Shown here: one piece after another, positions 1-46,680 of the stretch
Layout of the letters: the number at the start of each line of letters is the position of its first letter
Position numbering within the stretch: the stretch's first letter is position 1
DNA from: an uncultured Candidatus Saccharibacteria bacterium
GTDB taxonomy: Bacteria; Patescibacteriota; Minisyncoccia; Minisyncoccales; GWA2-38-27
Length of the DNA: 46,680 bases
Direction of reading: 5' to 3'
NCBI GenBank assembly: GCA_964509645.1
Contig: CAZDXV010000004.1
Span: 1-46,680, forward strand
Translations under genes and position numbers: made by a program
The notes under the pieces: generated by a model
What the model was told of the DNA's origin: nothing
The model's input: the letters and a program-made list of their open reading frames with translations, nothing else
Database searches by the model: none

Positions 1-83
1 AGAGGATAAAATAGAAGCTAGCGAGGTATTTTATATTTCACAATAATTAGCTAGTTTTTAAAATTATAAAAACCCTATTTGGG

Positions 84-112
84 TTGACAAATATATAATA
101 TTATGCTAATAT
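84..112 (+). promoter_or_regulatory. sigma70 promoter for PEP-CTERM gene
   Basis: TTGACA (84-89), 17 nt, TGcTAATAT (-10 at 107-112). Confidence 0.7.
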
Positions 113-244
113 AGCAAACTGAGTACGTTAAAAACAAGGGATATTAAAAGATAAGAAAGGAGACAGAGTGAGAACAACCTGATAGACAACAGTAGAGATG
201 CTGGATGAGGTGAAACAAGAGAGAGGGGTAAGAAAGGGAGAAAG

Positions 245-919
245 ATGAAACAGGTAACGATGATTGCAATGATGTTGGCTTTTTCGAGCACTCTTTTTGG
301 TGCCGGTCCCATCCTGGATACGCCCTCAAACGTTTTCATGGGGGATAACGTGCATCTTCAGGATGTGGAGTTTGGCTGGTGGACTACCACCAACGACAAA
401 AAAGCGGAAGCGTCTATTTACCTGAACCTTGAACACCATAAGGTTCAGACTACTGGCTGGTCTTTTTACGCCAGGAATCACGATCCCAGTCAATGGTTCG
501 CTAGCTTCAATGCGAGCGGAGTGTTGCTGGATGAAGGCGAGGAACCCATTTTCTTTTCGAAAAACCAGGAAAGCTGGATCGAAAGGGGGCCTCTATTTCT
601 TACTACCAGCAACGCTGTTCACAGAACAACTTTCGGCGAGCCGGGGGATTTTCATGATTACCAAACCATTCGAGGACGATTGTCTCTGGAGCCGGCAGCG
701 ATCGATTCCGCCCAGTTCGATTATCGCGAGTACAAGGATTCTTTCGGCCAGCCGGAAACGAGGTGGCACGGTAATTTTCACATCGAAGGGAGGTTCCTTG
801 CCGACAGCCACAAAGAAGCCCAGGCTTTGGGGTCTCAGTTTGTTACCCCCGAGCCGGCTACCCTCTGCCTTCTGGGTCTGGGTGTTGCCGGAGTGATTCT
901 TCGGCGGCGCAAGACCTGA
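245..919 (+). CDS. PEP-CTERM sorting domain-containing exported protein
   Basis: N-terminal signal peptide; C-terminus TPEPATLCLLGLGVAGVILRRRKT (PEP, TM helix, basic tail); visibly GC-richer than flanks. Confidence 0.85.
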   Translation: MKQVTMIAMMLAFSSTLFGAGPILDTPSNVFMGDNVHLQDVEFGWWTTTNDKKAEASIYLNLEHHKVQTTGWSFYARNHDPSQWFASFNASGVLLDEGEEPIFFSKNQESWIERGPLFLTTSNAVHRTTFGEPGDFHDYQTIRGRLSLEPAAIDSAQFDYREYKDSFGQPETRWHGNFHIEGRFLADSHKEAQALGSQFVTPEPATLCLLGLGVAGVILRRRKT

Positions 920-924
920 AACTC

Positions 925-957
925 AAGGCCCTTCGGTTTACGCCGAGGGGCTTTTTT
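925..957 (+). terminator. intrinsic terminator
   Basis: gcccttcgg-tttacg-ccgaggggc followed by T6. Confidence 0.8.
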
Positions 958-970
958 ATGCTTTAGTTTC

Positions 971-999
971 TTGACAAGAACTCCCTAAATTGATATTCT
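971..999 (+). promoter_or_regulatory. sigma70 promoter
   Basis: TTGACA (971-976), 17 nt, TGaTATTCT. Confidence 0.55.
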
Positions 1000-1045
1000 A
1001 GGATAAAGGTTATGAGAATTAACGAGATAGTTAAAACAATATATT

Positions 1046-2575
1046 ATGAAAAAATATTATAAACTCTTTTATGCTTTCTTTGCTGTAATGTTAGTTATTT
1101 TTTTGCTTTTAGGCCCTGCCTTTTTTCAGGCAGAGGAATCTTCTATAGCTAAAGCAGTTTCTTTAGAAAAATTGCAGGTTTTAATCACAGATATTCAAAA
1201 TCGGCTTTCCAATCTTGAAAATCAAATAAACAGAGAAAACGAAGAGCCATTGTTGCGATGTCATGATTTTAATGTTAATTTAAGATACGGAATGAGAGGA
1301 TCAGAAGTAAGATCTTTACAGACAGCTTTAAAAAAAGAAGGATTTTACAATAGATCAGTTACAGGTTATTTCGATGAGTACACCGCTTCAGCAGTAGTTG
1401 GTTTTCAGGAAAAATATGCTTCAGATATTTTAGCTTCTTGGGGTTTAACGCATGGAACAGGTTATGTGGGCTCTACTACTATTACCAAACTAAACGATCT
1501 TTATAAGTGTGAAGAGGAAGAACCAAAAGAGGAGGATTGCCATACCTCTGATTTATGGAGTTGGAAGTACTGTACTTCAGACTGTAAGTGTAATGCCGGA
1601 GAAGGGGATTGTGATTCAAATGATGATTGTACTACAGGATACTGTGCCTATAATGTAGGAAAGGATTATGGGCAAAACAGCAAGATGGATGTTTGTCAAG
1701 AGAAAGAGGAAGAAGAAAAAACTATAGAGGTGATTTCTCCCAATGGAGGAGAAGAATGGGAAAGAGGTTCTGTTCAGAAGATAATTTGGAATTATGAGCC
1801 ACTACCTCCCGATGAATTCAAAATCAGTTTAGTAAATGTTAATAACGACACAATTGTTACGGATTTGAAAAATTGCGGTACAGCCGGTCTTTATCAAGAC
1901 AGTAGCCAACCCACAAAATTTTGGTGGAACTGGGAAGTAGGAGAGAATGCCGAAGGAAAGACGATTCCAGCAGTGGGTTCTTATAGGATAATGGTTACTG
2001 ATTGCGAAGAAACAAAGGACTTTAGTGACACATCATTTACCATGGTTAATCCGGTTCAGAAATCAATCACTGTTGTTTCTCCCAACGGAGGAGAGGAATG
2101 GGAAAAGGGAAAAACATATGTAGTCGATTGGGAATCAATAGGAGCTGATGATATAGAAGTTATATCTCTGATTGACTACAGCGATTTCTCAAATCCAACC
2201 GGATATCATCTTGCCTACCACCACTCTACGGAACTTTTATATTCCTGGACAATTTCTGATTCATTTGAAGTAGGAAGTAAATACAAAATTGAAGTAGTTG
2301 CCTCTTCAGGCGATACTATTTTTTCCGATGAAAGTGATGGCTATTTCAGCATTGTTGGAAGTTTTGATTGTAATGACGCAGATATTTCTAGTTCAGCCTC
2401 AGGAGTTTCTGACGGAACAGTTAATGTTTATGATTTATTAAAAGTTCGTCAATGTGTTGGCGAGGACGTTTCTGGAGATTGTGAAATTGCTGATATTAAC
2501 AATGACGGGGTAATTAATGAAGATGACGCAGATATTATTAGAGAATTTTACTTGCAGGAATGTATTGTAAAATAA
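1046..2575 (+). CDS. secreted multidomain surface protein: peptidoglycan-binding domain, Cys-rich module, two Kre9/GPI-anchored-like Ig repeats, C-terminal dockerin-like domain
   Basis: NLRYGMRGSEVRSLQTAL...GYFDEYTASAVVGFQ (PG_binding_1); two I(E/T)V(I/V)SPNGGEEW repeats; DGTVNVYDL...ADINNDGVINEDD dockerin pattern. Confidence 0.8.
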   Translation: MKKYYKLFYAFFAVMLVIFLLLGPAFFQAEESSIAKAVSLEKLQVLITDIQNRLSNLENQINRENEEPLLRCHDFNVNLRYGMRGSEVRSLQTALKKEGFYNRSVTGYFDEYTASAVVGFQEKYASDILASWGLTHGTGYVGSTTITKLNDLYKCEEEEPKEEDCHTSDLWSWKYCTSDCKCNAGEGDCDSNDDCTTGYCAYNVGKDYGQNSKMDVCQEKEEEEKTIEVISPNGGEEWERGSVQKIIWNYEPLPPDEFKISLVNVNNDTIVTDLKNCGTAGLYQDSSQPTKFWWNWEVGENAEGKTIPAVGSYRIMVTDCEETKDFSDTSFTMVNPVQKSITVVSPNGGEEWEKGKTYVVDWESIGADDIEVISLIDYSDFSNPTGYHLAYHHSTELLYSWTISDSFEVGSKYKIEVVASSGDTIFSDESDGYFSIVGSFDCNDADISSSASGVSDGTVNVYDLLKVRQCVGEDVSGDCEIADINNDGVINEDDADIIREFYLQECIVK

Positions 2576-2690
2576 AAATCCATTACAGTAACTTTTCTTA
2601 ATGGAGGAGAAAGTTGAATAGCCGGAGAAGATTACGATATTACCTGAGATTTTTAAAAAGTAGAAGAAGTAATGATTGAGCTGATTATCA
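2576..2690 (+). pseudogene. decayed third Ig-like repeat, in frame after the stop of the 1046-2575 gene
   Basis: translates KSITVTFLNGGES*IAGEDYDIT*DF*KVEEVMIELI, versus intact KSITVVSPNGGEEWEKGKTYVVDW. Confidence 0.75.
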
Positions 2691-2770
2691 TTTTTTGAGT
2701 GTCGGTTACAGGAAAGAATAAAAAGTGCTTTGGTCTTTCCGAATAGATTTATTGTTTAGCTGGTTTTTTA

Positions 2771-2804
2771 AAAAGCCCCTCGGTTTAAACCGAGGGGCTT
2801 TTTT
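2771..2804 (+). terminator. intrinsic terminator, near copy of the one at 925
   Basis: aaaagcccctcggttt/aaaccgaggggctttt palindrome ending in a T run. Confidence 0.75.
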
Positions 2805-2843
2805 ATGCTTAATTTTAGCTTTCATTTCTGCTATACTGAAAGT

Positions 2844-3614
2844 ATGATAGGCGTATTTGACTCTGGGGTAGGAGGACTTACTGTTGTTTCCGAGATTAAA
2901 AAGCTTCTTCCAGAGCAGAAAATAATATACTTTGGCGATACAGCTCATCTTCCTTACGGGACAAAAGGGGAGAGGTTTGTAAGGGAAAGCTCTGAAAAGA
3001 TAACAAAGTGGCTTTTAGGCAAGGGAGCTGATGTTATTGTTGTGGCCTGCAACACTTCTTCTGCCTGGGCTTCTGATTACCTTAAAGAGAAGTTTCCTAA
3101 AACTCCTATTTTTGAAATGATAACTCCTGCAATAAAAGATATGGATCCTTTTAAAAAGATAGGGGTTATAGGGACTCCGGGAACTGTTGAAAGCCAAGTC
3201 TACAACAAAAAACTCTTTGTCGGGGGTTTAGATCCTGAGGTTTTTTCTGTATCGTGCCCCTTATTTGTTCCTTTGGCAGAAGAGGGTTGGCTGGAAGGAA
3301 GAGTAACAGAAGAGATAGCGGAAAGATATTTGAAACCTCTAAAAGATAAAGAAATTGAGGCTTTGGTTTTAGCCTGTACCCATTATCCCTTATTAAAAAA
3401 TGTTATTAAAAGAATATCCGGAAAAAGGATTAAAATAGTGAATCCAGCTGAAAGTTTAGCTAAGGAATTAGCTTCTTTTTTAAAGAAAAATCCTGTTTCT
3501 AAAGACAAAGGAAAAAGTAAGTATTATTTTACAGACAATCCCTATAATTGCGAGAAGATAAGCAGGCTTTGTCTGGGTAATAAGATAAAACCTATTTTGA
3601 TAAAGCCTTTATGA
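2844..3614 (+). CDS. murI: glutamate racemase
   Basis: IGVFDSGVGG, VACNTSS, LACTHYP; start moved to ATG 2844. Confidence 0.95.
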   Translation: MIGVFDSGVGGLTVVSEIKKLLPEQKIIYFGDTAHLPYGTKGERFVRESSEKITKWLLGKGADVIVVACNTSSAWASDYLKEKFPKTPIFEMITPAIKDMDPFKKIGVIGTPGTVESQVYNKKLFVGGLDPEVFSVSCPLFVPLAEEGWLEGRVTEEIAERYLKPLKDKEIEALVLACTHYPLLKNVIKRISGKRIKIVNPAESLAKELASFLKKNPVSKDKGKSKYYFTDNPYNCEKISRLCLGNKIKPILIKPL

Positions 3615-4960
3615 AAGATTTTAAAGAAAAAAAAATAACTGTAATGGGGCTGGGTCTTCATGGAGGAGGCGTTGGAACAGCAAAATTTTTTTGCAATATG
3701 GGAGCTGATGTTTTAGTTACAGATCTAAAAAAAGAAGAGGAGCTTAAAGAATCTTTGGAAAAACTAGAAGGTCTGGATATTTCTTTTGTTTTAGGAGAGC
3801 ACAGAGAAGAAGATTTTATCAATGCAGATTTGATTATCAGAAATCCTGATGTCCCTTGGGATTCTTTTTTTATTAAAAAAGCTAAAGAGCGGGGTATTCC
3901 TATCAAGACAGATATAGAGATTTTCTTTGATTTATTTAAAGGAAAAATTATAGGGATAACAGGGACTAAAGGAAAATCTACTGTGGCTACTCTTGTTTAT
4001 CTTTTTTTAAAAAAAAGATATTCAGTTGTCTTGGGAGGGAATATAGGAGTTTCTCCTTTAGAGCTTCTTTTAAAAAATAAAGAAGCTAAGATAGCTGTTT
4101 TGGAACTTTCAAGCTTTGAATTGGAGGGATTAAAAAGAAGCCCTGAAACTGCAGTTTTTACTAATATGCTAAAGGATCATTTAAAAAGACATGGAAGTTT
4201 TGATAAATATGTTGAAGCCAAAAAAGAGATTTTTCTTAACCAAAAAGAAAAAAACAATTTAATTTTAAATTATGATGATAAAAAAGTGAGAAGTTTTGCT
4301 AAAGAAGCCGTATCAGAAGTTTATTTCTTTTCAACAAAAAACATTATCAAAGGTTCTTTTCTGAAAGAAGGCAAAATATATTTTAAAAAAGAAGAAGTTT
4401 GCTCCTTAGAAAATATTAAATTAAAAGGGAATCATAATCTTTCTAATGTCTTAGCTTCTGTAGCAGCGGCTAAAATATACAGTGTTTCTTCTAAAGATAT
4501 TAGAAAGGTTTTAATGGATTTTGAAGGCGTTCCTTTTCGCCAGCAGTTTATAACAGAGGTTAACGGAAAAAATTACTACAATGATACTACAGCTACGATA
4601 CCAGATGCTGTTATTGAAGCTCTTAAATCCTTTTCAGGAGATATTGTTTTGATAGCCGGAGGAGTTGATAAAGGATCAGAGTATAAAGATCTAGCCAAAA
4701 AGATAAAAGATAAAGTTTCTTCTTTAGTTCTTCTTCCTGGAACTGCCTCAGATAAGCTTAAGAAGGAATTGGAGAGAATAGGATTTGAAAATATATTTTT
4801 AGCGGAAAATATGAAAGAAGCTGTTAAAAAAAGCTCTTCTTTAAAAGGGAACATTGTCTTACTTTCTCCTGGGGGTTCAAGTTTTAATCTTTTTAAGAAT
4901 GAATTTGACAGGGGAAAGAAATTTAACAAAGAAGTTGAAAATTTAAAAAATGAAAAATAG
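3611..4960 (+). CDS. murD: UDP-N-acetylmuramoyl-L-alanine--D-glutamate ligase
   Basis: GITGTKGKST, LELSSFEL, DHLKRH, YYNDT, LLSPG..SF..F. Confidence 0.95.
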   Translation: MKDFKEKKITVMGLGLHGGGVGTAKFFCNMGADVLVTDLKKEEELKESLEKLEGLDISFVLGEHREEDFINADLIIRNPDVPWDSFFIKKAKERGIPIKTDIEIFFDLFKGKIIGITGTKGKSTVATLVYLFLKKRYSVVLGGNIGVSPLELLLKNKEAKIAVLELSSFELEGLKRSPETAVFTNMLKDHLKRHGSFDKYVEAKKEIFLNQKEKNNLILNYDDKKVRSFAKEAVSEVYFFSTKNIIKGSFLKEGKIYFKKEEVCSLENIKLKGNHNLSNVLASVAAAKIYSVSSKDIRKVLMDFEGVPFRQQFITEVNGKNYYNDTTATIPDAVIEALKSFSGDIVLIAGGVDKGSEYKDLAKKIKDKVSSLVLLPGTASDKLKKELERIGFENIFLAENMKEAVKKSSSLKGNIVLLSPGGSSFNLFKNEFDRGKKFNKEVENLKNEK

Positions 4961-6053
4961 AACAGATCGTTTCTTTTTAGGAATATCTATTTTCTTAATT
5001 TTAACCGGAATAGCCATTCTAGCCAGTGTTTCAGCTATTCTTTCTCAAGAGAGAACAGGAGAACCGACTTACTATCTTTTTCACCAGCTTTTATACGGTT
5101 TTTTAGCGGGAGGAATATTAGGAATTGCAGCTTTTAAAATCCCTCTAGATTTTTTAAAGAAGAAAAGCTTGTTTTTTGTTTTAGGAGCTTTAATATTAAT
5201 GATTCTTGTCTTTATTCCCCAGACAAGCATGAGGGCGGGAGGAGCTCCTAGATGGGTTAATCTTGGTTTTATTACTTTTCAGCCGTCGGAGTTTTTAAAG
5301 CTTGCTTTTATTATATACCTTGCCGGATGGCTTGAAACAAGGACAAAGCCCAAAAGAGAAAAAAGAAACTTAAAATTTACTTTGCTTCCTTTTTTGGTTA
5401 TCTTGGGCCTTTTAACTTTGTTTCTTATCATGCAGTCGGACTTGAGCACTTTAGGAGTTGTTTTTATTGTAGCTTTGCTTATGTATTTTTCTTCGGGTAC
5501 TCCTTTGTGGCATAGCATATTAATATTTCTTTTGGGAGCCGGCGGATTGGTTTTTGCTATAAAGATGGTTCCTTATAGAATGAGAAGATTTCTTGTTTTT
5601 CTCAATCCTAACTTGGATCCTATGGGAATGGGATACCAGATAAAACAGGCCTTAATAGCTGTAGGTTCTGGAGGGATATTCGGAGTGGGTCTGGGAATGT
5701 CTCTTCAAAAATTCGGCTATCTTCCCCAGTCTATGTCAGATTCAATTTTCGCTATTTTTGCAGAGGAAACAGGACTTCTCGGTTCCTCTTTATTGATTGT
5801 GCTGTTTCTTGTTTTTTTATGGAGAGGATTAGAGATAGCCAAAAATTCCAAAGATAAATTTTCCAAGCTTGCTGTTTTGGGGATAACTTCCTGGATATGC
5901 ATTCAGGCCTTTATTAATATCGGAGCTATGATAGGAGTACTTCCTTTGACCGGGATACCTCTTCCTTTTGTAAGTTATGGGGGATCTCATATTGTAGTTG
6001 AAATGATAGGCATAGGGATTATACTCAACATTTCTAAATCAAAGAAAAAATGA
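4950..6053 (+). CDS. ftsW: SEDS peptidoglycan polymerase FtsW
   Basis: RW, FQPSEFLK, GYQIKQA, SDSIFA, TGIPLPFVSYGGS; lies between murD and murG. Confidence 0.92.
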   Translation: MKNRTDRFFLGISIFLILTGIAILASVSAILSQERTGEPTYYLFHQLLYGFLAGGILGIAAFKIPLDFLKKKSLFFVLGALILMILVFIPQTSMRAGGAPRWVNLGFITFQPSEFLKLAFIIYLAGWLETRTKPKREKRNLKFTLLPFLVILGLLTLFLIMQSDLSTLGVVFIVALLMYFSSGTPLWHSILIFLLGAGGLVFAIKMVPYRMRRFLVFLNPNLDPMGMGYQIKQALIAVGSGGIFGVGLGMSLQKFGYLPQSMSDSIFAIFAEETGLLGSSLLIVLFLVFLWRGLEIAKNSKDKFSKLAVLGITSWICIQAFINIGAMIGVLPLTGIPLPFVSYGGSHIVVEMIGIGIILNISKSKKK

Positions 6054-6067
6054 TAAAATAGTTTAAT

Positions 6068-7189
6068 ATGAAGATTGTTTTAACAGGCGGGGGAACCGCA
6101 GGCCATATTCTTCCCTTGATTTCAATAGTCAGGGAGATTAAAAAAAACCATTCCGAAAAGAATATTGATTTTTACTATATCGGTCCTAAAGATGATTTTG
6201 CCTTAACCCTTCTTTCTCGGGAGGGTGTTGAGGTAAAAACAATATTTGCGGGCAAGATAAGAAGGTATTTTTCTTTTAAAAATGTAACAGATCTTTTGAT
6301 TAAAATACCTTTGGGGATTCTGCAATCCTTTTTCCATATTTTTGCAATCTCTCCCGATTTAATTTTTAGCAAAGGGGGGTACGGCTCCATACCTGTTATA
6401 CTCGCAGGAAAGATTCTTTTTGCCCCCATATTTTTGCATGAATCGGATATAGCTCCGGGTTTAGCTAACAGAGTTGCGGGAAGAATGGCCCTGGAGATAT
6501 TTACAGCTTTTCCAGTAGAAAAAACAGGAGATTTTCCTACCGAGAAAATGTTTTCTGTCGGAAACCCTATAAGAAAAGATCTTTTGGAAAAGTGCGGCTA
6601 CGATACGGCTAAAAGAGTTTTCAATCTTAAAGGAGAAAAACCTATTATCCTTGTTTTGGGGGGATCTCAGGGAGCTCAAAGGATTAACGATAAGATATTA
6701 GTCGTTCTTTCAAAGCTTTTAAAGGATTTCGAAATTATCCATCAAACAGGGGACAGAAATTTCGAGCAGGTAAAAGCCGAAGCGGAAGTAGTGACAGATA
6801 AAGATGCGATAAAAGATTATCATCCTTTCCCTTTCTTAAACGAAAAAGAGCTTGCCTGCGCCTATCAGAGTTCAGACCTTGTAATATCAAGAGCTGGAGC
6901 CGGTACTATTTTTGAGCTGGCAGCTTTAGGAAAACCAAGTATTCTAGTGCCTCTAGAAGAATCAGCTCAAAATCATCAGGTAAGAAACGCTTATGCTTTT
7001 GCGGAAAAAGGTTCCGCTGTAGTTATGGAAGAAGAGAATTTTACTCCCCACTTTCTCTTGGAGAAAATAAGAAATCTTTTTTCCTCTAAAACAAAGCTTA
7101 AGAAAATGTCTGAAATAGCCAGAGATTTTTCAAAACCTGACGCTTCAACTATAATAGCTGAGTATATAGTAAGTTATCTGACTCAATAA
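6068..7189 (+). CDS. murG: undecaprenyldiphospho-muramoylpentapeptide N-acetylglucosaminyltransferase
   Basis: GGGTAGH, KGGYGS, GNPIR, GGSQGA, SRAGA, HQVRNA. Confidence 0.95.
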   Translation: MKIVLTGGGTAGHILPLISIVREIKKNHSEKNIDFYYIGPKDDFALTLLSREGVEVKTIFAGKIRRYFSFKNVTDLLIKIPLGILQSFFHIFAISPDLIFSKGGYGSIPVILAGKILFAPIFLHESDIAPGLANRVAGRMALEIFTAFPVEKTGDFPTEKMFSVGNPIRKDLLEKCGYDTAKRVFNLKGEKPIILVLGGSQGAQRINDKILVVLSKLLKDFEIIHQTGDRNFEQVKAEAEVVTDKDAIKDYHPFPFLNEKELACAYQSSDLVISRAGAGTIFELAALGKPSILVPLEESAQNHQVRNAYAFAEKGSAVVMEEENFTPHFLLEKIRNLFSSKTKLKKMSEIARDFSKPDASTIIAEYIVSYLTQ

Positions 7190-7202
7190 TTAATTTTTCT
7201 CG

Positions 7203-8168
7203 ATGAGGTATGCATTAATTTTAATTTTAATTATAATTATCGGGTTTTTAATTCTGCAGTTTTTTCCTTCTAGGGGTTTTATCGTTGAAAAAGAAAATCC
7301 ACCATTTGAAATAGAAAAAGAGAAAACCCTTCTTTTTGTAGGTGATATAATGTTAGACAGGGGAGTGGAGCTTAAAGTTAAAAGAGAAGGCGAAGGAGAT
7401 TTTAAATTTGTTTTTTCTAAAATAGCAGATGAATTAAGAAAAGCAGATCTTCTTTTCGGGAACCTAGAAAGCGTTATTTCAGATAAAGGAAAGAACGTAG
7501 GAAGCAAATATTCTTTCAGGGCAGATCCTGCAGCTATAGAAGCTTTAGAATACGCAGGCTTTGATATTGTTTCTTTGGCTCACAACCATGCCTTAGATTA
7601 TACCAGTAAAGCTTTAGAAGATTGTCTTTTAAGGTTAAAAGAGAAAGATATTGATTACGTCGGAGCGGGAATTAACGAGAAAGAGGCCTTCTCCCCTAAG
7701 ATTAGGAAAATAAATGATTTAAATATAGGTTTTCTTGCTTTTACCGACTTAGGCCCGAAAGGCTGGAGGGCAAGAGAAGACAGCGCGGGCATTGCCTGGA
7801 CAGAAGAAGCTCCTTTAAAAGTTATAAAAGAGGCAAAAGAAAAAGCAGATCTTTTAGTGGTCTCTTTTCATTCAGGGGGAGAATATATATTAGAGCCGGA
7901 AGAATCTAAAAAAGACCTTTTCCAAAATATTATTGAAGCCGGAGCAGATCTTGTTATAGGCCATCATCCTCATGTAGTACAGCCCGTCGAGAAGCACAGA
8001 GAAGGATGGATAGCATACAGCCTGGGAAACTTTGTATTTGATCAGAGCTTTTTAGAAGAAACAATGAAAGGGCTTTTGTTGGAGGTTATTGTAAAAAACA
8101 AGAAAATTAAAGAAGTTAATTCTAAAGAAATTTTAATCTCAGAAAGCTTTCAGCCTTATTTCAAGTAA
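7203..8168 (+). CDS. CapA-family (PGA_cap) metallophosphoesterase-fold protein with N-terminal anchor
   Basis: GDIMLDR, GNLE, HNHALDY, GHHPHVVQ, YSLGNFVFDQ. Confidence 0.85.
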   Translation: MRYALILILIIIIGFLILQFFPSRGFIVEKENPPFEIEKEKTLLFVGDIMLDRGVELKVKREGEGDFKFVFSKIADELRKADLLFGNLESVISDKGKNVGSKYSFRADPAAIEALEYAGFDIVSLAHNHALDYTSKALEDCLLRLKEKDIDYVGAGINEKEAFSPKIRKINDLNIGFLAFTDLGPKGWRAREDSAGIAWTEEAPLKVIKEAKEKADLLVVSFHSGGEYILEPEESKKDLFQNIIEAGADLVIGHHPHVVQPVEKHREGWIAYSLGNFVFDQSFLEETMKGLLLEVIVKNKKIKEVNSKEILISESFQPYFK

Positions 8169-8202
8169 AAAAAGGGCGCGATCTGGTTTTCCAAATCGCG
8201 CC
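8167..8202. terminator. terminator-like hairpin (U-tract on minus strand)
   Basis: ggcgcgat...atcgcgcc preceded by an A run. Confidence 0.55.
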
Positions 8203-8300
8203 GTTGAAGCCCTCAATCGAAGCGATTGAGGGCTTCCCCAGGGCCTCTGCCCCTGTTGTAGTTGGATCCTCGGTTCCAACTCCAGCTTTGGCGGGAGTGA

Positions 8301-8512
8301 CGGGAAGGAAACGGATACTGCTCAACCATTGAAGTTGCGCAGAAGAAGCTTGACGATTGGGAATATACTTGGAACTTTATCAGACCGCACGAGGCGCTGG
8401 GGTATCTGACACCAGATGAATATTCAAACAAATACAAAGTCGAGATTTTACCAACTAAAAATGTTATTGTTTTACAGGCCTAGGGTGGATACTATCTATC
8501 TGAACCTAGACA
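8301..8512 (+). mobile_element. IS481/IS3-like transposase C-terminal remnant with putative right end
   Basis: frame 8301-8483 encodes ...KLDDWEYTWNFIRPHEALGYLTPDEY..., the integrase-core C-terminal motif; no start codon or DDE N-terminal part; downstream sequence ends in ACA at 8512 as IS481 ends do. Confidence 0.7.
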
Positions 8513-8558
8513 TAGCTTTATTGTCTTCTTTAAGAAAATAGGATAAAATGAAAAAATC

Positions 8559-10025
8559 ATGGCTACAATAGACCAAATAAGAAAAAACAGGATAAAAAAA
8601 GCTAAAGCAGTTAAATCTGCCGGTATTTCAGTTTATCCCTCAGAGGTTAAGAGAACACACAGCGCGAAAAAAGCGTTGGAGGACTTCAGCAAACTGTTTA
8701 AGTCTGGGAAAAAAATAACGCTGGCCGGAAGAATTATTTCTTTAAGGCAGCATGGAGCTTTAACTTTCTCTAATTTAAAAGACGGAGAGGGGAGTATACA
8801 GCTAATGTTCAGAGAAAACAGAATAGGGGAGAAAGGTTATGAGTTTTTTTCAGATAATTTTGATATCGGAGACTTTATAGAAGTTAAGGGCGTTTTAATG
8901 AAGACCAAAAGAGGGGAGAAAACTCTTTTAGTTTCAGATTATAAGATGCTGGCCAAGTCTCTTCTTCCTCTGCCTGAAAAGTGGCACGGCTTGAAGGACG
9001 TTGAAGAAAGATATAGAAAAAGATATTTGGACCTTTTGTTTAACGAGGACATAAAAGAAAAGTTTGAGAAAAGATCTGAAATTATAAAGAAATTAAGAGA
9101 GTTTCTCGACAAAGAAGGATTTACCGAAGTAGAGACCCCCATTTTACAGCCTATTTATGGGGGAGCTGAAGCAGAACCCTTTAAAACCCATTTAAAAGCT
9201 CAAAACATAGATCTTTATTTAAGGATAGCTCCAGAGCTCTATTTAAAAAGACTTCTTGTGGGAGGTTTTGAGAAGGTGTATGAGATAGGAAAGTGTTTTA
9301 GAAATGAAGGAATAGACAAGTCCCACAATCCTGACTTTACAATGCTTGAATTTTATTGGGCTTATGCCAACCACAAAGACATAATGACCTTGACAGAGAA
9401 GATGCTGGGTTATGTCTTAAAGAGCGTATTTGGGAAAAAAGAGATAGAGTATGAAGGAAAGAAGATAAGCTTTAAAACTCCTTGGAAGAGAATTGACTAT
9501 TTTGATCTATTCCACAAAGAAACAGGAATCAACTTAGAAGAGGTTTCCAGGGGTGCTCTTGCTAAAGAAGCTAAAAAACTTAAGGTAAAAATAGAGAAAG
9601 GAGATCAGAAACCTCAAATCGCAGATAAAATATTTAAAGAAACATGCAAGCCTAAAATTGCACAGCCTACCTTTGTTCTTCATTATCCCACAGGATCCTT
9701 TCCTTTATCTAAAACTTATGAGAAAAACGAAAAGAAGCTTGCTTGTTTCCAGCTAATAGTTTCAGGCTGGGAGATTATCAAGGTCTTTACGGAGCTTAAC
9801 GATCCTTTAGAGCAGAAAGAAAGATTTAAAGATCAGGAAAAGTATTTAAAAAAAGGATTGAAAGGAGCTCAGAGAATGGACGAGGGCTTTTTGGAGGCCC
9901 TAGAGTACGGTATGCCTCCTGCTGCGGGGTTTGGCATGGGCGTAGATAGGCTGGCAGCACTGCTAACCGATTCTCACAGTTTAAGGGAGATAATATTGTT
10001 TCCCACAATGAAACCTAAAAAATAA
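8559..10025 (+). CDS. lysS: lysine--tRNA ligase (class II)
   Basis: RYRKRYLDL, LRIAPELYLKRL, FRNEG, YGMPPAAGFGMGVDRL. Confidence 0.95.
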   Translation: MATIDQIRKNRIKKAKAVKSAGISVYPSEVKRTHSAKKALEDFSKLFKSGKKITLAGRIISLRQHGALTFSNLKDGEGSIQLMFRENRIGEKGYEFFSDNFDIGDFIEVKGVLMKTKRGEKTLLVSDYKMLAKSLLPLPEKWHGLKDVEERYRKRYLDLLFNEDIKEKFEKRSEIIKKLREFLDKEGFTEVETPILQPIYGGAEAEPFKTHLKAQNIDLYLRIAPELYLKRLLVGGFEKVYEIGKCFRNEGIDKSHNPDFTMLEFYWAYANHKDIMTLTEKMLGYVLKSVFGKKEIEYEGKKISFKTPWKRIDYFDLFHKETGINLEEVSRGALAKEAKKLKVKIEKGDQKPQIADKIFKETCKPKIAQPTFVLHYPTGSFPLSKTYEKNEKKLACFQLIVSGWEIIKVFTELNDPLEQKERFKDQEKYLKKGLKGAQRMDEGFLEALEYGMPPAAGFGMGVDRLAALLTDSHSLREIILFPTMKPKK

Positions 10026-10027
10026 TT

Positions 10028-11281
10028 ATGTTAGATATATCATATATAAGAGAAAATCCAAAAAAGGTTGAGCAAGGAGCTAAAAATAAAGGCATTAATA
10101 TAGATGTTAAGGAGATTTTGGATATTGATGAAAAAAGAAGAAAAAATCTTGCCCAGCTAGAAAATCTTAGAGCTGAAAAAAATAAAGCCACAAAGGAAAT
10201 ATCCCAAAACAAAGAAAACAAATCAAAGCTTATTTCTGAAATGAAAAAAGTGGACGAGAAAGCAGATAAACTGAAAGAAAAACAGAAAAAGCTGGATAAA
10301 AAATTCACGGAATTAATGTATAAAGTTCCTAACATTCCTTTTAATACAGTTCCTGTGGGAAAAGACGATACAGAAAATGTTGTTTTAAGAAAAGAAGGAG
10401 AAAAAACAAGGTTTGATTTTAAAAACAAAGACTATTTAGAGATAGCAGAAAAACTGGATTTAATCGATGTTAAAAGAGCCGCTAAAGTGGCAGGAAGTAG
10501 GTTTGCTTATTTAAAGAAAGAAGCTGTTTTGTTGGAATTCGCTTTAGTTAATTTAGTATTTGATATGGTAAGAAAAGAAGGTTTTGTCCCTGTTCTTCCT
10601 CCTGTTTTGGTAAAGCCTGAAATGATGTGGGGAATGGGGTATATTGACAGCAAAGAAGATGCAGATGAAACTTATTATCTGGAAAAAGATGATCTTTTTC
10701 TGGTGGCAACTTCTGAGCAGTCAATAGGGCCTATGCACAAAGACGAGGTTTTAGAAAACTTTCCTAAAAGATACGTTGCCTTCTCTACTTGTTTTAGAGA
10801 AGAAGCGGGTTCTTACGGTAAAGACACAAGGGGAATACTGAGAGTCCATCAGTTTGACAAGCTGGAAATGTTCAGTTTTGTTAAACCCGAAGAATCAAAA
10901 AAAGAGCATGAATTTCTTTTATCTCTAGAAGAAAAATTAATGAAGCTTTTGGGCATTCCTTATCAGGTAATAAATATCTGTACGGGAGACTTGGGAAGGC
11001 CGGCAGCTGCCAAATATGATATTGAGGCCTGGATGCCATCGGAAGGAAGGTATAGAGAGACTCACTCTACTTCAAACTGTACAGACTTCCAGTCCAGGAG
11101 GTTGAACATTAAGTACAGAAACCAAAACAATAAGTTAGAGTTTGTTCATACTCTAAATGGCACAGCCCTGGCTATTGGAAGAATTATTATAGCTATATTA
11201 GAGAATTACCAGCAAAAGGATGGAAGCATAAAGGTTCCGGAAGCTTTACATAAATATTTAAATTTTAAAGTTATAAAATAG
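10028..11281 (+). CDS. serS: serine--tRNA ligase
   Basis: N-terminal coiled coil, ATSEQ, CFREEAGSYGKDTRGILRVHQF, SNCTDFQSRRL, HTLNGT. Confidence 0.97.
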   Translation: MLDISYIRENPKKVEQGAKNKGINIDVKEILDIDEKRRKNLAQLENLRAEKNKATKEISQNKENKSKLISEMKKVDEKADKLKEKQKKLDKKFTELMYKVPNIPFNTVPVGKDDTENVVLRKEGEKTRFDFKNKDYLEIAEKLDLIDVKRAAKVAGSRFAYLKKEAVLLEFALVNLVFDMVRKEGFVPVLPPVLVKPEMMWGMGYIDSKEDADETYYLEKDDLFLVATSEQSIGPMHKDEVLENFPKRYVAFSTCFREEAGSYGKDTRGILRVHQFDKLEMFSFVKPEESKKEHEFLLSLEEKLMKLLGIPYQVINICTGDLGRPAAAKYDIEAWMPSEGRYRETHSTSNCTDFQSRRLNIKYRNQNNKLEFVHTLNGTALAIGRIIIAILENYQQKDGSIKVPEALHKYLNFKVIK

Positions 11282-11404
11282 ATGCAGGTTATACTAGCCA
11301 TTATAGTTGTAATTGTAATTGTTTTAGGTCTTAATTGGGTTGTAACTAATGATACTTCTTCGGGGCCGGTTCTTGATGCTTCTTATTCTGCCCAGTTAAA
11401 ATAA
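11282..11404 (+). CDS. small single-pass membrane protein (40 aa), not in ORF track
   Basis: MQVILAIIVVIVIVLGLNWVVTNDTSSGPVLDASYSAQLK; fills the gap between serS stop and next ATG. Confidence 0.6.
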   Translation: MQVILAIIVVIVIVLGLNWVVTNDTSSGPVLDASYSAQLK

Positions 11405-11405
11405 C

Positions 11406-12176
11406 ATGGAAGAAAAGATAAGAATTAAAGATACAGAATCTAACTGCAGAATAATAGGGGAGGGAAAACCTCTTTTAATTTTGCACGGTTGGGGACTGGG
11501 GTCGTCCAACTCCTGGATAAAGATTCAGAAAATTCTTTCTCTTCAGGGCTTTAAAGTAATAGCTCCTGACTTTCCGGGCTTTGGAAATAGTTGTAAGCCT
11601 CCCTATCCCTGGAATGTTTCAGATTATGCTGACTGGTTGAAAGAGCTTATATCCCATTATAATCTTGGTAATTTTTCCCTGATAGCTCATTCTTTCGGCG
11701 GGCGGGTTGTTATAAAGTATATTGCAGAAAATGAAGAAAAAATAAACAAGCTCGTTCTTTGTTCTCCTGCCGGAGTAGAACCCAAAAAAACAATTGAAGC
11801 TAAATTAGCTTTTTGGACAAGCAGGATAGGAAATATTATTTTTAATATCAAGTATTTAAGGAAATTCAAAGAAACAGTAAGGGCTGTATTTTACCTTTTG
11901 TTAAGAAAAACAGATTATGTAAAAGCCCAAGGAATAATGAAAGAAACTATTAAAAAGGTTTTAGCAGAAGATCTTACCCCTCTTCTTCTAGAGATAAAAT
12001 CAGAAACTCTTCTTGTTTGGGGAGAAAAAGACAGGATAGTACCCCTAAAATATGCTGACATTTTTAAAAAAGAAATTCCAAACTCCCGCTTGATAACTAT
12101 TCCTAAAGCAGCCCATAGTCCTCATATTGAAAACCCAGAAAAGCTTTTAGAAGTATTAATATCTTTCTTAAAATAA
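11406..12176 (+). CDS. alpha/beta fold hydrolase
   Basis: LHGWG, DFPGFG, AHSFGG nucleophile elbow, WGEKD, AHSPH. Confidence 0.9.
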   Translation: MEEKIRIKDTESNCRIIGEGKPLLILHGWGLGSSNSWIKIQKILSLQGFKVIAPDFPGFGNSCKPPYPWNVSDYADWLKELISHYNLGNFSLIAHSFGGRVVIKYIAENEEKINKLVLCSPAGVEPKKTIEAKLAFWTSRIGNIIFNIKYLRKFKETVRAVFYLLLRKTDYVKAQGIMKETIKKVLAEDLTPLLLEIKSETLLVWGEKDRIVPLKYADIFKKEIPNSRLITIPKAAHSPHIENPEKLLEVLISFLK

Positions 12177-12178
12177 CC

Positions 12179-13798
12179 ATGTCTTTTATCTTATCTCTAT
12201 TATGGCTTTTAAGAACTACCAAATCAGCTCTTTTTTTCTTTTATCTTTGGCAGCTGAAAGAATATCAGGTGAAAAGGTTTCTGGATCATTTCAGGACTCA
12301 TAAGGGGAAAAGCATATTTTTTAACAGCCTTTTTTTCTTTAAGATTTTTCTTGCCTTATTTTTCTTGTTTTTTTTCTTTGCGAGAAATTCCTTTCAGGGA
12401 AGCGTCTTTCCGACCTTTTATTTCATCTTCTCTTTAATTTTAATTTTAATTTATTTGGCAGAATCTTTTCGCCTTTTAAAAAGAAACTTTAAAAGGCCTG
12501 TTTTTACCAAAAAAATCTCTGTAATAGTTTTTGCCGGAGTTGCTTTGGAAACAGTCTTTCTTTTCTTGATATCTTCTGAGTTTTTTGTTCTTTATCTTCT
12601 TCTTTTTGATATTTTTTCCTTTTTAATATTTTCTTTGGTGGTTCTCTTCTTTCAGCCCTTGTCTGTCTTAATTAAGCTTTGGACGATAAAAAAAGCAAAA
12701 GAAAAGATAAGAAAGCAAAAAGACCTTTTAGTAATAGGAATAACCGGAAGCTATGGTAAAAGCTCTACTAAAGAGTTTTTATCAGATATTCTTTCTGAAA
12801 AATACAGAGTTTTAAAAACCAAAGAAAATCAGAACAGTGAAATAGGAATATCCAGGCGTATTCTTGAAGAATTAAAGCCGGAACACGATATTTTTGTAGT
12901 TGAAATGGGAACTTACGGAAAAGGGGGCATAAAGCTTTTAACTGATATCGCCAAGCCTAAAATAGGGATTTTGGCCGGCATCAATGAACAGCACCTAGCT
13001 TTATTTGGATCTCAGGGAACCATAATCAAAACAAAATACGAGCTGATAGAAAGCCTTCCTCAAGATGGAGTGGCAATTTTTAATGGAAATAATAAGTACT
13101 GCACCGAACTTTACAAGACAACAGCTAAGAAAAAAAGAATATTTTCAGATTCCAAACTTTCTCCCGTGTCTGACATTAAGCCTGATCTCTGGGCGGAAAA
13201 CATTAAAGTAGAAAAGAAGTCGATTTCTTTTGATATTTTGACAAAAGAAGGAGAAAAAGAGAGTTTTGAGATAAAAGCTATAGGAAAGCAAGTTGTTTCC
13301 AATATTTTAGCTTCTGTTGCAGCAGCAAAAGAGCTGGGGATGAGCTTAAAGGAGATTTCTGTCTCTTCTTCTAAAATAGAAAGTAAAAAAAGAATGACAA
13401 AGCTTTTAAAGGGAAGAGAGGGGGTTAATGTAATAGACTCTTCCTATTCTTCCAATCCGGATGGAGTTTTAGCAGATCTTGACTATTTGAGTCTTTGGGA
13501 AAGCAAAAAGCTTGTTGTTATGCCTTGCTTAATAGAACTGGGGAAAATGTCAAAGGAAGTCCATCAAAGAATAGGAAAGAAAATAGGGGAGGTTTGCGAT
13601 TTGGCTGTTATTACTGCCAAAGAGCGTTTTGAAGATATTAAGAGAGAAGCTCTAAAAGAAGGAATGAAAGAGAATCAGATATTCTTTATTGAAAATCCAG
13701 AAGAGATAAATAATTTTATAGAGTCCTCTTTAATCTCAGGAGATATTATTCTTTTAGAAGGAAGAGTTCCTAAAGAGGTAAAAGAGTTTTTGAAATAA
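12179..13798 (+). CDS. murF: MurF-like Mur ligase with N-terminal transmembrane region
   Basis: GITGSYGKSSTKE, VVEMG, EQHL, IDSSYSSNP, ELG; about 160 aa hydrophobic N-terminus. Confidence 0.75.
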   Translation: MSFILSLLWLLRTTKSALFFFYLWQLKEYQVKRFLDHFRTHKGKSIFFNSLFFFKIFLALFFLFFFFARNSFQGSVFPTFYFIFSLILILIYLAESFRLLKRNFKRPVFTKKISVIVFAGVALETVFLFLISSEFFVLYLLLFDIFSFLIFSLVVLFFQPLSVLIKLWTIKKAKEKIRKQKDLLVIGITGSYGKSSTKEFLSDILSEKYRVLKTKENQNSEIGISRRILEELKPEHDIFVVEMGTYGKGGIKLLTDIAKPKIGILAGINEQHLALFGSQGTIIKTKYELIESLPQDGVAIFNGNNKYCTELYKTTAKKKRIFSDSKLSPVSDIKPDLWAENIKVEKKSISFDILTKEGEKESFEIKAIGKQVVSNILASVAAAKELGMSLKEISVSSSKIESKKRMTKLLKGREGVNVIDSSYSSNPDGVLADLDYLSLWESKKLVVMPCLIELGKMSKEVHQRIGKKIGEVCDLAVITAKERFEDIKREALKEGMKENQIFFIENPEEINNFIESSLISGDIILLEGRVPKEVKEFLK

Positions 13799-13851
13799 GA
13801 ATCTTTTGTTTTCCACCTCAGTTGTTATGTCAACAAAAAATTAAAGATAAA

Positions 13852-15075
13852 ATGCTAAAACCTATTACTATATCCCTTTCTCCTAATACAGAAAAAGACG
13901 ATATATCCCTAGCTTTTAAGCTGATTTTTAATCCTTTTAATTGGAAAAAAGGAATAGCTTCCAGGGCCCTAGAAGAGGAGTTTAAGGGGTTTTTAGGCGT
14001 TAACCATGTGTTTGCCTTTAATAGCGGAAGAACTTCTTTAATGGCTATTTTGGGGGGTTTAGAGGTTAAAGGAGAAGTACTTTTGCAGGCATTTACTTGT
14101 AATGCTGCGGCAAATCCTGTTCAATGGTCCAGATTGAAGCCTGTTTTTGTAGATTGTAATGAAAACGATTTTAATATGAATCCGGAGGATTTAGAAAGGA
14201 AAATAAGTTCTGAGAGCAGAATAGTAATGGTTCAGCATACTTTTGGATTGCCAGCTGACATAGAAAAGATAAAGAGAATAGCTAAAGAAAAAAATCTTGT
14301 TTTAATAGAAGACTGCGCTCATTCTTTGGGGGCAGAATACAAGGGAGAAAAAGTTGGAACCTTCGGCAAAGCTTCTTTTTTCAGCTTTTCTCGAGACAAA
14401 GTTATTTCTTCTGTTTACGGAGGAATTGTTGCTACAAACGATGACGAGCTAGCTAAGAAGATAAGGAACTTCCAAAAAGAAACTGATTCTCCTTCTTCTT
14501 GGTGGATTTTCCAGCAGCTGCTTCACCCGATTTTAATGAATTGTTTTATTCTTCCTACCTATTCTTTTTGCGGAAAATACTTTTTAGTTCTTTTCCAATG
14601 GTTGAAAATTCTTTCTAAAGCTGTTCACTGGAAAGAAAAAAAAGGAAAAATCCCTTCCTATTTTCCCAAAAGAATGCCCAACGCTTTGGCTCTTTTAGCT
14701 TTAAACCAAATGAAAAAGTTGGATAGGTTTAACTGCCACAGAAAAAAAATATCTAGCTTTTACTATAAAAAAATCGGCTCCTTTGAACTCCCGGTCTCTT
14801 TTCCGGAAAGAGAGAATATATTTTTAAGATTCAGCGTTAAAAGCCAAAAAGCCCATAAGATTATAAGGAGGGCCTGGGATAAAAATATTCTGATAGGGGA
14901 TTGGTACACCTCTCCCGTAGCTCCGGACGATACCCAATTAGAAAAAGTAGGGTATAAAAAGGGTTCTTGCCCTGAAGCTGAAAGGCTTTCAAAAATTACA
15001 TTTAACCTTCCCACTCATATTAGTATTAGAGAAAAAGAAGCTGGAAAAATTGTTGATTTTTTAAAAAAGTTTTAA
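13852..15075 (+). CDS. DegT/DnrJ/EryC1/StrS family PLP-dependent aminotransferase
   Basis: FNSGRTSL, QHTFG, IEDCAHSLG, SFSRDK (PLP Lys); start moved to ATG 13852. Confidence 0.85.
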   Translation: MLKPITISLSPNTEKDDISLAFKLIFNPFNWKKGIASRALEEEFKGFLGVNHVFAFNSGRTSLMAILGGLEVKGEVLLQAFTCNAAANPVQWSRLKPVFVDCNENDFNMNPEDLERKISSESRIVMVQHTFGLPADIEKIKRIAKEKNLVLIEDCAHSLGAEYKGEKVGTFGKASFFSFSRDKVISSVYGGIVATNDDELAKKIRNFQKETDSPSSWWIFQQLLHPILMNCFILPTYSFCGKYFLVLFQWLKILSKAVHWKEKKGKIPSYFPKRMPNALALLALNQMKKLDRFNCHRKKISSFYYKKIGSFELPVSFPERENIFLRFSVKSQKAHKIIRRAWDKNILIGDWYTSPVAPDDTQLEKVGYKKGSCPEAERLSKITFNLPTHISIREKEAGKIVDFLKKF

Positions 15076-15084
15076 GATAAAAAT

Positions 15085-15315
15085 ATGAACAAAAGAAACG
15101 TACATGGAAAATATGTGATCTACGAGGACGACGCAAAAGAAGGCTTGAAACATCTTCTTTATGATCTTCAAAAAGACGAGACAGAACCTCTCTTTTATAC
15201 TGCCAGAAAAAAGGGGGAGGCCAAGTTTGAAGATGACATGGATAGAGATTGGACTTTGGAGTATAATCGGGGAGACTTTACATATACTCTAATAAGAAGA
15301 AAGAGCGAATATTAG
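15085..15315 (+). CDS. hypothetical protein (76 aa)
   Basis: clean ORF inside the operon with host-like codon usage. Confidence 0.7.
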   Translation: MNKRNVHGKYVIYEDDAKEGLKHLLYDLQKDETEPLFYTARKKGEAKFEDDMDRDWTLEYNRGDFTYTLIRRKSEY

Positions 15316-15360
15316 CGCTTTTCTTTAAGAAAGGGCTGTTTTTTGTTAAAATTAACGATT

Positions 15361-16395
15361 GTGATTAAAGAAATAACAGACAAAAATATTTGGGAAAATT
15401 TCCTCAAAGAAAGAGAGGAAAAAACCTTTTTAAATTCTTGGAATTGGGGAGAATTTCAGAAAAAAGAAGGCTGTAAGATCTGGAGGTGGGGATTTTACAA
15501 TGAAGACAAGCTTATAGCTTTAGCTTTAGTTTTAAAAATTAAAGCTAGGAGAGGAACTTTTCTTTTTGTTCCCCATGGTCCCGTTGTAAAAGAAGAAAAA
15601 GAAAAGGTTCTAAGAGAGCTTTTAGAAAAGGGGAAAGAAACAGCTAAAAAGGAAAAAGCTGTTTTTTTAAGGGTAGCTCCGATAGCAAAGAGGACAGATG
15701 AGAACAAAAATCTTTTCAGCAGCCTGGGTTTTAGAGAAGCTCCTCTTCATATGCATCCTGAAGTAAGCTGGGAGCTGGACATTACAAAGTCGGAAGAGGA
15801 TCTTTTAATGGACATGAGAAAGACAACCCGTTATTTAATAAGAAAGGCCGGCAAGGAAAATGATATAGAAGCAGTTCAGACTCAGAACTTGCAAGATCTA
15901 GAAGCTTTTGACAAGGTTTATCAAAAAACAGCAGAACGTCATGACTTTGTTCCCTTTTCTTTAAGGTTTTTAAAAAATCAATTCTTGGTTTTTAAAGAGG
16001 ATGATCAAATAGCGATTTTTCTTGGGAAATACAAGGGGGAAGTTGTAGCCTCTTCTGTGGTAGTTTTTTGGCAGGATAGAGCTTTTTACCATCACGGCGC
16101 CTCTTTGCAAAAATACAGAAAAGTTCCTGTTTCTTATCTTCTCCAGTGGGAAGCTATTAAAGAAGCGAAGAGAAGGGGCTGTAAAAAATATAATTTCTGG
16201 GGAATAGCTCCCGAGATAAGAGAAAAAGAAGATCTTAAAAAATCAAACCATCCCTGGGCGGGCCTTACTCTTTTTAAGATGGGGTTTTCAGGTCGCAGAA
16301 AAGAATATGTTAAAACTCAGGACTTTCCCTTTTCTGGAAAATACATTATTAATTATTTTATTGAATCTTTGAGAAAGAGAAGAAGAGGGTATTAA
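15361..16395 (+). CDS. FemABX-family lipid II aminoacyltransferase (peptidoglycan bridge formation)
   Basis: FLNSWNWGEF, PHGP, MRKTTRYLIRKA, YLLQWEAIKEAK, YNFWG, FKMGF; GTG start at 15361 likely. Confidence 0.9.
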   Translation: MIKEITDKNIWENFLKEREEKTFLNSWNWGEFQKKEGCKIWRWGFYNEDKLIALALVLKIKARRGTFLFVPHGPVVKEEKEKVLRELLEKGKETAKKEKAVFLRVAPIAKRTDENKNLFSSLGFREAPLHMHPEVSWELDITKSEEDLLMDMRKTTRYLIRKAGKENDIEAVQTQNLQDLEAFDKVYQKTAERHDFVPFSLRFLKNQFLVFKEDDQIAIFLGKYKGEVVASSVVVFWQDRAFYHHGASLQKYRKVPVSYLLQWEAIKEAKRRGCKKYNFWGIAPEIREKEDLKKSNHPWAGLTLFKMGFSGRRKEYVKTQDFPFSGKYIINYFIESLRKRRRGY

Positions 16396-16396
16396 A

Positions 16397-17206
16397 ATGG
16401 CCAAAAAAAAATACAAGAAGAGATACAAGGTTAAAAAAAAGAAATCAATTTTAAAATCTCGTCTGTTTCAGCTTCTGTTGTTAATCTTTGTTATTTTCTC
16501 TTTAATTTCTTACTTTTTATTCTTTTCCTCATTTTTTCAAATAAAAGAAATAAAGGTTTCGGGTAATAAAGAGGTTTCGGCAGAAAAACTGGAAAAGATA
16601 ATCGAATCTAACACCAAAAAGAAAATACTCTTCTGGGAGAATAGGAGTATTTTTTTGGTAAGACTTGGAAAAATAAACAGCTTGATTAAAAAAACCTTTC
16701 CCAGGATAGAAAAAATATCCTCTAAAAGGGATTTTCCTGACGTTATAACTTCGAAAATAGAAGAAAGGAATCCGGTAGCTGATTTTTGCTATCAAGAAAA
16801 ATGTTTCTATGTCGATAGCAAGGGGATAGCTTTTTCTAAAACGGAAGAAAGAGGCGATATTAGGATAAAAAGCTCAGAATTCAAAGAAAATATTTCTTTA
16901 GGAAAATCTGCGATAGAAAAGAAGCATCTTGAATCGATAATTTTAATTGAGCAAGAATTAAAAAGAATAGAATTAGATCCTGAAGAATACATTATTGAAG
17001 ACAAAAAACTTACAGTTAAACTGGGAAATTGGGACTCGTATTTTACTTTGGAAGAGAGTACAGAAAACCAGCTTTTTAATTTAAAGCTGGTTTTACAAGA
17101 AAAAATCGCTATAGAGAACAGAAAAAATTTGGACTATATTGACTTAAGATTCGGAAACAGGGTTTTTGTCTCTCCTCCTTTAGTCGATATAGTAGACGAA
17201 AATTGA
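16397..17206 (+). CDS. ftsQ: cell division protein FtsQ/DivIB
   Basis: basic N-terminus, TM helix, POTRA (IKVSGN...FPD..IEER), C-terminal YIDLRFGNRVF. Confidence 0.85.
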   Translation: MAKKKYKKRYKVKKKKSILKSRLFQLLLLIFVIFSLISYFLFFSSFFQIKEIKVSGNKEVSAEKLEKIIESNTKKKILFWENRSIFLVRLGKINSLIKKTFPRIEKISSKRDFPDVITSKIEERNPVADFCYQEKCFYVDSKGIAFSKTEERGDIRIKSSEFKENISLGKSAIEKKHLESIILIEQELKRIELDPEEYIIEDKKLTVKLGNWDSYFTLEESTENQLFNLKLVLQEKIAIENRKNLDYIDLRFGNRVFVSPPLVDIVDEN

Positions 17207-18943
17207 ATATCCTATTCTCTTTGCTAAGGTCTCATTATCAAGCCATCTGTAAAAATCTGTATCAGATTTAAAAGTAGGAGCGGGTTTTCCTCTTCCTGAT
17301 TGAAGAAAGGTGGCAGAAACAGCTAAATAATTTCCTTTTGGAAACTCTTCAGGATCTGATGTCCCGTTCCAGGGTTTGTATTTGTCTCCCAAATGATACT
17401 CTAGATCACTTCCTCCAAAGTAATCGACATATATTTTGTCGATGTTTTCTTTTTCTGTCCATTGCTTAAGCCTTTTTAAGTCCTGTCCCCAGTCAAGATT
17501 AGAGTCAACCACGTATTTGTGTCCCTCAGAGGGTCCGCCTATTGTTTCGTTGAAATAAGCTAGAAAGTGGGGATAGACAGATACAACGCTATAGGCCTGC
17601 CACAAAACAAGCCAGATAATAAAGGCGGTTTTTAGTTTCTTTCGAGGTTCCTTGAGCCACATGCTGGTTACTCCTCCTACCAAAACCATAACAAAAGGCA
17701 GGGTGGGGAGGAGGTGCCTTACTCCGATGTTTAGATTGGAGCTTAGGCTGCTAGCCCAGTAGATTGCGATAAAACCCAGCATAGCAAACTCTGGCAAATG
17801 ATATTTAATCCATTCGGAAACTCTTGCCGGAATATTGTTCTGCCAAGGTCTTTTAATGCGGCAAACAGCATAGAACAAAGATATTACAGTTAAAAGGTGA
17901 AAAACCAAAGTTTCTTTTAGGAAGTAAACAGCAGGAAAGTATGTTTTCCAGCCAACAAAAGAAACCTCTCCTAAAAAGTATCCTGTGTTCCCACCAGAAG
18001 CTCTTTGGAGGACCATAAATATACCCAAGATATATTGGCCCAAACCCTTTAATATGGGCTTGTCGGCCATCCAAACAACAGCGTTAGCTAACGGTCTGCT
18101 TCCAAAAGAAGCCAGTATATTTTCTGTGTCAGAGACCTGTTTTTCCGGGGGATAGTTCCAAGTATGAAAGACATATACTGCCCAAATTAAAGCTAGAGCT
18201 ATTAATCCCACCAAGACCGTTAAAACAAAGTATCTACCCAAATTTTCAACAAAATCTTTTTTATTTGAAGCTTTTACTATAGCCCAAACAATAAACAAAA
18301 AGATAAAAAGAGGGAAAAGGAGTATAAGAGAGAATTTAAGCAGCTGAGCTATGCCAAAAGCTATTCCGGCATAAATAATATATTTCTTGACAGGTTTTTT
18401 TAAGAACTTAACAAAATAATAGGTTGCTATAAAAGCTCCTAGAGCCGCAGCTAGGTCAGTTGTTACCAACCTTCCGTGTGCCAGAAAAGTAGGGGAGAAA
18501 GAATAAAGGAAAAGAGCTATCAGGCCTGCTTTATTTCCGAATATTTCCCTTGTCCATAAAAAGACATAAAATCCAAGAATTAAAAGAAGAAAAATCATAG
18601 GTATTCTTCCCCAAAAAATCATTTTTTCTGCCGGATTTTGGCTTTTAAACAGAAACCTGTTTCCAAAATCCCATTGCCCGTTTATATCTTCTTCCCAGGA
18701 CTGGGCTTTGTAAGGAAAATTTATGTCTTTTATAAAAAGGAGGGGAACAGCCGATAAATCTTTTACAAGAGGAGGATGTTCCGGGTTTATTCTCATGTCT
18801 TGCTGGGTAAGATAACTGTAGCCCGCCGGAAGATGAGCTTGTTCGTCCATTGTTAAAGAGTCGTTTCTTATGCTTAAAACGCATATTGACGCAGCGAATA
18901 TTAAGAGTAGAGCTACTATGATATATGTTCTTTTGTTTGGCAT
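17180..18943 (-). CDS. GT39/ArnT-PMT-like membrane glycosyltransferase
   Basis: TMDEQAH, NPEHPPLVK, HGRLVTTD, DSNLDWGQD; many TM helices. Confidence 0.85.
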   Translation of the reverse strand: MPNKRTYIIVALLLIFAASICVLSIRNDSLTMDEQAHLPAGYSYLTQQDMRINPEHPPLVKDLSAVPLLFIKDINFPYKAQSWEEDINGQWDFGNRFLFKSQNPAEKMIFWGRIPMIFLLLILGFYVFLWTREIFGNKAGLIALFLYSFSPTFLAHGRLVTTDLAAALGAFIATYYFVKFLKKPVKKYIIYAGIAFGIAQLLKFSLILLFPLFIFLFIVWAIVKASNKKDFVENLGRYFVLTVLVGLIALALIWAVYVFHTWNYPPEKQVSDTENILASFGSRPLANAVVWMADKPILKGLGQYILGIFMVLQRASGGNTGYFLGEVSFVGWKTYFPAVYFLKETLVFHLLTVISLFYAVCRIKRPWQNNIPARVSEWIKYHLPEFAMLGFIAIYWASSLSSNLNIGVRHLLPTLPFVMVLVGGVTSMWLKEPRKKLKTAFIIWLVLWQAYSVVSVYPHFLAYFNETIGGPSEGHKYVVDSNLDWGQDLKRLKQWTEKENIDKIYVDYFGGSDLEYHLGDKYKPWNGTSDPEEFPKGNYLAVSATFLQSGRGKPAPTFKSDTDFYRWLDNETLAKRIGYSIFVYYID

Positions 18944-18946
18944 AAT

Positions 18947-20503
18947 TTAATCTATATTATAAACCCAAAAACCTTCTTTTTCTTCAAGAAAGCCGTTGGG
19001 AAACTTCTTATATAATTTTATTATTAAGTTCTCTTCATAACTCATAAGAACTATTGAAGACTTTTTATCTTTATTTATTCTATCTAATTGATCTTCTTTA
19101 AGGTATACAGCGTCAACTTGGTTTCCTTTAGTCCTCTCTACAAACTGAACAGTTTGCGAGGGCATAGGAATTCCGTCAGGATAGGGGACGGGAACTCCTC
19201 CTTTGTTTACTATAACATAAGTATCCTTTTCTATATCATTCAAATATCTTCCCATCAAAACAAAGTTTTGAGAAAAAGCTCCAGCAGTTTCTTCTTTGAG
19301 AGCCCAAGAATTAAAGTATTTATCAGCTTGAGCATAAACTAAAGATAAAAGGATAATTGCTGTTAGGGCATAATAAAATATTTCCTTTTCCTTGAATAGT
19401 CTTTTAAGTTTTTCAAAAAGCCAGACAAAACCTAAAGAAGAAAATATATATATGGGGGGCATTGCTCCTATAACCCTTAAGGCGTGAGGTATTCCCTCAT
19501 AAGTTAGAACTCCGGGAAGCAAAAAGATAAAGAACCATCCCAACAGAACAGAAGATAGGATAACCTCATCTTTATTTCTCCTTTTTATTAAATAAAAGAT
19601 AGAAATGATAAAACCTATTAAAAAAAGTATTCCTAGGGGCCACAGCAACTGAGGAGACTTTGAAAAGTTATGGCGCCAATTAGCGTCTCCGTAAACATTA
19701 AACATTCCCAGATGAACCGCTAAAGATTCTCCCGCCCTATACAAGGGATTCTCCTGGCTTAATACGGAAACTCCAGAAGCTCTCCCAAAAAAGTCTTCCG
19801 GGTTCTTTAAAAAGTAAAAACCTAAAGGCGAAGCTACAATAAAAGTGACAATGGCGCAGACAGCAGCTATTTTTAAAACCATCTTTTTATTGTAATAGAA
19901 CAACCCCACAATAATATTAAGTAAAAATAGAAAGATTACAAATCTGTAAGAAATGTATGTATAAAAGCCAAGACCCAAAAATATGCCAGAGACAGCAGGA
20001 AAGATCCATTTTCTCTCTTTTATCCCCTTATTTAAAAAGTAAAAGCCGAATACTAATAAAAAGGGAACTAAAATAGCTCTAAATCCTATTCTAGAGAAAT
20101 TAACATGCCAAAAAGAAATAGCTAAAAAGAAGGAGGATAAAAGAGCTATAGCTTTGCCGTGCTTTAAATTAGAGAATAGAATCTTAGCTAAAAAATAAAT
20201 TCCTAATACAGTCAAAACGCCAAAGAAAGCGGGAAGCATTCTTAGGGCTACTATGCTTGGGCCAAATAAACCGAAAGACAGAGAAAGAAGCCAAATAAAA
20301 AGACCTTCGCGACCGTTATTTTCAGGATAAAAAAGCTTATAGCTGAATTCTTTCAAACTTATTAAAGCGTCGTTTCCATTTATAGCTTCATCGGGATAAA
20401 GGCCTGGAGGAGCTGAATCTAATCCCCAAAACCTAAAAAAGACAGCTAAAGCTATAATTATTAAAAGGAATATTATCACCTTTTTTTCTGTAAGAAAAGA
20501 CAT
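18947..20503 (-). CDS. GT39/ArnT-PMT-like membrane glycosyltransferase
   Basis: PPGLYPDEA, NNGREGLF, WHVNFSRIGFRAIL, PHALR. Confidence 0.85.
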   Translation of the reverse strand: MSFLTEKKVIIFLLIIIALAVFFRFWGLDSAPPGLYPDEAINGNDALISLKEFSYKLFYPENNGREGLFIWLLSLSFGLFGPSIVALRMLPAFFGVLTVLGIYFLAKILFSNLKHGKAIALLSSFFLAISFWHVNFSRIGFRAILVPFLLVFGFYFLNKGIKERKWIFPAVSGIFLGLGFYTYISYRFVIFLFLLNIIVGLFYYNKKMVLKIAAVCAIVTFIVASPLGFYFLKNPEDFFGRASGVSVLSQENPLYRAGESLAVHLGMFNVYGDANWRHNFSKSPQLLWPLGILFLIGFIISIFYLIKRRNKDEVILSSVLLGWFFIFLLPGVLTYEGIPHALRVIGAMPPIYIFSSLGFVWLFEKLKRLFKEKEIFYYALTAIILLSLVYAQADKYFNSWALKEETAGAFSQNFVLMGRYLNDIEKDTYVIVNKGGVPVPYPDGIPMPSQTVQFVERTKGNQVDAVYLKEDQLDRINKDKKSSIVLMSYEENLIIKLYKKFPNGFLEEKEGFWVYNID

Positions 20504-20768
20504 TACAATATTATATCATAGCGAAATAAAAAAAAGAAGGGCGCTTTTGGTTCTCCTCTGAGGAGAGTGTTGTAGGTTATTTCGTAGCGACTGAGAGTGT
20601 CCTCTTCTTTTTCTATCATCGCTATTTCTAGCTCCTTTATAAGAGGGTTTATTGTTATGTCAATAAGTTTATCTATTGATAAAATTTTATTAATTTGTTA
20701 AAATTATTTAGCACTTTCTAAGAGCAAGATAATGGTTATCTTGTCAAAAAAAGGAAAGGAGATGAATT

Positions 20769-21209
20769 GTGTTATCTCTAGGAATTTTCATGTTATCTCT
20801 AGGAATTCTTCTGATGCTAGGTGCACTTTTTCTTACGGTGACTGCTACCTCGCTGTTTATTGATCGCAGGGAAGAGGTACTTGGAATCCTAGTTCTTATT
20901 TTCGCTGTCGCGGCGGCTGCTCTATCCGGATTTAGTTTTTACAAGGCCGGAGTAGGGAAATTAGGAACCACTAGCAACATTGAAGACGGCATTATTTACA
21001 AAGTGGCCGGGAAAATTGATTTTTCTGAGGAGTCAACCGTAATTATTCTAGAAGAGTTTGATGGCGATCTCCTGTGTGTTAAGGTTTCCGAACCGTTCCC
21101 AGAAGACGCCCGTTACATTAGAAAAAAGAATGAAAAAAACGGTAAAACTATTCTCGTTTCCCCTGACAACGAAGTTATATCTGAGGAAAGGAAGCAAGGG
21201 TTCCAATAG
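20769..21209 (+). CDS. hypothetical membrane protein (2 N-terminal TM helices)
   Basis: ORF with SD-like AAGGAG upstream and terminator downstream; start may be GTG 20769 or ATG 20790. Confidence 0.7.
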   Translation: MLSLGIFMLSLGILLMLGALFLTVTATSLFIDRREEVLGILVLIFAVAAAALSGFSFYKAGVGKLGTTSNIEDGIIYKVAGKIDFSEESTVIILEEFDGDLLCVKVSEPFPEDARYIRKKNEKNGKTILVSPDNEVISEERKQGFQ

Positions 21210-21216
21210 GAATCTA

Positions 21217-21247
21217 AGCCCGCTTACACTAAACAAGCGGGTTTTTA
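21217..21247 (+). terminator. intrinsic terminator
   Basis: gcccgctt-loop-aagcgggt followed by T run. Confidence 0.75.
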
Positions 21248-21249
21248 TT

Positions 21250-21276
21250 TTATCACTCTTGACATTAGACTGCTAA
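21250..21276 (+). promoter_or_regulatory. CIRCE operator overlapping the -35 box
   Basis: TTATCACTC-TTGACATTA-GACTGCTAA versus consensus TTAGCACTC-N9-GAGTGCTAA; directly upstream of hrcA. Confidence 0.85.
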
Positions 21277-21296
21277 TTTTTTAAAATGGAGGCAGA

Positions 21297-21980
21297 ATGC
21301 CCATTACAAAAAGACAAACAGAGTTGCTTAATAGGCTAATTGAAGAATATGTAGAAACGGCAAAACCCGTAAGCTCAGAGCTTTTAAAGAAAAAATGTAA
21401 GCTGGAAGTATGTCCGGCTACCGTAAGAAACGAAATGCAAGATCTTACAAAGAAAGGGTATTTAAAGCAGCCTCATACTTCAGCTGGAAGAGTACCCACC
21501 AATAAAGCTTACAGGCACTTTGTTAAGGACTTGATAAATGAAGAGGAAGATTTCTTTTTAAAAGATCTTCAGATATTAAAAAGAGAAACAAAAGACATTT
21601 TCAGGCTTGCCGAGCTGACAACAAAGCTTTTGTCCTCGCTTTCTTCCGGAATAGCTTTGACCTATCTTTCAGAAAGGGATCTTTTGTGGGAGGATGGATG
21701 GAAAGATGTTTTTTCTTATCCTGAGTTTGAGGATAGGAAGTTCAGAAATGATTTTATTAAAGCGGTAGAAAGAATGGAATCCAAGATAAAAGATTTAGAA
21801 GGGCCTAATGTCCAGGTGTATATAGGACGAGAGGGATCTTTTCTAGAATCAAGCGAGATGAGCTTGATTGCGTCAAAACGCAGCAAAGCTGTTATGGCCG
21901 TATTGGGACCTAACAGAATGACATATAAAAAGAACATAAAGGTTGTATTGTCTTTAACTAAAATATTAGAGGATTTTTAA
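21297..21980 (+). CDS. hrcA: heat-inducible transcription repressor HrcA (short form)
   Basis: PVSS, ATVRNEM..L, QPHTSAGRVPT, VLGPNRMTY. Confidence 0.9.
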   Translation: MPITKRQTELLNRLIEEYVETAKPVSSELLKKKCKLEVCPATVRNEMQDLTKKGYLKQPHTSAGRVPTNKAYRHFVKDLINEEEDFFLKDLQILKRETKDIFRLAELTTKLLSSLSSGIALTYLSERDLLWEDGWKDVFSYPEFEDRKFRNDFIKAVERMESKIKDLEGPNVQVYIGREGSFLESSEMSLIASKRSKAVMAVLGPNRMTYKKNIKVVLSLTKILEDF

Positions 21981-22432
21981 TGAAAGAAGAAGATATCGAA
22001 AAAAAATATTTAGAGGGATGGAAAAGAGCTCAGGCAGATCTTATCAATTACAAAAAAGAAGAGTCTCAAAGACTGACCAATCTTTCAAAATACATAAAAG
22101 AAGAATTTATTCTTGAGCTTCTTCCGGTATTGGATAATATATATTTAGCCGAAAAAGAGCTTACAGCCAAAGAGAAGAAAAACCAGTGGGTCAAGGGATT
22201 TTTGAAGATAAAAGACCAGCTTTTAAATATTCTAGAAAAAGAAGGAATAAAAGAAATGAACTGTTTGGATAAAAAGGTAGACCTTAAGCTGCATGAGATA
22301 ACAGGAGAGGTAGAGTCCGAAAAAGACCCGGAAACCATAGTAGAGGTTGAGAAAAGAGGATACGAGATAAACGGCAAGGTTTTAAGACCTGCCAAAGTAA
22401 AAATATCTAAAAGGTCGGATAAAAGCAATTAA
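21980..22432 (+). CDS. grpE: nucleotide exchange factor GrpE
   Basis: RAQADLINYKK, LLPVLDN, GYEINGKVLRPAKV. Confidence 0.92.
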   Translation: MKEEDIEKKYLEGWKRAQADLINYKKEESQRLTNLSKYIKEEFILELLPVLDNIYLAEKELTAKEKKNQWVKGFLKIKDQLLNILEKEGIKEMNCLDKKVDLKLHEITGEVESEKDPETIVEVEKRGYEINGKVLRPAKVKISKRSDKSN

Positions 22433-22466
22433 TACTGTATATTTTAAAAAGAATGTACAGAAAAAT

Positions 22467-22901
22467 ATGCCTTTAGTTCCATGGAGACCCTTTAGAGAGA
22501 TAGACAGGTTCTTTGATGACTGGGACAACGACAGAAGCCTTTTTTCAGAGCTTCCTGAAATGAGGGTTCCAAGAACCGATATTTATGAGACAGAAAAGGA
22601 TGTTGTAGCCAAGGTAGAGCTTCCCGGATTGAACCCCGAAGACATAGACGTCGAGGTAAAAGACAATGTTTTGATAATCCAGGGCAAAATGGAAGAGAAG
22701 AAAGAAGAGAAGAAGAAAGGATATTTCAGAAAAGAAATCAGCAGGGGCTTTTACAAGAGATCTTTGCCTTTACCTGTAGAGGTAGAAGACAAGAAAGCCA
22801 AAGCTGATTACAGAGGTGGTTTGCTCTCTGTTGTAATTCCCAAAGCAAAACCTGTAAAAGAAGAGAAAAAGGGCACAAAAGTAAAAGTAGAATCCAAATA
22901 G
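22467..22901 (+). CDS. Hsp20/alpha-crystallin small heat shock protein
   Basis: PRTDIYET, ELPG, FYKRSLPLP, ADYRGGLLSVVIPK. Confidence 0.92.
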   Translation: MPLVPWRPFREIDRFFDDWDNDRSLFSELPEMRVPRTDIYETEKDVVAKVELPGLNPEDIDVEVKDNVLIIQGKMEEKKEEKKKGYFRKEISRGFYKRSLPLPVEVEDKKAKADYRGGLLSVVIPKAKPVKEEKKGTKVKVESK

Positions 22902-22909
22902 TTTGGGTT

Positions 22910-22940
22910 TTAGGGCTGTCCATTTTGTGGACAGCGCTAA
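22910..22940 (+). other. intergenic stem-loop inside the heat-shock operon
   Basis: gctgtcca-tttt-gtggacagc with no U-tract. Confidence 0.5.
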
Positions 22941-22971
22941 GGTCCAAAATAAATTAAAATAAATTAAAATT

Positions 22972-24843
22972 ATGTCAAAAATACTAGGAATAGACTTGGG
23001 CACAACATTCTCCGCCATGGCTGTTATGGAGTCGGGCGAGCCCAAAATAGTAGAAAACCAAGAGGGAACAAGAACTACTCCCTCTGTTGTAGCTATTAAC
23101 AAAAAAGGGGAGAGACTGGTAGGAGTTGTAGCTAGACGTCAGCAGATTACTAATCCCAAAGATACAATATTCGCTACCAAAAGACTAATCGGAAGGAGGT
23201 TTTCCGACAAAGACATTCAAAAAGACAAAGAGCGCCTTCCTTACGAGATAAAAGAGGCCAAAGACGGAGGAGTTGAGATTAAAATGGGAGATAAGTGGTT
23301 AAGACCTCCTGAGTTCTCGGCTATGATCTTGCAGAAAATGAAACAGGATGCAGAACAAAAATTGGGTGAAAAGATAAAAGATGTTGTTATAACCTGTCCC
23401 GCCTATTTTGACGATTCCCAAAGAAAAGCCACTAAAGTAGCGGGAGATATAGCGGGGCTTAATGTTAAAATGGTCTTAAATGAGCCTACAGCGGCAGCCT
23501 TGGCTTACGGATTGACTAAAAAGGGAAACGAGAAGGTTCTTGTTTACGACTTTGGAGGGGGAACTTTTGACGTTTCTATTCTGGATATTCAAAAAGATCC
23601 TGATACTGTTGAAGTTGTCGGCGTAGGAGGAGATTCTCATCTGGGAGGAGAAGATTTTGACAGAAAAATAATGGACTGGATTATTGATGAATTCAAAAAA
23701 GACCAAGGAATAGACATTTCCAAGGATCAGCTTGCTCTTCAAAGAGTAAAAGAGGCAGCAGAAAAAGCAAAGATAGAGCTCTCTGCCACAATGGAAACAG
23801 AGATAAATATACCCTTTATTACATCTGACTCTTCAGGCCCTAAACACTTATACCTCAAGCTTACGAGAGCTCAGCTGGAGAATCTAGTCAAAGAATTTAT
23901 CGACAAATCCATAAACCTTACCAAAGAGGCCTTAAAAGAAGCTAATCTGGAAACCAAGGATATAGATGAGATAGTTTTAGTCGGAGGACAAACAAGAACC
24001 CCGGCAATTCAGGAAGAAATTAAGAAGCTTTTTGGAAAAGATCCTAATAAAACAATCAACCCTGACGAAGTTGTGGCTATCGGAGCTGCTGTTCAGGGAG
24101 CTATTATGGGAGGAGACGCCAAAGAGGTTCTTCTCTTGGACGCCACTCCTCTTTCTTTGGGAATTGAAACTCTTGGAGGAGTAAATACGGTTCTAATTCC
24201 CAAAAACATTACCTATCCTACCAGTAAAACGCAAATCTTCTCTACGGCAGCTGATAGCCAGACCTCAGTAGAGGTTCATGTTCTCCAGGGAGAAAGACCG
24301 ATGGCTAAAGACAACAAAACATTAGGCAAGTTCATTTTAGACGGAATACCTCCGGCTCCAAGAGGAACGCCTCAAGTAGAGGTAACCTTTGATATTAATT
24401 CCGACGGTATACTGAATGTTTCGGCCAAAGACAAGGCCTCGGGTAAGTCTCAATCAATAAGGATTGAAGGATCTGTTGGAATGTCTGACGAGGAAATAGA
24501 AAAGCTAAAAAAAGAAGCTGAAGCCCACGCAGAAGAAGACAAGAAGAAAAGAGAGCTTATTGAAGCCAAAAACAAAGCAGACAGTTTGGTTTACAGTACA
24601 GAAAAAACAATAAGGGATGCAGGAGACAAGATAGATAAAAATCTTAAAGAAGAGGTAGAAGGAAAGATAAAAGAGGTTGAAAAAGCTAAAGAATCTGAAA
24701 ATCCAGAAGAGATAAATAAAAAGATAGAAGAGCTTTCTCAGGCAATACAAAAGATTGGAGCTCAAATGTATCAGCAGAACAACCAAAACCAAGAAAAAAA
24801 AGAAGATGATAACACAGAAGAAGGGGAGTATAAAGAAAAATGA
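22972..24843 (+). CDS. dnaK: molecular chaperone DnaK
   Basis: [43 protein letters not shown]. Confidence 0.98.
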
Positions 24844-25895
24844 AGGACTACTACCAAATCCTAGGCGTTTCCAAAGAGGCTTCCCAGGAAGAGATTAAGA
24901 AGGCTTTCCATAGATTGGCTCACAAACATCATCCTCATAAAGGAGGAGACGAAAATAAATTCAAGGAAATCAACGAGGCCTATCAGGTGCTTTCGGATAA
25001 AAACAAAAGATCCCAGTATGACCAGTTTGGCTCCGCACCGGAAGGACAGGGCTTCAATTGGCAGGATTTTTCTTCTCAAGGCATGGGTTTTGAGGATTTT
25101 GATCTAGGGGACATCTTTGGAGACGTTTTTGGTTTTGGAAGAAGATCTCAAAAGAAAGACTTTAAAAGAGGAAAAGATATTAGAATAGACATAGAAATTC
25201 CCTTAAAAGACACCCTTAAAGAAACTAAAAAAACTATCTCTTTAAAGAAGTTTGAAACCTGCTCCAGGTGCCAGGGAAAAGGGGCAGAGCCCGGAACTTC
25301 AGTCAAAGAATGCTTTTCTTGCCGCGGTACGGGGAGAGTCCAGCAGGTAAGAAGAACTTTTCTTGGATCTATAACTCAATGGAGTGTTTGTCCTGAATGC
25401 CAGGGTGAAGGATACAATCCAGAAAAACCTTGCAATGTTTGTTCTGGAGAAGGAAGAGTGAAGAAAGAAGAAGAAATTACTATAAATATTCCAGCTGGTG
25501 TAGATACAAATCAAATATTAAGAGTTGATAACAAAGGAAATGCAGGAAGAAAAGGAGGAAAGCCGGGAGACCTCTATATCAGAATATTTGTAAAACAAGA
25601 TCCTCACTTCGAAAGAAAAGGGGATGATCTTTATACTTCAGCTGAAATATCTTTTTCTCAGGCAGCTTTGGGAGATAAGATAGAAATTACTACGTTAGAA
25701 GACAAAAAAATAGAGCTTAATGTGCCCTCTGGCACTCAGTCAGGCAAGATACTAAGAATATCAAACAGAGGAATTCCTCATTTTTCAGGATACGGAAGAG
25801 GAAATCTTTATATTTTCTTAAAAGTAAAAACTCCTCAAAAGCTTACAAGAGAGCAAAAGAAACTCCTAAAAGAGTTAAAAGAAAAAGGGTTGTAG
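24840..25895 (+). CDS. dnaJ: molecular chaperone DnaJ (class A; HPH in place of HPD)
   Basis: J-domain, G/F region, four CxxCxGxG motifs, C-terminal domain. Confidence 0.95.
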
Positions 25896-25937
25896 CATAT
25901 TGATTTTTAAGTTAAAATTTAGTAGAGTATATTAAAT

Positions 25938-26011
25938 GCGCCCATAGCTCAGCTAGGCAGAGCACCGGCCTTTTAAGCCGTGGGTCGGGGGTTCGATTCC
26001 CTCTGGGCGCA
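25938..26011 (+). tRNA. tRNA-Lys(TTT), CCA not encoded
   Basis: gcgccca/tgggcgc acceptor stem, loop cTTTTaa, GGTTCGATTCC T-arm. Confidence 0.92.
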
Positions 26012-26018
26012 CAGAAAA

Positions 26019-26095
26019 GGGCCCATAGCTCAGTTGGCTAGAGCGCGTGTATGGCATACACGAGGTCGCGAGTTCAAGTCTCGCTGGGTCCACCA
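26019..26095 (+). tRNA. tRNA-Ala(GGC)
   Basis: G3:U70 pair, anticodon loop atGGCat, encoded CCA. Confidence 0.95.
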
Positions 26096-26129
26096 AATTA
26101 GAACTTTCTCTCAAGAAAATGGCTGTTGT

Positions 26130-26270
26130 TTACAGGGGACTTTTAATATTTTTAAGATTTGGATTTGTTACTTGAGTATAGATTTGTGTTGTTCGGATAT
26201 TTCGATGACCTAAAAGCTCTTGTACGTATCTAGTATCAATACCGTTTTCTAACAAATGTGTTGCGAAGCT
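26130..26270 (-). pseudogene. C-terminal fragment of a tyrosine recombinase (integrase)
   Basis: [46 protein letters not shown]; box II with catalytic Tyr; N-terminus absent. Confidence 0.9.
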
Positions 26271-27071
26271 GTTTATCTGCCAGTTAACATGGAACTTTAT
26301 CAAAAGGTTTCAGACAACATTTGGAATATTATAAAAGAATTTTCTCCCAAAGCCGAAAAAGTTTCAGTAGATGAGGCCTATCTTGATCTTTCCCACTTAA
26401 GCTTTAAGGAAGCGGAAAAAATAGGAAAAGAAATTAAAAATAAAATAATTAAGAAAGAAAAACTTACTTCTACTGTCGGAATAGGACCGAATAAACTGAT
26501 ATCTAAAATAGCATGCTCCGAGGCCAAGCCTGACGGGTTTAAGATTATAATCCCTTCTAAAGCTAAGGGCTTCCTTTCTCCTTTGCCAATTAAATCTTTG
26601 CCCGGCATAGGACCTAAAACCGCAGAGAAACTTAAAAGTTTTAAAACCATTAAAGACCTTAGATCTTTAAATCGAAAAGAGCTCCAAAGAAGTTTAGGAA
26701 AAAACGGCCTTTCCATTTACGAGAAAGCAAGAGGAATAGACAAGAGAGAAATTAAAGAAAAAAGAGATGTAAAATCCATAGGCAAAGAATACACCTTTTT
26801 AAGAGATACCAGAGATCCGCAAGAACTTTTTTCTCGATTTGAAAAAATTATTTCAAGCGTATCTTTAGAGATAAAAGAGAGAAATCTTTCTTACAAAACC
26901 ATAACAGTTGTTTGCCGTTTTTCGGGGTTTGAAACCCATAGCAAGTCAAAAACCTTCAAAAAAACAAAGGATTTAAAACTTCTTAATAAAGAAGCTAAAA
27001 AGCTTTTTTTAAAGTTCATCGTAGAAAACCTTAAACCAATTCGATTAATCGGATTAAGGGTTAAAATTTAA
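26265..27071 (+). pseudogene. dinB: 5'-truncated DNA polymerase IV
   Basis: SVDEAYLD, GIGPNKLISKIA..KPDG, LPGIGPKT, little-finger domain; N-terminal DMDAFF catalytic motif missing. Confidence 0.85.
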
Positions 27072-27112
27072 TTTGCCTTTGGTTTTTCTTTTTGATATAA
27101 AGGGTAAATACA

Positions 27113-28279
27113 ATGAATTCTGTAATAAGAAAACTGTTATTATCTTTATTCATCCTTTTAGTTTTTGGAGGAGGTTTTTGGATAGGAAAACTTTCTGTAG
27201 TTTGCCCTATTTGTTCGCCCCAGGAAGTAGATCTTTCCCTTCTTTGGGAAACCTGGAACACCTTAAAAGAAAAATATGTGAATCCTTCAGACCTTGATAC
27301 TCAAGAGATGATATACGGAGCTGTTTCTGGAATGGTGGAATCCTTAAAAGATCCCTATACAACGTTTTTTAACCCGGAGAAAACAGAGAAGTTTTTAGAA
27401 GAAGTAAGAGGAAGATTTGAAGGGGTGGGGATGGAAGTAGGTCTGAGAAACGAGAGGCTTCAAGTGATAGCTCCTTTAGAGGGAACCCCGGCTAAAAAGG
27501 CCGGTTTAAGAGCGGGGGATATAATAATGAAAGTTAACGATACCAGAACCGTGGATATCAGTCTGGAGGAAGCAGTATCTCTTATCCGAGGCCCGAAAGG
27601 AACCACGGTGACACTTTCCATACTTAGAGACGGCTGGGAATCTCCCCAGGAGTTTAAAATTAAAAGAGATGTTATAGAAGTCCCTTCTTTAACCTGGGAG
27701 ATGAAAGAAGGAAATATTGCCTATATCAATATGTACCATTTTTCAAAAAAGGCGGATTCTGAATTTTCCAAAACAGCTTTGAAGATTCTTAACAGCCCAG
27801 CAGAGAAAATAATACTTGATTTAAGAAACAACCCGGGAGGTTATCTTGAAATATCTCAAGATATCGCAGGATGGTTTTTGGAGAAAAATGATATTGTTGT
27901 GATAGAAGATTTTAGCAACGGAAAAGGAGAGATAACCTATAAAGCAGAGGGAAACTCTAAGCTTTTAAGCTATCCTTTGATTATTTTAATAAACCAGGGC
28001 TCAGCTTCAGCCTCAGAAATACTAGCGGCCGCCCTAAGAGATAACAGAGGAGTAAAGCTTGTAGGGGAGACCTCTTTTGGAAAAGGTTCTGTTCAGGAAC
28101 TTATTACATTGAGAAACAACGCCAGCTTAAAGGTAACAATAGCCAAATGGCTCACTCCAAGCAGAAAGCAAATATCAGAAGTCGGTTTAGAACCGGATAT
28201 TAGAATTGAAATGACAGATGAAGATTATAACGAAGGAAGAGACCCTCAACTAGAAAAAGCTATTGAATTACTGGAATAA
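27113..28279 (+). CDS. ctpA: S41 family carboxyl-terminal protease
   Basis: DPYT, PDZ domain, LDLRNNPGG, SASASEI, GKGSVQ, DPQL. Confidence 0.92.
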   Translation: MNSVIRKLLLSLFILLVFGGGFWIGKLSVVCPICSPQEVDLSLLWETWNTLKEKYVNPSDLDTQEMIYGAVSGMVESLKDPYTTFFNPEKTEKFLEEVRGRFEGVGMEVGLRNERLQVIAPLEGTPAKKAGLRAGDIIMKVNDTRTVDISLEEAVSLIRGPKGTTVTLSILRDGWESPQEFKIKRDVIEVPSLTWEMKEGNIAYINMYHFSKKADSEFSKTALKILNSPAEKIILDLRNNPGGYLEISQDIAGWFLEKNDIVVIEDFSNGKGEITYKAEGNSKLLSYPLIILINQGSASASEILAAALRDNRGVKLVGETSFGKGSVQELITLRNNASLKVTIAKWLTPSRKQISEVGLEPDIRIEMTDEDYNEGRDPQLEKAIELLE

Positions 28280-28297
28280 TTGTTTTAGAATACAAAT

Positions 28298-28744
28298 ATG
28301 AAAGTTATTATTCTTAAAGATATAGAAAATATAGGGAAAAAGAACGAGGTAAAAGAATTTAAGGACGGATATGCCCGAAACTTTTTAATACCTCAGGGCT
28401 TAGCTAAACCCGCCACAGAAGAAACTCTTAAGGAGCTTGTAAAAACAAAAGAACAAGAGGAAGAAAAAGAAAAAGGAGAGCTCGAAAACGCCCAAAAAGT
28501 AGCCTCCAGCTTAGAAAGCGCGGAAGTAGTAATACCCGTAAAAACAGGAGACAAGGGGCAGTTTTTTGAAAAAATAACTTCTCAGAAAATATCAGAAAAA
28601 TTGAAAGAGCTGGGTTTTGATATAAGCAAAAATCAAGTTGATCTCAAAAAACCCATTGAAGAAATAGGGGAGTTTCAAATTAAAATAAAGTTAGATCACA
28701 ATTTAGAAAGCGAGATAAATCTGATAATATCAGAGGAAAAATAA
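28298..28744 (+). CDS. rplI: 50S ribosomal protein L9
   Basis: [25 protein letters not shown]. Confidence 0.95.
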
Positions 28745-30369
28745 TGGCTCGATATATTTTTGTAGCAGGCGGGGTAATGTCCGGCATAGGCAAGGGCATA
28801 GCTGTAGCCTCGATCGGAAGAGTATTGAAAAGCAAGGGCTTTAAAGTTACAGCCATAAAAATAGATCCTTATGTTAATGTTGATGCCGGAACAATGAATC
28901 CCATTGAGCACGGAGAAGTTTTTGTCACCGATGACGGAGCAGAGTGCGATCAGGATGTTGGAAATTATGAAAGATTTTTAGAGGAAAATATTTACACAGA
29001 AAACTATATTACCACAGGAAGAGTTTATCAGGCCGTAATAGACAGAGAAAGAAACTTGGAATATAAGGGGAAATGCGTTGAAGTGGTGCCTGATATTCCC
29101 AACGAAATAATCTCAAGGATAAAAAAATCAGCTGAAAGAATTAAAGCTGATTTTGTTTTAATTGAAATAGGAGGAACAGTGGGGGAGTATCAGAATATGC
29201 TTTTTCTGGAAGCTGCCAGAATGATGAAACTGGCAGACCCTAAAAATATTCTTTTTGTTTTGGTAAGCTATCTTCCCATCCCCAAGAAAATCGGAGAGAT
29301 GAAAACAAAACCCACCCAATACGCTGTAAGAACTCTTAATTCAGCAGGAATACAGCCAGATTTAATATTGGCCAGGGCTTCTCTTCCTTTGGATAAGTTA
29401 AGAAAAAAGAAAATATCTATCTTCTGTAATGTTTCTTTAGAAGATGTCATTTCAGCTCCTGATGTGGATTCTGTATACCAAGTACCGGTTAACTTTGAAA
29501 AAGAAAACTTAGGAAATAGGATCCTAGAAAAAATGGGCCTTAAAGCCAAGAAAGGAGATATGAAAGAATGGAAAAAGATGGTAAAGAATATAGATAAAGA
29601 CAACGAAAAAGTGAAAATAGCTATAGTAGGGAAGTATTTTGAAACAGGAAAGTTCACCTTAATGGATTCTTACATTTCAGTTATAGAAGCTATTAAGCAT
29701 GCCGCCTTTTCTTTTAAAAAACAGGCAGAGATCAAATGGCTTTCGGCAGAAAAATACGAAAAATCTTCTTCTGCGCTAAAAGAGATTAAAAAGTATGATG
29801 GAGTAATAGTTCCCGGAGGGTTCGGGAAAAGGGGGACAGAAGGGAAAATAAAAGCTATAAAGTACTGCAGAGAGAATAAAATACCTTATCTGGGTCTTTG
29901 TTTGGGAATGCAGCTTGCTGTGCTAGAGTTTGCCCGTCACGCCTGTAATATAAAAGACGCCCACTCTACAGAGATAAAAAAGAACTGTAAAAATCCCGTA
30001 ATTGATGTTATGGAGGAACAGAAAAAACTGATAAAAGAAAGCAATTACGGCGGAACTATGAGATTAGGAGCCTACAAGTGCAAACTGCAGCCAGGAACTA
30101 TTTCTTACAAAGCATATAAAAAAGAAATTATTTCAGAGAGACACCGCCACAGATACGAACTAAACAACGCCTATAGAAAACAACTAGAAGATAAAGGAAT
30201 GATTTTGGCGGGCTTAAACCCCAAAAGAGATCTTGTTGAAATTGTAGAACTTAAAAATCATCCTTTTTTTGTAGCTACTCAGTTTCATCCTGAATTCAAG
30301 TCAAGGCCTCTAAATCCTCACCCGCTTTTTAAAGAATTTATTAAGAGCGCAATCAAAAAACAGCCCTAG
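28744..30369 (+). CDS. pyrG: CTP synthase
   Basis: GGVMSGIGKG, KIDPYVNVDAGTM, KTKPTQ, GLCLGMQ, QFHPEF. Confidence 0.97.
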   Translation: MARYIFVAGGVMSGIGKGIAVASIGRVLKSKGFKVTAIKIDPYVNVDAGTMNPIEHGEVFVTDDGAECDQDVGNYERFLEENIYTENYITTGRVYQAVIDRERNLEYKGKCVEVVPDIPNEIISRIKKSAERIKADFVLIEIGGTVGEYQNMLFLEAARMMKLADPKNILFVLVSYLPIPKKIGEMKTKPTQYAVRTLNSAGIQPDLILARASLPLDKLRKKKISIFCNVSLEDVISAPDVDSVYQVPVNFEKENLGNRILEKMGLKAKKGDMKEWKKMVKNIDKDNEKVKIAIVGKYFETGKFTLMDSYISVIEAIKHAAFSFKKQAEIKWLSAEKYEKSSSALKEIKKYDGVIVPGGFGKRGTEGKIKAIKYCRENKIPYLGLCLGMQLAVLEFARHACNIKDAHSTEIKKNCKNPVIDVMEEQKKLIKESNYGGTMRLGAYKCKLQPGTISYKAYKKEIISERHRHRYELNNAYRKQLEDKGMILAGLNPKRDLVEIVELKNHPFFVATQFHPEFKSRPLNPHPLFKEFIKSAIKKQP

Positions 30370-30387
30370 GAGAGCTGCTTTATAAAT

Positions 30388-30666
30388 CTATTTTTCTAGA
30401 ACGCTGACTATTCTTATTTTTTTCCTAGAACCATCAAACTTTTTCTTTTTTGAAATTTTAAAACTAACCACACCAGTTTTTAAAGCGTAAAGAGTATCAT
30501 CTGAACCCTTTTTGACATTTTTTCCAGGGATATATCTAGAACCTCTCTGTTTTATAATAACCATGCCCGGCTCAGTTTTTTGTCCAGAATAAAGCTTTAC
30601 CCCTAGATATTTAGGGTTTGAATCTCTTCCTAATTTAGTTGTACCTGTAGCTTTTACTTTTGACAT
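30388..30666 (-). CDS. rpmA: 50S ribosomal protein L27
   Basis: GRDSNPKYLGVK, IIKQRG, GSDDTLYAL. Confidence 0.93.
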   Translation of the reverse strand: MSKVKATGTTKLGRDSNPKYLGVKLYSGQKTEPGMVIIKQRGSRYIPGKNVKKGSDDTLYALKTGVVSFKISKKKKFDGSRKKIRIVSVLEK

Positions 30667-30674
30667 ATATTAAA

Positions 30675-30839
30675 ATGTTAGCAAAAATAAAACTTTTTGT
30701 CAAAGACCATCAAGAGAAAATAATAGTCTTTTTAGCTGTTTTTTTAATATCTTTAATTTCTTTTGGTCTTGGGTATTTAGTAGCAGAAAACCAAAAAGAA
30801 GATTTTACAGTAGAAACTATTAAAAATGAAACGGATTAA
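30675..30839 (+). CDS. small single-pass membrane protein (54 aa), not in ORF track
   Basis: MLAKIKLFVKDHQEKIIVFLAVFLISLISFGLGYLVAENQKEDFTVETIKNETD; overlaps start of next gene. Confidence 0.65.
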   Translation: MLAKIKLFVKDHQEKIIVFLAVFLISLISFGLGYLVAENQKEDFTVETIKNETD

Positions 30840-31758
30840 AACAGCCATAATAGGAGGAGGAATATCCGGTTTGTATTTGGCCTGGAAACTCTCAGAAAAA
30901 GGCCATGATATTACCTTATTTGAAAAAGAAAAAGATATAGGACAGAATAAGGCTTGCTCCGGTCTTTTTTCGAAGAGAATATTGGAATATATACCTCAAA
31001 GCGAGAAACTGATACAAAACAGAATAAATTTTGTTGAGATAAACTTTCCCCGAAAGAAAATTAAAGTTAATTTTTCTAAACAGTTTTTGGTAATGGATCA
31101 TTCTCAACTGGATAAATTAGTTTTTGGCTTAATTAAAAAAGCTGAAATAAAATTTGGTTATAATATTAATTTTATTCCTGAAGGATTTGATAGAATAATA
31201 GGTTGCGACGGAGCTAATTCTTTTGTAAGAAAATCTCTAAATGTTCCAGATCCTCAATACAGAATAGGCATTCTAGGTTTTACCGAAAAACAATCAAACC
31301 AAGATTATGTTGAAGTTTGGCCGGTTAAAAAAGGCTTTATCTGGGAAATTCCAAGAGGGAAAGAAACAGAATACGGTATAATGACAGAACCTAAGAGGGC
31401 AACAAAAGAGCTGAATAATTTCATAGAAAAAAGAAACATCTCCTTAAAAAGAAAAAATGCAAGATTAATACCTCAGGGGTTTAATATTCCAGATAACACC
31501 AAAATAACTTTAGTTGGGGATGCGGCTGGCATGACAAAGCCTTGGTCGGGTGGGGGAGTGGTGTGGAGTTTAACCGCTTGTAATATGCTTGTTAAAAACT
31601 TTCCTGATTTTAAAAAATACAGAAGAGAAGCTAGAAGATTTTTTATTCCTAAAATAATATTTTCTAAAAGCGCAACAAAAATAGTTTATTTTTTCGGTTT
31701 TAATTTTCCCTGGCTTCTCCCGTCTGAAAATAAAATGGAATCTGATTTCTTAAAATAA
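30826..31758 (+). CDS. FAD-dependent oxidoreductase, geranylgeranyl reductase-like
   Basis: IIGGGISG, ACSG, GCDGANS, VGDAAG..KPWSGGG. Confidence 0.8.
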   Translation: MKRIKTAIIGGGISGLYLAWKLSEKGHDITLFEKEKDIGQNKACSGLFSKRILEYIPQSEKLIQNRINFVEINFPRKKIKVNFSKQFLVMDHSQLDKLVFGLIKKAEIKFGYNINFIPEGFDRIIGCDGANSFVRKSLNVPDPQYRIGILGFTEKQSNQDYVEVWPVKKGFIWEIPRGKETEYGIMTEPKRATKELNNFIEKRNISLKRKNARLIPQGFNIPDNTKITLVGDAAGMTKPWSGGGVVWSLTACNMLVKNFPDFKKYRREARRFFIPKIIFSKSATKIVYFFGFNFPWLLPSENKMESDFLK

Positions 31759-31895
31759 TTTGATAAAAAAGCGAATTTTTTATTAATATTTTCTCTTGAC
31801 AAGATTTTTTGTTTCTATACAATTATTTTTAGCAGCTGAAAACGGCGTGGTCTCCCGCAGCTGCAGAAACAAAGAATGCTAAGGAATAATAATAA

Positions 31896-32015
31896 ATGAA
31901 AGAGCTAAAATACCTAATGCAAGAAGACGAATTCGAAGAGACTCAAGATATGTATTTAGACGACGAAGAAGATTTTGAGGGAGAGGACTATGACGAAGAT
32001 TTAGACGAAGAATAA
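31896..32015 (+). CDS. small highly acidic peptide (39 aa), not in ORF track
   Basis: MKELKYLMQEDEFEETQDMYLDDEEDFEGEDYDEDLDEE; own TTGACA/TACAAT promoter near 31796-31824 and own terminator. Confidence 0.65.
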   Translation: MKELKYLMQEDEFEETQDMYLDDEEDFEGEDYDEDLDEE

Positions 32016-32026
32016 GCAAAACATTG

Positions 32027-32051
32027 AAAAACCGCTCTAAAGCGGTTTTTT
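32027..32051 (+). terminator. intrinsic terminator
   Basis: aaaaaccgct-ctaa-agcggttttt. Confidence 0.8.
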
Positions 32052-32080
32052 CTTTAGTTAAACTTTGCTAGAATAAAAAC

Positions 32081-32401
32081 ATGGACTTTAGAGAAATAGT
32101 AAAAACAATCGCAGAAGCAGCCCGGAATAGAGAAACGGTAATAATTTATTACCCAAAAACAGAAAATACTCCCGAGGGATGGAGAGAAATCGAACCCTAC
32201 AGCTTGGCTAATGACGTAGGGCCTGAGGGAGAGCATGTTATTTACGGAGAAGATATACTTGAGCCGGGTCATATTCTTAACGCTTTTACTGTGGGAAGCG
32301 GAGATAAGCACTGCGACTCTTTTATTCTAGGGAAAATAAAGGAAACCAAAAAAACAGGAAAAAGGTTCAGACCAAGAAAAAACTGGAAGGTAGAGTTTTA
32401 A
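32081..32401 (+). CDS. stand-alone WYL-like domain protein
   Basis: IAEAARNRETVIIYY...WREIEPYSL...DSFILGKIKETKKTGKRFRP resembles the WYL pattern (R.V.P..L / F.L.RI / F). Confidence 0.5.
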   Translation: MDFREIVKTIAEAARNRETVIIYYPKTENTPEGWREIEPYSLANDVGPEGEHVIYGEDILEPGHILNAFTVGSGDKHCDSFILGKIKETKKTGKRFRPRKNWKVEF

Positions 32402-32403
32402 TC

Positions 32404-32432
32404 TTGACAATATTTTTATACTATGATATAAT
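32404..32432 (+). promoter_or_regulatory. consensus sigma70 promoter
   Basis: TTGACA (32404-32409), 17 nt, TGaTATAAT (32427-32432). Confidence 0.85.
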
Positions 32433-32438
32433 ACTTGT

Positions 32439-32657
32439 ATCAGTTCTTTTAAGTTGGCAGCAGGGGAACAAGAACCCTCAACAGGCTATCGAAAGGAGGT
32501 GATAGCAGCCATGAGTTACCACAGCAGTCGTGAGCTGAATCCGTGAACCTCCAGCAGAGAAGGCACGGCCTTCTCATAGGCATCGCGCCAAAGGAGACAT
32601 CATGCCCTGGCCGTGAAAAAACAAAAAGCCCCTTGGGACAACACCAAGGGGCTTTAT
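32439..32657 (+). ncRNA. candidate orphan structured RNA of about 220 nt, family unknown
   Basis: perfect promoter, GC-rich hairpins, terminator at 32625-32655; the only SD-preceded ORFs are 11 and 4 codons. Confidence 0.5.
32625..32655. terminator. terminator, probably bidirectional
   Basis: aaagccccttgg-gacaaca-ccaaggggcttt between convergent units. Confidence 0.8.
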
Positions 32658-32669
32658 TATTGTGCGACA

Positions 32670-33620
32670 TTATAAATCTTTTCCACTATGGTATTTTTTA
32701 TGTATATCTTTTAAGCGTTTATTGGTTACATGGGTGTATATTTGAGTACTGGTAATACTCCTGTGTCCTAAAAATTCCTGTATGGTTCTTAAATCTACCC
32801 CTTTTCCTAAAAGATCTGTGGCCATGCTATGTCTTAATACATGAGGAGTAGTAAATACGGGAATTCCTGATTTAACAGCATATCTTTTAACAGATCTTTC
32901 TATGGTTCTTGCCGTAAGGCGCGAATCAGCATCTTTTTTGCCGGAGTACCTTATAAAGAGAGGCTTTTCTTGGTCTTTTCTTGTTTCTAAATATTTTTTA
33001 ATCCAAGAAAGTGCTCTTTCTGAAAAGTAAACTGTTCTAGGATAATCTCCTTTACCAACTATACTTAATTCAAAATCTTTTTTCTTTTCGATATTTTGAA
33101 ATTGTTCTTTATCAAGAGATACAAGCTCCGCAATCCGTAATCCTGTAGAGAATAAAGTTTCTAAAATAGCTCTATCTCTCAAACCTTCTTTTCTTCTTGT
33201 ATCAGGAGCTTCTAAAAGCTTTTTTATTTGTTCTAAGGTTAAAAATTTTACGGATTTTTCTTTTTTAGCGTCTCTTGGAAGGGATATTTTGTCTGAGGGG
33301 AGTGAATGTATATCTCGGACAGAAAAATAGCTTAAAAGGGCTCTCAGAGCGATTAAATAGTAGTTTTGAGTGCTCTTCTTTAAATTTTTGCCGCTGTTTG
33401 CCTTGTGACGGGAAAGGAAAAGACGGTAGTTCCAAACATCTTCAGAAGTTATTTCGTGCGGCTGTAAATCTTCTTTATTATTTTTTTTAAGCCATAATAC
33501 AAACTTATCCAAGTATCTTTTATAGTTTTCCTGGGTCTTGCTAGATAAACCTTTTTCAACCTCACAGTAGTCTAAAAAGTCTATTATATGTTTTATTATT
33601 GGTTTTTGAGACTTTTCCAT
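32670..33620 (-). CDS. XerC/XerD-like tyrosine recombinase
   Basis: FLDYCEVEKGLS, RDRAILETLFSTGLRIAEL, GKG, TPHVLRHSMAT, LGH, TQIYTHV; ATG 33620 preferred over 33689. Confidence 0.9.
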   Translation of the reverse strand: MEKSQKPIIKHIIDFLDYCEVEKGLSSKTQENYKRYLDKFVLWLKKNNKEDLQPHEITSEDVWNYRLFLSRHKANSGKNLKKSTQNYYLIALRALLSYFSVRDIHSLPSDKISLPRDAKKEKSVKFLTLEQIKKLLEAPDTRRKEGLRDRAILETLFSTGLRIAELVSLDKEQFQNIEKKKDFELSIVGKGDYPRTVYFSERALSWIKKYLETRKDQEKPLFIRYSGKKDADSRLTARTIERSVKRYAVKSGIPVFTTPHVLRHSMATDLLGKGVDLRTIQEFLGHRSITSTQIYTHVTNKRLKDIHKKYHSGKDL

Positions 33621-33751
33621 TATAGTGCTTTTTAAGCAGGTAGAGAATAGCCCTGCTTTAGATACCGCTTTACCTTTATTGTCCGACATTTACTACTTCT
33701 ATAATAATCTACTCCCCTAGGGTCTGTCAAGGAGCTTTTTGTGCAAAAAGT

Positions 33752-34093
33752 CTATTTTATAAGGTCCTTAAACCTTTCCCATAAAGATCTTCCCGCTTTG
33801 GGGATCTCTTGTTTCATTTCCTCTTTTTCTTTTTTTAATTCTTTTTTAATCGATTCTTCTTCAACTTCTATTTCTAACCAGGACCAAACCCATTTAAAAG
33901 CAGGTACTACATAAGAGTTCCATATTTTTTTTAAATAATAAATAAACTCATCAGATCCTTCTTTGAAGGCCTGGGGCATTTTTTCCAATAGCCTGACCCC
34001 TAAACCCTTAGCTTCTTCAAGGTTTTCCGGAGCTTGGGCAAAGGATACTGCAGGAATTATAATTAAAAGAGCTAAAATGATTGTTTTTTTCAT
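33752..34093 (-). CDS. hypothetical exported/membrane protein
   Basis: signal peptide-like N-terminus; translationally coupled to gltX. Confidence 0.7.
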   Translation of the reverse strand: MKKTIILALLIIIPAVSFAQAPENLEEAKGLGVRLLEKMPQAFKEGSDEFIYYLKKIWNSYVVPAFKWVWSWLEIEVEEESIKKELKKEKEEMKQEIPKAGRSLWERFKDLIK

Positions 34094-35652
34094 GCTTTTT
34101 TAAGGGCTTTCTCTACCCTTTTTAATGTTTTTTCTTTGCCCAGAACCTCTGCAATCTCAAAAGGACCGGCTGAAGCTTCTTGACCGGTTAAAGCTACTCT
34201 CAGAGGCCAAAGCAAGTATCCCCTATTCTCTGATCCCTTAAGCTTTAAAGCAAAGTTTTTAGCTTCTTTTGCGATAACTTCTTCCAACTCCCCTTTATCC
34301 CAATTGTCTATTTTAGACAATAATTCTTTATTCCTGTCAAGGGAGGTCTGGAGCTCTCCATCTGACATGTCTTTCCATTTCAAAAGATCTTTTTTATAGC
34401 TTAACTCATCTGTAAAAAAGAACCTGGTAAGATCTGGGGCTTCAGACAGCGTTACCATCCTTTCTTTGTAGAGTGATATTATATTCTTTATCTTGTTAAA
34501 AGATATTTTTTCTTTTGTTTCTTTTATAATATAGCTTTCTTGGACAATCTCTCTTCCGAAGTATCCTGTCAGACTGGGAATTCTTTCCTGGGTTTCAAAC
34601 TCGGGTATTATTAATTCCTCGCTTATTAAATAAGGAATACACAGTTTTGTCACTTTATCTAAACTTTTTTGCCTGATGTAATAGGAATTCAAAAAATCAA
34701 GTTTTTTTAAATTAAAAACAGCTCCTGATTTTTGAACCTTATCTAAAGAAAAATCTTTAACTAAAGAAGCTAAAGAATAAACCTCTCTTTCTGTCCCAGG
34801 ATTCCACCCTAGAAAGGCTAAAAAATTAACTATGGCCTCGGGCAGATAGCCCTTTTCTCTGTATTCTAATAAAGATGCTGCCCCGTGCCTTTTGCTAAGT
34901 TTAGACTTATCAGGCCCTAAAATTAATGGGAGGTGGGCATATTTGAGGTGAGGAAAACCTAACGCTTTCTGCAAAGCCATTTGTTTCGGAGTGTTAGATA
35001 GGTGGTCTTCCCCTCTTATTACATGGCTTATCTTCATTTCATAATCGTCTACTACGGCAGCGAAATTATATAGCGGATTTTCCAGGTTTTTAGCAATGGC
35101 TATGTCCCCTATCAAGCCGGCATCAAACTCTACTTTTCCACGAATCAAATCCTCAATTTTTATTTTTTCTGCTGGCACCTTAAAACGAATTATGTATTCT
35201 TTTCCATTCTTTAGATTCTCCTCTACTTCTTTTTCTGAAAGCTTGGCACACTTTCCATTGTATTTCGGGGGCAGTCCCCTGCTCATCTGTTCCTGTTTTT
35301 TAGCTTCCAGCTCTTCTTTGCTGCAAAAACAGTAATAAGCTTTTTTTTCATTTAAAAGATTCTCCAGGTACTTTTTATAGATATTTCCTCTTAAACTCTG
35401 TCTATAGGGGCCGAACTTCCCTTTTTCAGGTCCTTCATTCCAATCTAAGCCCAGCCACTTTAAGCTGTTTAAGATATCTTTTTCATATTTTTTTTCTGAT
35501 CTTTCTTTGTCTGTATCCTCAATTCTTAAAACAAAAGAACCTTTTTCTTTTTCAGAAAAAAGATAGTTAAAAAGAGCTGTTCTAGCAGATCCTATATGGA
35601 AAAAACCCGTAGGAGAAGGAGCAAATCTTGTTCTGATGTTTTCTTTTGCCAT
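34090..35652 (-). CDS. gltX: glutamate--tRNA ligase
   Basis: RFAPSPTG, HIGS, RIEDTD, HVIRGEDH, KLSKR. Confidence 0.97.
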   Translation of the reverse strand: MAKENIRTRFAPSPTGFFHIGSARTALFNYLFSEKEKGSFVLRIEDTDKERSEKKYEKDILNSLKWLGLDWNEGPEKGKFGPYRQSLRGNIYKKYLENLLNEKKAYYCFCSKEELEAKKQEQMSRGLPPKYNGKCAKLSEKEVEENLKNGKEYIIRFKVPAEKIKIEDLIRGKVEFDAGLIGDIAIAKNLENPLYNFAAVVDDYEMKISHVIRGEDHLSNTPKQMALQKALGFPHLKYAHLPLILGPDKSKLSKRHGAASLLEYREKGYLPEAIVNFLAFLGWNPGTEREVYSLASLVKDFSLDKVQKSGAVFNLKKLDFLNSYYIRQKSLDKVTKLCIPYLISEELIIPEFETQERIPSLTGYFGREIVQESYIIKETKEKISFNKIKNIISLYKERMVTLSEAPDLTRFFFTDELSYKKDLLKWKDMSDGELQTSLDRNKELLSKIDNWDKGELEEVIAKEAKNFALKLKGSENRGYLLWPLRVALTGQEASAGPFEIAEVLGKEKTLKRVEKALKKA

Positions 35653-35671
35653 AAATAAATTATATCACAAA

Positions 35672-36130
35672 CTACTCTATTTTAAGAATTTGATAATTTA
35701 TTTTTCCTCCGGGAGTATCTACAGCAACCTTGTCCGAAACCTTTTTTCCCATAAGATTCTTTCCTAAAGGAGAATCAGAAGAAATCTTTCCTTTTAAGGG
35801 GTCTGATTCTGCAGCAGATCCTGTAATTTCATATTCTTCCTTCTCTCCTTCTTCGTCTTTTAAGAAAACTTTGGATCCTACGTTAACTTTTCCGTCTTTC
35901 TTTTTCTCTATTATTTCAGCTGAATTTATCATTTGCTCCAGCTCTTTAATTCTTCCCTCTAAAAAAGATTGGGCTTCTTTTGCTTCGTCATAAGCTGCGT
36001 TTTCTGACAAATCGCCATAGGATATGGCCTGCTTGAGCCTTTCTGCGACCTCCTTTCTTTTAGTGGTTCTTAAATAATCCAACTCATCTTTTAACTTTTT
36101 GTATCCTTCTTTTGTCAATTTATTTTTCAT
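35672..36130 (-). CDS. greA: transcription elongation factor GreA
   Basis: LTKEGY, GDLSENAAYDEAK, ISSDSPLG. Confidence 0.97.
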   Translation of the reverse strand: MKNKLTKEGYKKLKDELDYLRTTKRKEVAERLKQAISYGDLSENAAYDEAKEAQSFLEGRIKELEQMINSAEIIEKKKDGKVNVGSKVFLKDEEGEKEEYEITGSAAESDPLKGKISSDSPLGKNLMGKKVSDKVAVDTPGGKINYQILKIE

Positions 36131-38030
36131 AATCTTTGAAGTAATAGTTTAAAACTTCTCTTGCGACAGGAAGAACCGCTGCTTGTACATCTTTAACATT
36201 TTCTATCATGATAGTTAAAACAATCTCCGGGTTTTCATAGGGAGCAAAAACAGTTACCCAATTGTGATGATGATTAGATAAAGGAGTTTGGGCGGTGCCT
36301 GTTTTGGCTGCAGCGGAAACCGGAAGAGAGTTAAGAATCATAGAAGATGCCTGAGGAGCATCCACTCCCGTAACACCCCTTCTCATACCCTCTCTTACAG
36401 CTTGCAGATTATCCTTGTCTATAAGTATAAGGTTGGATTTCAACACAAGAGGATCAATTTCTTTTCCTTCTACAATTTCTTTTACGACCTGGGGCTTGTA
36501 TAGGGTTCCTCCATTAGCTATGGCAACAAAAGAAACAGCAACCTGGAGAGGCGTTATGGCCATATCCCCTTGCCCTATTGATAAATTGTAAGTATCTCCG
36601 TCCCACCACCCCTCTCCTTTAACTTCTTCTTTCCATTCAGAAGAAGGGATGAAACCTTCTTCTTCTCCCGGAATATCAATATTTGTTTTTTTAGCCCAAT
36701 TAAATAAATTAAGGTACTCCTTTATTTTTGAAGGACCCAGTCCCTCTTGTTCTTTGTATCCCCCTCCTACGGTGTAAAAGTAGACATTGCAAGATTCAGC
36801 AATAGCTTTTCCTAAATCGGTCATTCCATGAACGCTCCAATCTTTATATTCATAAGTTATTTCAGGATCATACCTGTGAGGAATAGATATTTTTCCTGTA
36901 CAATTTATCTTCTTATCAGCTGCTATAATTCCCTCTTCCAAGACAGCTAAAGCTATTAAGGGCTTTATTATAGAACCTGTAGCATATTGCCCTGAAACAA
37001 CTCTGTTAAACAAGGGGTTTTCTTTCGCTGAAAGAAGATCGACTATCTCTTTTGAGTTTTCCTCTGTCTTGGAAAATATATTATTATCGAAGCTGGGTAG
37101 GCTAACCATGCTCAACACTCCCCCATTGTTAGGATTTAAAGCTACAGCTACAGCTTTGCTCGCTCCTAAATCCTCGAGTTTTTTACTCAGGGTTTCATAA
37201 ATCTTTCTTTGAAGATCTGCATTAAGCCATAATTTTAAGCTATTTCCAGATTCCGCAAAAGAAACTACTTTTTCTGAAAGGATATCTCCTAAAGCATTTC
37301 TTTCCATTCTCAGTTTGCCCGCTTTCTTTTTAAGATAGTCCTCATAGGTCTTTTCAATACCGCTTCTTCCTGTAAAATCTAAAAGAGAATAATCTTTAGA
37401 TTTCTCTAAATCTTCTTCTGATATCTTTCCTGTATATCCTATAATATGGGAAAAAACTTCTCCGTCTTTGTATTTTCTTACAGCTCTTTTTTGAATTTCA
37501 AACTCTTCTAACTCGTCTATTCTTGTTTCTAAAGATATCAAGGTTTTATGATCTATGTTTCTTATAATAAGGGATTCATCTTTTTCTATTTTATCCTCGG
37601 GGTTTATTCCTGCGACAGAAGCTATTTCAGAAAAATCCCTTTTTCTTTCTGCCTCTGGAAAACCGTTCTTTTTAACATAAATTAAATCATAGCCGGGTTC
37701 GTTAAAGACTATCTGCTCTCCTTGAGAATCATAAATAACTCCTCTCTCGGCCTTAATAGAGTGGAAAATAAATTTATTGCTTTCAGCTAAAACTGAATAC
37801 TTCTCTTTTTCTAAAACCTGAAATTGAAAGGTTTTAATAAAAAGAGAAGCAAAGACGAAGAAAACCACAACTAAAAACCACCGTAATATCTTGGCTGACA
37901 AAGGAACTTCTATTTTATGATCCCCTTCTTTTTCTTCAGACATTGTATCTAAAAAAACTTCATGGGGCTCTATATCCTGATTTATTTTTCTTTTTACTTT
38001 TCTTTTAAAGTTTGAATGAGAAACCCACAT
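36120..38030 (-). CDS. mrdA: penicillin-binding protein 2
   Basis: RGVIYD, GSIIK (SxxK), SCN (SxN), KTGTAQ; downstream of mreCD. Confidence 0.93.
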   Translation of the reverse strand: MWVSHSNFKRKVKRKINQDIEPHEVFLDTMSEEKEGDHKIEVPLSAKILRWFLVVVFFVFASLFIKTFQFQVLEKEKYSVLAESNKFIFHSIKAERGVIYDSQGEQIVFNEPGYDLIYVKKNGFPEAERKRDFSEIASVAGINPEDKIEKDESLIIRNIDHKTLISLETRIDELEEFEIQKRAVRKYKDGEVFSHIIGYTGKISEEDLEKSKDYSLLDFTGRSGIEKTYEDYLKKKAGKLRMERNALGDILSEKVVSFAESGNSLKLWLNADLQRKIYETLSKKLEDLGASKAVAVALNPNNGGVLSMVSLPSFDNNIFSKTEENSKEIVDLLSAKENPLFNRVVSGQYATGSIIKPLIALAVLEEGIIAADKKINCTGKISIPHRYDPEITYEYKDWSVHGMTDLGKAIAESCNVYFYTVGGGYKEQEGLGPSKIKEYLNLFNWAKKTNIDIPGEEEGFIPSSEWKEEVKGEGWWDGDTYNLSIGQGDMAITPLQVAVSFVAIANGGTLYKPQVVKEIVEGKEIDPLVLKSNLILIDKDNLQAVREGMRRGVTGVDAPQASSMILNSLPVSAAAKTGTAQTPLSNHHHNWVTVFAPYENPEIVLTIMIENVKDVQAAVLPVAREVLNYYFKDYEK

Positions 38031-38307
38031 ATCTTTTAAGTATAATTTTTATAGCCAAAGACATTAAAACAAGTATTAAAATGTTAAATCCTATAAAATG
38101 ACCGGAAAAAATATCCAAAAAGAGTCCTCCAGCTAATGCTACAAAAATTCCCTGAAATCTTTTCCAATCCTCTAAAAAATTCCACGCTAAAACTAAAACT
38201 AAAACTAAATTAAGAGTATATCCGGCTATTTGAAAATGAACAAGGAAGCTTGTTTGAAACAAGGTTAAAAAATAAAGTATTAAAAGTGCGGGTATCAAAA
38301 TTTTCAT
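38005..38307 (-). CDS. mreD: rod shape-determining protein MreD (short)
   Basis: hydrophobic, GGLFLDIFS, position between mreC and mrdA. Confidence 0.75.
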   Translation of the reverse strand: MKILIPALLILYFLTLFQTSFLVHFQIAGYTLNLVLVLVLAWNFLEDWKRFQGIFVALAGGLFLDIFSGHFIGFNILILVLMSLAIKIILKRYVGFSFKL

Positions 38308-39104
38308 TAAAAGTTTTTTATTACAAATAAATAAGAATTTCTATCCAAGCTAAAGCCCATTTCCAAATAGGCTTTTTGAATACTTTCAACATCTTCTTTT
38401 AAAACCTTTGACACTCTTCCTATTAAAAGACCCGGAGGAAAATCTTTTTCTATTCCAGCTGTAACAACACTGTCTCCAACAGTAATTTCTTTGTCCTTTG
38501 GAATTAAATCAAGAAGAAGCTCAAAACCACCTTGCCCCCTTATTACTCCTTCGACTTCTTTGACTTCGGCTCCAAACCTTGAATCTTTATGGGATATTAG
38601 CTTTACCTCGGAAAAATCGCTGTAAACTGCGTTTACTAAGCCCACTGCCACTTTTTCTGAAGTTATAACGGGCATGTTAGAAGAAATACCGCTGTTTTCC
38701 CCTTTATCTATTAAAAGAACATCTTCTGAAAGATTTTTTGCTATTATTCTCGCTATTGAGAGATCAAACTCTTTTCTAAGGTTTAAATCTAAAGCCTTCT
38801 TTAATTCTTCATTTTCTTTTTTTATCGACTGAAGGTAAAGAATTTCCGACATTAGCTTTTGATTCTCTTTTTTTAAGTCTTCTTTTTGCTTCTCTATTTC
38901 TCCTCTTTTCATAAAACCTATAAGAAAATCCGAGCTCCTTTCTCCCCAGCTCCAGAAAGCTCCCTGAATAGGAGAAGAAATAAAGTAAAAAAATGATTTC
39001 ACTTCTTTTTGAATAACATTAAGAGAAACCAAAACTAAAACAGCAACTAAAAAAACTATTACTGCTTTTCTTGTTCTTTTTTTTCTCCTGGACTCTATCG
39101 TCAT
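38307..39104 (-). CDS. mreC: rod shape-determining protein MreC
   Basis: TM, coiled coil ENEELKKAL, IDKG..SGI, GDSVVTAG, FPPGLLIG. Confidence 0.93.
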   Translation of the reverse strand: MTIESRRKKRTRKAVIVFLVAVLVLVSLNVIQKEVKSFFYFISSPIQGAFWSWGERSSDFLIGFMKRGEIEKQKEDLKKENQKLMSEILYLQSIKKENEELKKALDLNLRKEFDLSIARIIAKNLSEDVLLIDKGENSGISSNMPVITSEKVAVGLVNAVYSDFSEVKLISHKDSRFGAEVKEVEGVIRGQGGFELLLDLIPKDKEITVGDSVVTAGIEKDFPPGLLIGRVSKVLKEDVESIQKAYLEMGFSLDRNSYLFVIKNF

Positions 39105-39168
39105 TGTATACTATTTTACCTTAAATTTAAGTTAGATTAAAGGAGCAAATAAAAAAAGGTCATGAACA

Positions 39169-39282
39169 CTATAGGGGGGCTACCTACTTTAGCCCTAAAG
39201 GACTATCATCGGCCTTAAAGGATTTCACTTCTGTGTTCGGAATGGGAACAGGTGGAGCACCTTCAGTATAGCCCCCTTATAG
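39169..39282 (-). rRNA. rrf: 5S rRNA (ends approximate)
   Basis: CACCTGTTCCCATTCCGAACACAGAAGTGAA, GCCGATGATAGT, AGTAGG; terminal helix. Confidence 0.9.
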
Positions 39283-39639
39283 TATTCACAACCTAGAATA
39301 AAAATTACAACTATTAATTGTTAGCCAAGCGCTTTCTTTGAAATAACAAAAGAAAGTAAAAAATGATTTATTAGTACTGCTCAGCTTAGAACATCACTGC
39401 TCTTACACTTGCAGCCTATCAACCTCGTTATCTTCGAGGAATCTAAGAGTCCTAATCTTGGGGTAGGCTTCGCGCTTAGATGCCTTCAGCGCTTATCCTT
39501 TCCCGACTTAGCTACCCAGCTATGCTCCTGGCGGAACAACTGGTAGACCAGAGGTCAGTTCAATCCGGTCCTCTCGTACTAGGATTGAGTCCCCTCAAGA
39601 CTCGACGCCTACGGTAGATAGGGACCAACCTGTCTCACG

Positions 39640-39894
39640 CATATTATCTCACCTATTACTAAGTGTATGGACTATATCACCACCCATTCTTTTAATGGGG
39701 GCTGACGTATTGTGGAAGGTTATAACTTCCACCCCTCTGAATAGTACAGAGAAGTCTCTACGGGGCTAGTAATCTTCTAAAAGATTACAGCTTCCCTCGG
39801 TATTGTCCTAATGTATGACAGGTAATCGTATTAGGATTTCACCGATATTAGTCAGCTTTTACAGTTCGTCTCTCGACGAAAAGCCGCCGAACTG
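39640..39894 (-). mobile_element. group I intron at 23S position 2593 (E. coli numbering), 255 nt, no ORF
   Basis: exon junction ccgU|cgtgagacag; ends in G; core motifs CCGTAGAGACT and GATATAGTCC. Confidence 0.88.
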
Positions 39895-39903
39895 ACGGTT
39901 TGA

Positions 39904-40727
39904 CATATTAATTCTGTATTACTACAGATATGGACTATATCTTCCAAACACTCTGATTGAGTATTTGGCTGACGTATTATAGTGATTTATAATGACTGCT
40001 CACTATCTCTCGATTATTGTTCGAGAAGTCTCTACGGGGACAATTTTATATCTCATTGAAGGAATTATGTAGGGTTCTATAATCTTTCTTAATTTACAAG
40101 TTCCAGTATTATCCAATCTTAACCTCCATCTGTTTCGATCTTTGTTTATTCTGGAAATAATACTTAATTTACTCCTCAGAATTTTTCTTAATTTTTCATT
40201 TTCAAAAAAAGAAAAATTATGAGTATTTACGATAAGAGATTTTCCATCGTTGCACCCATCATCCATAATCCAGACTGCGAGAGTTATTGGTGTTAACAAA
40301 TCAGAAATATTCTTAGGTAATACTTTTGTTTTTCCAGAATAAAACATTTTATACATTTCTTTAAACTCTGTAGTTGTTCTAGTATGGAAGTACCAAGAAT
40401 AATAATCTTCATTGTTTTTAAGGTTTTTTCCACAAACTATTTTTTTAGGCGGACATAAAACTAGATTTTTAAACACTCCATACTTCCAAAAAACAAAATC
40501 CTTTTGTTTCCATCCATGGTGAATTCTTAATCGAGCGCTTTTTGTCTTTGATCGACATTCTAGTCGTCCATCTCCTAAAAGACATCCTAAAGCAACTTCT
40601 CTCTGTAGTTTTGAGATGAAAAATTGTCTTCCCACGGTATTACCCATTCTTTTATTTTAGCATATATCGTTAAAAGAATTAGGGCTCCACCGTTATTAGT
40701 CAGTTTTTACTGGGCTCATATTCACTT
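39904..40727 (-). mobile_element. group I intron at 23S position 2584 with homing endonuclease, 824 nt
   Basis: junction gctgggU|tcaaaccgt; ends in G; core motifs present. Confidence 0.9.
40003..40647 (-). CDS. LAGLIDADG homing endonuclease (double motif)
   Basis: ALGCLLGDG and LAVWIMDDG motifs; 3' end overlaps ribozyme core. Confidence 0.9.
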
Positions 40728-40811
40728 ACCCAGCTCACGTAACGCTTTAATTGGCGAACAGCCAAACCCTTGGGAGCGGCTCCACCCCCAGGATGCGTTG
40801 AGCCGACATCG

Positions 40812-41069
40812 CTGTCGGATTTTACTCTTCTTACGAAGAGGATCGGACTATATCTTCATCCATTATCTTTTAAAAAAGAGCATGGAGTCGGCGTATGATA
40901 GAAATTTTATTCCTATCTCACCTTGCACTAATCTCTTTTTCAAGAAACTAGTCTCAGGATCAGTCTCTACGGGGTACATAAAGTACTTCCCACGATGTTG
41001 TCCGCATAGCGGATTTCACCGTTATTAGCCGAATTTTTAAACAGCATTGCTGCCGTAACACCCCGATTG
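40812..41069 (-). mobile_element. group I intron at 23S position 2500, 258 nt, no ORF
   Basis: junction cacc U|cgatgtcggct; ends in G; CCGTAGAGACT and GATATAGTCC. Confidence 0.88.
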
Positions 41070-41612
41070 AGGTGTCGAACAGGGCCGTTGATGTGGACTC
41101 GCGGGCCCTACTAACCTGTTATCCCCGGGGTAACTTTTGTCTGATGATCTCTGGATTTTCTACGAAAATCCATCGGTTCACTAAGTCCTGGTTTCCCAAC
41201 TGCGCGCATTAACTTGCTTGCAGTAAAGCCGGCTTATGGCTTTGTCCTATCGCTCCGATTTCCATCCGGAGCTAGCCGACCTTTGAGCGCCTCCGTTACT
41301 TTTTAGGAGGCAAGTGCCCCACTCAAACTGACCGTTAAGCACTGTTTCCCGCGTCAAGCGCGAGATTAGAACTAAGGCTTCAAAAGGGCGGTGTTCCATT
41401 GGCGACTCCACCCCGACCGAAATCAGGGTTTCAAAGTCTCCCGCCTACACTACGCATCTAAAACCAAAACTCAATACCTAACTACAGTAAAGCTCCCGGG
41501 GTCTTTCCGTCTAGCCGTAGGTAACCGGCATCTTCACCGGTACTGCATTTTCACCGGGCTACTCCTGGAGACAGTCCCCTAGTCGTTGAACCTTTCATGC
41601 GGGCCGGAACTT

Positions 41613-41865
41613 CAAATAGACTATACCTTCAATAATGATTTAACTCTTCTAGAATTCTCATATGTTTCTTTCTGAAACATTATTGGTTAGCGTGTTATAG
41701 GAGGTTCGAATACTCCTATCTCGGATTTCTCCTCAGTCGTTACGGGCCCAAGTAATATAACTTGATTCCCACGAGATTGGAAAAAAGAATTGACCTAACG
41801 TTCCTTGAAACGTTTTCTTTTTTCTTTCCCCGTTATGAGCTAACTTACGGGCAAGTCCGACACTT
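41613..41865 (-). mobile_element. group I intron at 23S position 1951, 253 nt, no ORF
   Basis: junction ccgggU|aagttcc; ends in G; CGTAACGACT and GGTATAGTC. Confidence 0.85.
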
Positions 41866-41905
41866 ACCCGGCAAGGGATTACGCTACCTTTGGACGGTTA
41901 TAGTT

Positions 41906-42138
41906 CATTTACTCCCTATATCGCTATAGAGTATGGACCATATCTTTTCCCGAACGGGAACCTGACGTATGGCCTCTGAGGATTCTTTTAGCTTTCCGCT
42001 AAAAGCCTTTCCTGCTGATTGACCGCTTCAATTGAACTTTTTTACTGCTTTTAAGCGAGTAGTTCAATATACCCGGTGTTTCCAGCATATAGTCAGGTTT
42101 TTTCTTGAAAAATTACTTTCAAGAGCGGCAACTTTCTT
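41906..42138 (-). mobile_element. group I intron at 23S position 1911 (helix 69), 233 nt, no ORF
   Basis: junction ggcggU|aactataac; ends in G; TCAGAGGCC and GATATGGTCC core. Confidence 0.85.
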
Positions 42139-44320
42139 ACCGCCGACGTTCACTGGGGCTTCACTCGCTTAGCTGCTGTCCGAAGACAGCTACCGGCAAG
42201 CTTAACCTTCCAGCACTGGTCAGGTCTCAGCCCCTATACATCCTCTTACGAGTTTAGCAGGGACCTGTGTTTTTGATAAACAGTCGCTAGGGGTACTTTC
42301 GCTGCGGCCCCAATAAAGGGGCAAGGTATATCCCGAAGTTACACCTGCTTTTTTGCCGAGTTCCTTCAGGAGATTTCACCCGTTCACCTTGGCACACTAA
42401 CGCCAACCCACCTGTGTCGGTTTGCGGTACGGTCTCCCTTAATGATAACTTCCAATGAACTTTTCCCGGGAAACTGCTCATTTAGATCTGTTCTGTCGAA
42501 ACAGAACATTTCGCCTGCTCTTGGAAAAACCTTAAACAGGCAACGGGAATCCAATAACCCGCCTAAACTACTAGCTTCCGTCATTCACTGGACTCATTAA
42601 AGGAGGGGCCGGAATATTAACCGGCTGTCCATCGGGTACGCCGTTCAGCTTCCCCTTAGGACCGCCTAACCCTTGGATGATTATCATTGCCAAGGAAACC
42701 TTGGGTTTTCGGTGCATGGGGCTCTCACCCATGTTGCGGTTACTCGTGCCAACATTCTCACTTCTTAAAACTCCACCAAGCCTTACAGCTCGGCTTCAGC
42801 GCTTTAAGAACGCTCCCCTACCTCTTTTATCTAAAAGATAAAAAACCTTATCTTCGGTATCAAGCTTTAGTCCCGGAAATCTTTGGCGCAAAAACCCTTA
42901 ACTAGTAAGCTGTTACGCACTTTTTAAAGGATAGCTGCTTCTAAGCTAACCTCCTAGCTATCCGAGGGATCTTACTTCCTTAGAAACACTTAGCTTGATT
43001 TAGGGACCTTAGATGAAGATCTGGGCTGTTTCCCTTTCGACCATGGAGCTTAGCCCCCACAGTCTGACTGCCTAGCTAAACTTTGCGGTATTCGGAGTTT
43101 GGTTGGAAAGACTGGGCAAAGCCCACGTAATTCCATCCAGTGCTCTACCCCCGCAAGTAAACTAAACGCTAGCCCTAAAGCTATTTCGGGGAGAACCAGC
43201 TATTCCCAAGCTCGATTAGCTTTTCACTTCTTACCACAGCTCATCCTAAAGTGTTGCACGACTTACAGGTTCGGGCCTCCCCTTGTCTTTCGACAAGGTT
43301 CACCCTGGCCATGGCAAGCTCGCTTGGCTTCGGGTCCTTAGCATCTTCTAAAGATTGCGCTATTAACACTCGGTTTCCCTTAGCCTTCGGGGCGGAACCC
43401 CTTAGACAAAAAGAAGATACTAAGACTCGTTGGCTCATTCTGCAAAAGGCACGCCGTCACTCTGTAAACAGAGCTCCGACTCCTTGTAAGCATGATGGTT
43501 TCAGGTTCTATTTCACCGGGGTCAACCCCCTACTTTTCACCTTTCCCTCACGGTACTGGTTCGCTATCGGTGATATTGAGTATTTAGCCTTGGCCGGTTA
43601 GTCCGGCCTGCTTCCCACAGGGCTTTCTTTCCCCATGGTACTTAAGTAAGACAACAAGGAGCATAAAGAAATTTTCAAATACGGGGCTTTTACCCTCTCT
43701 GGCCGCCCTTTCCAGGGTCGTTCTTTTAACCTCTTTAACATTCTCCCTCAGCAAGAATCCTTCGCCGTTCAAAAAAACAGCAAAGGATGCTCCTGACGTT
43801 ATCCCCTTGCAACCCTCACAAAAAAGTGAGTTTGGGCTTTTCCCTTTTCGCTCGCCGCTACTAAGAGAATAAACTTCGTTCTCTTTTCCTCCGCTTACTG
43901 AGATGTTTCACTTCAGCGGGTTAGCTCCAGACATTAAAGCCTGGTATCTATGCTTTATCACATAGATGGGTTTCCCCATTGGGAAATCTTCGGATCAAAG
44001 GTTGCTAGACACCTACCCGAAGCTTATCGCAGTCACGCCACGTCCTTCATCGCCTCAATATCCCAGGGCATCCACCATCTGCTTCTAAAAAATTGCTTTC
44101 TTTTGTTAAAGAAAGCTAGAAAAACTTGACTAACAATTAATAACTGTAATTCTCCATATTCATCTTAGAGGTTATGACTCTAAGAATTTTCAAAGTTCCT
44201 CATTCTGACAATCAAAAAACCGCTCTGAAGCGGTCTAAACATTCCACAAAAATAGGCTGTTGTTTAACCGCTTCTTTTGTTGGGACGAGTTTTCTCGTTA
44301 CTTATCATAACTACTTTTCA

Positions 44321-44348
44321 ATTTTAGCAAAACAAAATTCTTTGTCAA
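44321..44348 (-). promoter_or_regulatory. promoter for the 23S-5S unit
   Basis: TTGACA (44348-44343), 16 nt, TGcTAAAAT. Confidence 0.7.
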
Positions 44349-44352
44349 GAGT

Positions 44353-44388
44353 AAAACAAAACAGACCTCAGTAAAAAACTGAGGTCTG
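44353..44388 (-). terminator. intrinsic terminator
   Basis: cagacctcagt/actgaggtctg 11-bp stem followed by TTTTGTTTT. Confidence 0.8.
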
Positions 44389-44407
44389 CTTCCTTTCTAA
44401 AACAAAT

Positions 44408-45088
44408 CTATTCTTTGAGTCTTTTTCTCAGGTTTTGGAGAACTTCACCAGCTAATTCTTTTCCTCCTAAACCAAAGGCCAATCCTGCAGCAATAACAAT
44501 CAAAGCTATTACTCCTGTTAAGATGGTTTGAATCAAGGTAGGTGCTACTCTTAACTGGATTAAAATAGCCAAAATGGCAAAAATCCATATTGACCATTTA
44601 ACAATAGCTCCAACTAATTGTCCATATCCTACTTTCATTCCTTCTACTCCAGCTCTCACTACCTTCTCTAAAATATCAGCTATAATTACAGCTACTACAA
44701 GAATTAAAGCAGCTACAATTACATTAGGAAGGAAAGCTAAAACGCTGGTCAAGAATGTAGCAAGTTGGACAAGACCTAGTATTTCTACAGCTGCCACCAA
44801 GAAAACGATCAACAAGACCCATTTGAATATAACGCCGATAAAGCCTGCTGGATCAACTTTAATTTCAGCTCTTTCTAAAGCTGTCTTCCAGCTTCCTTTC
44901 TCAAAAACTTGATTGAATTTCAACCTTCTGAGAATTTCGGCTACTAATTTTCCAACTCCGACTGAGATCAGCCAGCCAATCAAAAAAACAATAAGAGCCC
45001 CTATTAATCTTGGGATAAAGTTAATAAGACCTGCCCAAAGATCAATCAAAGCCTTCATCGTTATATTCCCCCATTCTGTTAAAATCAT
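44408..45088 (-). CDS. TM-helix repeat membrane protein (CmpX/MscS TM-domain-like)
   Basis: two F(I/L)P.(L/V)I.AL repeats, C-terminal GLAFGLGGKE; start moved to ATG 45088. Confidence 0.8.
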   Translation of the reverse strand: MILTEWGNITMKALIDLWAGLINFIPRLIGALIVFLIGWLISVGVGKLVAEILRRLKFNQVFEKGSWKTALERAEIKVDPAGFIGVIFKWVLLIVFLVAAVEILGLVQLATFLTSVLAFLPNVIVAALILVVAVIIADILEKVVRAGVEGMKVGYGQLVGAIVKWSIWIFAILAILIQLRVAPTLIQTILTGVIALIVIAAGLAFGLGGKELAGEVLQNLRKRLKE

Positions 45089-45259
45089 GTATATTTTATC
45101 TTCTTTAAGTTTAAACCGACCGACCTTTTTATTACCATAATATACCACAATCAAACCACCCTGTCTTGTGGAAAACTTAAAAGCTGAAACATATCCCTTA
45201 ATAAGAAAAACCACCTTTTTATTTCAAAGAAATACTATCTTTTTAAAATTTTTCCTAAT

Positions 45260-45287
45260 AAAAAAATCCGGAAAACTAATTCCGGAT
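45260..45287 (-). terminator. terminator after the tRNA pair
   Basis: atccggaa...ttccggat followed by T run on the minus strand. Confidence 0.7.
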
Positions 45288-45293
45288 AAGTTA

Positions 45294-45370
45294 TGGTGGA
45301 CCGTGCCAGATTCGAACTGGCGACCTCCTCATTGCAAATGAGGCGTTCTAGCCAACTGAACTAACGGCCC
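45294..45370 (-). tRNA. tRNA-Ala(TGC)
   Basis: cloverleaf, G3:U70, anticodon TGC, encoded CCA. Confidence 0.95.
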
Positions 45371-45447
45371 TGGTGGGCGTGCGTGGACTCGAACCACGGA
45401 CCTCAGCTTTATCAGAGCTGCGCTCTTACCGCCTGAGCTACACGCCC
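45371..45447 (-). tRNA. tRNA-Ile(GAT)
   Basis: cloverleaf, loop ctGATaa, encoded CCA. Confidence 0.95.
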
Positions 45448-45461
45448 TCAATAACATCTAA

Positions 45462-45490
45462 ATATTAGCAAAAAAACAGCTTCCGGTCAA
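45462..45490 (-). promoter_or_regulatory. promoter for the tRNA-Ile/Ala pair
   Basis: TTGACC (45490-45485), 17 nt, TGcTAATAT. Confidence 0.7.
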
Positions 45491-45516
45491 AGAAAAAGAC
45501 CACCAAAAAGTGGCCT
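45490..45516 (-). terminator. terminator downstream of 16S
   Basis: ggccac-tttttg-gtggtc followed by TTTTCTT. Confidence 0.55.
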
Positions 45517-45701
45517 CCTCAACGGGTTCAATTCCTAAAAGTTGCTCCGACTATCAAAATAATCGAAATTTTAGGTTCCTCGATTAATGCCTTATCGTTG
45601 AAAACAGAATTCTACGTTCTCAACAATAGCCGACACAAACAACTAAAAAAGTTGTTTTGTTTAATTGATCCACGAGCAGGTTCCCCTACCCGTGCCTTGT
45701 T

Positions 45702-46055
45702 CATGTTATTCCCTATATCGCTATAGAGCATGGACTATATCACCATCCTCTTTCTTAGAGTTTTTACTTTTCTCGGGTGCCAAGAACTATAAGTTCCATC
45801 ATGCAAGCAACCGAGAAGATAAGCTTTAATTACTTTCCTAGAAAGAGGAGCTCGGCGTGTAGTCTCTGAGGGGTCTATCTGATCTAATTTCAGAAAAAGA
45901 CTTCCCTGCTGATTAACTGCATTAGTAGCATTTTTACTTATGCTATCCATTAAATAATTATAACATAAGTAGCTCTAAATACTCAGTCTTTCCAGCATAT
46001 AGCCGAGTTTTTCCCTAAGATCTCTCTCAGGGGTCGCAACATGCAGATTGCATCA
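45702..46055 (-). mobile_element. group I intron at 16S position 1498, 354 nt, with decayed LAGLIDADG remnant
   Basis: junction aagtcgU|aacaagg; ends in G; TCAGAGACT and GATATAGTCC; remnant KAYLLGCLHDGT. Confidence 0.88.
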
Positions 46056-46140
46056 ACGACTTCATCCCTATTACTGACCTTACCTTCGGCCTTCTAAAGA
46101 AGGACTTCGGGTACTGTCAGCTCTCTTGATGTGACGGGCG

Positions 46141-46680
46141 ATTGTCTACTAGGAACTTAGCATTGACGTTCCCACCGTACATGCAGATTTCCCGCATACG
46201 GCGAGCTCTAATGCATTTTTTCTTTAAGTTTATGTACTTGTAATAAACCAGATTTTTCCAGATGTTTTTTCTTTTCAACCAATTCCATAATTTTACAAAA
46301 AACCTTAAAATCATTTCTTTTGCTTTCCAGCTTAAGCTTATTCTTCAGATATCTTTTTGGAAATACACATTTCCGCAAGTGAAAAATTCTTTCAATTAAT
46401 AAAGAATTCTTTTGTCTTTCGAAACAAGTTTCAGATAAAACCTAGGCTCTACAAGAGCTCTTCTTTTTCCTTTGCTTCTATCTTTAGGATTACGAACATA
46501 AGCCGTAAAACTTCCTTCTCCATCTACCAAGCCAATAATATAATCTGGTTTAATCATACATTAGAGAAGATCCTTCCCCGATAAATCAGGTACTATGATC
46601 TAGCTGACTTCTGACGTAGCGTCAATTCCATTATACTACGTCAGATCTCCCTGGGTCAATATATAGACTGTTCCCAACAT
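46141..46680 (-). mobile_element. group II intron (3' part) inserted just before 16S C1400
   Basis: domain V TCGCCGTATGCGGGAAATCTGCATGTACGGTGG (46204-46172), 3' end AT, upstream GGGAGATCT...CAGAAGTCAGC...CATAGTA...GAAGG domain II/III signature. Confidence 0.85.
46208..46557 (-). pseudogene. single-motif LAGLIDADG endonuclease pseudogene in group II intron domain IV
   Basis: MIKPDYIIGLVDGEGSF...; TAA at codon 54; frameshift/deletion before KRNDFKVFCKIMELVEKKKHL. Confidence 0.88.

Follow-up and report, generated by a model that had tools for sequence, protein, structure and literature searches.

The stretch of DNA analysed here (the window, 46,680 nucleotides from an uncultured Candidatus Saccharibacteria bacterium) carries on its forward strand a run of five heat-shock genes preceded by an inverted repeat. 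The following features were located in this region:

21250..21276, forward strand: CIRCE-like inverted repeat, 21 bases upstream of hrcA, matching the consensus with 2 mismatches
21297..21980, forward strand: hrcA, heat-shock repressor, 227 aa (PF01628, E 1e-11; PF03444, E 1.2e-5)
21980..22432, forward strand: grpE, nucleotide exchange factor, 150 aa (PF01025, E 2.6e-33)
22467..22901, forward strand: Hsp20, small heat-shock protein, 144 aa (PF00011, E 2.6e-20)
22972..24843, forward strand: dnaK, 623 aa (PF00012, E 2.6e-238, profile positions 1-599 of 599)
23470..23472, forward strand: dnaK codon 167, ATG (Met), in the context VK-M-VLNEP; Arg167 in E. coli DnaK
24840..24843, forward strand: ATGA, the dnaJ start overlapping the dnaK stop, read from the sequence
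24840..25895, forward strand: dnaJ, 351 aa, with a class A build (PF00226, PF00684, PF01556)
24930..24938, forward strand: J-domain loop His31-Pro32-His33, codons CAT CCT CAT; E. coli counterpart H33-P34-D35

The gene order hrcA-grpE-hsp20-dnaK-dnaJ, together with the repeat found upstream of it, is that of an ordinary HrcA/CIRCE heat-shock operon. The pattern search relied on what we take to be the CIRCE consensus, which was matched in 3 of 100 shuffles. The ATGA overlap between dnaK and dnaJ suggests that both genes are translationally coupled. A profile search of the genome revealed that the dnaK product was its sole true Hsp70, since the three other matches reached just 17-42 bits, and that the dnaJ product was its sole J-domain protein (one match in a 616-kb genome, 98% complete).

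Residues 1-611 of the DnaK were aligned to chains 7kzi_A, 7krw_C and 5nro_A of E. coli DnaK. The numbering of both proteins is the same up to residue 183, the E. coli numbers being higher by one thereafter, and therefore Met167 lies opposite Arg167 of the E. coli motif VKRIINEP, as the preliminary description had proposed from the ATG at 23470. Met was thus found where Hsp70s carry an Arg at the interface of the nucleotide-binding domain (NBD), the linker and SBD-β. The interdomain linker LLLD, with the equivalent of Asp393, was preserved, its residues L387, L388, L389 and D390 (window numbering) being invariant. The catalytic set of E. coli DnaK, presumably K70, E171, D194, T199 and D201, corresponds to K70, E171, D193, T198 and D200 in the window, all of which were invariant in 14 DnaKs lacking Arg167. 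The DnaJ presented an N-terminal J-domain (PF00226, E 4.2e-24, residues 3-61), a G/F stretch after residue 64, a zinc-finger region (PF00684, 141-205) with four CxxCxGxG repeats read in the translation, and a C-terminal domain (PF01556, 114-332). The tripeptide between helices II and III, HPD in class A DnaJ proteins, reads HPH in dnaJ codons 31-33, also as first described.

Textbooks present the Asp of HPD and the Arg that it contacts as invariant in the Hsp70 system; in the E. coli DnaK-DnaJ J-domain complex (PDB 5NRO) the two form the Asp35-Arg167 ion pair. The proteins of the window resemble those of that complex in being operon partners, in the full-length alignment of DnaK to 5nro_A, in the class A build of DnaJ, and in keeping the loop His and Pro, the linker residues Leu390-392 and Asp393, and N170, E171 and T173 of DnaK. 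They differ from them in the contact itself, where His faces Met. Arg167 has been described as pairing with D393 and D481 and as being displaced by the HPD Asp (PMC7289447), and the Asp35-Arg167 ion pair has been called critical for ATPase stimulation (PMC13012618).

The distribution of both residues was assessed in a main table of 162 DnaJ/DnaK pairs from five sets of related genomes, together with two pairs identified by pattern. Since four of these sets were built around index genomes picked by a hydrophobic residue at position 167, only the relatives of those genomes constitute an unbiased sample. Every DnaJ with HPH, HPY or HPN in this table was paired with a DnaK carrying L, M, Q or I instead of Arg167 (42/42), whereas HPD proteins of the five sets were accompanied by Arg (117) or Lys (1) in 118 of 118 cases. 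The same rule was followed by another five switched pairs and by 53 additional HPD/Arg pairs, so that 47 of 47 non-Asp DnaJ proteins occurred with a non-Arg167 DnaK, and no non-Asp DnaJ was found beside Arg167 among the pairs read. The scan of the whole collection used a pattern of hydrophobic residues at position 167, with Gln and other polar residues falling outside it, and at least as many matches exist as were listed.

Among the 39 species genomes of the window's family, 16 presented HPH with M (11), L (3) or I (2), two presented HPN with M, and 18 presented HPD with R. In a second Patescibacteria clade, HPH was associated with L in 5/5 pairs and HPD relatives had R in 16/16, while a third clade presented HPH with L (5) or Q (9) in 14/14 pairs and HPD relatives with R, also in 14/14. 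Similarly, three HPY and one HPH were found in Bacteroidales, all with L, against R in 33/33 HPD relatives, and four more switched genomes of this order were identified afterwards. In the switched Bacteroidales genomes G060-G063, DnaJ was the sole J-domain protein and DnaK the sole Hsp70; the switched genome G198 also retains another, short J-domain protein, whose tripeptide is HPD. Finally, one Planctomycetota species carried L167 and HPH, with dnaK and dnaJ on separate contigs, and its relatives had R and HPD in 22/22 cases, including the nearest one (DnaK 91% and DnaJ 89% identical). The claim that both contact partners had changed together in an intact operon was therefore borne out well beyond the window. 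Met, which had been put forward as the partner residue, is confined to part of these pairs, L, I or Q standing at 167 elsewhere, opposite H, Y or N in DnaJ.

Two single genomes depart from the rule. G064 and G059, with one Hsp70 each, combine HPD with Leu167 or Ile167, although Arg167 was present in 20 of the 20 relatives read for each; therefore, the coupling is not absolute in that direction, and the strict co-occurrence that had been anticipated holds from DnaJ to DnaK only. Three other HPD genomes with Leu167 were set aside: G194, a frameshifted assembly with two dnaK copies, and G195 and G196, in which residue 167 is encoded either about 50 bases or less from the end of a contig or by a second gene copy.

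Nearly all of these sequences come from metagenome-assembled genomes, and errors of sequencing, assembly or binning at both codons had to be considered; in the two exceptional genomes, single-base errors are possible. For the window, the HPH codons are confirmed by an independent contig of 172 bases, which comes from another sample of the study and spans 24860-25031 with 0 differences. None of the compared contigs spanned 23470, and the run in which all sampled words occurred yielded no piece across it. Nonetheless, the window has both codons on one contig, at a distance of 1.46 kb, and its family shows these states in 18 species, sixteen combining HPH with M, L or I and two combining HPN with M, with synonymous variation at both sites: CAT/CAC at DnaJ 33, and ATG, TTA, TTG, ATA and ATT at DnaK 167. 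Because the states are conserved across the family, a sequencing error at the two codons is excluded there, and artefact as a general account of the pattern has a negligible probability.

On DnaK trees, at least five origins of the double switch were counted: three Patescibacteria clades, Bacteroidales and one Planctomycetota species, which by their record titles represent three phyla. The switched DnaKs of the window's family formed one clade (SH-aLRT 81; 88 on another tree), and a single clade for the 36 switched Patescibacteria DnaKs was rejected (delta lnL 609, p-AU 2.9e-6). A DnaK tree of 166 rows yielded eight independent contrasts at residue 167, in which DnaJ changed in the same way in six, in the opposite way in none, and was unchanged in two (sign test p 0.031). 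Two origins within Bacteroidales are needed by the tree, yet one clade was not rejected (p-AU 0.092), and they were counted as one. Likewise, two origins in the third Patescibacteria clade appeared on the large tree only, the tree of its own set giving one clade with support 94, and one was counted.

A scan of alignment columns demonstrated that DnaK 167 changed in 6/6 events and DnaJ 33 in the 5/5 events with a full-length DnaJ, every other column changing in at most three. Other candidate components of the switch were discarded. The motif KVAGDIAG, noted early on as a departure from KDAGRIAG, is present in the window (V156 and D159, against D156 and R159 in E. coli), but it is uncoupled from the switch, as both residues are found lineage-wide in relatives with either state. 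The loss of Asp481 along with Arg167 was also rejected, since Asn occupies the position of E. coli D481 almost throughout these lineages, switched or not, and Asp393 does not vary; I169L and the DnaJ Y-to-H change before HP are lineage-specific.

These data bear on the possibility that both changes merely share branches by descent, devoid of any functional link. The 18 switched pairs of the window's family do trace to one branch and count as a single event, but the independent origins number at least five and, by record titles, belong to three phyla, only DnaK 167 and DnaJ 33 recur in every event, and in Planctomycetota the switch is found in one species, with the genes on different contigs, while its close relative is unswitched. 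Coincidence of this kind is consequently very improbable.

Most of the codon changes involved were single-base ones (AGG to ATG, CGT to CTT/CTC, CGG to CTG, CGR to CAR, and GAY to CAY/TAY/AAY). Within the switched clade, dN/dS was 0.019-0.094 for dnaK, 0.037-0.143 for dnaJ and 0.024-0.073 for the J-domain, in which 35 of 70 columns were invariant in 12 switched sequences, H31 and P32 included. Both genes are thus under strong purifying selection.

Purifying selection is relevant to another reading, in which the DnaJ loop no longer stimulates DnaK, Arg167 drifts, and the changes mark a loss of function. In fact, the window DnaJ falls under the definition of type IV or pseudo J-domains, those with a non-conservatively replaced HPD (PMC13254874). 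This 2026 review considers that only HPE seems tolerated, other deviations being 'enigmatic' and 'presumably nonfunctional', and that HPN kills the stimulation of canonical Hsp70 (PMC13254874); moreover, altering R167 or its partners raises basal ATPase activity and blunts J stimulation in E. coli (PMC7289447), and three of the switched clades are reduced-genome Patescibacteria. However, the loop His and Pro were kept in 47/47 switched DnaJ proteins, with the third residue alone changing, and the replacement set is narrow (H/Y/N in DnaJ, L/M/I/Q in DnaK). The J-domain is constrained and the class A build intact, and the proteins affected are the sole J-domain protein and sole Hsp70 of the window's genome and of Bacteroidales G060-G063. 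Drift would not change both sites in step six times with zero opposite cases, and a double change at the same sites rescues function in E. coli (PMC13012618). Decay is therefore regarded as unlikely, although less so than coincidence or artefact.

The rescue in E. coli provides the closest precedent for a functional switch. DnaK R167H suppresses DnaJ D35N (PMC5519331, PMC7289447), and R167A, otherwise non-functional, is rescued by D35N in vivo as well as in vitro, simulated allosteric paths bypassing D35-R167 (PMC13012618). The natural pairs involve the same two positions at which the double mutants work and the singles fail (PMC5519331, PMC7289447, PMC13012618), and one natural genus has exactly HPN with a non-Arg167 DnaK. 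In contrast to these laboratory alleles, the natural states are wild type and fixed in whole clades, DnaJ mostly having His or Tyr in place of Asn, and DnaK having Met, Leu, Ile or Gln where the E. coli mutants have His or Ala. The compensatory change that had been postulated for the window is thus supported by comparative evidence and by published suppressor genetics.

Other known systems are more distant. The HPE proteins DjlB and DjlC, which act with HscC, also show a natural deviation at the third residue and a dedicated Hsp70 (PMC13254874, PMC10410713), but HPE keeps the carboxylate, and these are accessory class C proteins with a divergent Hsp70, not housekeeping DnaJ and DnaK. Type IV or pseudo J-proteins, such as DNAJB13 (with HPL) and Pam16, share a recognisable J-domain and a non-conservative HPD change (PMC13254874). 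Unlike the window variant, which is the only J-protein of its genome and whose Hsp70 has changed at the contact residue, they coexist with canonical J-proteins and with an Hsp70 that lacks such a change and that they presumably do not stimulate. From its curated set, a survey covering about 280,000 J-domain proteins dropped sequences without the full HPD (PMC10410713), and no published report of a natural paired switch of DnaJ HPD and DnaK 167 was found in the literature.

Taken together, it is likely that a natural, uncharged and functional contact between His33 of DnaJ and Met167 of DnaK stands in for the Asp35-Arg167 salt bridge. The J-domain would still dock at the NBD/linker/SBD-β interface and trigger ATP hydrolysis. 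In canonical DnaK, linker Asp393 and SBD-β Asp481 hold Arg167, and the HPD Asp pulls it away; when Arg167 is missing, there would be no latch left to pull, and an Asp facing Leu, Met or Gln would become an unpaired buried charge, prone to replacement by one of the three residues, His, Tyr and Asn, whose codons lie a single first-base change away from those of Asp (GAY). The signal would be carried by the unchanged parts, namely His31 and Pro32 of the loop, helix II and the Leu residues of the linker. DnaK probably changes first and DnaJ second, because non-Arg167 with HPD was seen in single genomes and non-Asp with Arg167 in none of the pairs read. A switched pair is probably mismatched with canonical partners. 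The broader proposal has roughly even chances of being right: a charge-free J-domain/Hsp70 coupling (HP-His/Tyr/Asn with Leu/Met/Ile/Gln167) may have evolved at least five times via two single-base changes, be functionally orthogonal to HPD/Arg167, and be accessible chiefly to lineages whose DnaK works with just one J-protein.

The recurrence of the double change suggests that a contact long regarded as fixed has a functional alternative. What suppressor genetics achieved in E. coli has apparently happened in nature on at least five occasions, in housekeeping pairs of DnaK and DnaJ. This indicates that the salt bridge can be dispensed with as long as both partners change, which bears on models of the J-domain trigger (PMC13012618, PMC7289447). 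Moreover, annotation rules that discard non-HPD J-domains would mislabel the sole DnaJ of whole clades. The switch also offers a clean case of compensatory evolution between two proteins, sometimes encoded by unlinked genes, and the switched pairs are candidate orthogonal chaperone/co-chaperone pairs. If they were orthogonal, the DnaJ of a switched pair would not drive canonical Hsp70s, and its DnaK would not respond to HPD J-domains of foreign origin, whether from a phage, a plasmid or a host cell.

The window carries, on its + strand, a compact heat-shock operon composed of hrcA, grpE, an Hsp20 gene, dnaK and dnaJ, with two tRNA genes 3′ of dnaJ:

21250-21276, CIRCE-like inverted repeat immediately 5′ of hrcA
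21297-21980, + strand, hrcA
21980-22432, + strand, grpE
22467-22901, + strand, Hsp20 gene
22972-24843, + strand, dnaK (623 aa)
24840-25895, + strand, dnaJ (351 aa)
25938-26012, tRNA-Lys(ttt)
26019-26095, tRNA-Ala(ggc)

The inverted repeat has 2 mismatches relative to the CIRCE consensus, and a match was also obtained in 3 of 100 shuffles. The ORF at 25980-26213, overlapping both tRNA genes, is probably not a gene, and by eye the translation of the ORF placed 3′ of the tRNAs (26256-27071, 271 aa) resembles a Y-family (DinB-like) DNA polymerase without its N-terminal part. The preliminary description of an otherwise intact operon was borne out, as the Hsp70 profile covered DnaK end to end (E 2.6e-238), DnaJ had the J-domain, the zinc-finger region and the C-terminal domain of a class A protein and the dnaJ start overlapped the dnaK stop (ATGA). 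The whole genome (616 kb, 35 contigs, 98% complete) revealed a single J-domain match and a single true Hsp70, besides three other Hsp70-profile matches to ORFs roughly 340-350 aa long, which scored 17-42 bits and would correspond to other actin-fold proteins.

Direct reading of dnaJ codons 31-33 (CAT CCT CAT, 24930-24938) confirmed HPH in place of the E. coli HPD, and dnaK codon 167 was ATG (23470, in the context VK-M-VLNEP). The window DnaK follows the chain numbering of E. coli DnaK (7kzi_A, 7krw_C and 5nro_A) through residue 183, placing Met167 opposite Arg167, so that both substitutions from which a possibly rewired interface had been proposed are present. Hereafter, pairs with an HPH, HPY or HPN loop and a non-Arg residue (L, M, Q or I) at DnaK 167 are called switched, and those with HPD and Arg167 unswitched. 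The KVAGDIAG stretch noted in place of KDAGRIAG is also present, as another change of charge close to the interface (23437-23448, DnaK 156-159; V156/D159 versus E. coli D156/R159), but it proved to be a lineage trait, since in relatives, switched or unswitched alike, residue 156 is V or I and residue 159 is E. It predates the 167 switch and is independent of it.

The survey of all 39 species genomes of the window's family, with its DnaJ and DnaK as queries, recovered each gene in 37 genomes, and both sites were readable in 36, extra regions included; two genomes with no match (G003 and G053) and one with HPN whose DnaK residues 129-289 were unassembled (G015) were left out of the count. HPH was found in 16 genomes, accompanied at 167 by M (11), L (3) or I (2), and HPN in two, both with M, while the 18 HPD genomes all presented Arg. 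Of 16 additional genomes from the order, the 14 that were read (all but G038 and G040) carried HPD with Arg (13) or Lys (1). The switched DnaKs of the family formed one clade (SH-aLRT 81 in a 48-row tree and 88 in a 166-row tree), indicating one event within the family, and the switch was retained across 12 genera.

The same double change was found in other lineages by scanning DNA, with each species represented by a single genome, for [M/I/L/F][V/I][L/I/F]NEPTAA, a pattern blind to polar residues at 167, Gln included, which returned at least 117 stretches. The J-domain proteins and Hsp70s of index genomes, four of which were picked up via the trait itself, were checked, followed by 25-40 relatives of each, found through family accessions or index proteins; most surveyed genomes are metagenome bins. 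In a second Patescibacteria clade (one record named Candidatus Jorgensenbacteria; 31 genomes searched, 30 loci read), five loci showed HPH with L167 and 16 HPD with R167, one or neither gene being readable in nine. In a third (two records named Candidatus Buchananbacteria; 31 genomes), 14 showed HPH with L (5) or Q (9), establishing Gln as another partner of HPH, 14 showed HPD with Arg and three were incomplete. Moreover, four Bacteroidales genomes with a single Hsp70 and a single J-domain protein each presented L167 with HPY (G060, G062 and G063) or HPH (G061), and further switched members were G193, G198 and G199 (HPH/L) and G200 (HPY/L); all 33 of their 40 sampled relatives readable at both sites were HPD with Arg. 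In a subgroup of Bacteroidales, relatives of G060, the J-domain exceeds the usual length by about 5 residues and its loop reads KWHP-D-[RK]W-V-x-G-T; it was within this subtype that the HPY variants originated, and the unswitched relatives include members with the same unusual KWHP-x-[RK]W subtype. G198 (locus L473; L167, HPH) also retains another J-domain ORF, a short one in which HPD is kept (LRFHPDRYASAG, 185-aa open frame). A Planctomycetota species (G058) carried L167 and KYHPHVAKGD, with dnaK and dnaJ on separate contigs, and its closest relative (G164; 91% identity in DnaK, 89% in DnaJ) carried R167 and KYHPDNAKGD, as part of 22 relatives readable at both sites, all R/HPD. Among metagenome contigs, queried with the switched J-domain alignment, the best 80 of at least 599 stretches yielded 34 readable pairs (33 HPD/R and one HPN/M), one HPH locus without dnaK and 45 others without one or both sites.

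Leu, Ile or Phe was also seen at the Arg167 position of distant Hsp70-like proteins (28-41% identity to the window DnaK) in records of Myxococcota, Planctomycetota, Methanomassiliicoccales archaea, SAR86 and others (loci L100, L104, L111, L116, L118, L120, L125, L141, L143, L144, L159, L166, L173, L177, L181, L183, L194, L195 and L202). No J-domain gene lay beside them within their 8-kb loci, and they may be paralogues functioning without the canonical J-domain contact.

The master table (190 rows, both sites in 162) contained 42 non-Asp pairs (HPH 37, HPY 3, HPN 2), all with non-Arg residues at 167 (L 18, M 13, Q 9, I 2), and 120 HPD pairs (R 117, K 1, I 1, L 1), the HPD/I and HPD/L pairs coming from the targeted scan only. 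With later finds included, non-Arg accompanied non-Asp in 47 of 47, no non-Asp DnaJ being next to Arg167 among all pairs read, and HPD with R or K reached 171 (118, plus 33 from the best 80 of at least 599 metagenome stretches and 20 relatives of exceptions). The strict co-occurrence anticipated earlier therefore held from DnaJ to DnaK, but the converse was broken by two genomes with one Hsp70 each: G064 (Roseicyclus title), with HPD and L167, and G059 (Chloroflexi title), with HPD and I167. The relatives of each with DnaK read had Arg in 20 of 20. Both are single-genome states, each being a young intermediate, a variant still segregating or an error. Leu167 was also read alongside HPD in three further genomes, which were uninterpretable.

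Concerning the INDEPENDENCE of events, the non-Arg state needs 9 changes on the 166-row DnaK tree, at least 8 of them forced by strongly supported branches, and the DnaJ state needs 7. Residue 167 provided 8 phylogenetically independent contrasts, of which 6 were matched by a parallel change in DnaJ, 2 by no change and none by an opposite one (sign test, p 0.031), in agreement with the proposal that both contact partners changed together. Constraining all 36 Patescibacteria switched DnaKs to one clade cost 609 log-likelihood units (p-AU 2.9e-6); a single origin was thus rejected, which implies three Patescibacteria events, the third clade being one branch on its own tree (support 94). The two Bacteroidales types required two changes, and a single clade was compatible with the data (p-AU 0.092). 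These trees give, as a conservative count, five origins of the double switch, possibly six. When switched and unswitched groups were compared column by column over six events, DnaK 167 was flagged in 6 of 6 and DnaJ 33 in 5 of 5 with full-length DnaJ, every other column changing in at most three. Additional changes are lineage-specific, such as I169L (14/17 switched vs 0/33 unswitched) and V394A (17/17 vs 1/33) in the window's clade, and E217A/T, L390I/V, L392T/S, D477S/N and A480V/I in Bacteroidales, the latter all at or adjoining the J-domain contacts given in PMC13012618 (E217, L391 and L392). Asp393 was unchanged in every lineage, and the E. coli Asp481 position was Asn in nearly all, in both states. 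The codon changes were mostly single-base, in dnaK (AGG/AGA to ATG/ATA, CGT to CTT/CTC, CGG to CTG, CGR to CAR) and in dnaJ (GAY to CAY/TAY/AAY).

Within the switched clade, dN/dS was 0.019-0.094 in dnaK and 0.037-0.143 in dnaJ, with the J-domain at 0.024-0.073, values for which synonymous sites were saturated save in the closest pairs. Half of the J-domain columns (35/70) were invariant in 12 switched sequences, His31 and Pro32 among them, and the catalytic residues of DnaK were invariant across 14 switched DnaKs.

Searches of openly available full-text papers turned up no report of a housekeeping DnaJ with natural HPH, HPY or HPN, nor of a natural non-Arg167 DnaK. The top signals of a co-evolution study were other contact pairs, D35-R167 being a contact known from mutagenesis (PMC5519331); a 2023 survey curated its set by dropping any sequence that lacked a full HPD, and the one variant it discusses is HPE, at about 1%, although its supplement may list other variants (PMC10410713); and according to a 2026 review HPE alone seems to be tolerated, while for other deviations it "remains enigmatic" whether they are accidental or selected (PMC13254874).

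In published work, Arg167 forms ion pairs with the linker Asp393 and SBD-beta Asp481, and SBD-beta release begins when the HPD Asp competes for it (PMC7289447). [quoted passage not shown] The natural switched pairs fit this background. Once Arg167 is lost, the carboxylate would have nothing to pull and would oppose an apolar or amide side chain; its replacement by His, Tyr or Asn would leave His, Pro, helix II and the linker in their roles. The native switched pair would then be active, and mismatched with canonical partners.

Changes in DnaK only were seen and changes in DnaJ only never were, which suggests, from the distribution of sequence states, that DnaK changed before DnaJ. One family genome, G009, carries two dnaK-dnaJ operons (L049/L015 and L076), HPD/R in both; one is sister of the switched clade, the other groups with G009's own genus, and the extra copy lies on a 3.4-kb contig. 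G001 (L008) belongs to the window's genus, yet its operon groups with G009's genus (support 95). This pattern could stem from a duplication followed by differential loss, from transfer or from mis-binning of contigs. A spare operon copy would make a two-step switch easier.

Follow-up and report, generated by a model that had tools for sequence, protein, structure and literature searches.

A candidate mini-ORF transcription unit led by a canonical Shine-Dalgarno sequence in a parcubacterium whose 16S rRNA lacks the anti-Shine-Dalgarno

A short, GC-rich transcription unit in a tiny-genome member of the Parcubacteria (genome G000) sets a textbook Shine-Dalgarno (SD) sequence ahead of an 11-codon open reading frame, in a genome whose 16S rRNA carries no anti-SD. 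The unit occupies positions 32404-32657 of the window, the 46,680-nucleotide stretch of contig CAZDXV010000004.1 analyzed here. Judging from the DNA of this unit and its homologues, we suggest that it may be a lineage-restricted cassette, complete in itself, which is read as a mini-ORF mRNA and sits at a hot spot of recombination, an interpretation that we regard as having about an even chance of being correct. The consensus promoter would give a transcript of about 215 nt with a BoxA-like GUUCUUU at its 5' end; an extended SD (GAAAGGAGGUGA), with an AUG 11 nt past its GGAGG, would open the 11-codon frame. Beyond it would come a hairpin-bearing GC-rich spacer, then the four-codon frame MPWP behind an SD of its own, and finally a bidirectional terminator. 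The unit would be transcribed and its mini-ORFs translated, and what matters would be either the act of translating, in the style of a leader peptide, or a very small peptide. The cassette itself would have arrived by site-specific recombination. The closest comparisons are with two further species of the same genus, g1 (G001 and G002), and with a member of another genus (G011). The features are as follows.

32081-32401, plus strand: gene for a WYL-domain-only protein of 106 aa (Pfam WYL, E 3e-4, 21.1 bits against a cut-off of 21.8), the upstream neighbour that marks the slot and lies outside the unit
32404-32432, plus strand: sigma-70 consensus promoter (-35 TTGACA at 32404-32409, 17-nt spacer, TG, -10 TATAAT at 32427-32432) with 12/12 hexamer matches
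32443-32449, plus strand: BoxA-like GTTCTTT at the predicted RNA 5' end, present in G000, G002 and G011 and missing in G001
32466-32479, plus strand: 14-mer GAACAAGAACCCTC, found also in the leader of another cassette in the same slot of genome G018
32485-32506, plus strand: hairpin seen in the sequence and the MFE fold, with arms GCTATC (32485-32490) and GATAGC (32501-32506) and the first SD (SD1) in its loop, GAAAGGAGGT (32491-32500); GAAAGGAGGTGA is 32491-32502
32511-32546, plus strand: mini-ORF A, 11 codons, MSYHSSRELNP, with its ATG 11 nt past GGAGG
32547-32575, plus strand: GC-rich spacer with ACCTCC at 32547-32552 and the perfect hairpin GAGAAGGC-ACG-GCCTTCTC at 32557-32575
32590-32616, plus strand: second SD (SD2), AAAGGAG (32590-32596), and mini-ORF B, MPWP (32602-32616), both read from the sequence
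32625-32655, both strands: bidirectional intrinsic terminator of 12 pairs, 7 of them G-C, with a 7-nt loop
32659-32670, minus strand: 3' copy of a 12-bp repeat, ATGTCGCACAAT, its first base within the stop codon of the recombinase gene (TAATG)
32670-33689, minus strand: convergent gene for a tyrosine recombinase of 339 aa (Pfam Phage_integrase, E 8e-39, with a SAM-like N domain)

The initial annotation had described a promoter and a terminator around a GC-rich stretch without a credible protein gene, and this description is borne out, as are all the motifs, hairpins and SD-led mini-ORFs that it listed, each of which was found in the sequence where it had been placed. Four promoter-like matches lie in 31800-33200 (shuffles, 3.3 +/- 1.6), and only this one scores 12/12. 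The GC content is 0.51 in 32430-32609, compared with 0.29-0.45 in neighbouring windows and 0.368 genome-wide (about 51% against 37%). The terminator is common to the unit and the convergent recombinase gene, and of its two T-runs the minus-strand one (TTGTTTTTTC) is the better, the plus-strand one (ATTATTGTGC) being weak. Nothing lies downstream in the sense direction, the next gene being convergent, as it is in G011, where it is a 5S rRNA gene. Both mini-ORFs end in proline followed by a stop (NP-TGA and WP-TGA). The longest alternative ORF is antisense, 73 aa at 32449-32670, beginning with the 12-bp repeat; it was rejected as a gene because, read by hand, it breaks off after 23 codons in G001 and after 8 in G002.

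Four genomes from two genera (G000, G001, G002 and G011) agree in the order of the modules. It runs from the promoter through a GUUCUUU-type leader (3/4), GAAAGGAGGU with an AUG 9-11 nt on, an ORF of 11-17 codons, a GC-rich spacer whose hairpin varies in sequence, and a second SD with a 4-7-codon ORF (3/4) to the terminator, past which lies a 12-bp repeat linked to the one intact tyrosine recombinase of the genome. The promoter of G001 has identical hexamers and nearly the same spacer, and the contig of G002 stops within the promoter. All four homologues carry the 10-mer GAAAGGAGGT without change, and in each an ATG stands 9-11 nt past GGAGG while the flanks diverge and carry large indels, so that a conserved GGAGG-type motif 5-13 nt before a start codon is found in 4/4. 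The counterparts of mini-ORF A have 14 (G002), 14 (G001) and 17 (G011) codons with only slight conservation of the peptide, MSYHSSRELNP standing against MIYRSSRRWSFIMK, MIGREQQYLYHRYD and MNVALSQCEYKYNYIDD. MPWP recurs in G001, within diverging surroundings, and differs there only in a synonymous CCC-to-CCT change and in a TAG stop for TGA; at the position of mini-ORF B, G011 has a 7-codon ORF and G002 has none. Every homologue has a strong hairpin, differing in sequence, between both mini-ORFs or ahead of the terminator. A conserved CAGCAGT is read in a frame in G001 that differs from that in G000 and G002, which suggests constraint at the nucleotide level. Conserved SD-AUG spacing together with this mini-ORF layout is the behaviour to be expected of an mRNA leader. 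As the shared-frame stops of G001 and G002 are all TGA, recoding of TGA was considered as well, and was dropped because ordinary genes are intact under table 11.

The unit is narrowly distributed. A DNA search of 61 genomes gave a match in six, with the unit itself only in G001 and G002, and the copy in G011 stands at a different locus, facing the 5S rRNA gene rather than a recombinase. One metagenome scan yielded a single contig, identical to the G001 copy. The genome comes from a microbial-mat community. Among contigs from four DNA runs that belong to a single study, the X3 and X4 pieces show the element unchanged, and one X1 contig has five base differences and one insertion in 32452-32466, close to the contig end.

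That the 16S rRNA of this organism has no anti-SD was part of the initial annotation and stands: the G000 16S tail, GGATCAATTAAAC, contains no CCTCC, and CCTCC is likewise missing in 17 of the 17 assembled 16S 3' ends of the order. The G000 tail (GGAUCAAUUAAAC) could pair with about 4 nt (UGAU) of the SD motif at most. Within the rRNA operon, CCTCC is absent from the 16S part, the spacer and the introns and occurs only three times, inside the 23S. A trans-encoded or relocated anti-SD was rejected, none being found in the rRNA operon or at CCTCCTT/ACCTCC sites outside long ORFs; GGATCACCTCC on contig C10 lies opposite a stretch that codes for K-K-G-G-D-P. The long genes show no sign of SD use, GGAGG occurring at -18 to -4 in 4/456 ORFs versus 5/456 in a control window. 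For a subgroup of the Parcubacteria, loss of the anti-SD has been described, together with the view that no SD helices form there (Tsurumaki et al., 2022, RNA 28:1041, PMC9297842). The G000 16S, without CCUCC, resembles the rRNAs described there. The unit is self-contained and GC-rich and joins a textbook SD to a strong promoter, in a genome otherwise without SD use; it has no real protein gene, encoding only ORFs of 11 and 4 codons. The account of the rRNA trait in PMC9297842 mentions no SD-led genes.

The unit belongs to a wider set of canonical-SD leaders. The motif GAAAGGAGGTRA has 60 sites in 28 of 39 family genomes (13 for the reversed control), and at 40 of the 60 an ATG follows 4-10 nt downstream (41 matches in 22/39 genomes; control 0), where by our arithmetic base composition would lead one to expect about 12%. 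In 30 loci that were fetched (31 sites), the ORFs behind the SD span 11-438 codons, mostly below 110, and are for the most part orphans; Cys-rich ends are seen in several, and one sits immediately 3' of a radical SAM gene. The SD of the unit falls in this class of leaders heading small, mostly orphan ORFs and is therefore better seen as a start-site or leader signal than as the seed of an sRNA. The same canonical SD also stands ahead of cell-internal genes, including those for a radical SAM enzyme, a 200-aa ORF and a 227-aa ORF, and it precedes a pyrimidine operon in G000. One 36-aa acidic ORF, on contig C6 of G000, reads clearly as a coding frame at the sequence level; synonymous changes and indels of 9 and 6 nt that keep the frame separate it from its orthologue in G003, and the two have an identical 20-nt stretch from SD to ATG. 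In another G000 unit, at C1:5460-5900, an ORF of 84 codons is preceded by one of 7 codons. A literature search found no publication on SD sequences kept at start-site spacing in anti-SD-less Parcubacteria.

A BoxA-like element accompanies part of this class. G[TC]TCTTT occurs within 60 nt upstream in 11 of the 31 canonical-SD leaders, 4-50 nt before the SD, compared with 0/31 for the reversed motif and 2/26 in distal windows. Across the order, KTTCTTT-N3-33-GAAAGGAGGT has 42 matches in 37/251 genomes against about 19 for the reversed control (our own count), an enrichment of only about two-fold because its TTTCTTT half is common. The arrangement recalls the suhB-type leaders in which the Nus complex acts and where BoxA, GYTCTTTAANA, lies within 50 nt of the start codon, as stated in the portion of Baniulyte et al. 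(2017, bioRxiv 10.1101/091223) on that motif; some family leaders match this consensus at 11/11 positions, for example GTTCTTTAATA in G015 and G070, and NusB is encoded in G000 (C2:20921-21310, 121 bits). In the unit itself GTTCTTT, the proposed BoxA-like start, is present. The leader motif GTTCTTTTAAG agrees with the suhB-type consensus at 9/11 positions, a different sequence stands in the rRNA leader and spacer of the organism, GAACTTTGA(C/A)AA (BoxA-like leader GUUCUUUUAAG versus rRNA form GAACUUUGA(C/A)AA), and G001 is without the motif.

The transcript had also been proposed as an undescribed structured sRNA, and of this only the undescribed transcription unit holds up. Rfam 15 gave no match in 32404-32657 at the gathering threshold; in E-value mode the best match scored 24.8 bits where the cut-off is 55, and among the 17 matches listed, 15 overlap the terminator. 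The fold of the whole transcript has a z of -4.01, which derives from the terminator. Without it, the body (32440-32620) has a z of -0.84, and 41 of 200 shuffles fold equally well. The suggested check for structure in homologues, run with RNAalifold on the four, returned a consensus of 11 pairs, all in the terminator, and none of the body helices; the alignment of the body is poor, and a shifted common structure could escape it. The hairpin that displays SD1 is missing in G001, G002 and G011, and neither it nor the ACCTCC partner proposed for an alternative fold is kept in G001 or G011. CsrB/RsmZ-type RNAs are protein sponges with several GGA motifs in hairpin loops, conserved among them, and the G000 element resembles them in having GGA inside a loop. 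A sponge of this kind is not supported, as there is one such loop, unconserved and confined to G000, and CsrA (PF02599) had no match in the genome.

Known RNAs account for the element no better. AGCAGCC/CAGG in it presumably resembles SRP helix 8. SRP RNA was rejected because Ffh and FtsY were not found in G000 (no real match to PF02978, PF00448 or TIGR00959), no SRP covariance model matched in the genome, and SRP absence is published, ffh and ffs being given as absent in Parcubacteria in the relevant part of PMC4508563. Among 26 genomes of the order, five have weak partial matches to PF00448 (17-21 bits, at most 87 of 196 profile positions). Nor did a 6S model match anywhere in the genome, and the fold of the element is not a closed rod; ARAGORN finds no tmRNA or tRNA in it, and the genome's tmRNA (contig C7) and RNase P RNA (contig C1) lie elsewhere. 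As a template repeat of a DGR it was rejected, blastn at word size 7 giving no second copy genome-wide and only terminator- or promoter-like matches of at most 49 nt, and a 'distant' blastn against 50,697 phage records, bearing on phage origin, returned no match.

The slot between the WYL gene and the recombinase gene looks like an insertion hot spot with other small promoter-plus-SD cassettes in other genera. WYL homologues, 46-83% identical, occur in 24 of 61 relatives, and the DNA past the WYL gene varies by genus. In G018 the slot holds a 104-aa orphan ORF (found in 1/251 genomes) with GAACAAGAACCCTC in its leader, identical to that of G000 at 14/14 positions (E 0.001 by blastn-short, in a tiny database), followed by a second SD-led ORF of 130 aa. 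In G033 it holds a promoter, an SD, a 6-codon ORF and a terminator, which its sister genome G007 is without, and G004 and G023 have no cassette there. Eight of nine cassette proteins tested matched no Pfam family. A special cassette terminator was also considered and rejected, AAGCCCC...GGGGCTT proving to belong to ordinary terminators (14 strand-matches at seven places).

The recombinase gene begins with the 5' copy of the repeat (ATGTCGGACAAT at 33678-33689), and PF00589 has two matches genome-wide, this recombinase, the only intact one, and a fragment within an open frame of 59 aa. ATTGTGCGACA was found in 24 of the 39 genomes of the family, against one match for the reversed control, and is clustered in G009 and G018, with six copies in 3.3 kb of G009 and a pilin-like gene between direct copies there. 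At the unit one copy lies on the 3' side, and the interval from the WYL stop to the promoter has none. As a single copy adjoins the unit, insertion by recombination is an inference; no joint between two repeat copies was listed in the contigs of the four DNA runs, and contigs miss rare forms. Integron cassettes, Xer-dif modules and IMEX are likewise small, mobile-looking units next to a recombinase gene and a short repeat. An integron cassette, however, is a promoterless ORF driven by a platform promoter, whereas this unit brings a 12/12 promoter and a terminator of its own; it has one site copy of 12-13 bp without clear inverted arms, the recombinase gene is convergent, and no recombination junction was seen.

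Other readings of the unit have to be weighed against a mini-ORF mRNA. Each pair of g1 genomes has a different internal segment in common, and this mosaic of indels also fits a decaying sequence, as if through lineage-specific deletions; the unit could then be a functionless remnant of a longer GC-rich cassette gene in which the promoter, the first SD-ATG and the terminator can still be recognised. The full 104-aa ORF of G018 in the same slot behind an identical 14-mer, the orphan status of the cassette ORFs, and a body without excess structure would agree with decay. Yet the promoter remains perfect, its G001 counterpart having a nearly identical spacer, SD1 does not vary across four genomes from two genera, the order of modules recurs at the different locus of G011 down to the second SD, mini-ORF and hairpin, and MPWP has changed only silently; a decayed copy of the G018 protein, moreover, left no trace in tblastx (best 13 aa at E 1.4). 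We consider a remnant unlikely, if still a serious contender. It is rather improbable, in our judgement, that the RNA is a trans-acting sRNA with GAAAGGAGGUGA as its seed or protein-binding site and the mini-ORFs incidental. In a cell without anti-SD no 30S subunit would titrate such a motif, which would leave it free to act, and a strong promoter and terminator with nothing downstream, a GC-rich island in an AT-rich genome, an unconserved peptide, nucleotides conserved out of frame, and the placing of the motif in a hairpin loop in G000 are all in keeping with an sRNA. That loop is not conserved, however, the body folds like its shuffles with a consensus confined to the terminator, and the ATG stands at SD-like spacing in 4/4 homologues and at 40/60 family sites; CsrA was not found, and no complementary RNA stood out among the CCTCCTT/ACCTCC sites outside long ORFs.

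Two further explanations turn on what ribosomes might do with the unit. It might be an attenuator of the leader-peptide kind, acting as a gate on antisense transcription that runs convergently into the recombinase gene, with ribosome pausing on the mini-ORFs altering terminator formation. A C-terminal proline slows translation termination, both mini-ORFs are of the Pro-stop kind, CACGGCC (32564-32570) could pair with GGCCGTG (32609-32615) in an alternative fold, and the MPWP stop lies 8 nt ahead of the terminator stem, whose plus-strand T-run is weak. Attenuators of the trp/tna type are leader-peptide transcripts with upstream mini-ORFs, and the unit is like them in its SD-led ORFs of a few codons, hairpins, terminator and short transcript, but it differs in having no downstream sense gene to regulate, no evident regulatory codons and no conserved alternative hairpins. 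As the MPWP stop is about 50 nt from the stem in G001, G002 has no mini-ORF B, and the G011 unit faces a 5S rRNA gene, we think attenuation very unlikely. The suggestion in the initial annotation that the RNA is aimed at the SD-reading ribosomes of a host has almost no chance of being right. Its motif is a perfect complement of the canonical 16S tail that is missing in the order, and CPR bacteria are thought to be symbionts, as stated in the portion of PMC4508563 that concerns their way of life; but no export signal or machinery is linked to the unit, the identical SD heads intracellular enzymes and the pyrimidine operon, and ORFs of 11 and 4 codons are all that it encodes.

A perfect SD-like sequence near a transcript 5' end is also found in the STAB-SD of Bacillus thuringiensis cry3A, which, in the part of PMC4113751 that describes it, binds the 16S 3' end on a highly expressed transcript and does not require a translation start. 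Here the G000 16S tail cannot pair, and an ATG follows at start-site spacing. A broader and more speculative idea, to which we attach only a small probability, is that the extended SD, often with GUUCUUU, is a dedicated signal in the absence of the anti-SD, marking a pool of mobile mini-genes captured by the single Xer-like recombinase at its 12-bp repeat. If so, the SD would be read by another factor or through residual pairing to the retained GAUCA(UUUC) tail, and the Parcubacteria would have a system like integrons or dif modules in which the unit is a cassette for tiny peptides or regulatory RNA.

As a mini-ORF mRNA the locus is itself a modest example, its product being two tiny peptides at most. 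The loss of the anti-SD has already been published; what is added here is that a 12-nt perfect complement of the lost tail is still kept before a few genes, invariant across genera at start-site spacing as neighbouring bases change. It may be read by non-classical pairing, or it may have another role, in leader folding, Nus-type control or mRNA stability. Either way, these leaders offer a testable entry point to translation initiation on ribosomes without an anti-SD.

The predicted transcript cassette (32404–32657) fills the gap between a gene for a WYL-domain protein (32081–32401, plus strand) and a convergent tyrosine recombinase gene (32670–33689, minus strand). Read directly, the sequence contains every feature listed in the initial annotation, each in its place, and the GC content of positions 32430–32609 is 0.51 versus 0.29–0.45 in surrounding windows.

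Features of the cassette (promoter from promoter scoring; motifs, hairpins and ORFs from the sequence)
Promoter: 12 of 12 hexamer matches, 17-nt spacer, TG
32443, plus strand: GTTCTTT
Hairpin GCTATC/GATAGC: loop contains GAAAGGAGGT, a Shine-Dalgarno (SD) sequence
32511, plus strand: ATG of the first mini-ORF, 11 codons
32547, plus strand: ACCTCC
Hairpin GAGAAGGC/GCCTTCTC: between ACCTCC and the second SD
32602–32616, plus strand: second mini-ORF, MPWP, preceded by the second SD
Terminator: 12 pairs, scores on both strands, T-run better on the recombinase strand

Among 61 genomes searched at the DNA level, only two congeners (G001 and G002) have the cassette; the contig recovered by one metagenome scan matches the G001 copy exactly. 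A candidate in another genus (G011, L106:1432–1735), adjoining a 5S rRNA gene, is probably a fourth homologue. All four share a module order that starts with a consensus promoter; GTTCTTT lies in the leader of three, GAAAGGAGGT is invariant at 10 of 10 positions, and the ATG follows GGAGG by 9–11 nt in each. The first ORF has 11, 14, 14 or 17 codons, its peptides being little alike; the GC-rich stretch after it carries a GCCGGC-like box in three of the four, a strong hairpin occurs in every homologue with a different sequence in each, and three have a second SD, leading an ORF of 4 or 7 codons. MPWP is common to the genome under study and G001, with silent changes only between them, and ATTGTG(C/A)(G/A)ACA comes after the terminators, whose type is AAAGCCCC...GGGGCTTT.

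Before the long ORFs of this genome, GGAGG at −18 to −4 gave no sign of SD use (4/456, against 5/456 in a control window), and AAGGAG shows a weak peak 6–7 nt upstream of ATG. AAGGAGGTGA has three sites in the genome: the cassette, a second small unit on contig C6, and a coding stretch. Across 39 family genomes GAAAGGAGGTRA occurs at 60 sites (13 for the reversed control). At 40 of these an ATG stands 4–10 nt further downstream (41 matches, with 0 in the control), against an expected share of about 12%. Most of the ORFs led by these sites are small (11–110 codons); several end Cys-rich or acidic, and a few are ordinary enzymes. As judged from these leaders, the SD of the cassette is one of a family-wide set and not unique to its locus.

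Other units in the genome under study
C6:11250–11480 (L079/L128): second small unit, from the sequence; orthologue on contig C5 of G003 (L112)
C1:5460–5900 (L172): third unit, with promoter, GTTCTTTTAAAAAAGAAAGGAGG, 7-codon ORF, 84-codon ORF and terminator
C2:17513–17727 (L171:215–428), minus strand: candidate structured ncRNA with a TTGACA promoter, RNA starting GTTCTTTAAG

In the C6 unit a strong promoter, GATCTTTGAAAA, the identical GAAAGGAGGTGATAACTATG and a terminator accompany a highly acidic, GC-rich ORF of 36 aa. Indels of 9 and 6 nt against its orthologue in G003 leave the frame of this ORF intact, and there are synonymous changes, which argues that at least some SD-led ORFs are translated genes. 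The 7-codon ORF of the third unit, MKMPEGP, ends Pro-stop ahead of an SD-led, GC-rich 84-codon ORF, the layout of an upstream mini-ORF. Elsewhere in the family, 36–57-aa ORFs with Cys-rich C-termini lie behind many canonical-SD leaders (L108, L113, L114, L116, L117, L119, L120, L125) and could be RiPP-like precursor peptides; the SD-led small ORF of L125 is directly 3′ of a radical SAM gene.

Within 60 nt upstream, G[TC]TCTTT accompanies 11/31 SD leaders, versus 0/31 for the reversed motif and 2/26 distal windows. It agrees with positions 1–7 of the BoxA consensus GYTCTTTAANA as given in a passage of 10.1101/091223, which also describes use of BoxA near the SD by the Nus complex in suhB-type leaders. 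NusB is encoded in the genome (profile search). The rRNA of the same genome carries GAACTTTGA(C/A)AA in the 16S leader (C23:2531) and the 16S–23S spacer (44198, minus strand); this is probably its rRNA BoxA and departs at positions 2–3 from GTTCTTT, the mRNA-leader motif, so we call the latter only BoxA-like. UCUUUU can pair with AAAGGA (by hand), a pairing found in the folds predicted for G002 and G011, not in the one for the genome under study.

In the order, 17 genomes have an assembled 16S 3′ end, and every one of them lacks CCTCC after GGATCA; loss of the 16S anti-SD in Parcubacteria is already described in a passage of PMC9297842. Seven of the 17 tails read GGATCATTTC, as though CCTCC had been excised from GGATCACCTCCTTTC. 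Apart from conserved 23S sites, the rRNA operon showed no relocated CCUCC, and no candidate for a trans RNA carrying an anti-SD stood out in this genome. Residual pairing between the retained 16S tail and SD leaders might be imagined, as an idea rather than a result: the tail GGAUCAUUUC (7/17 genomes) could form eight pairs with GAGGUGAU, two of them G-U (by hand), and GGAGGTGAT occurs in 17/31 leader sites of the fetched family loci; the tail GGAUCAAUUAAAC of the genome under study offers four pairs only.

Features of the rRNA genes in the window
45650–45686, minus strand: 16S 3′ tail, without CCUCC (relatives, L086–L102)
41914–42148, minus strand: group I intron in the 23S (Rfam, 79 bits)
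45711–46073, minus strand: group I intron near the 16S 3′ end (Rfam, 86 bits)

The bacterial rRNA genes are interrupted by group I introns (Rfam), and the 16S insertions contain open frames. The assembly comprises 616 kb in 35 contigs, rated 98% complete, at 36.8% GC, the window being the whole of contig C4. At 245–919 a GC-rich (0.52) gene, preceded by a purine-rich SD-like leader, encodes a secreted protein of 224 aa; the protein carries a PEP-CTERM motif, a sorting signal unusual for a CPR cell.

The recombinase beside the cassette is the only intact tyrosine recombinase of the genome. This points to a Xer-like enzyme whose site lies next to it, by analogy with XerS/difSL and XerH/difH. The first 12 bases of the gene (ATGTCGGACAAT) recur as the 12 bases 3′ of its stop (ATGTCGCACAAT, on the recombinase strand).

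Features around the slot and elsewhere in the window
33678–33689 and 32659–32670, minus strand: copies of a 12-bp direct repeat, ATGTCG[G/C]ACAAT, which includes the recombinase start codon
31896–32015: small, very acidic 39-aa ORF with its own terminator, recurring in other genera beside the recombinase repeat (L062, L064, L065, L066)
26166–26270, minus strand: second tyrosine recombinase fragment (44.6 bits), inside a 59-aa open frame

The 11-mer ATTGTGCGACA is found in 24/39 family genomes (reversed control, 1 match), typically with one copy at the recombinase start and one past its stop. G018 (L085) has three repeat copies and G009 (L163, C1:44500–50500) six in 3.3 kb around the recombinase, where direct copies enclose a pilin-like gene; the repeat might serve for recombination, as a dif-like or cassette site. 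The DNA that separates the repeat from the conserved neighbours differs from genus to genus. The slot is empty in G004 and G023, and in several genera it is occupied by a gene for a small acidic protein. In G018 it holds a 104-aa orphan ORF (1/251 genomes), whose leader shares 14 nt with that of the genome under study, together with a second SD-led ORF, of 130 aa; in G033 it holds a promoter, an SD, a 6-codon ORF and a terminator that the sister genome G007 lacks. By this comparison the slot resembles a hot spot for insertion; neither a junction nor a further site on the other flank was seen that would prove insertion of the cassette. The 106-aa WYL-domain-only protein has 46–83% identity to proteins in 24/61 relatives, with a variable downstream neighbour, and its gene start looks leaderless (TAGAAT 6 nt upstream of ATG). 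The recombinase fragment, directly after tRNA-Lys/tRNA-Ala (25938–26095), looks like the remnant of an integrated element.

The initial annotation had proposed an undescribed structured sRNA, a GGA-type protein sponge or an RNA directed at host ribosomes. The Infernal/Rfam scan it called for placed no known family at threshold within the cassette, the sub-threshold matches being chance (the terminator is overlapped by 15 of the 17 listed); the genes for tmRNA and RNase P RNA lie elsewhere in the genome, and SRP and 6S models had no matches anywhere in it. The whole predicted transcript folds better than shuffles (z = −4.0) because its terminator folds; the body alone has z = −0.84, equalled by 41 of 200 shuffles. 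RNAalifold of the four homologues returned the terminator as their sole consensus structure. Neither a structured sRNA, nor a sponge (CsrA was not found in the genome), nor a host-directed RNA is supported, and a trans-acting sRNA is unlikely. Part of the cassette resembles SRP helix 8. This likeness was dropped, as profile and RNA-model searches found no SRP components in the genome (SRP54-type GTPases Ffh and FtsY, SRP_SPB domain, SRP RNA), with weak partial matches at most in 25 relatives across the order, in agreement with a statement in Nelson and Stegen (2015; PMC4508563) that Parcubacteria have neither ffh nor ffs. A 73-aa antisense ORF across the cassette was also rejected, not being retained in relatives. 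A better sRNA candidate would be the C2 RNA, possibly 6S-like, with a 13-bp closing helix and an MFE of −81.8 kcal/mol (z −3.44); Rfam gave nothing on it beyond a 22.7-bit chance match.

With module order conserved and the consensus fold confined to the terminator, selection appears to keep the promoter, both SD-ATG modules and the terminator, and not the fold. Large indels separate the bodies of the homologues and each congener pair has a different segment in common, as a decaying remnant might, a reading that we consider unlikely, though a little less so than the sRNA; an attenuator gating antisense transcription seems improbable. We lean, at about an even chance, towards a self-contained mini-ORF mRNA cassette, belonging to a family-wide class of canonical-SD leaders and sited at a recombinase-associated hot spot, whose functional output would be either the act of translating tiny ORFs or a tiny peptide. 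A literature search found nothing in print on perfect SDs kept without an anti-SD, and their retention in such genomes poses a puzzle wider than the cassette itself.

Follow-up and report, generated by a model that had tools for sequence, protein, structure and literature searches.

A 16S rRNA gene without an anti-Shine-Dalgarno tail and a conserved minority of Shine-Dalgarno-like motifs in a putative member of the Parcubacteria

The rRNA locus and the 3' end of the 16S gene

The window analysed here is a whole contig (C4) of 46,680 nucleotides, and it belongs to a genome of 616,202 bases in 35 contigs that is rated 98% complete and has a GC content of 37%. Its minus strand carries an rRNA locus in which the 3' portion of a 16S gene is followed by tRNA-Ile(GAU) (45447-45371), tRNA-Ala(UGC) (45370-45294), a 23S gene that contains a group I intron (44098-40671), and a 5S gene (39279-39171). 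A mechanosensitive-channel-like ORF is also listed on this strand, between tRNA-Ala and the 23S gene.

The 16S gene is interrupted more than once. An exon that reads CGCCCGTCAC...GAAGTCGT lies at 46056..46140 (minus strand, direct reading; its 5' limit is placed only roughly, near 46140), flanked by a group II intron-like insertion on one side and a group I intron on the other, and it aligns with the uninterrupted ...AAGTCGTAACAAGG of relatives. The group I intron, 354 nt in length (45702..46055, minus strand), separates GAAGUCGU from the AACAAGG of the 16S; it is matched by RF00028 at 45711-46073 (86.5 bits; gathering score, 50), and its ends are fixed by a contig from run X2, where a related organism without the intron has 45701 joined to 46056, the 354 nt being skipped. 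The same 3' end of a group I intron is seen in the relative G014, where ...GAATAACATG runs directly into AACAAGG. On the other side of the exon, pieces resembling a group II intron, together with a LAGLIDADG ORF remnant, interrupt the gene at 46162..46640 (minus strand); RF00029 (27.2 bits) and RF01998 (33.1 bits) both stay under their gathering scores here, the ORF remnant is matched by PF00961 (LAGLIDADG_1) at E=1e-4, and the contig ends within this stretch. Another contig, C23, carries at its end the 5' part of the 16S gene (600 nt, including the primer sites 27F, 338, and 515F); the stretch in the middle is unassembled. Because the gene is in pieces, split by the introns and by two contig ends, Rfam calls no 16S, with no match to RF00177 (SSU_rRNA_bacteria) at E<=0.001 genome-wide; the identity of the gene as 16S is read from direct alignment.

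The final exon, at 45654..45701 on the minus strand, was delimited by direct reading and by alignment with 10 relatives of the family, and it comprises AACAAGG, helix 45, GGAUCA, and the tail. The order on this strand is thus ...GAAGTCGT, the group I intron (46055-45702), and AACAAGG-CACGGGTAGG-GGAA-CCTGCTCGTG-GATCA-ATTAAACAAAAC. Helix 45 is intact, with a perfect 10-bp stem (45694-45685 paired with 45680-45671) and a GGAA loop, and its context, including AACAAGG, aligns with the 16S ends of 47 relatives. Directly after it comes GGAUCA, at 45671-45666. What follows GGAUCA at 45665-45654 is AUUAAACAAAAC (in DNA, ATTAAACAAAAC) in place of CCUCCUUA; this is the gene as written, and the mature RNA would presumably end within or near it. 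The CCUCC core is therefore absent after GGAUCA, as an earlier note on this DNA had claimed, and that note's further statement, that the strand has no CCTCC before the tRNAs, is borne out by direct reading of the rRNA strand from 45665 to tRNA-Ile at 45447. The only CCTCC matches listed in that region, at 45324 and 45514, lie on the opposite strand.

Downstream of the tail, the transcript could fold into a hairpin, ACAAAACAAC-UUUUUUA-GUUGUUUGU (45635..45660, minus strand), within a 44-nt trailer stretch whose predicted minimum free energy is -8.1 kcal/mol, and this hairpin is also present in G012 and G014. A terminator-like hairpin at 45500..45525 (minus strand; a stem of 11 pairs, then TCTTTTTCTT) would close the 16S transcription unit, and no CCUCC occurs upstream of it, back to GGAUCA. 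A sequence scan places a promoter-like TTGACC-17-TAATAT (with TG) at 45462..45490 on the same strand, before tRNA-Ile; promoter-like sites in the region number 3, compared with 0.4 expected from shuffles.

Lineage distribution and the initiation of translation

The survey of 16S tails in the lineage that the earlier note had called for gave a uniform answer. Among the 41 genomes searched, 25 yielded an SSU match of any kind, and the 3' end was readable in 17 of the 40 genomes related at the level of genus, family, or order; all 17 are without CCTCC in the 60 nt after GGAUCA. Two more genomes of the same order, taken from the class sample, also lack it, and a DNA search of the same-genus genomes G001-G003 found no 16S 3' end. 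The tails of the family remain in register with CCUCCUUU, with between 1 and 7 mismatches over 8 positions: UCUCCUUU in G014, UCUCAUAU in G021, UUUCAUUU in G012 and G023, and AUUAAACA in the present genome (G000). Beyond the tails come 7-50 nt that vary in sequence and length, and then a conserved spacer. This series looks like a stepwise decay after release from selection, and the sequences at hand indicate that tail loss is a trait common to the whole sampled family and order.

In the class as a whole, 17 of 30 sampled tails are canonical (CACCUCCUUUC) and 13 are without CCUCC. A second feature goes with this division. Ribosomal protein uL1 (PF00687) gave no candidate in the present, 98%-complete genome, with a control that was positive in 14 of 14 genomes, and in the class it was found in 17 of 121 genomes, the other 104 giving no match. 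When the two characters are cross-tabulated, on the assumption, indicated by the listed handles, that both counts draw on the same class sample, all 8 genomes with uL1 have a canonical tail, while the 22 without it divide into 9 with a canonical tail and 13 without the anti-Shine-Dalgarno (anti-SD). From the size of the genome and this uL1/anti-SD pattern, we infer that the host is a uL1-lacking bacterium of the CPR type, within the Parcubacteria/Paceibacteria.

Loss of the tail is matched by the upstream regions of the genes. All gene starts were taken from a crude longest-ORF caller, which returned 598 ORFs covering 89% of the genome, and the occurrence of an SD core motif (GGAG, GAGG, or AGGA) in the upstream window from -20 to -4 was compared with that in internal windows. 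An SD core is found upstream of 16.2% of 587 ORFs in this genome, as against 21.1% internally; the absence of SD motifs that had been claimed for core genes thus holds genome-wide. The corresponding values are 10.5% and 13.6% in G152, which is likewise without CCUCC (162 ORFs), and 9.3% and 10.2% in G050, which has a canonical tail (226 ORFs). G050 had been considered as the positive control for SD detection, but it is itself without SD enrichment, and 50 kb of E. coli, with its canonical tail, were taken instead; there the same script finds an SD core upstream of 46.4% of 56 ORFs and in 14.3% of internal windows. Duplex energies computed with the canonical tail tell the same story: the mean is -2.25 kcal/mol upstream and -3.12 internally in the present genome, compared with -5.0 and -2.0 in the E. 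coli control. The spacing between GGAGG and a following ATG is equally flat, with 127 of 1388 cases at a spacer of 4-10 and 130 at 13-19, whereas in E. coli it is 9 of 31 at 4-10 and 2 at 13-19. Finally, the pairing energy with the actual tail of 12 nt, a calculation that the earlier note had suggested, averages -0.67 kcal/mol upstream and -0.59 internally, that is, no pairing. Because G050 shows no SD enrichment despite its canonical tail, SD use seems to have been abandoned in the class before the anti-SD was lost.

The starts have other properties in common. Adenine makes up 58% of the bases at -3 and 45-51% over -12 to -4, and 40-nt windows around the starts fold with -2.5 kcal/mol at 27% GC, as compared with -4.4 kcal/mol at 37% GC for internal windows. 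Nearly half of the ORFs (288 of 598) begin no more than 25 nt from an upstream ORF on the same strand, 73 of them with a 4-nt overlap. Of 193 operon-first genes, 23 (12%) have the -10-like motif TANAAT upstream of the start at a distance of 5-9 nt, and the spacings peak sharply at 6 (24 of 583 genes); initiation is thus not dominated by leaderless mRNAs, which are a minority route only. As for the translation apparatus, bS1 is present with four S1 domains, no match to Era exceeds the family cut-off in the genome, and a 71-aa ORF resembling bS21 scores under its family cut-off and is not preceded by an SD. An SD-like stimulator is expected upstream of the frameshift site in prfB. Here the +1 frameshift site itself, CUU UGA C, is kept, and CUGGAC occupies the position of the stimulator; a predicted hairpin lies just upstream of the frameshift site, with compensatory changes in G152 and G014.

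Taken together, these observations make it very probable that this is a genuine, single 16S gene whose anti-SD has been lost, that the loss is lineage-wide, and that initiation is independent of SD. In this model, the 16S tail would have decayed from (C/U)CUCCUUU to AUUAAAC, and because of that decay the ribosomes could not form the SD/anti-SD helix; loss of the tail would have followed an earlier abandonment of SD-led initiation. Three routes may then serve in its place. Many starts would be selected through their A-rich, weakly folded context and the A at -3, presumably with the help of the four-domain bS1; others, in tightly packed operons, would be reached by termination-reinitiation coupling; and a minority of genes would be translated from leaderless or near-leaderless mRNAs. 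What speaks against an SD-less reading is a small set of genes with a sharply positioned, conserved SD-like motif, for which ribosomes that lack the anti-SD should have no use; this set is considered in the next section.

Other explanations of the missing tail have to be weighed against this one. The tail might be an artefact of assembly or binning, such as a chimera formed at the conserved helix 45, and the gene does lie close to a contig end, with a jump in depth at 45650-45699 that arises because helix 45 is common to many organisms. However, in three runs from two studies, individual Logan contigs lead from tRNA-Ile through the spacer and the tail into helix 45: contigs of run X1, the possible source sample, cover 45375-45695 with 0 differences; a contig of run X2, another sample, covers 45402-45695 with 3 listed differences, all within 45455-45484; and a contig of run X4, from a different study, covers 45374-45701 with 23 differences, none of those listed falling within 45594-45701. 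In 10 relatives of the family, a homologous spacer follows the tail. Since the independent contigs agree, carrying the same tail, and the spacer aligns with those of the relatives, the tail is not misassembled, and the chance of an artefact is close to nil. It could instead be argued that a canonical anti-SD has escaped notice because it lies in a second rrs missing from the assembly, in an exon past another intron, elsewhere in the 16S, or in a trans-acting RNA. The 16S is, after all, much interrupted by its group I intron and group II-like pieces, its middle is missing from a 35-contig draft, and conserved SDs of the canonical type, such as AAAGGAGGTGAT, exist. Against this, the helix 45 loop motif GGGGAACCTG is found only once across all 35 contigs, so that a check for other rrs copies ended with a single 16S 3' end in the 616-kb draft assembly, no other SSU match, and no CCUCC downstream; each relative with a full-length SSU match likewise had one only. 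The rRNA strand has no CCTCC from GGATCA to the terminator-like hairpin or to tRNA-Ile, the relatives surveyed above are no different, and the family alignment of the spacer, by reading, holds no conserved CCTCC. A relocation within the 16S was rejected: when the 16S genes of 12 relatives without the anti-SD were scanned whole, 6 had no CCTCC and 6 had it at differing positions, with no conserved CCUCC position among them. Of the 119 intergenic CCTCC matches listed, the majority look by eye like reverse complements of SD-like motifs that precede genes on the opposite strand, and no stand-alone intergenic RNA exposing CCUCC was seen. The sole exact match to GGATCACCTCCTTT elsewhere, at C10:6410, was considered as a second tail or a decoy RNA and discarded, as it lies inside a 93-aa coding ORF of the minus strand; the loose pattern that led to it is expected, by our own arithmetic, to give about 1 match by chance. 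The loss of the SD-like stimulator from prfB also argues against a hidden anti-SD, which is accordingly judged very unlikely.

Nor does it seem that a new tail has taken over, with mRNAs pairing to AUUAAAC... or to the downstream U-run through a new complementary motif. AAAGGAG can pair with the CUUUUUU located 16-22 nt past GGAUCA, at -3.5 kcal/mol with two G-U pairs. However, this U-run is the loop of the predicted trailer hairpin, and pairing of the 12-nt tail with the SD-like set, at +0.08 kcal/mol, is worse than the upstream and internal means given above. In addition, neither the sequence nor the length of the tail is constant among the 11 members of the family, for which reason no common partner motif is possible. 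A new pairing is thus extremely improbable, slightly more so than a hidden anti-SD, and a genuine loss of the tail remains the preferred explanation.

The residual SD-like motifs

The earlier note had also stated that SD-like strings persist before accessory ORFs, and this stands as a statistical signal. GGAG starts at -11/-10 in 22 of 583 starts, against a background of about 2 per position, and AAGGAG starts at -13/-12 in 18 of 583, against about 0.5 per position. In the consensus, 6-7 nt separate AAAGGAGA from the ATG downstream, and it marks about 20 genes that are GC-richer and mostly unannotated. When all 33 genes with AGGAG, GGAGG, or GGAGA at -14 to -5 are taken, their GC content is 0.410 as compared with 0.364 (Mann-Whitney p=4e-7), and their GC3 is 0.392 as compared with 0.322 (p=7e-10). 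In a Pfam scan of 20 clean cases, hand-picked from 45 candidate starts, 15 were without a family at E<=1e-4, compared with 7 of 43 ORFs of the window at E<=1e-3; the other 5 belong to PilZ, OMP decarboxylase, dihydroorotate dehydrogenase (DHODH), B12-radical SAM, and a PurF-like amidotransferase (GATase). A reciprocal best match in G014 was obtained for 9 of 37 motif genes and for 265 of 602 others. A similar minority is found in G014 itself (25 of 662 genes; GC 0.463 vs 0.393), in G152 (6 of 162), and in the canonical-tail G050 (9 of 226), so that the share is about 4% of genes in tail-less and canonical-tail genomes alike.

Of the four sites that the earlier note had named, two fit this set. 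At 20756..20771 (plus strand), AAGGAG stands 7 nt before the GTG, at 20769, of a 146-aa membrane-like ORF without a Pfam family, whose GC content is 0.422 (the other genes of the genome average 0.364), and at 236..247 (plus strand), GGGAG stands 4 nt before the ATG, at 245, of a PEP-CTERM protein gene. The site at 20619 does not fit and was left out, the motif being 13 nt from the ATG and the ORF shorter than 50 aa. The remaining site belongs to a small putative transcription unit at 32404..32668 (plus strand), with a TTGACA-17-TATAAT promoter, AAAGGAGGTGAT (32492-32503), an ATG at 32511, and a terminator hairpin. This ATG opens an ORF of only 11 codons; G001 and G002 have retained both the SD and the ATG, but in front of different ORFs of 14 codons. 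The possibility that the unit is SRP RNA or another known RNA was dismissed, as there is no Rfam match at E<=1, RF00169 and RF01854 being without a match anywhere in the genome. Since, in addition, the hairpin that encloses the SD-like string in this genome is not kept in G002, we read the unit as an SD, an ATG, and a short ORF.

More informative is the fate of the motif before orthologues in other genomes. In this comparison, a strict count requires GGAG at no more than about 14 nt from the start, and a relaxed count also accepts AGGA or GAGG. Before the GATase orthologues, the motif was present in 8 of 11 relatives by the strict count and in 10 by the relaxed one; the values for DHODH are 9 and 10 of 10, for close orthologues of the radical SAM protein 2 and 3 of 3, and for a secreted protein 1 and 2 of 2. 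Genomes of the same genus are not independent, because the whole upstream region is shared; when they are excluded, the motif is kept in 13 of 18 cases (strict) or 17 of 18 (relaxed), with GATase contributing 6 of 9 with GGAG and 8 of 9 relaxed, and DHODH 6 of 7 and 7 of 7; as background, the motif is found in about 4-6% of genes. In the other genera, the listed upstream sequences, judged by eye and unaligned, have no shared block besides the motif. Those relatives in the motif lists whose tails are known (G007, G008, G012, G014, and G016) are all without CCUCC. Pairing of AAAGGAGAA is predicted at -8.7 kcal/mol with the canonical tail and -10.5 with the G014 tail, as compared with -0.1 with the 12-nt tail of the present genome, and CsrA (PF02599), a possible reader of GGA motifs, was not found in the genome at E<=1.

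Two hypotheses have been considered to explain these motifs. According to one, they are unread relics, which either date from an ancestral UCUCCUUU/CCUCCUUU tail or were brought in by genes that pass between Parcubacteria and donors that use the SD. The GC-richness of the motif genes, here and in G014, their patchy distribution as measured by best matches in G014, and the lack of a Pfam family for most of those scanned all point this way, as does the fact that the share of motif genes is the same irrespective of the state of the tail. In addition, AAAGGAGA is the exact complement of the G014 tail, and among the listed motifs GGAGA exceeds GGAGG in the present genome and in G014, while GGAGG prevails in the canonical-tail G050 (our own count). 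The DHODH homologue in G065, a member of another family, is 59% identical, which is as close as the homologues within the family (53-63%); identity of DnaK, considered as a measure by which vertical descent of the GATase might be judged, is too uniform (72-80% across the family) and was given up. However, orthologues in other genera, which have no other block in common in the listed upstream sequences, have retained the motif at its spacing, and at 37% GC an AT-biased mutation would be expected to erode GGAG quickly. We would give the relic hypothesis an even chance. Under the other hypothesis, some 20 genes form a regulon-like set that keeps a functional AAAGGAG(A/G), under purifying selection and at a fixed spacing from the start; this is a tentative proposal, distinctly less probable than that of relics. 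Just as tentatively, the set would comprise a pyrD-pyrF operon, the PurF-like amidotransferase, the B12-radical SAM protein, and many unannotated secreted or membrane proteins. It is the conservation of the motif across genera, as read from the sequences, that favours this hypothesis. Such an element would need a reader besides the classical rRNA tail, because there is no CCUCC in the 16S precursor, elsewhere in the 16S, or in an evident small RNA, and no CsrA was found.

The two hypotheses lead to different expectations. If the motif is functional, then selection of the start site would involve a novel reader of a purine-rich element, and this would constitute a new mode of SD-like recognition. 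If it is a relic, the motif would provide a clock for the decay of ribosome-binding sites once their reader is gone, and this would also fit an abandonment of SD that preceded loss of the anti-SD, as suggested by G050. It is this conserved SD-like minority alone that the model above leaves to be explained, and it is the part worth following.

Relation to known anti-SD losses

Anti-SD loss in reduced symbionts and other organisms was reportedly described by Lim and colleagues in 2012. For the present lineage, loss of the tail is already published and ordinary, given that the pattern seen here is the one reported by Tsurumaki, Saito, Tomita & Kanai 2022 (RNA 28:1041; PMC9297842). In the passages of that paper that concern the Parcubacteria, an anti-SD is detected in 48% of them, and its loss overlaps the group that lacks uL1. 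The present genome resembles the subgroup described there, with CCUCCU and uL1 missing, a small genome, and insertions in the rRNA genes, and the class sample reproduces the same features, with 17 of 30 tails canonical (as against the 48% of the paper) and every tail-less genome lacking uL1. As far as those passages go, nothing essential differs for the tail itself; they contain neither a gene-by-gene SD analysis nor a conserved residual SD-like set.

A similar class is delimited in the relevant section of Estrada et al. 2024 (PMC10783764), in which Ca. Campbellbacteria and Ca. Wolfebacteria appear among "SD-scarce organisms lacking CCUCC". The percentage of SD genes given there, 2-5% in these two groups, compares with about 4-6% here, and in that section the residual percentage is tabulated only, without position, conservation, or type of gene. 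According to the same source, anti-SD loss elsewhere is found mostly in insect endosymbionts, Mollicutes, and Flavobacteriia, whereas the present host comes from a large environmental radiation. The tail loss supplies a further well-documented case of a pattern already in print, and it confirms that such a radiation translates without SD/anti-SD pairing. Amin et al. 2018 (PMC6107228) state, in the part of the paper that bears on this point, that organisms without a perfect anti-SD are generally without a recognisable SD as well.

A parallel to the residual motifs is provided by the "SD-blind" ribosomes of the Bacteroidia (Jha et al. 2021, PMC7797042; McNutt et al. 2023, PMC9976891). As described in the pertinent passages of these papers, the Bacteroidia are likewise SD-scarce, use adenines upstream of their genes in place of the SD, and likewise keep a strong SD at very few genes. 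In that system, however, the ribosomes still have the anti-SD, in a sequestered state from which the absence of bS21 releases it; consequently, what reads the rare SD of rpsU is known. The present genome has lost the anti-SD from its sequence, and its bS21-like gene, unlike rpsU of the Bacteroidia, has no SD.

Organization of the rRNA locus

In the stretch 44408-45525 (minus strand), the rRNA locus seems to fall into separate transcription units. A terminator-like hairpin follows the 16S gene, a promoter-like site lies before tRNA-Ile, and a second terminator-like hairpin (45287-45266, minus strand) is located after tRNA-Ala. In addition, the tRNAs are separated from the 23S gene by an ORF resembling a mechanosensitive channel.

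The locus also carries introns or intron-like domains and LAGLIDADG ORFs, all on the minus strand. Just before CGCCCGTCAC, the 16S gene is interrupted by an insertion (46162-46680) that contains group II intron-like domains, with Rfam scores below gathering, together with a truncated LAGLIDADG ORF; the end of the contig falls within this insertion. A group I intron (41914-42148) is present inside the 23S gene, and a full LAGLIDADG_2 endonuclease ORF (40003-40647) lies between the 3' end of the 23S gene and the 5S gene.

Small ORFs with Shine-Dalgarno sequences

In a compact unit on the plus strand (32404-32668), a consensus promoter is followed by a 12-nt perfect canonical Shine-Dalgarno (SD) sequence, an ATG that opens an ORF of only 11 codons, and then a strong terminator. 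The SD and ATG are kept in two genomes of the same genus, but the peptide is not, and the unit matches no Rfam family. An integrase gene adjoins it.

Strong canonical SDs were also observed before several small ORFs elsewhere in the source genome, on contig C30 (2171 bases) and near position 11333 of contig C6, where, for example, AAAGGAGGTGAT is followed by 5 nt and then ATG. These ORFs fall below the length limit of the gene caller; consequently, the set of genes with an SD-like motif is larger than counted.

Gene coupling, SRP RNA, and the prfB frameshift site

Genome-wide, operons are very tightly coupled: same-strand neighbours overlap by 4 nt in 73 cases and by 1 nt in 15, and are separated by a gap of 1-2 nt in 55. 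Searches of the whole genome with the Rfam SRP RNA models RF00169 and RF01854 gave no match at E<=10; this RNA is either very divergent or else unassembled.

The prfB gene (contig C1, ~105900-107011, plus strand) still has the CUU UGA C site for programmed +1 frameshifting; CUGGAC occupies the place of the SD-like stimulator and is preceded by the hairpin CCAGC-AUUU-GCUGG. At the equivalent place, prfB has CCGCC-AAAU-GGCGG in another genome whose 16S tail lacks CCUCC (G152) and UCCAU-CAUUUA-AUGGA in a family relative (G014). The changes in this hairpin are thus compensatory.

Follow-up and report, generated by a model that had tools for sequence, protein, structure and literature searches.

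A class-C-like group II intron with a decayed LAGLIDADG gene at position 1400 of the 16S rRNA gene in a Patescibacteria genome

How can a functional 16S rRNA be made from a gene that is interrupted in its decoding region by an intron whose only gene has decayed? This question is raised by one end of a contig of 46,680 nt, analyzed at its full length and referred to here as the window, from a Patescibacteria/CPR-type genome (616 kb, completeness rating 98%). An rrn operon runs along the minus strand of this contig in the order 16S, tRNA-Ile, tRNA-Ala, 23S, and 5S, and the sequence stops within domain I of an element that is very probably a group II intron. Its core is class-C-like, and its whole length is estimated at 730–750 nt. 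The piece from 46680 to 46141 (minus strand) represents the 3′ 540 nt of this compact intron; since the contig ends inside domain I, ~193–209 nt of the intron and all of the upstream 16S are unassembled. By our own count from A1408 and G1405, the 16S rRNA gene is interrupted between C1399 and C1400: the last intron base is 46141, and exon 2 opens at position 46140 with CGCCCGTCAC (also read as CGCCCGUCAC), corresponding to 16S C1400 onward. The exon piece that follows sits between two introns, with relative L009 lacking an intron at the second site, and a 71-aa frame within the neighboring group I intron gave no Pfam match.

One 23S copy is present in the assembly. No SSU rRNA was called anywhere in the genome, and neither an SSU rRNA search nor the upstream 16S of a relative, used as query, revealed another 16S in the assembly. 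As the interrupted gene is the only 16S seen there, the intron still has to leave the pre-rRNA. No RNA run is listed among those containing the stretch; the Logan contigs compared with it came from four runs, all of DNA, and the contig of run X1 extends 256 nt past 46680. In a search for the missing 5′ part, an exact 31-nt pattern had zero matches in metagenome_contigs, and a 27-nt pattern detected one other member of the intron family, L047, in a different organism. Position-1400 introns disrupt 16S assembly and also escape searches with rRNA models.

Table 1. Features of the 3′ part of the intron and its surroundings in the window.
Feature	Coordinates	Strand	Basis or remark
Domain I, 3′ end	46645..46680	-	aligned to L008 1496-1531 and L002 1501-1536
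Domain II hairpin, 9 bp, CUGACGUAG / CUACGUCAG	46611..46644	-	MFE fold; covariation; inside RF01998 match
J2/3 (AAGUCAGCU) and domain III	46568..46610	-	covariation, 19 sequences
Domain IV, stem CUCUAAUG (46566-46559) / CAUUAGAG (46213-46206)	46206..46566	-	encloses endonuclease gene remnant
LAGLIDADG_1 N-terminal remnant, 53 codons (MIKPDYIIGLVDGEGSF...) to premature TAA	46396..46557	-	PF00961
LAGLIDADG_1 C-terminal remnant, other frame (...KRNDFKVFCKIMELVEKKKHLEKSGLLQVHKLKEKMH)	46208..46378	-	aligned to 3′ third of intact genes
Domain V, 10 + 4 bp, 2-nt AU bulge, GAAAU loop	46171..46205	-	RF00029; MFE fold; covariation
Domain VI, GUC/GAC and UGCUA/UAGUA stems, AGUUCC loop	46144..46167	-	MFE fold; covariation
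3′ tail AAU	46141..46143	-	3′ splice site after 46141
16S exon piece, C1400 to ~U1498 (helix 44)	46056..46140	-	compared directly with L009
23S rRNA	40671-44098	-	5S, tRNA Ile-GAT, and tRNA Ala-TGC also on minus strand

Domains II to VI follow one another in order within the window (Table 1); domain I, included in the full copies of relatives, is represented on the contig by its final ~36 nt. CCAGG (46654–46650) forms the 3′ strand of the stem closing domain I; in relatives, this strand reads CCRGG and has its partner in a CCYGG close to the 5′ end, and direct reading shows a change from U-A to C-G between L008 and L002. Domains II, III, V, and VI also emerge from MFE folding of the window RNA. 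The same domains were analyzed for covariation in alignments of 19 sequences (A1, domains II and III) and 23 sequences (A2, domains V and VI). In A1, 90.9% of the cells are paired and 17 of 19 pairs show changes on both sides, a covariation score that was reached in none of 500 shuffles, with slid controls at 45.4% or below. In domain II, both-side changes occur in seven of the nine pairs, and two are invariant. Domain III, consisting of an AGAUC/GAUCU lower stem, an AUAGUA/GAAG internal loop, and a CCUGA/UCGGG upper stem, shows both-side changes in all ten pairs (paired cells, 91.6% and 92.4%); GAAGUCAGC and UAGUA of the J2/3–domain III stretch are invariant in 19/19 sequences. In A2, 94.2% of the cells are paired, both-side changes occur in 15 of 22 pairs, and none of 500 shuffles matched the observed values on four of five measures. 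Here, domain V accounts for both-side changes in 7/14 pairs, with 99.1% of its cells paired, and domain VI for both-side changes in 8/8. All 27 and 23 family-invariant columns are kept in the window. Left out of A1 were L009, L022, L023, L026, L028, L030, L033, and L037, most of them because a different length of domain II would spoil the alignment, and L009, L026, and L028 because a cut at an internal GAGATC/GATATC had removed the 5′ part of the region; A2 omits L003, L035, and L036, since other sequence separates their domains V and VI. Covariation in domains II, III, V, and VI and the position of the insertion bear out the proposal, made in a preliminary description of this DNA, that a group II intron interrupts the decoding region of 16S.

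The catalytic triad of domain V reads CGC (46203–46201), where AGC is usual; its first base varies once, to G, and the following GC is invariant among the 23 sequences. This triad, together with a total length of 405 nt in an ORF-less relative, is in line with the class C-like character suggested in the same description. In an Rfam scan, which that description had named as a check, RF01998 (33.1 bits, E-value mode) and RF00029 on domain V (27.2 bits, E 0.007) were both detected, with gathering scores of 35 and 40, respectively, so that no group II family reached its gathering score in the window. Among eight relatives' loci scanned, two exceeded 35 bits with RF01998 (39.8 and 36.8 bits).

One element of the earlier structure has to be replaced. 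Domain VI had been drawn as a GGAAC (46172–46168)/GTTCC (46156–46152) stem; the two strands are indeed complementary and leave 11 nt to the end, yet they do not form the helix. The pairing would take two bases of the basal pairs of domain V as well as the true domain VI loop, and it reflects conservation alone, as 83.3% of the cells are paired, a value reached by 29 of 500 shuffles. The covarying helix is instead GUC..UGCUA/UAGUA..GAC (46167–46144), followed by AAU, with an AA bulge on the 5′ strand and no unpaired A on the 3′ strand. The resulting 3′ boundary is common to 22 aligned relatives.

The domain IV stem encloses 345 nt of a decayed single-motif LAGLIDADG gene. Its 53-aa N-terminal fragment matches PF00961 with 23.6 bits (cut-off, 23.1), reading through two internal stops raises the match to 42.7 bits, and the LAGLIDADG motif is still readable as IIGLVDGEGSF. 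The premature TAA replaces GAA or GAC of four intact relatives. The C-terminal remnant, which gave no Pfam match on its own, aligns with G011, G043, G045, and G356 after a 79-nt gap (alignment columns 225–303), and its stop codon TAG falls inside the 3′ strand of domain IV; the intact ORF of G011 encodes 142 aa and scores 71.8 bits with PF00961. The LAGLIDADG_1 gene in the window is therefore a pseudogene, as had been recognized before, and represents the former mobility module of the intron. Given the premature stop and the frameshifting 79-nt deletion, the window copy is probably immobile. Other copies lack the gene altogether: in relative L008 (G027), the 405-nt intron (1303–1707) has a domain IV stem closed by a 6-nt loop, and a contig from run X2 joins 46208 to 46560 via eight other letters, representing an ORF-less allele.

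Does the intron as a whole decay along with its gene? A dead endonuclease gene and Rfam scores below gathering would also be seen in an insertion that no longer splices, and 16S rRNA could then consist of two pieces generated by host RNases, as for bacterial intervening sequences; alternatively, the operon could be a dead copy accompanied by a second, unassembled 16S, for which the missing upstream 16S leaves room. However, despite ORF decay the ribozyme helices are fully paired and the invariant columns intact in the window, indicating selection on the RNA. Moreover, the assembly, with its completeness rating of 98%, contains a single 23S copy, a break at C1399/C1400 would hit the decoding centre, and the exon-binding loop follows the junction when the insertion site shifts (see below). 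We consider a non-splicing insertion very improbable.

Homologous introns at the same site were found in 15 of 61 related genomes, the window's own included, and in 22 of 401 genomes of the class, and a species-representative collection yielded 90 pattern matches, mostly from Patescibacteria or the Parcubacteria-group. LAGLIDADG-bearing group II introns had been described beforehand as known but rare, which is true for bacteria at large and untrue for this lineage. The 5′ features described in the following are taken from relatives that are 68–80% identical, the window's own 5′ splice site and loop being unassembled. Among 89 relatives with a readable 5′ junction, a set that is not an unbiased sample because the collection pattern required the exon-binding loop, none carries the GUGYG that was expected straight after the exon. 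In all 89, the canonical first-position G is missing, the intron does not begin with GU, and the exon is separated by 7–10 nt from a GCG, which is preceded by AA, AC, AU, CU, CC, or UC. Since the relatives lack GUGYG at the junction, its absence is not a valid argument against a group II intron in this family.

Of 115 distinct loci, 107 have an exon-binding loop closed by a stem of at least four of five pairs, and 37 different stems occur among them. In all 21 full 5′ parts at this site, all from relatives, the EBS1 loop ...GGUGAG pairs with CUCAC(C). The L009 intron sits 3–4 nt downstream, and its loop, CGGGCGGU, matches the new junction. From these relatives we infer the 5′ part of the window copy, which would be expected to comprise a 5–8-nt leader, (N)YGCGCC, and a GGGYGGUGAG loop, next to an exon ending in ...UUGUACUCAC.

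We also infer splicing itself and its chemistry, for which we propose the following course. The domain I exon-binding loop (GGGYGGUGAG in relatives) would pair with 16S CUCAC|CGCCC and fix the splice sites, the first step would be hydrolysis instead of branching, and no intron-encoded protein would be required. The 5′ spacing of 7–10 nt and the lack of GUGYG at the junction, together with a domain VI in the window whose 3′ strand has no unpaired A, point to hydrolytic splicing, and we lean slightly toward hydrolysis over branching as the first step. Hydrolysis had been hinted at in the preliminary description on the basis of the rejected domain VI stem; the idea fits the evidence, on other grounds.

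Branch-point adenosines usually reside on the 3′ strand of domain VI, 7–8 nt from the intron end. Normal lariat formation from an adenosine in or beside domain VI, with the 5′ leader merely tolerated, would be suggested by 8 of the 23 relatives, the window's closest among them, which have an unpaired A on this strand six nt from the end. In the window, the candidate position six nt from the end is instead a G paired with C; two unpaired A's on the 5′ strand and the terminal AAU would offer other candidates. Yet neither a branch A six nt from the end nor one on the 5′ strand would match the canonical arrangement, and all 89 junctions have extra 5′ nucleotides and no first-position G. Fungal introns with 5′ extras and no canonical first G, as reported by Li et al. 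in 2011, are said to have given linear products only. On the other hand, lariats do arise from some LAGLIDADG group II introns, as shown for one fungal representative (PMC13190283). We regard branching as possible, on the unlikely side, and hydrolysis as the preferred reading.

Does such splicing depend on a protein supplied in trans? Many group II introns require one in vivo, and with the intron's ORF dead in the window and missing in some alleles, a host factor might contribute, or a maturase of LAGLIDADG or RT type from another locus. The genome yielded no second LAGLIDADG_1 gene, and its assembly no maturase-type RT. The single RT in the assembled genome matches RVT_1 in Pfam and nothing else, and scores 141.7 with an NCBIfam model, under the cut-off of 300. 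It adjoins a 138-nt repeat in which 15/15 mismatches are at A, the hallmark of a diversity-generating retroelement. The trans-acting group II RT considered in the preliminary description was thus rejected, as the sole RT of the genome belongs to such a retroelement. The earlier statement that the intron itself lacks an RT agrees with the full intron copies of relatives, none of which holds one, ~193–209 nt being unassembled in the window. A blastn comparison of the 405-nt ORF-less relative with RT-bearing group II introns on plasmids gave no match. In addition, for a fungal group II intron, the LAGLIDADG protein failed to promote splicing (PMC4424553). Dependence on a trans-acting protein appears rather unlikely to us, although a host factor might still take part, and splicing without an intron-encoded protein remains the course that we propose.

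As a tentative generalization, which we hold with considerable doubt, the position-1400 introns of CPR might constitute a lineage of class-C-like ribozymes in which branching was abandoned altogether, with a conserved 5–8-nt A/U-rich leader in place of the first G and a 10-nt loop, GGGYGGUGAG, guiding both exons (16S 1395–1404). If true, the loop would be a continuous, junction-spanning guide, with some resemblance to the internal guide in group I introns. This would explain how the splice site in L009 could slide by 3–4 nt with a merely trimmed loop, and how copies without an intron-encoded protein, such as that of the window, still splice from the decoding centre of the sole 16S. With its intact, decayed, and ORF-less copies, the family represents a natural bacterial series, which could test whether group II ribozymes are driven to splice by hydrolysis when they carry 5′-terminal extensions, an idea so far examined in fungal mitochondrial introns. 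As a discovery, the window intron carries little weight, the type being already published.

Among known systems, the core can be compared with the ORF-less class C ribozyme of Oceanobacillus iheyensis, which likewise combines a CGC triad with a compact core of ~400 nt. Its J2/3–domain III appears very similar to that of the window (GAAGUCAGC...AUAGUA...GAAGG). In other properties the two differ: the O. iheyensis intron has a canonical GUGYG start and an RT-encoding ancestry, and lies behind a terminator-like hairpin. By direct reading, the insertion site in 16S is a single strand and not a terminator, which is why we label the window intron “IIC-like”.

Fungal mitochondrial IIB1 rRNA introns with 5′-terminal insertions were reportedly described by Li, Costa, Michel et al. 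in RNA in 2011. Such introns splice upstream of GUGYG (PMC4424553); a 5′ end other than GUGYG is known for LAGLIDADG-bearing group II introns, and a linker at the 5′ terminus goes together with loss of the branch point in fungal introns (PMC13190283, PMC4424553). The IIB1 introns have lost the branch-site motif and EBS2, and they resemble the family studied here in residing in rRNA genes and in mostly carrying LAGLIDADG ORFs (PMC4424553). In contrast, their backbone is IIB1 and not IIC-like, their host compartment is mitochondrial, and some of their ORFs lie in domain III. They are a parallel case and not a homologue.

The rns-1396 introns of Thiotrichaceae were reportedly described by Salman et al. 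in 2012. This IIC-LAGLIDADG family of sulfur bacteria, assigned to class IIC in a recent survey (Liu et al. 2026, GBE, PMC13190283), has a backbone of that class, resides in the 16S gene, and carries its single-motif LAGLIDADG gene within domain IV; all members carry a 5′ terminal linker, EBS2 is missing, and IBS1 and IBS3 are conserved. The 16S location, the IIC(-like) backbone, the LAGLIDADG gene in domain IV, and the 5′ linker are shared with the window family, whereas the hosts are Gammaproteobacteria. The terms CPR and Patescibacteria have no occurrences in that survey (PMC13190283), and no Thiotrichaceae sequence was among the matches of our intron pattern search.

The closest system is 16IS9, a class of group-II-intron-like insertions at 16S position 1400 of CPR (Tsurumaki et al. 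2024, J Bacteriol, PMC11270868), so that introns of this kind at this site are already published. 16IS9 comprises 53 insertions, 39 of which encode an endonuclease, and was detected with Rfam models (PMC11270868). “EBS” and “hydroly-” have zero occurrences in the text of that article, which, as far as these term searches show, describes neither the 5′ leader nor the exon-binding loop nor the present model of domain VI. Host group, insertion site, LAGLIDADG_1 family, and the lack of an RT are the same (PMC11270868), and nothing of substance sets the window intron apart, which is a copy with a decayed gene, cut by the contig end. Thus, the window intron belongs to the published CPR insertion class 16IS9.

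The Rfam scan placed an rRNA operon on the minus strand at the right end of the window, which is the entire contig C4 of an assembly of 616,202 b in 35 contigs with a completeness rating of 98%. The 16S exon reads CGCCCGUCACAUCAAG... from 46140 on (minus strand), which we count, starting from A1408 and G1405, as C1400 onward; the exon piece ends at 46056 and is followed by a group I intron, after which 16S resumes from AACAAGGCA...GGAUCA. All contig sequence upstream of C1400 belongs to the element at 46141-46680. Full copies in relatives read ...UUGUACUCAC / intron / CGCCCGUCAC..., setting the insertion site at C1399|C1400. The main claim of the preliminary description, a group II intron in 16S that carries a LAGLIDADG gene, is borne out.

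Features of the rRNA operon and of the reverse transcriptase (RT) region in the same genome
Feature	Position	Strand	Remarks
5S rRNA	39171-39279	minus	
23S rRNA	40671-44098	minus	contains group I intron
Group I intron in 23S rRNA gene	41914-42148	minus	Rfam 79.2 bits
tRNA-Ala(TGC) + tRNA-Ile(GAT)	45294-45447	minus	
16S 3' end		minus	in operon
Group I intron in 16S	45702-46055	minus	Rfam 86.5 bits over 45711-46073; between ~U1498 and A1499 (own count)
Sole RT	G000:C7:5500-10500 (L046), 2017-3012	minus	
138-nt direct repeats beside RT	L046 3400-3537 and 3874-4011		template/variable pair, 89% identical

In DNA contigs of sequencing runs X2 and X5, position 45701 is followed directly by 46056 and the 354 nt between are missing, a sign of alleles without the 16S group I intron in related strains. 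A 71-aa frame inside this intron (45950-45735) has no Pfam match. The 16S 3' end reads ...GGAUCAAUUAAAC in the window (about 45655-45670, minus) and GGAUCAUUUCAUU in the relative's locus L009 (about 810-830, minus); in both, the anti-Shine-Dalgarno CCUCC is not present after GGAUCA.

At Rfam gathering thresholds no group II family was reported in the window. E-value mode gave 33.1 bits for RF01998 (group-II-D1D4-1; gathering score 35) in the window and 27.2 bits for RF00029 (gathering score 40) at domain V. Of eight relatives' loci scanned, two passed the gathering score of RF01998 (39.8 and 36.8 bits), and in relatives' loci the bacterial SSU model stops just before the element. The features listed in the preliminary description are all present: domain V (46205-46171) carries the triad CGC (46203-46201) in place of the AGC found in most group II introns; the domain IV stem CUCUAAUG (46566-46559) / CAUUAGAG (46213-46206) surrounds the LAGLIDADG gene remains; and GGAAC and GUUCC occur with 11 nt left to the intron end.

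Covariation was analyzed in two alignments. The first, of the window and 18 relatives, begins at the end of domain I and includes domains II and III; the second, of the window and 22 relatives, covers domains V and VI. L003 (G009), L035 (G141) and L036 (G313) were left out of the latter for extra sequence between the two domains. In these three loci the extra sequence is ~50 nt long, hairpin-capable and located just upstream of GGGAAC. In domains II and III, 90.9% of cells are paired, 17 of 19 pairs show both-side changes and none of 500 shuffles reached the covariation score; when the partner was shifted by 1-3 columns, at most 45.4% of cells remained paired. For domain V and the covariation-based domain VI the values are 94.2% of cells and 15 of 22 pairs, with covariation at all eight domain VI pairs. 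The minimum-free-energy fold of the window RNA consists of exactly the covarying helices. The domain VI of the window is GUC-AA-UGCUA-[AGUUCC]-UAGUA-GAC (46167-46144), followed by AAU.

The stem proposed earlier as domain VI, GGAAC (46172-46168) with GUUCC (46156-46152), was rejected. Its complementarity is real; it takes up five bases of the domain VI loop and two that form basal pairs in domain V. Pairing in 83.3% of cells was reached by 29 of 500 shuffles, so that conservation alone accounts for it, and only two cells have both-side changes. Among the 23 introns aligned, most keep AGUU(U/C)C as the loop of domain VI, and this loop is complementary to the conserved GGAAC after domain V; a tertiary contact between the two is possible, with no covariation in the pairing.

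The 5' part of the intron lies off the contig. Window position 46663 aligns with L008 1513 and L002 1518, so 46680 corresponds to L008 1496 and L002 1501, at a distance of 193 and 209 nt from the start of the intron in these relatives. No SSU rRNA was found elsewhere in the assembly (control 14/14), the upstream 16S of a relative had no match there, and two pattern scans of metagenomes failed to turn up the window's organism; a contig of run X1 extends 256 nt past the window end. The 5'-end features described here come from relatives only. The exon-to-GCG distance is 7-10 nt in 22/22 full 5' parts and, in a biased sample whose collecting pattern demanded the exon-binding loop, in all 89 loci (of 115 distinct ones) with both exon end and GCGY located. 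AAUAAAA-GCG is the commonest form (59/89), no junction has G as first base (0/89), and the two bases preceding GCG are AA, AC, AU, CU, CC or UC, never GU. GCG(C/U)C is followed by the domain I closing stem, where the relatives' CCYGG pairs with CCRGG (window 46654-46650). By spacing, first base and the lack of GU before GCG, this family has a leader of 5-8 nt ahead of a degenerate GUGYG; the GUGYG expected directly at the exon junction was not borne out.

A domain I hairpin loop ends in GG(U/C)GGUGAG; in 107 of 115 loci at least 4/5 pairs of its closing stem can form, and this stem occurs in 37 different sequences. Its GUGAG is complementary to CUCAC, the final five bases of exon 1, and the preceding GGG(U/C)G to CGCCC, the first five of exon 2, suggesting that the 5' half of the loop binds exon 2. 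EBS1-IBS1 recognition is a hallmark of group II introns. The sole variation by which the pairing can be tested is in L009 (G020:C26), where an intron with an intact LAGLIDADG ORF (between about 1794 and 949, minus) lies 3-4 nt downstream of the usual site. Its junction reads ...CUCACCGC(C) / ... / (C)CGUCAC, and GGGYGGUGAG of the loop is changed to CGGGCGGU, in agreement with the shifted junction. This supports EBS1-IBS1 recognition.

DNA searches matched 15 of 61 related genomes including the window's own, seven of them strongly, and 22 genomes in a sample of 401 from the class. Relatives found via protein (23 loci) and via the RNA motif pattern (90 matches, of which ~4 are expected by chance as a rough estimate) carry, among the 80 pattern matches listed, mostly titles of Patescibacteria or Parcubacteria-group candidate phyla; L089, L105, L118 and L140, four matches to the pattern with a longer spacing, have other titles. 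Copies exist with intact ORF (142 aa in G011; PF00961, 71.8 bits), with decayed ORF and without any ORF, as in the 405-nt copy of G027 (L008 1303-1707). Alignment with four intact relatives showed that the window gene has a premature stop (G-to-T, GAA/GAC codon to TAA) and a frame-shifting 79-nt deletion (alignment columns 225-303); its C-terminal third remains, in a different frame, up to a TAG within the domain IV 3' strand. The genome holds no other LAGLIDADG_1 match, and this one contains two internal stops. A contig of run X2 joins 46208 to 46560 with eight other letters between, revealing an ORF-less allele in a related strain. These states look like the usual homing endonuclease gene cycle of gain, decay and loss.

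A search of the assembly for a trans-acting RT, as suggested earlier, led to exactly one RT, of 331 aa, in which Pfam detected nothing beyond RVT_1. It was rejected as a maturase, scoring 141.7 bits against the group II RT/maturase model (cut-off 300) and lying beside repeats in which every mismatch (15/15) affects an adenine of the copy nearer the RT. A 226-aa ORF without family match has the variable copy at its 3' end. Because all mismatches hit adenines, RT and repeat pair are, by their signature, a diversity-generating retroelement and not a maturase.

The genome shows one 23S copy and no second 16S, and the ribozyme part of the window retains all invariant columns of both alignments (27 and 23) despite ORF decay; on these grounds, the intron RNA would still be excised and the exons joined. 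The intron-encoded protein cannot be required for splicing, since it is dead in the window and absent from some alleles. For the first step we lean slightly towards hydrolysis, because all relatives have the 5' leader and no G at the canonical first position and the domain VI 3' strand of the window has no unpaired A. The same combination is linked to hydrolytic splicing of fungal LAGLIDADG group II introns in PMC4424553 and PMC13190283. Branching would be the rival first step for the family: the site six nt from the intron end, a G paired to C in the window, is an unpaired A in 8 of 23 relatives including the nearest.

The window element is already known in type. In their survey of CPR rRNA insertions, Tsurumaki et al. 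2024 (PMC11270868) used Rfam models to find 53 group-II-like insertions, only at 16S position 1400 (16IS9), of which 39 encode LAGLIDADG_1 proteins and none an RT; their text has no mention of EBS or hydroly-. The window element agrees with 16IS9 in every criterion tested. Liu et al. 2026 (PMC13190283) place the bacterial rns-1396 family of Thiotrichaceae in IIC: its domain IV holds a LAGLIDADG gene with one motif, every member has a 5' terminal linker, and EBS2 is lacking. Their account mentions neither CPR nor Patescibacteria. All listed traits of this family that are open to testing recur in the window element. As far as term searches of the texts show, our analysis goes beyond both studies in four points: a domain VI backed by covariation, a 5' leader that is universal in the CPR family, a loop that spans the junction, and a variant at a shifted site.
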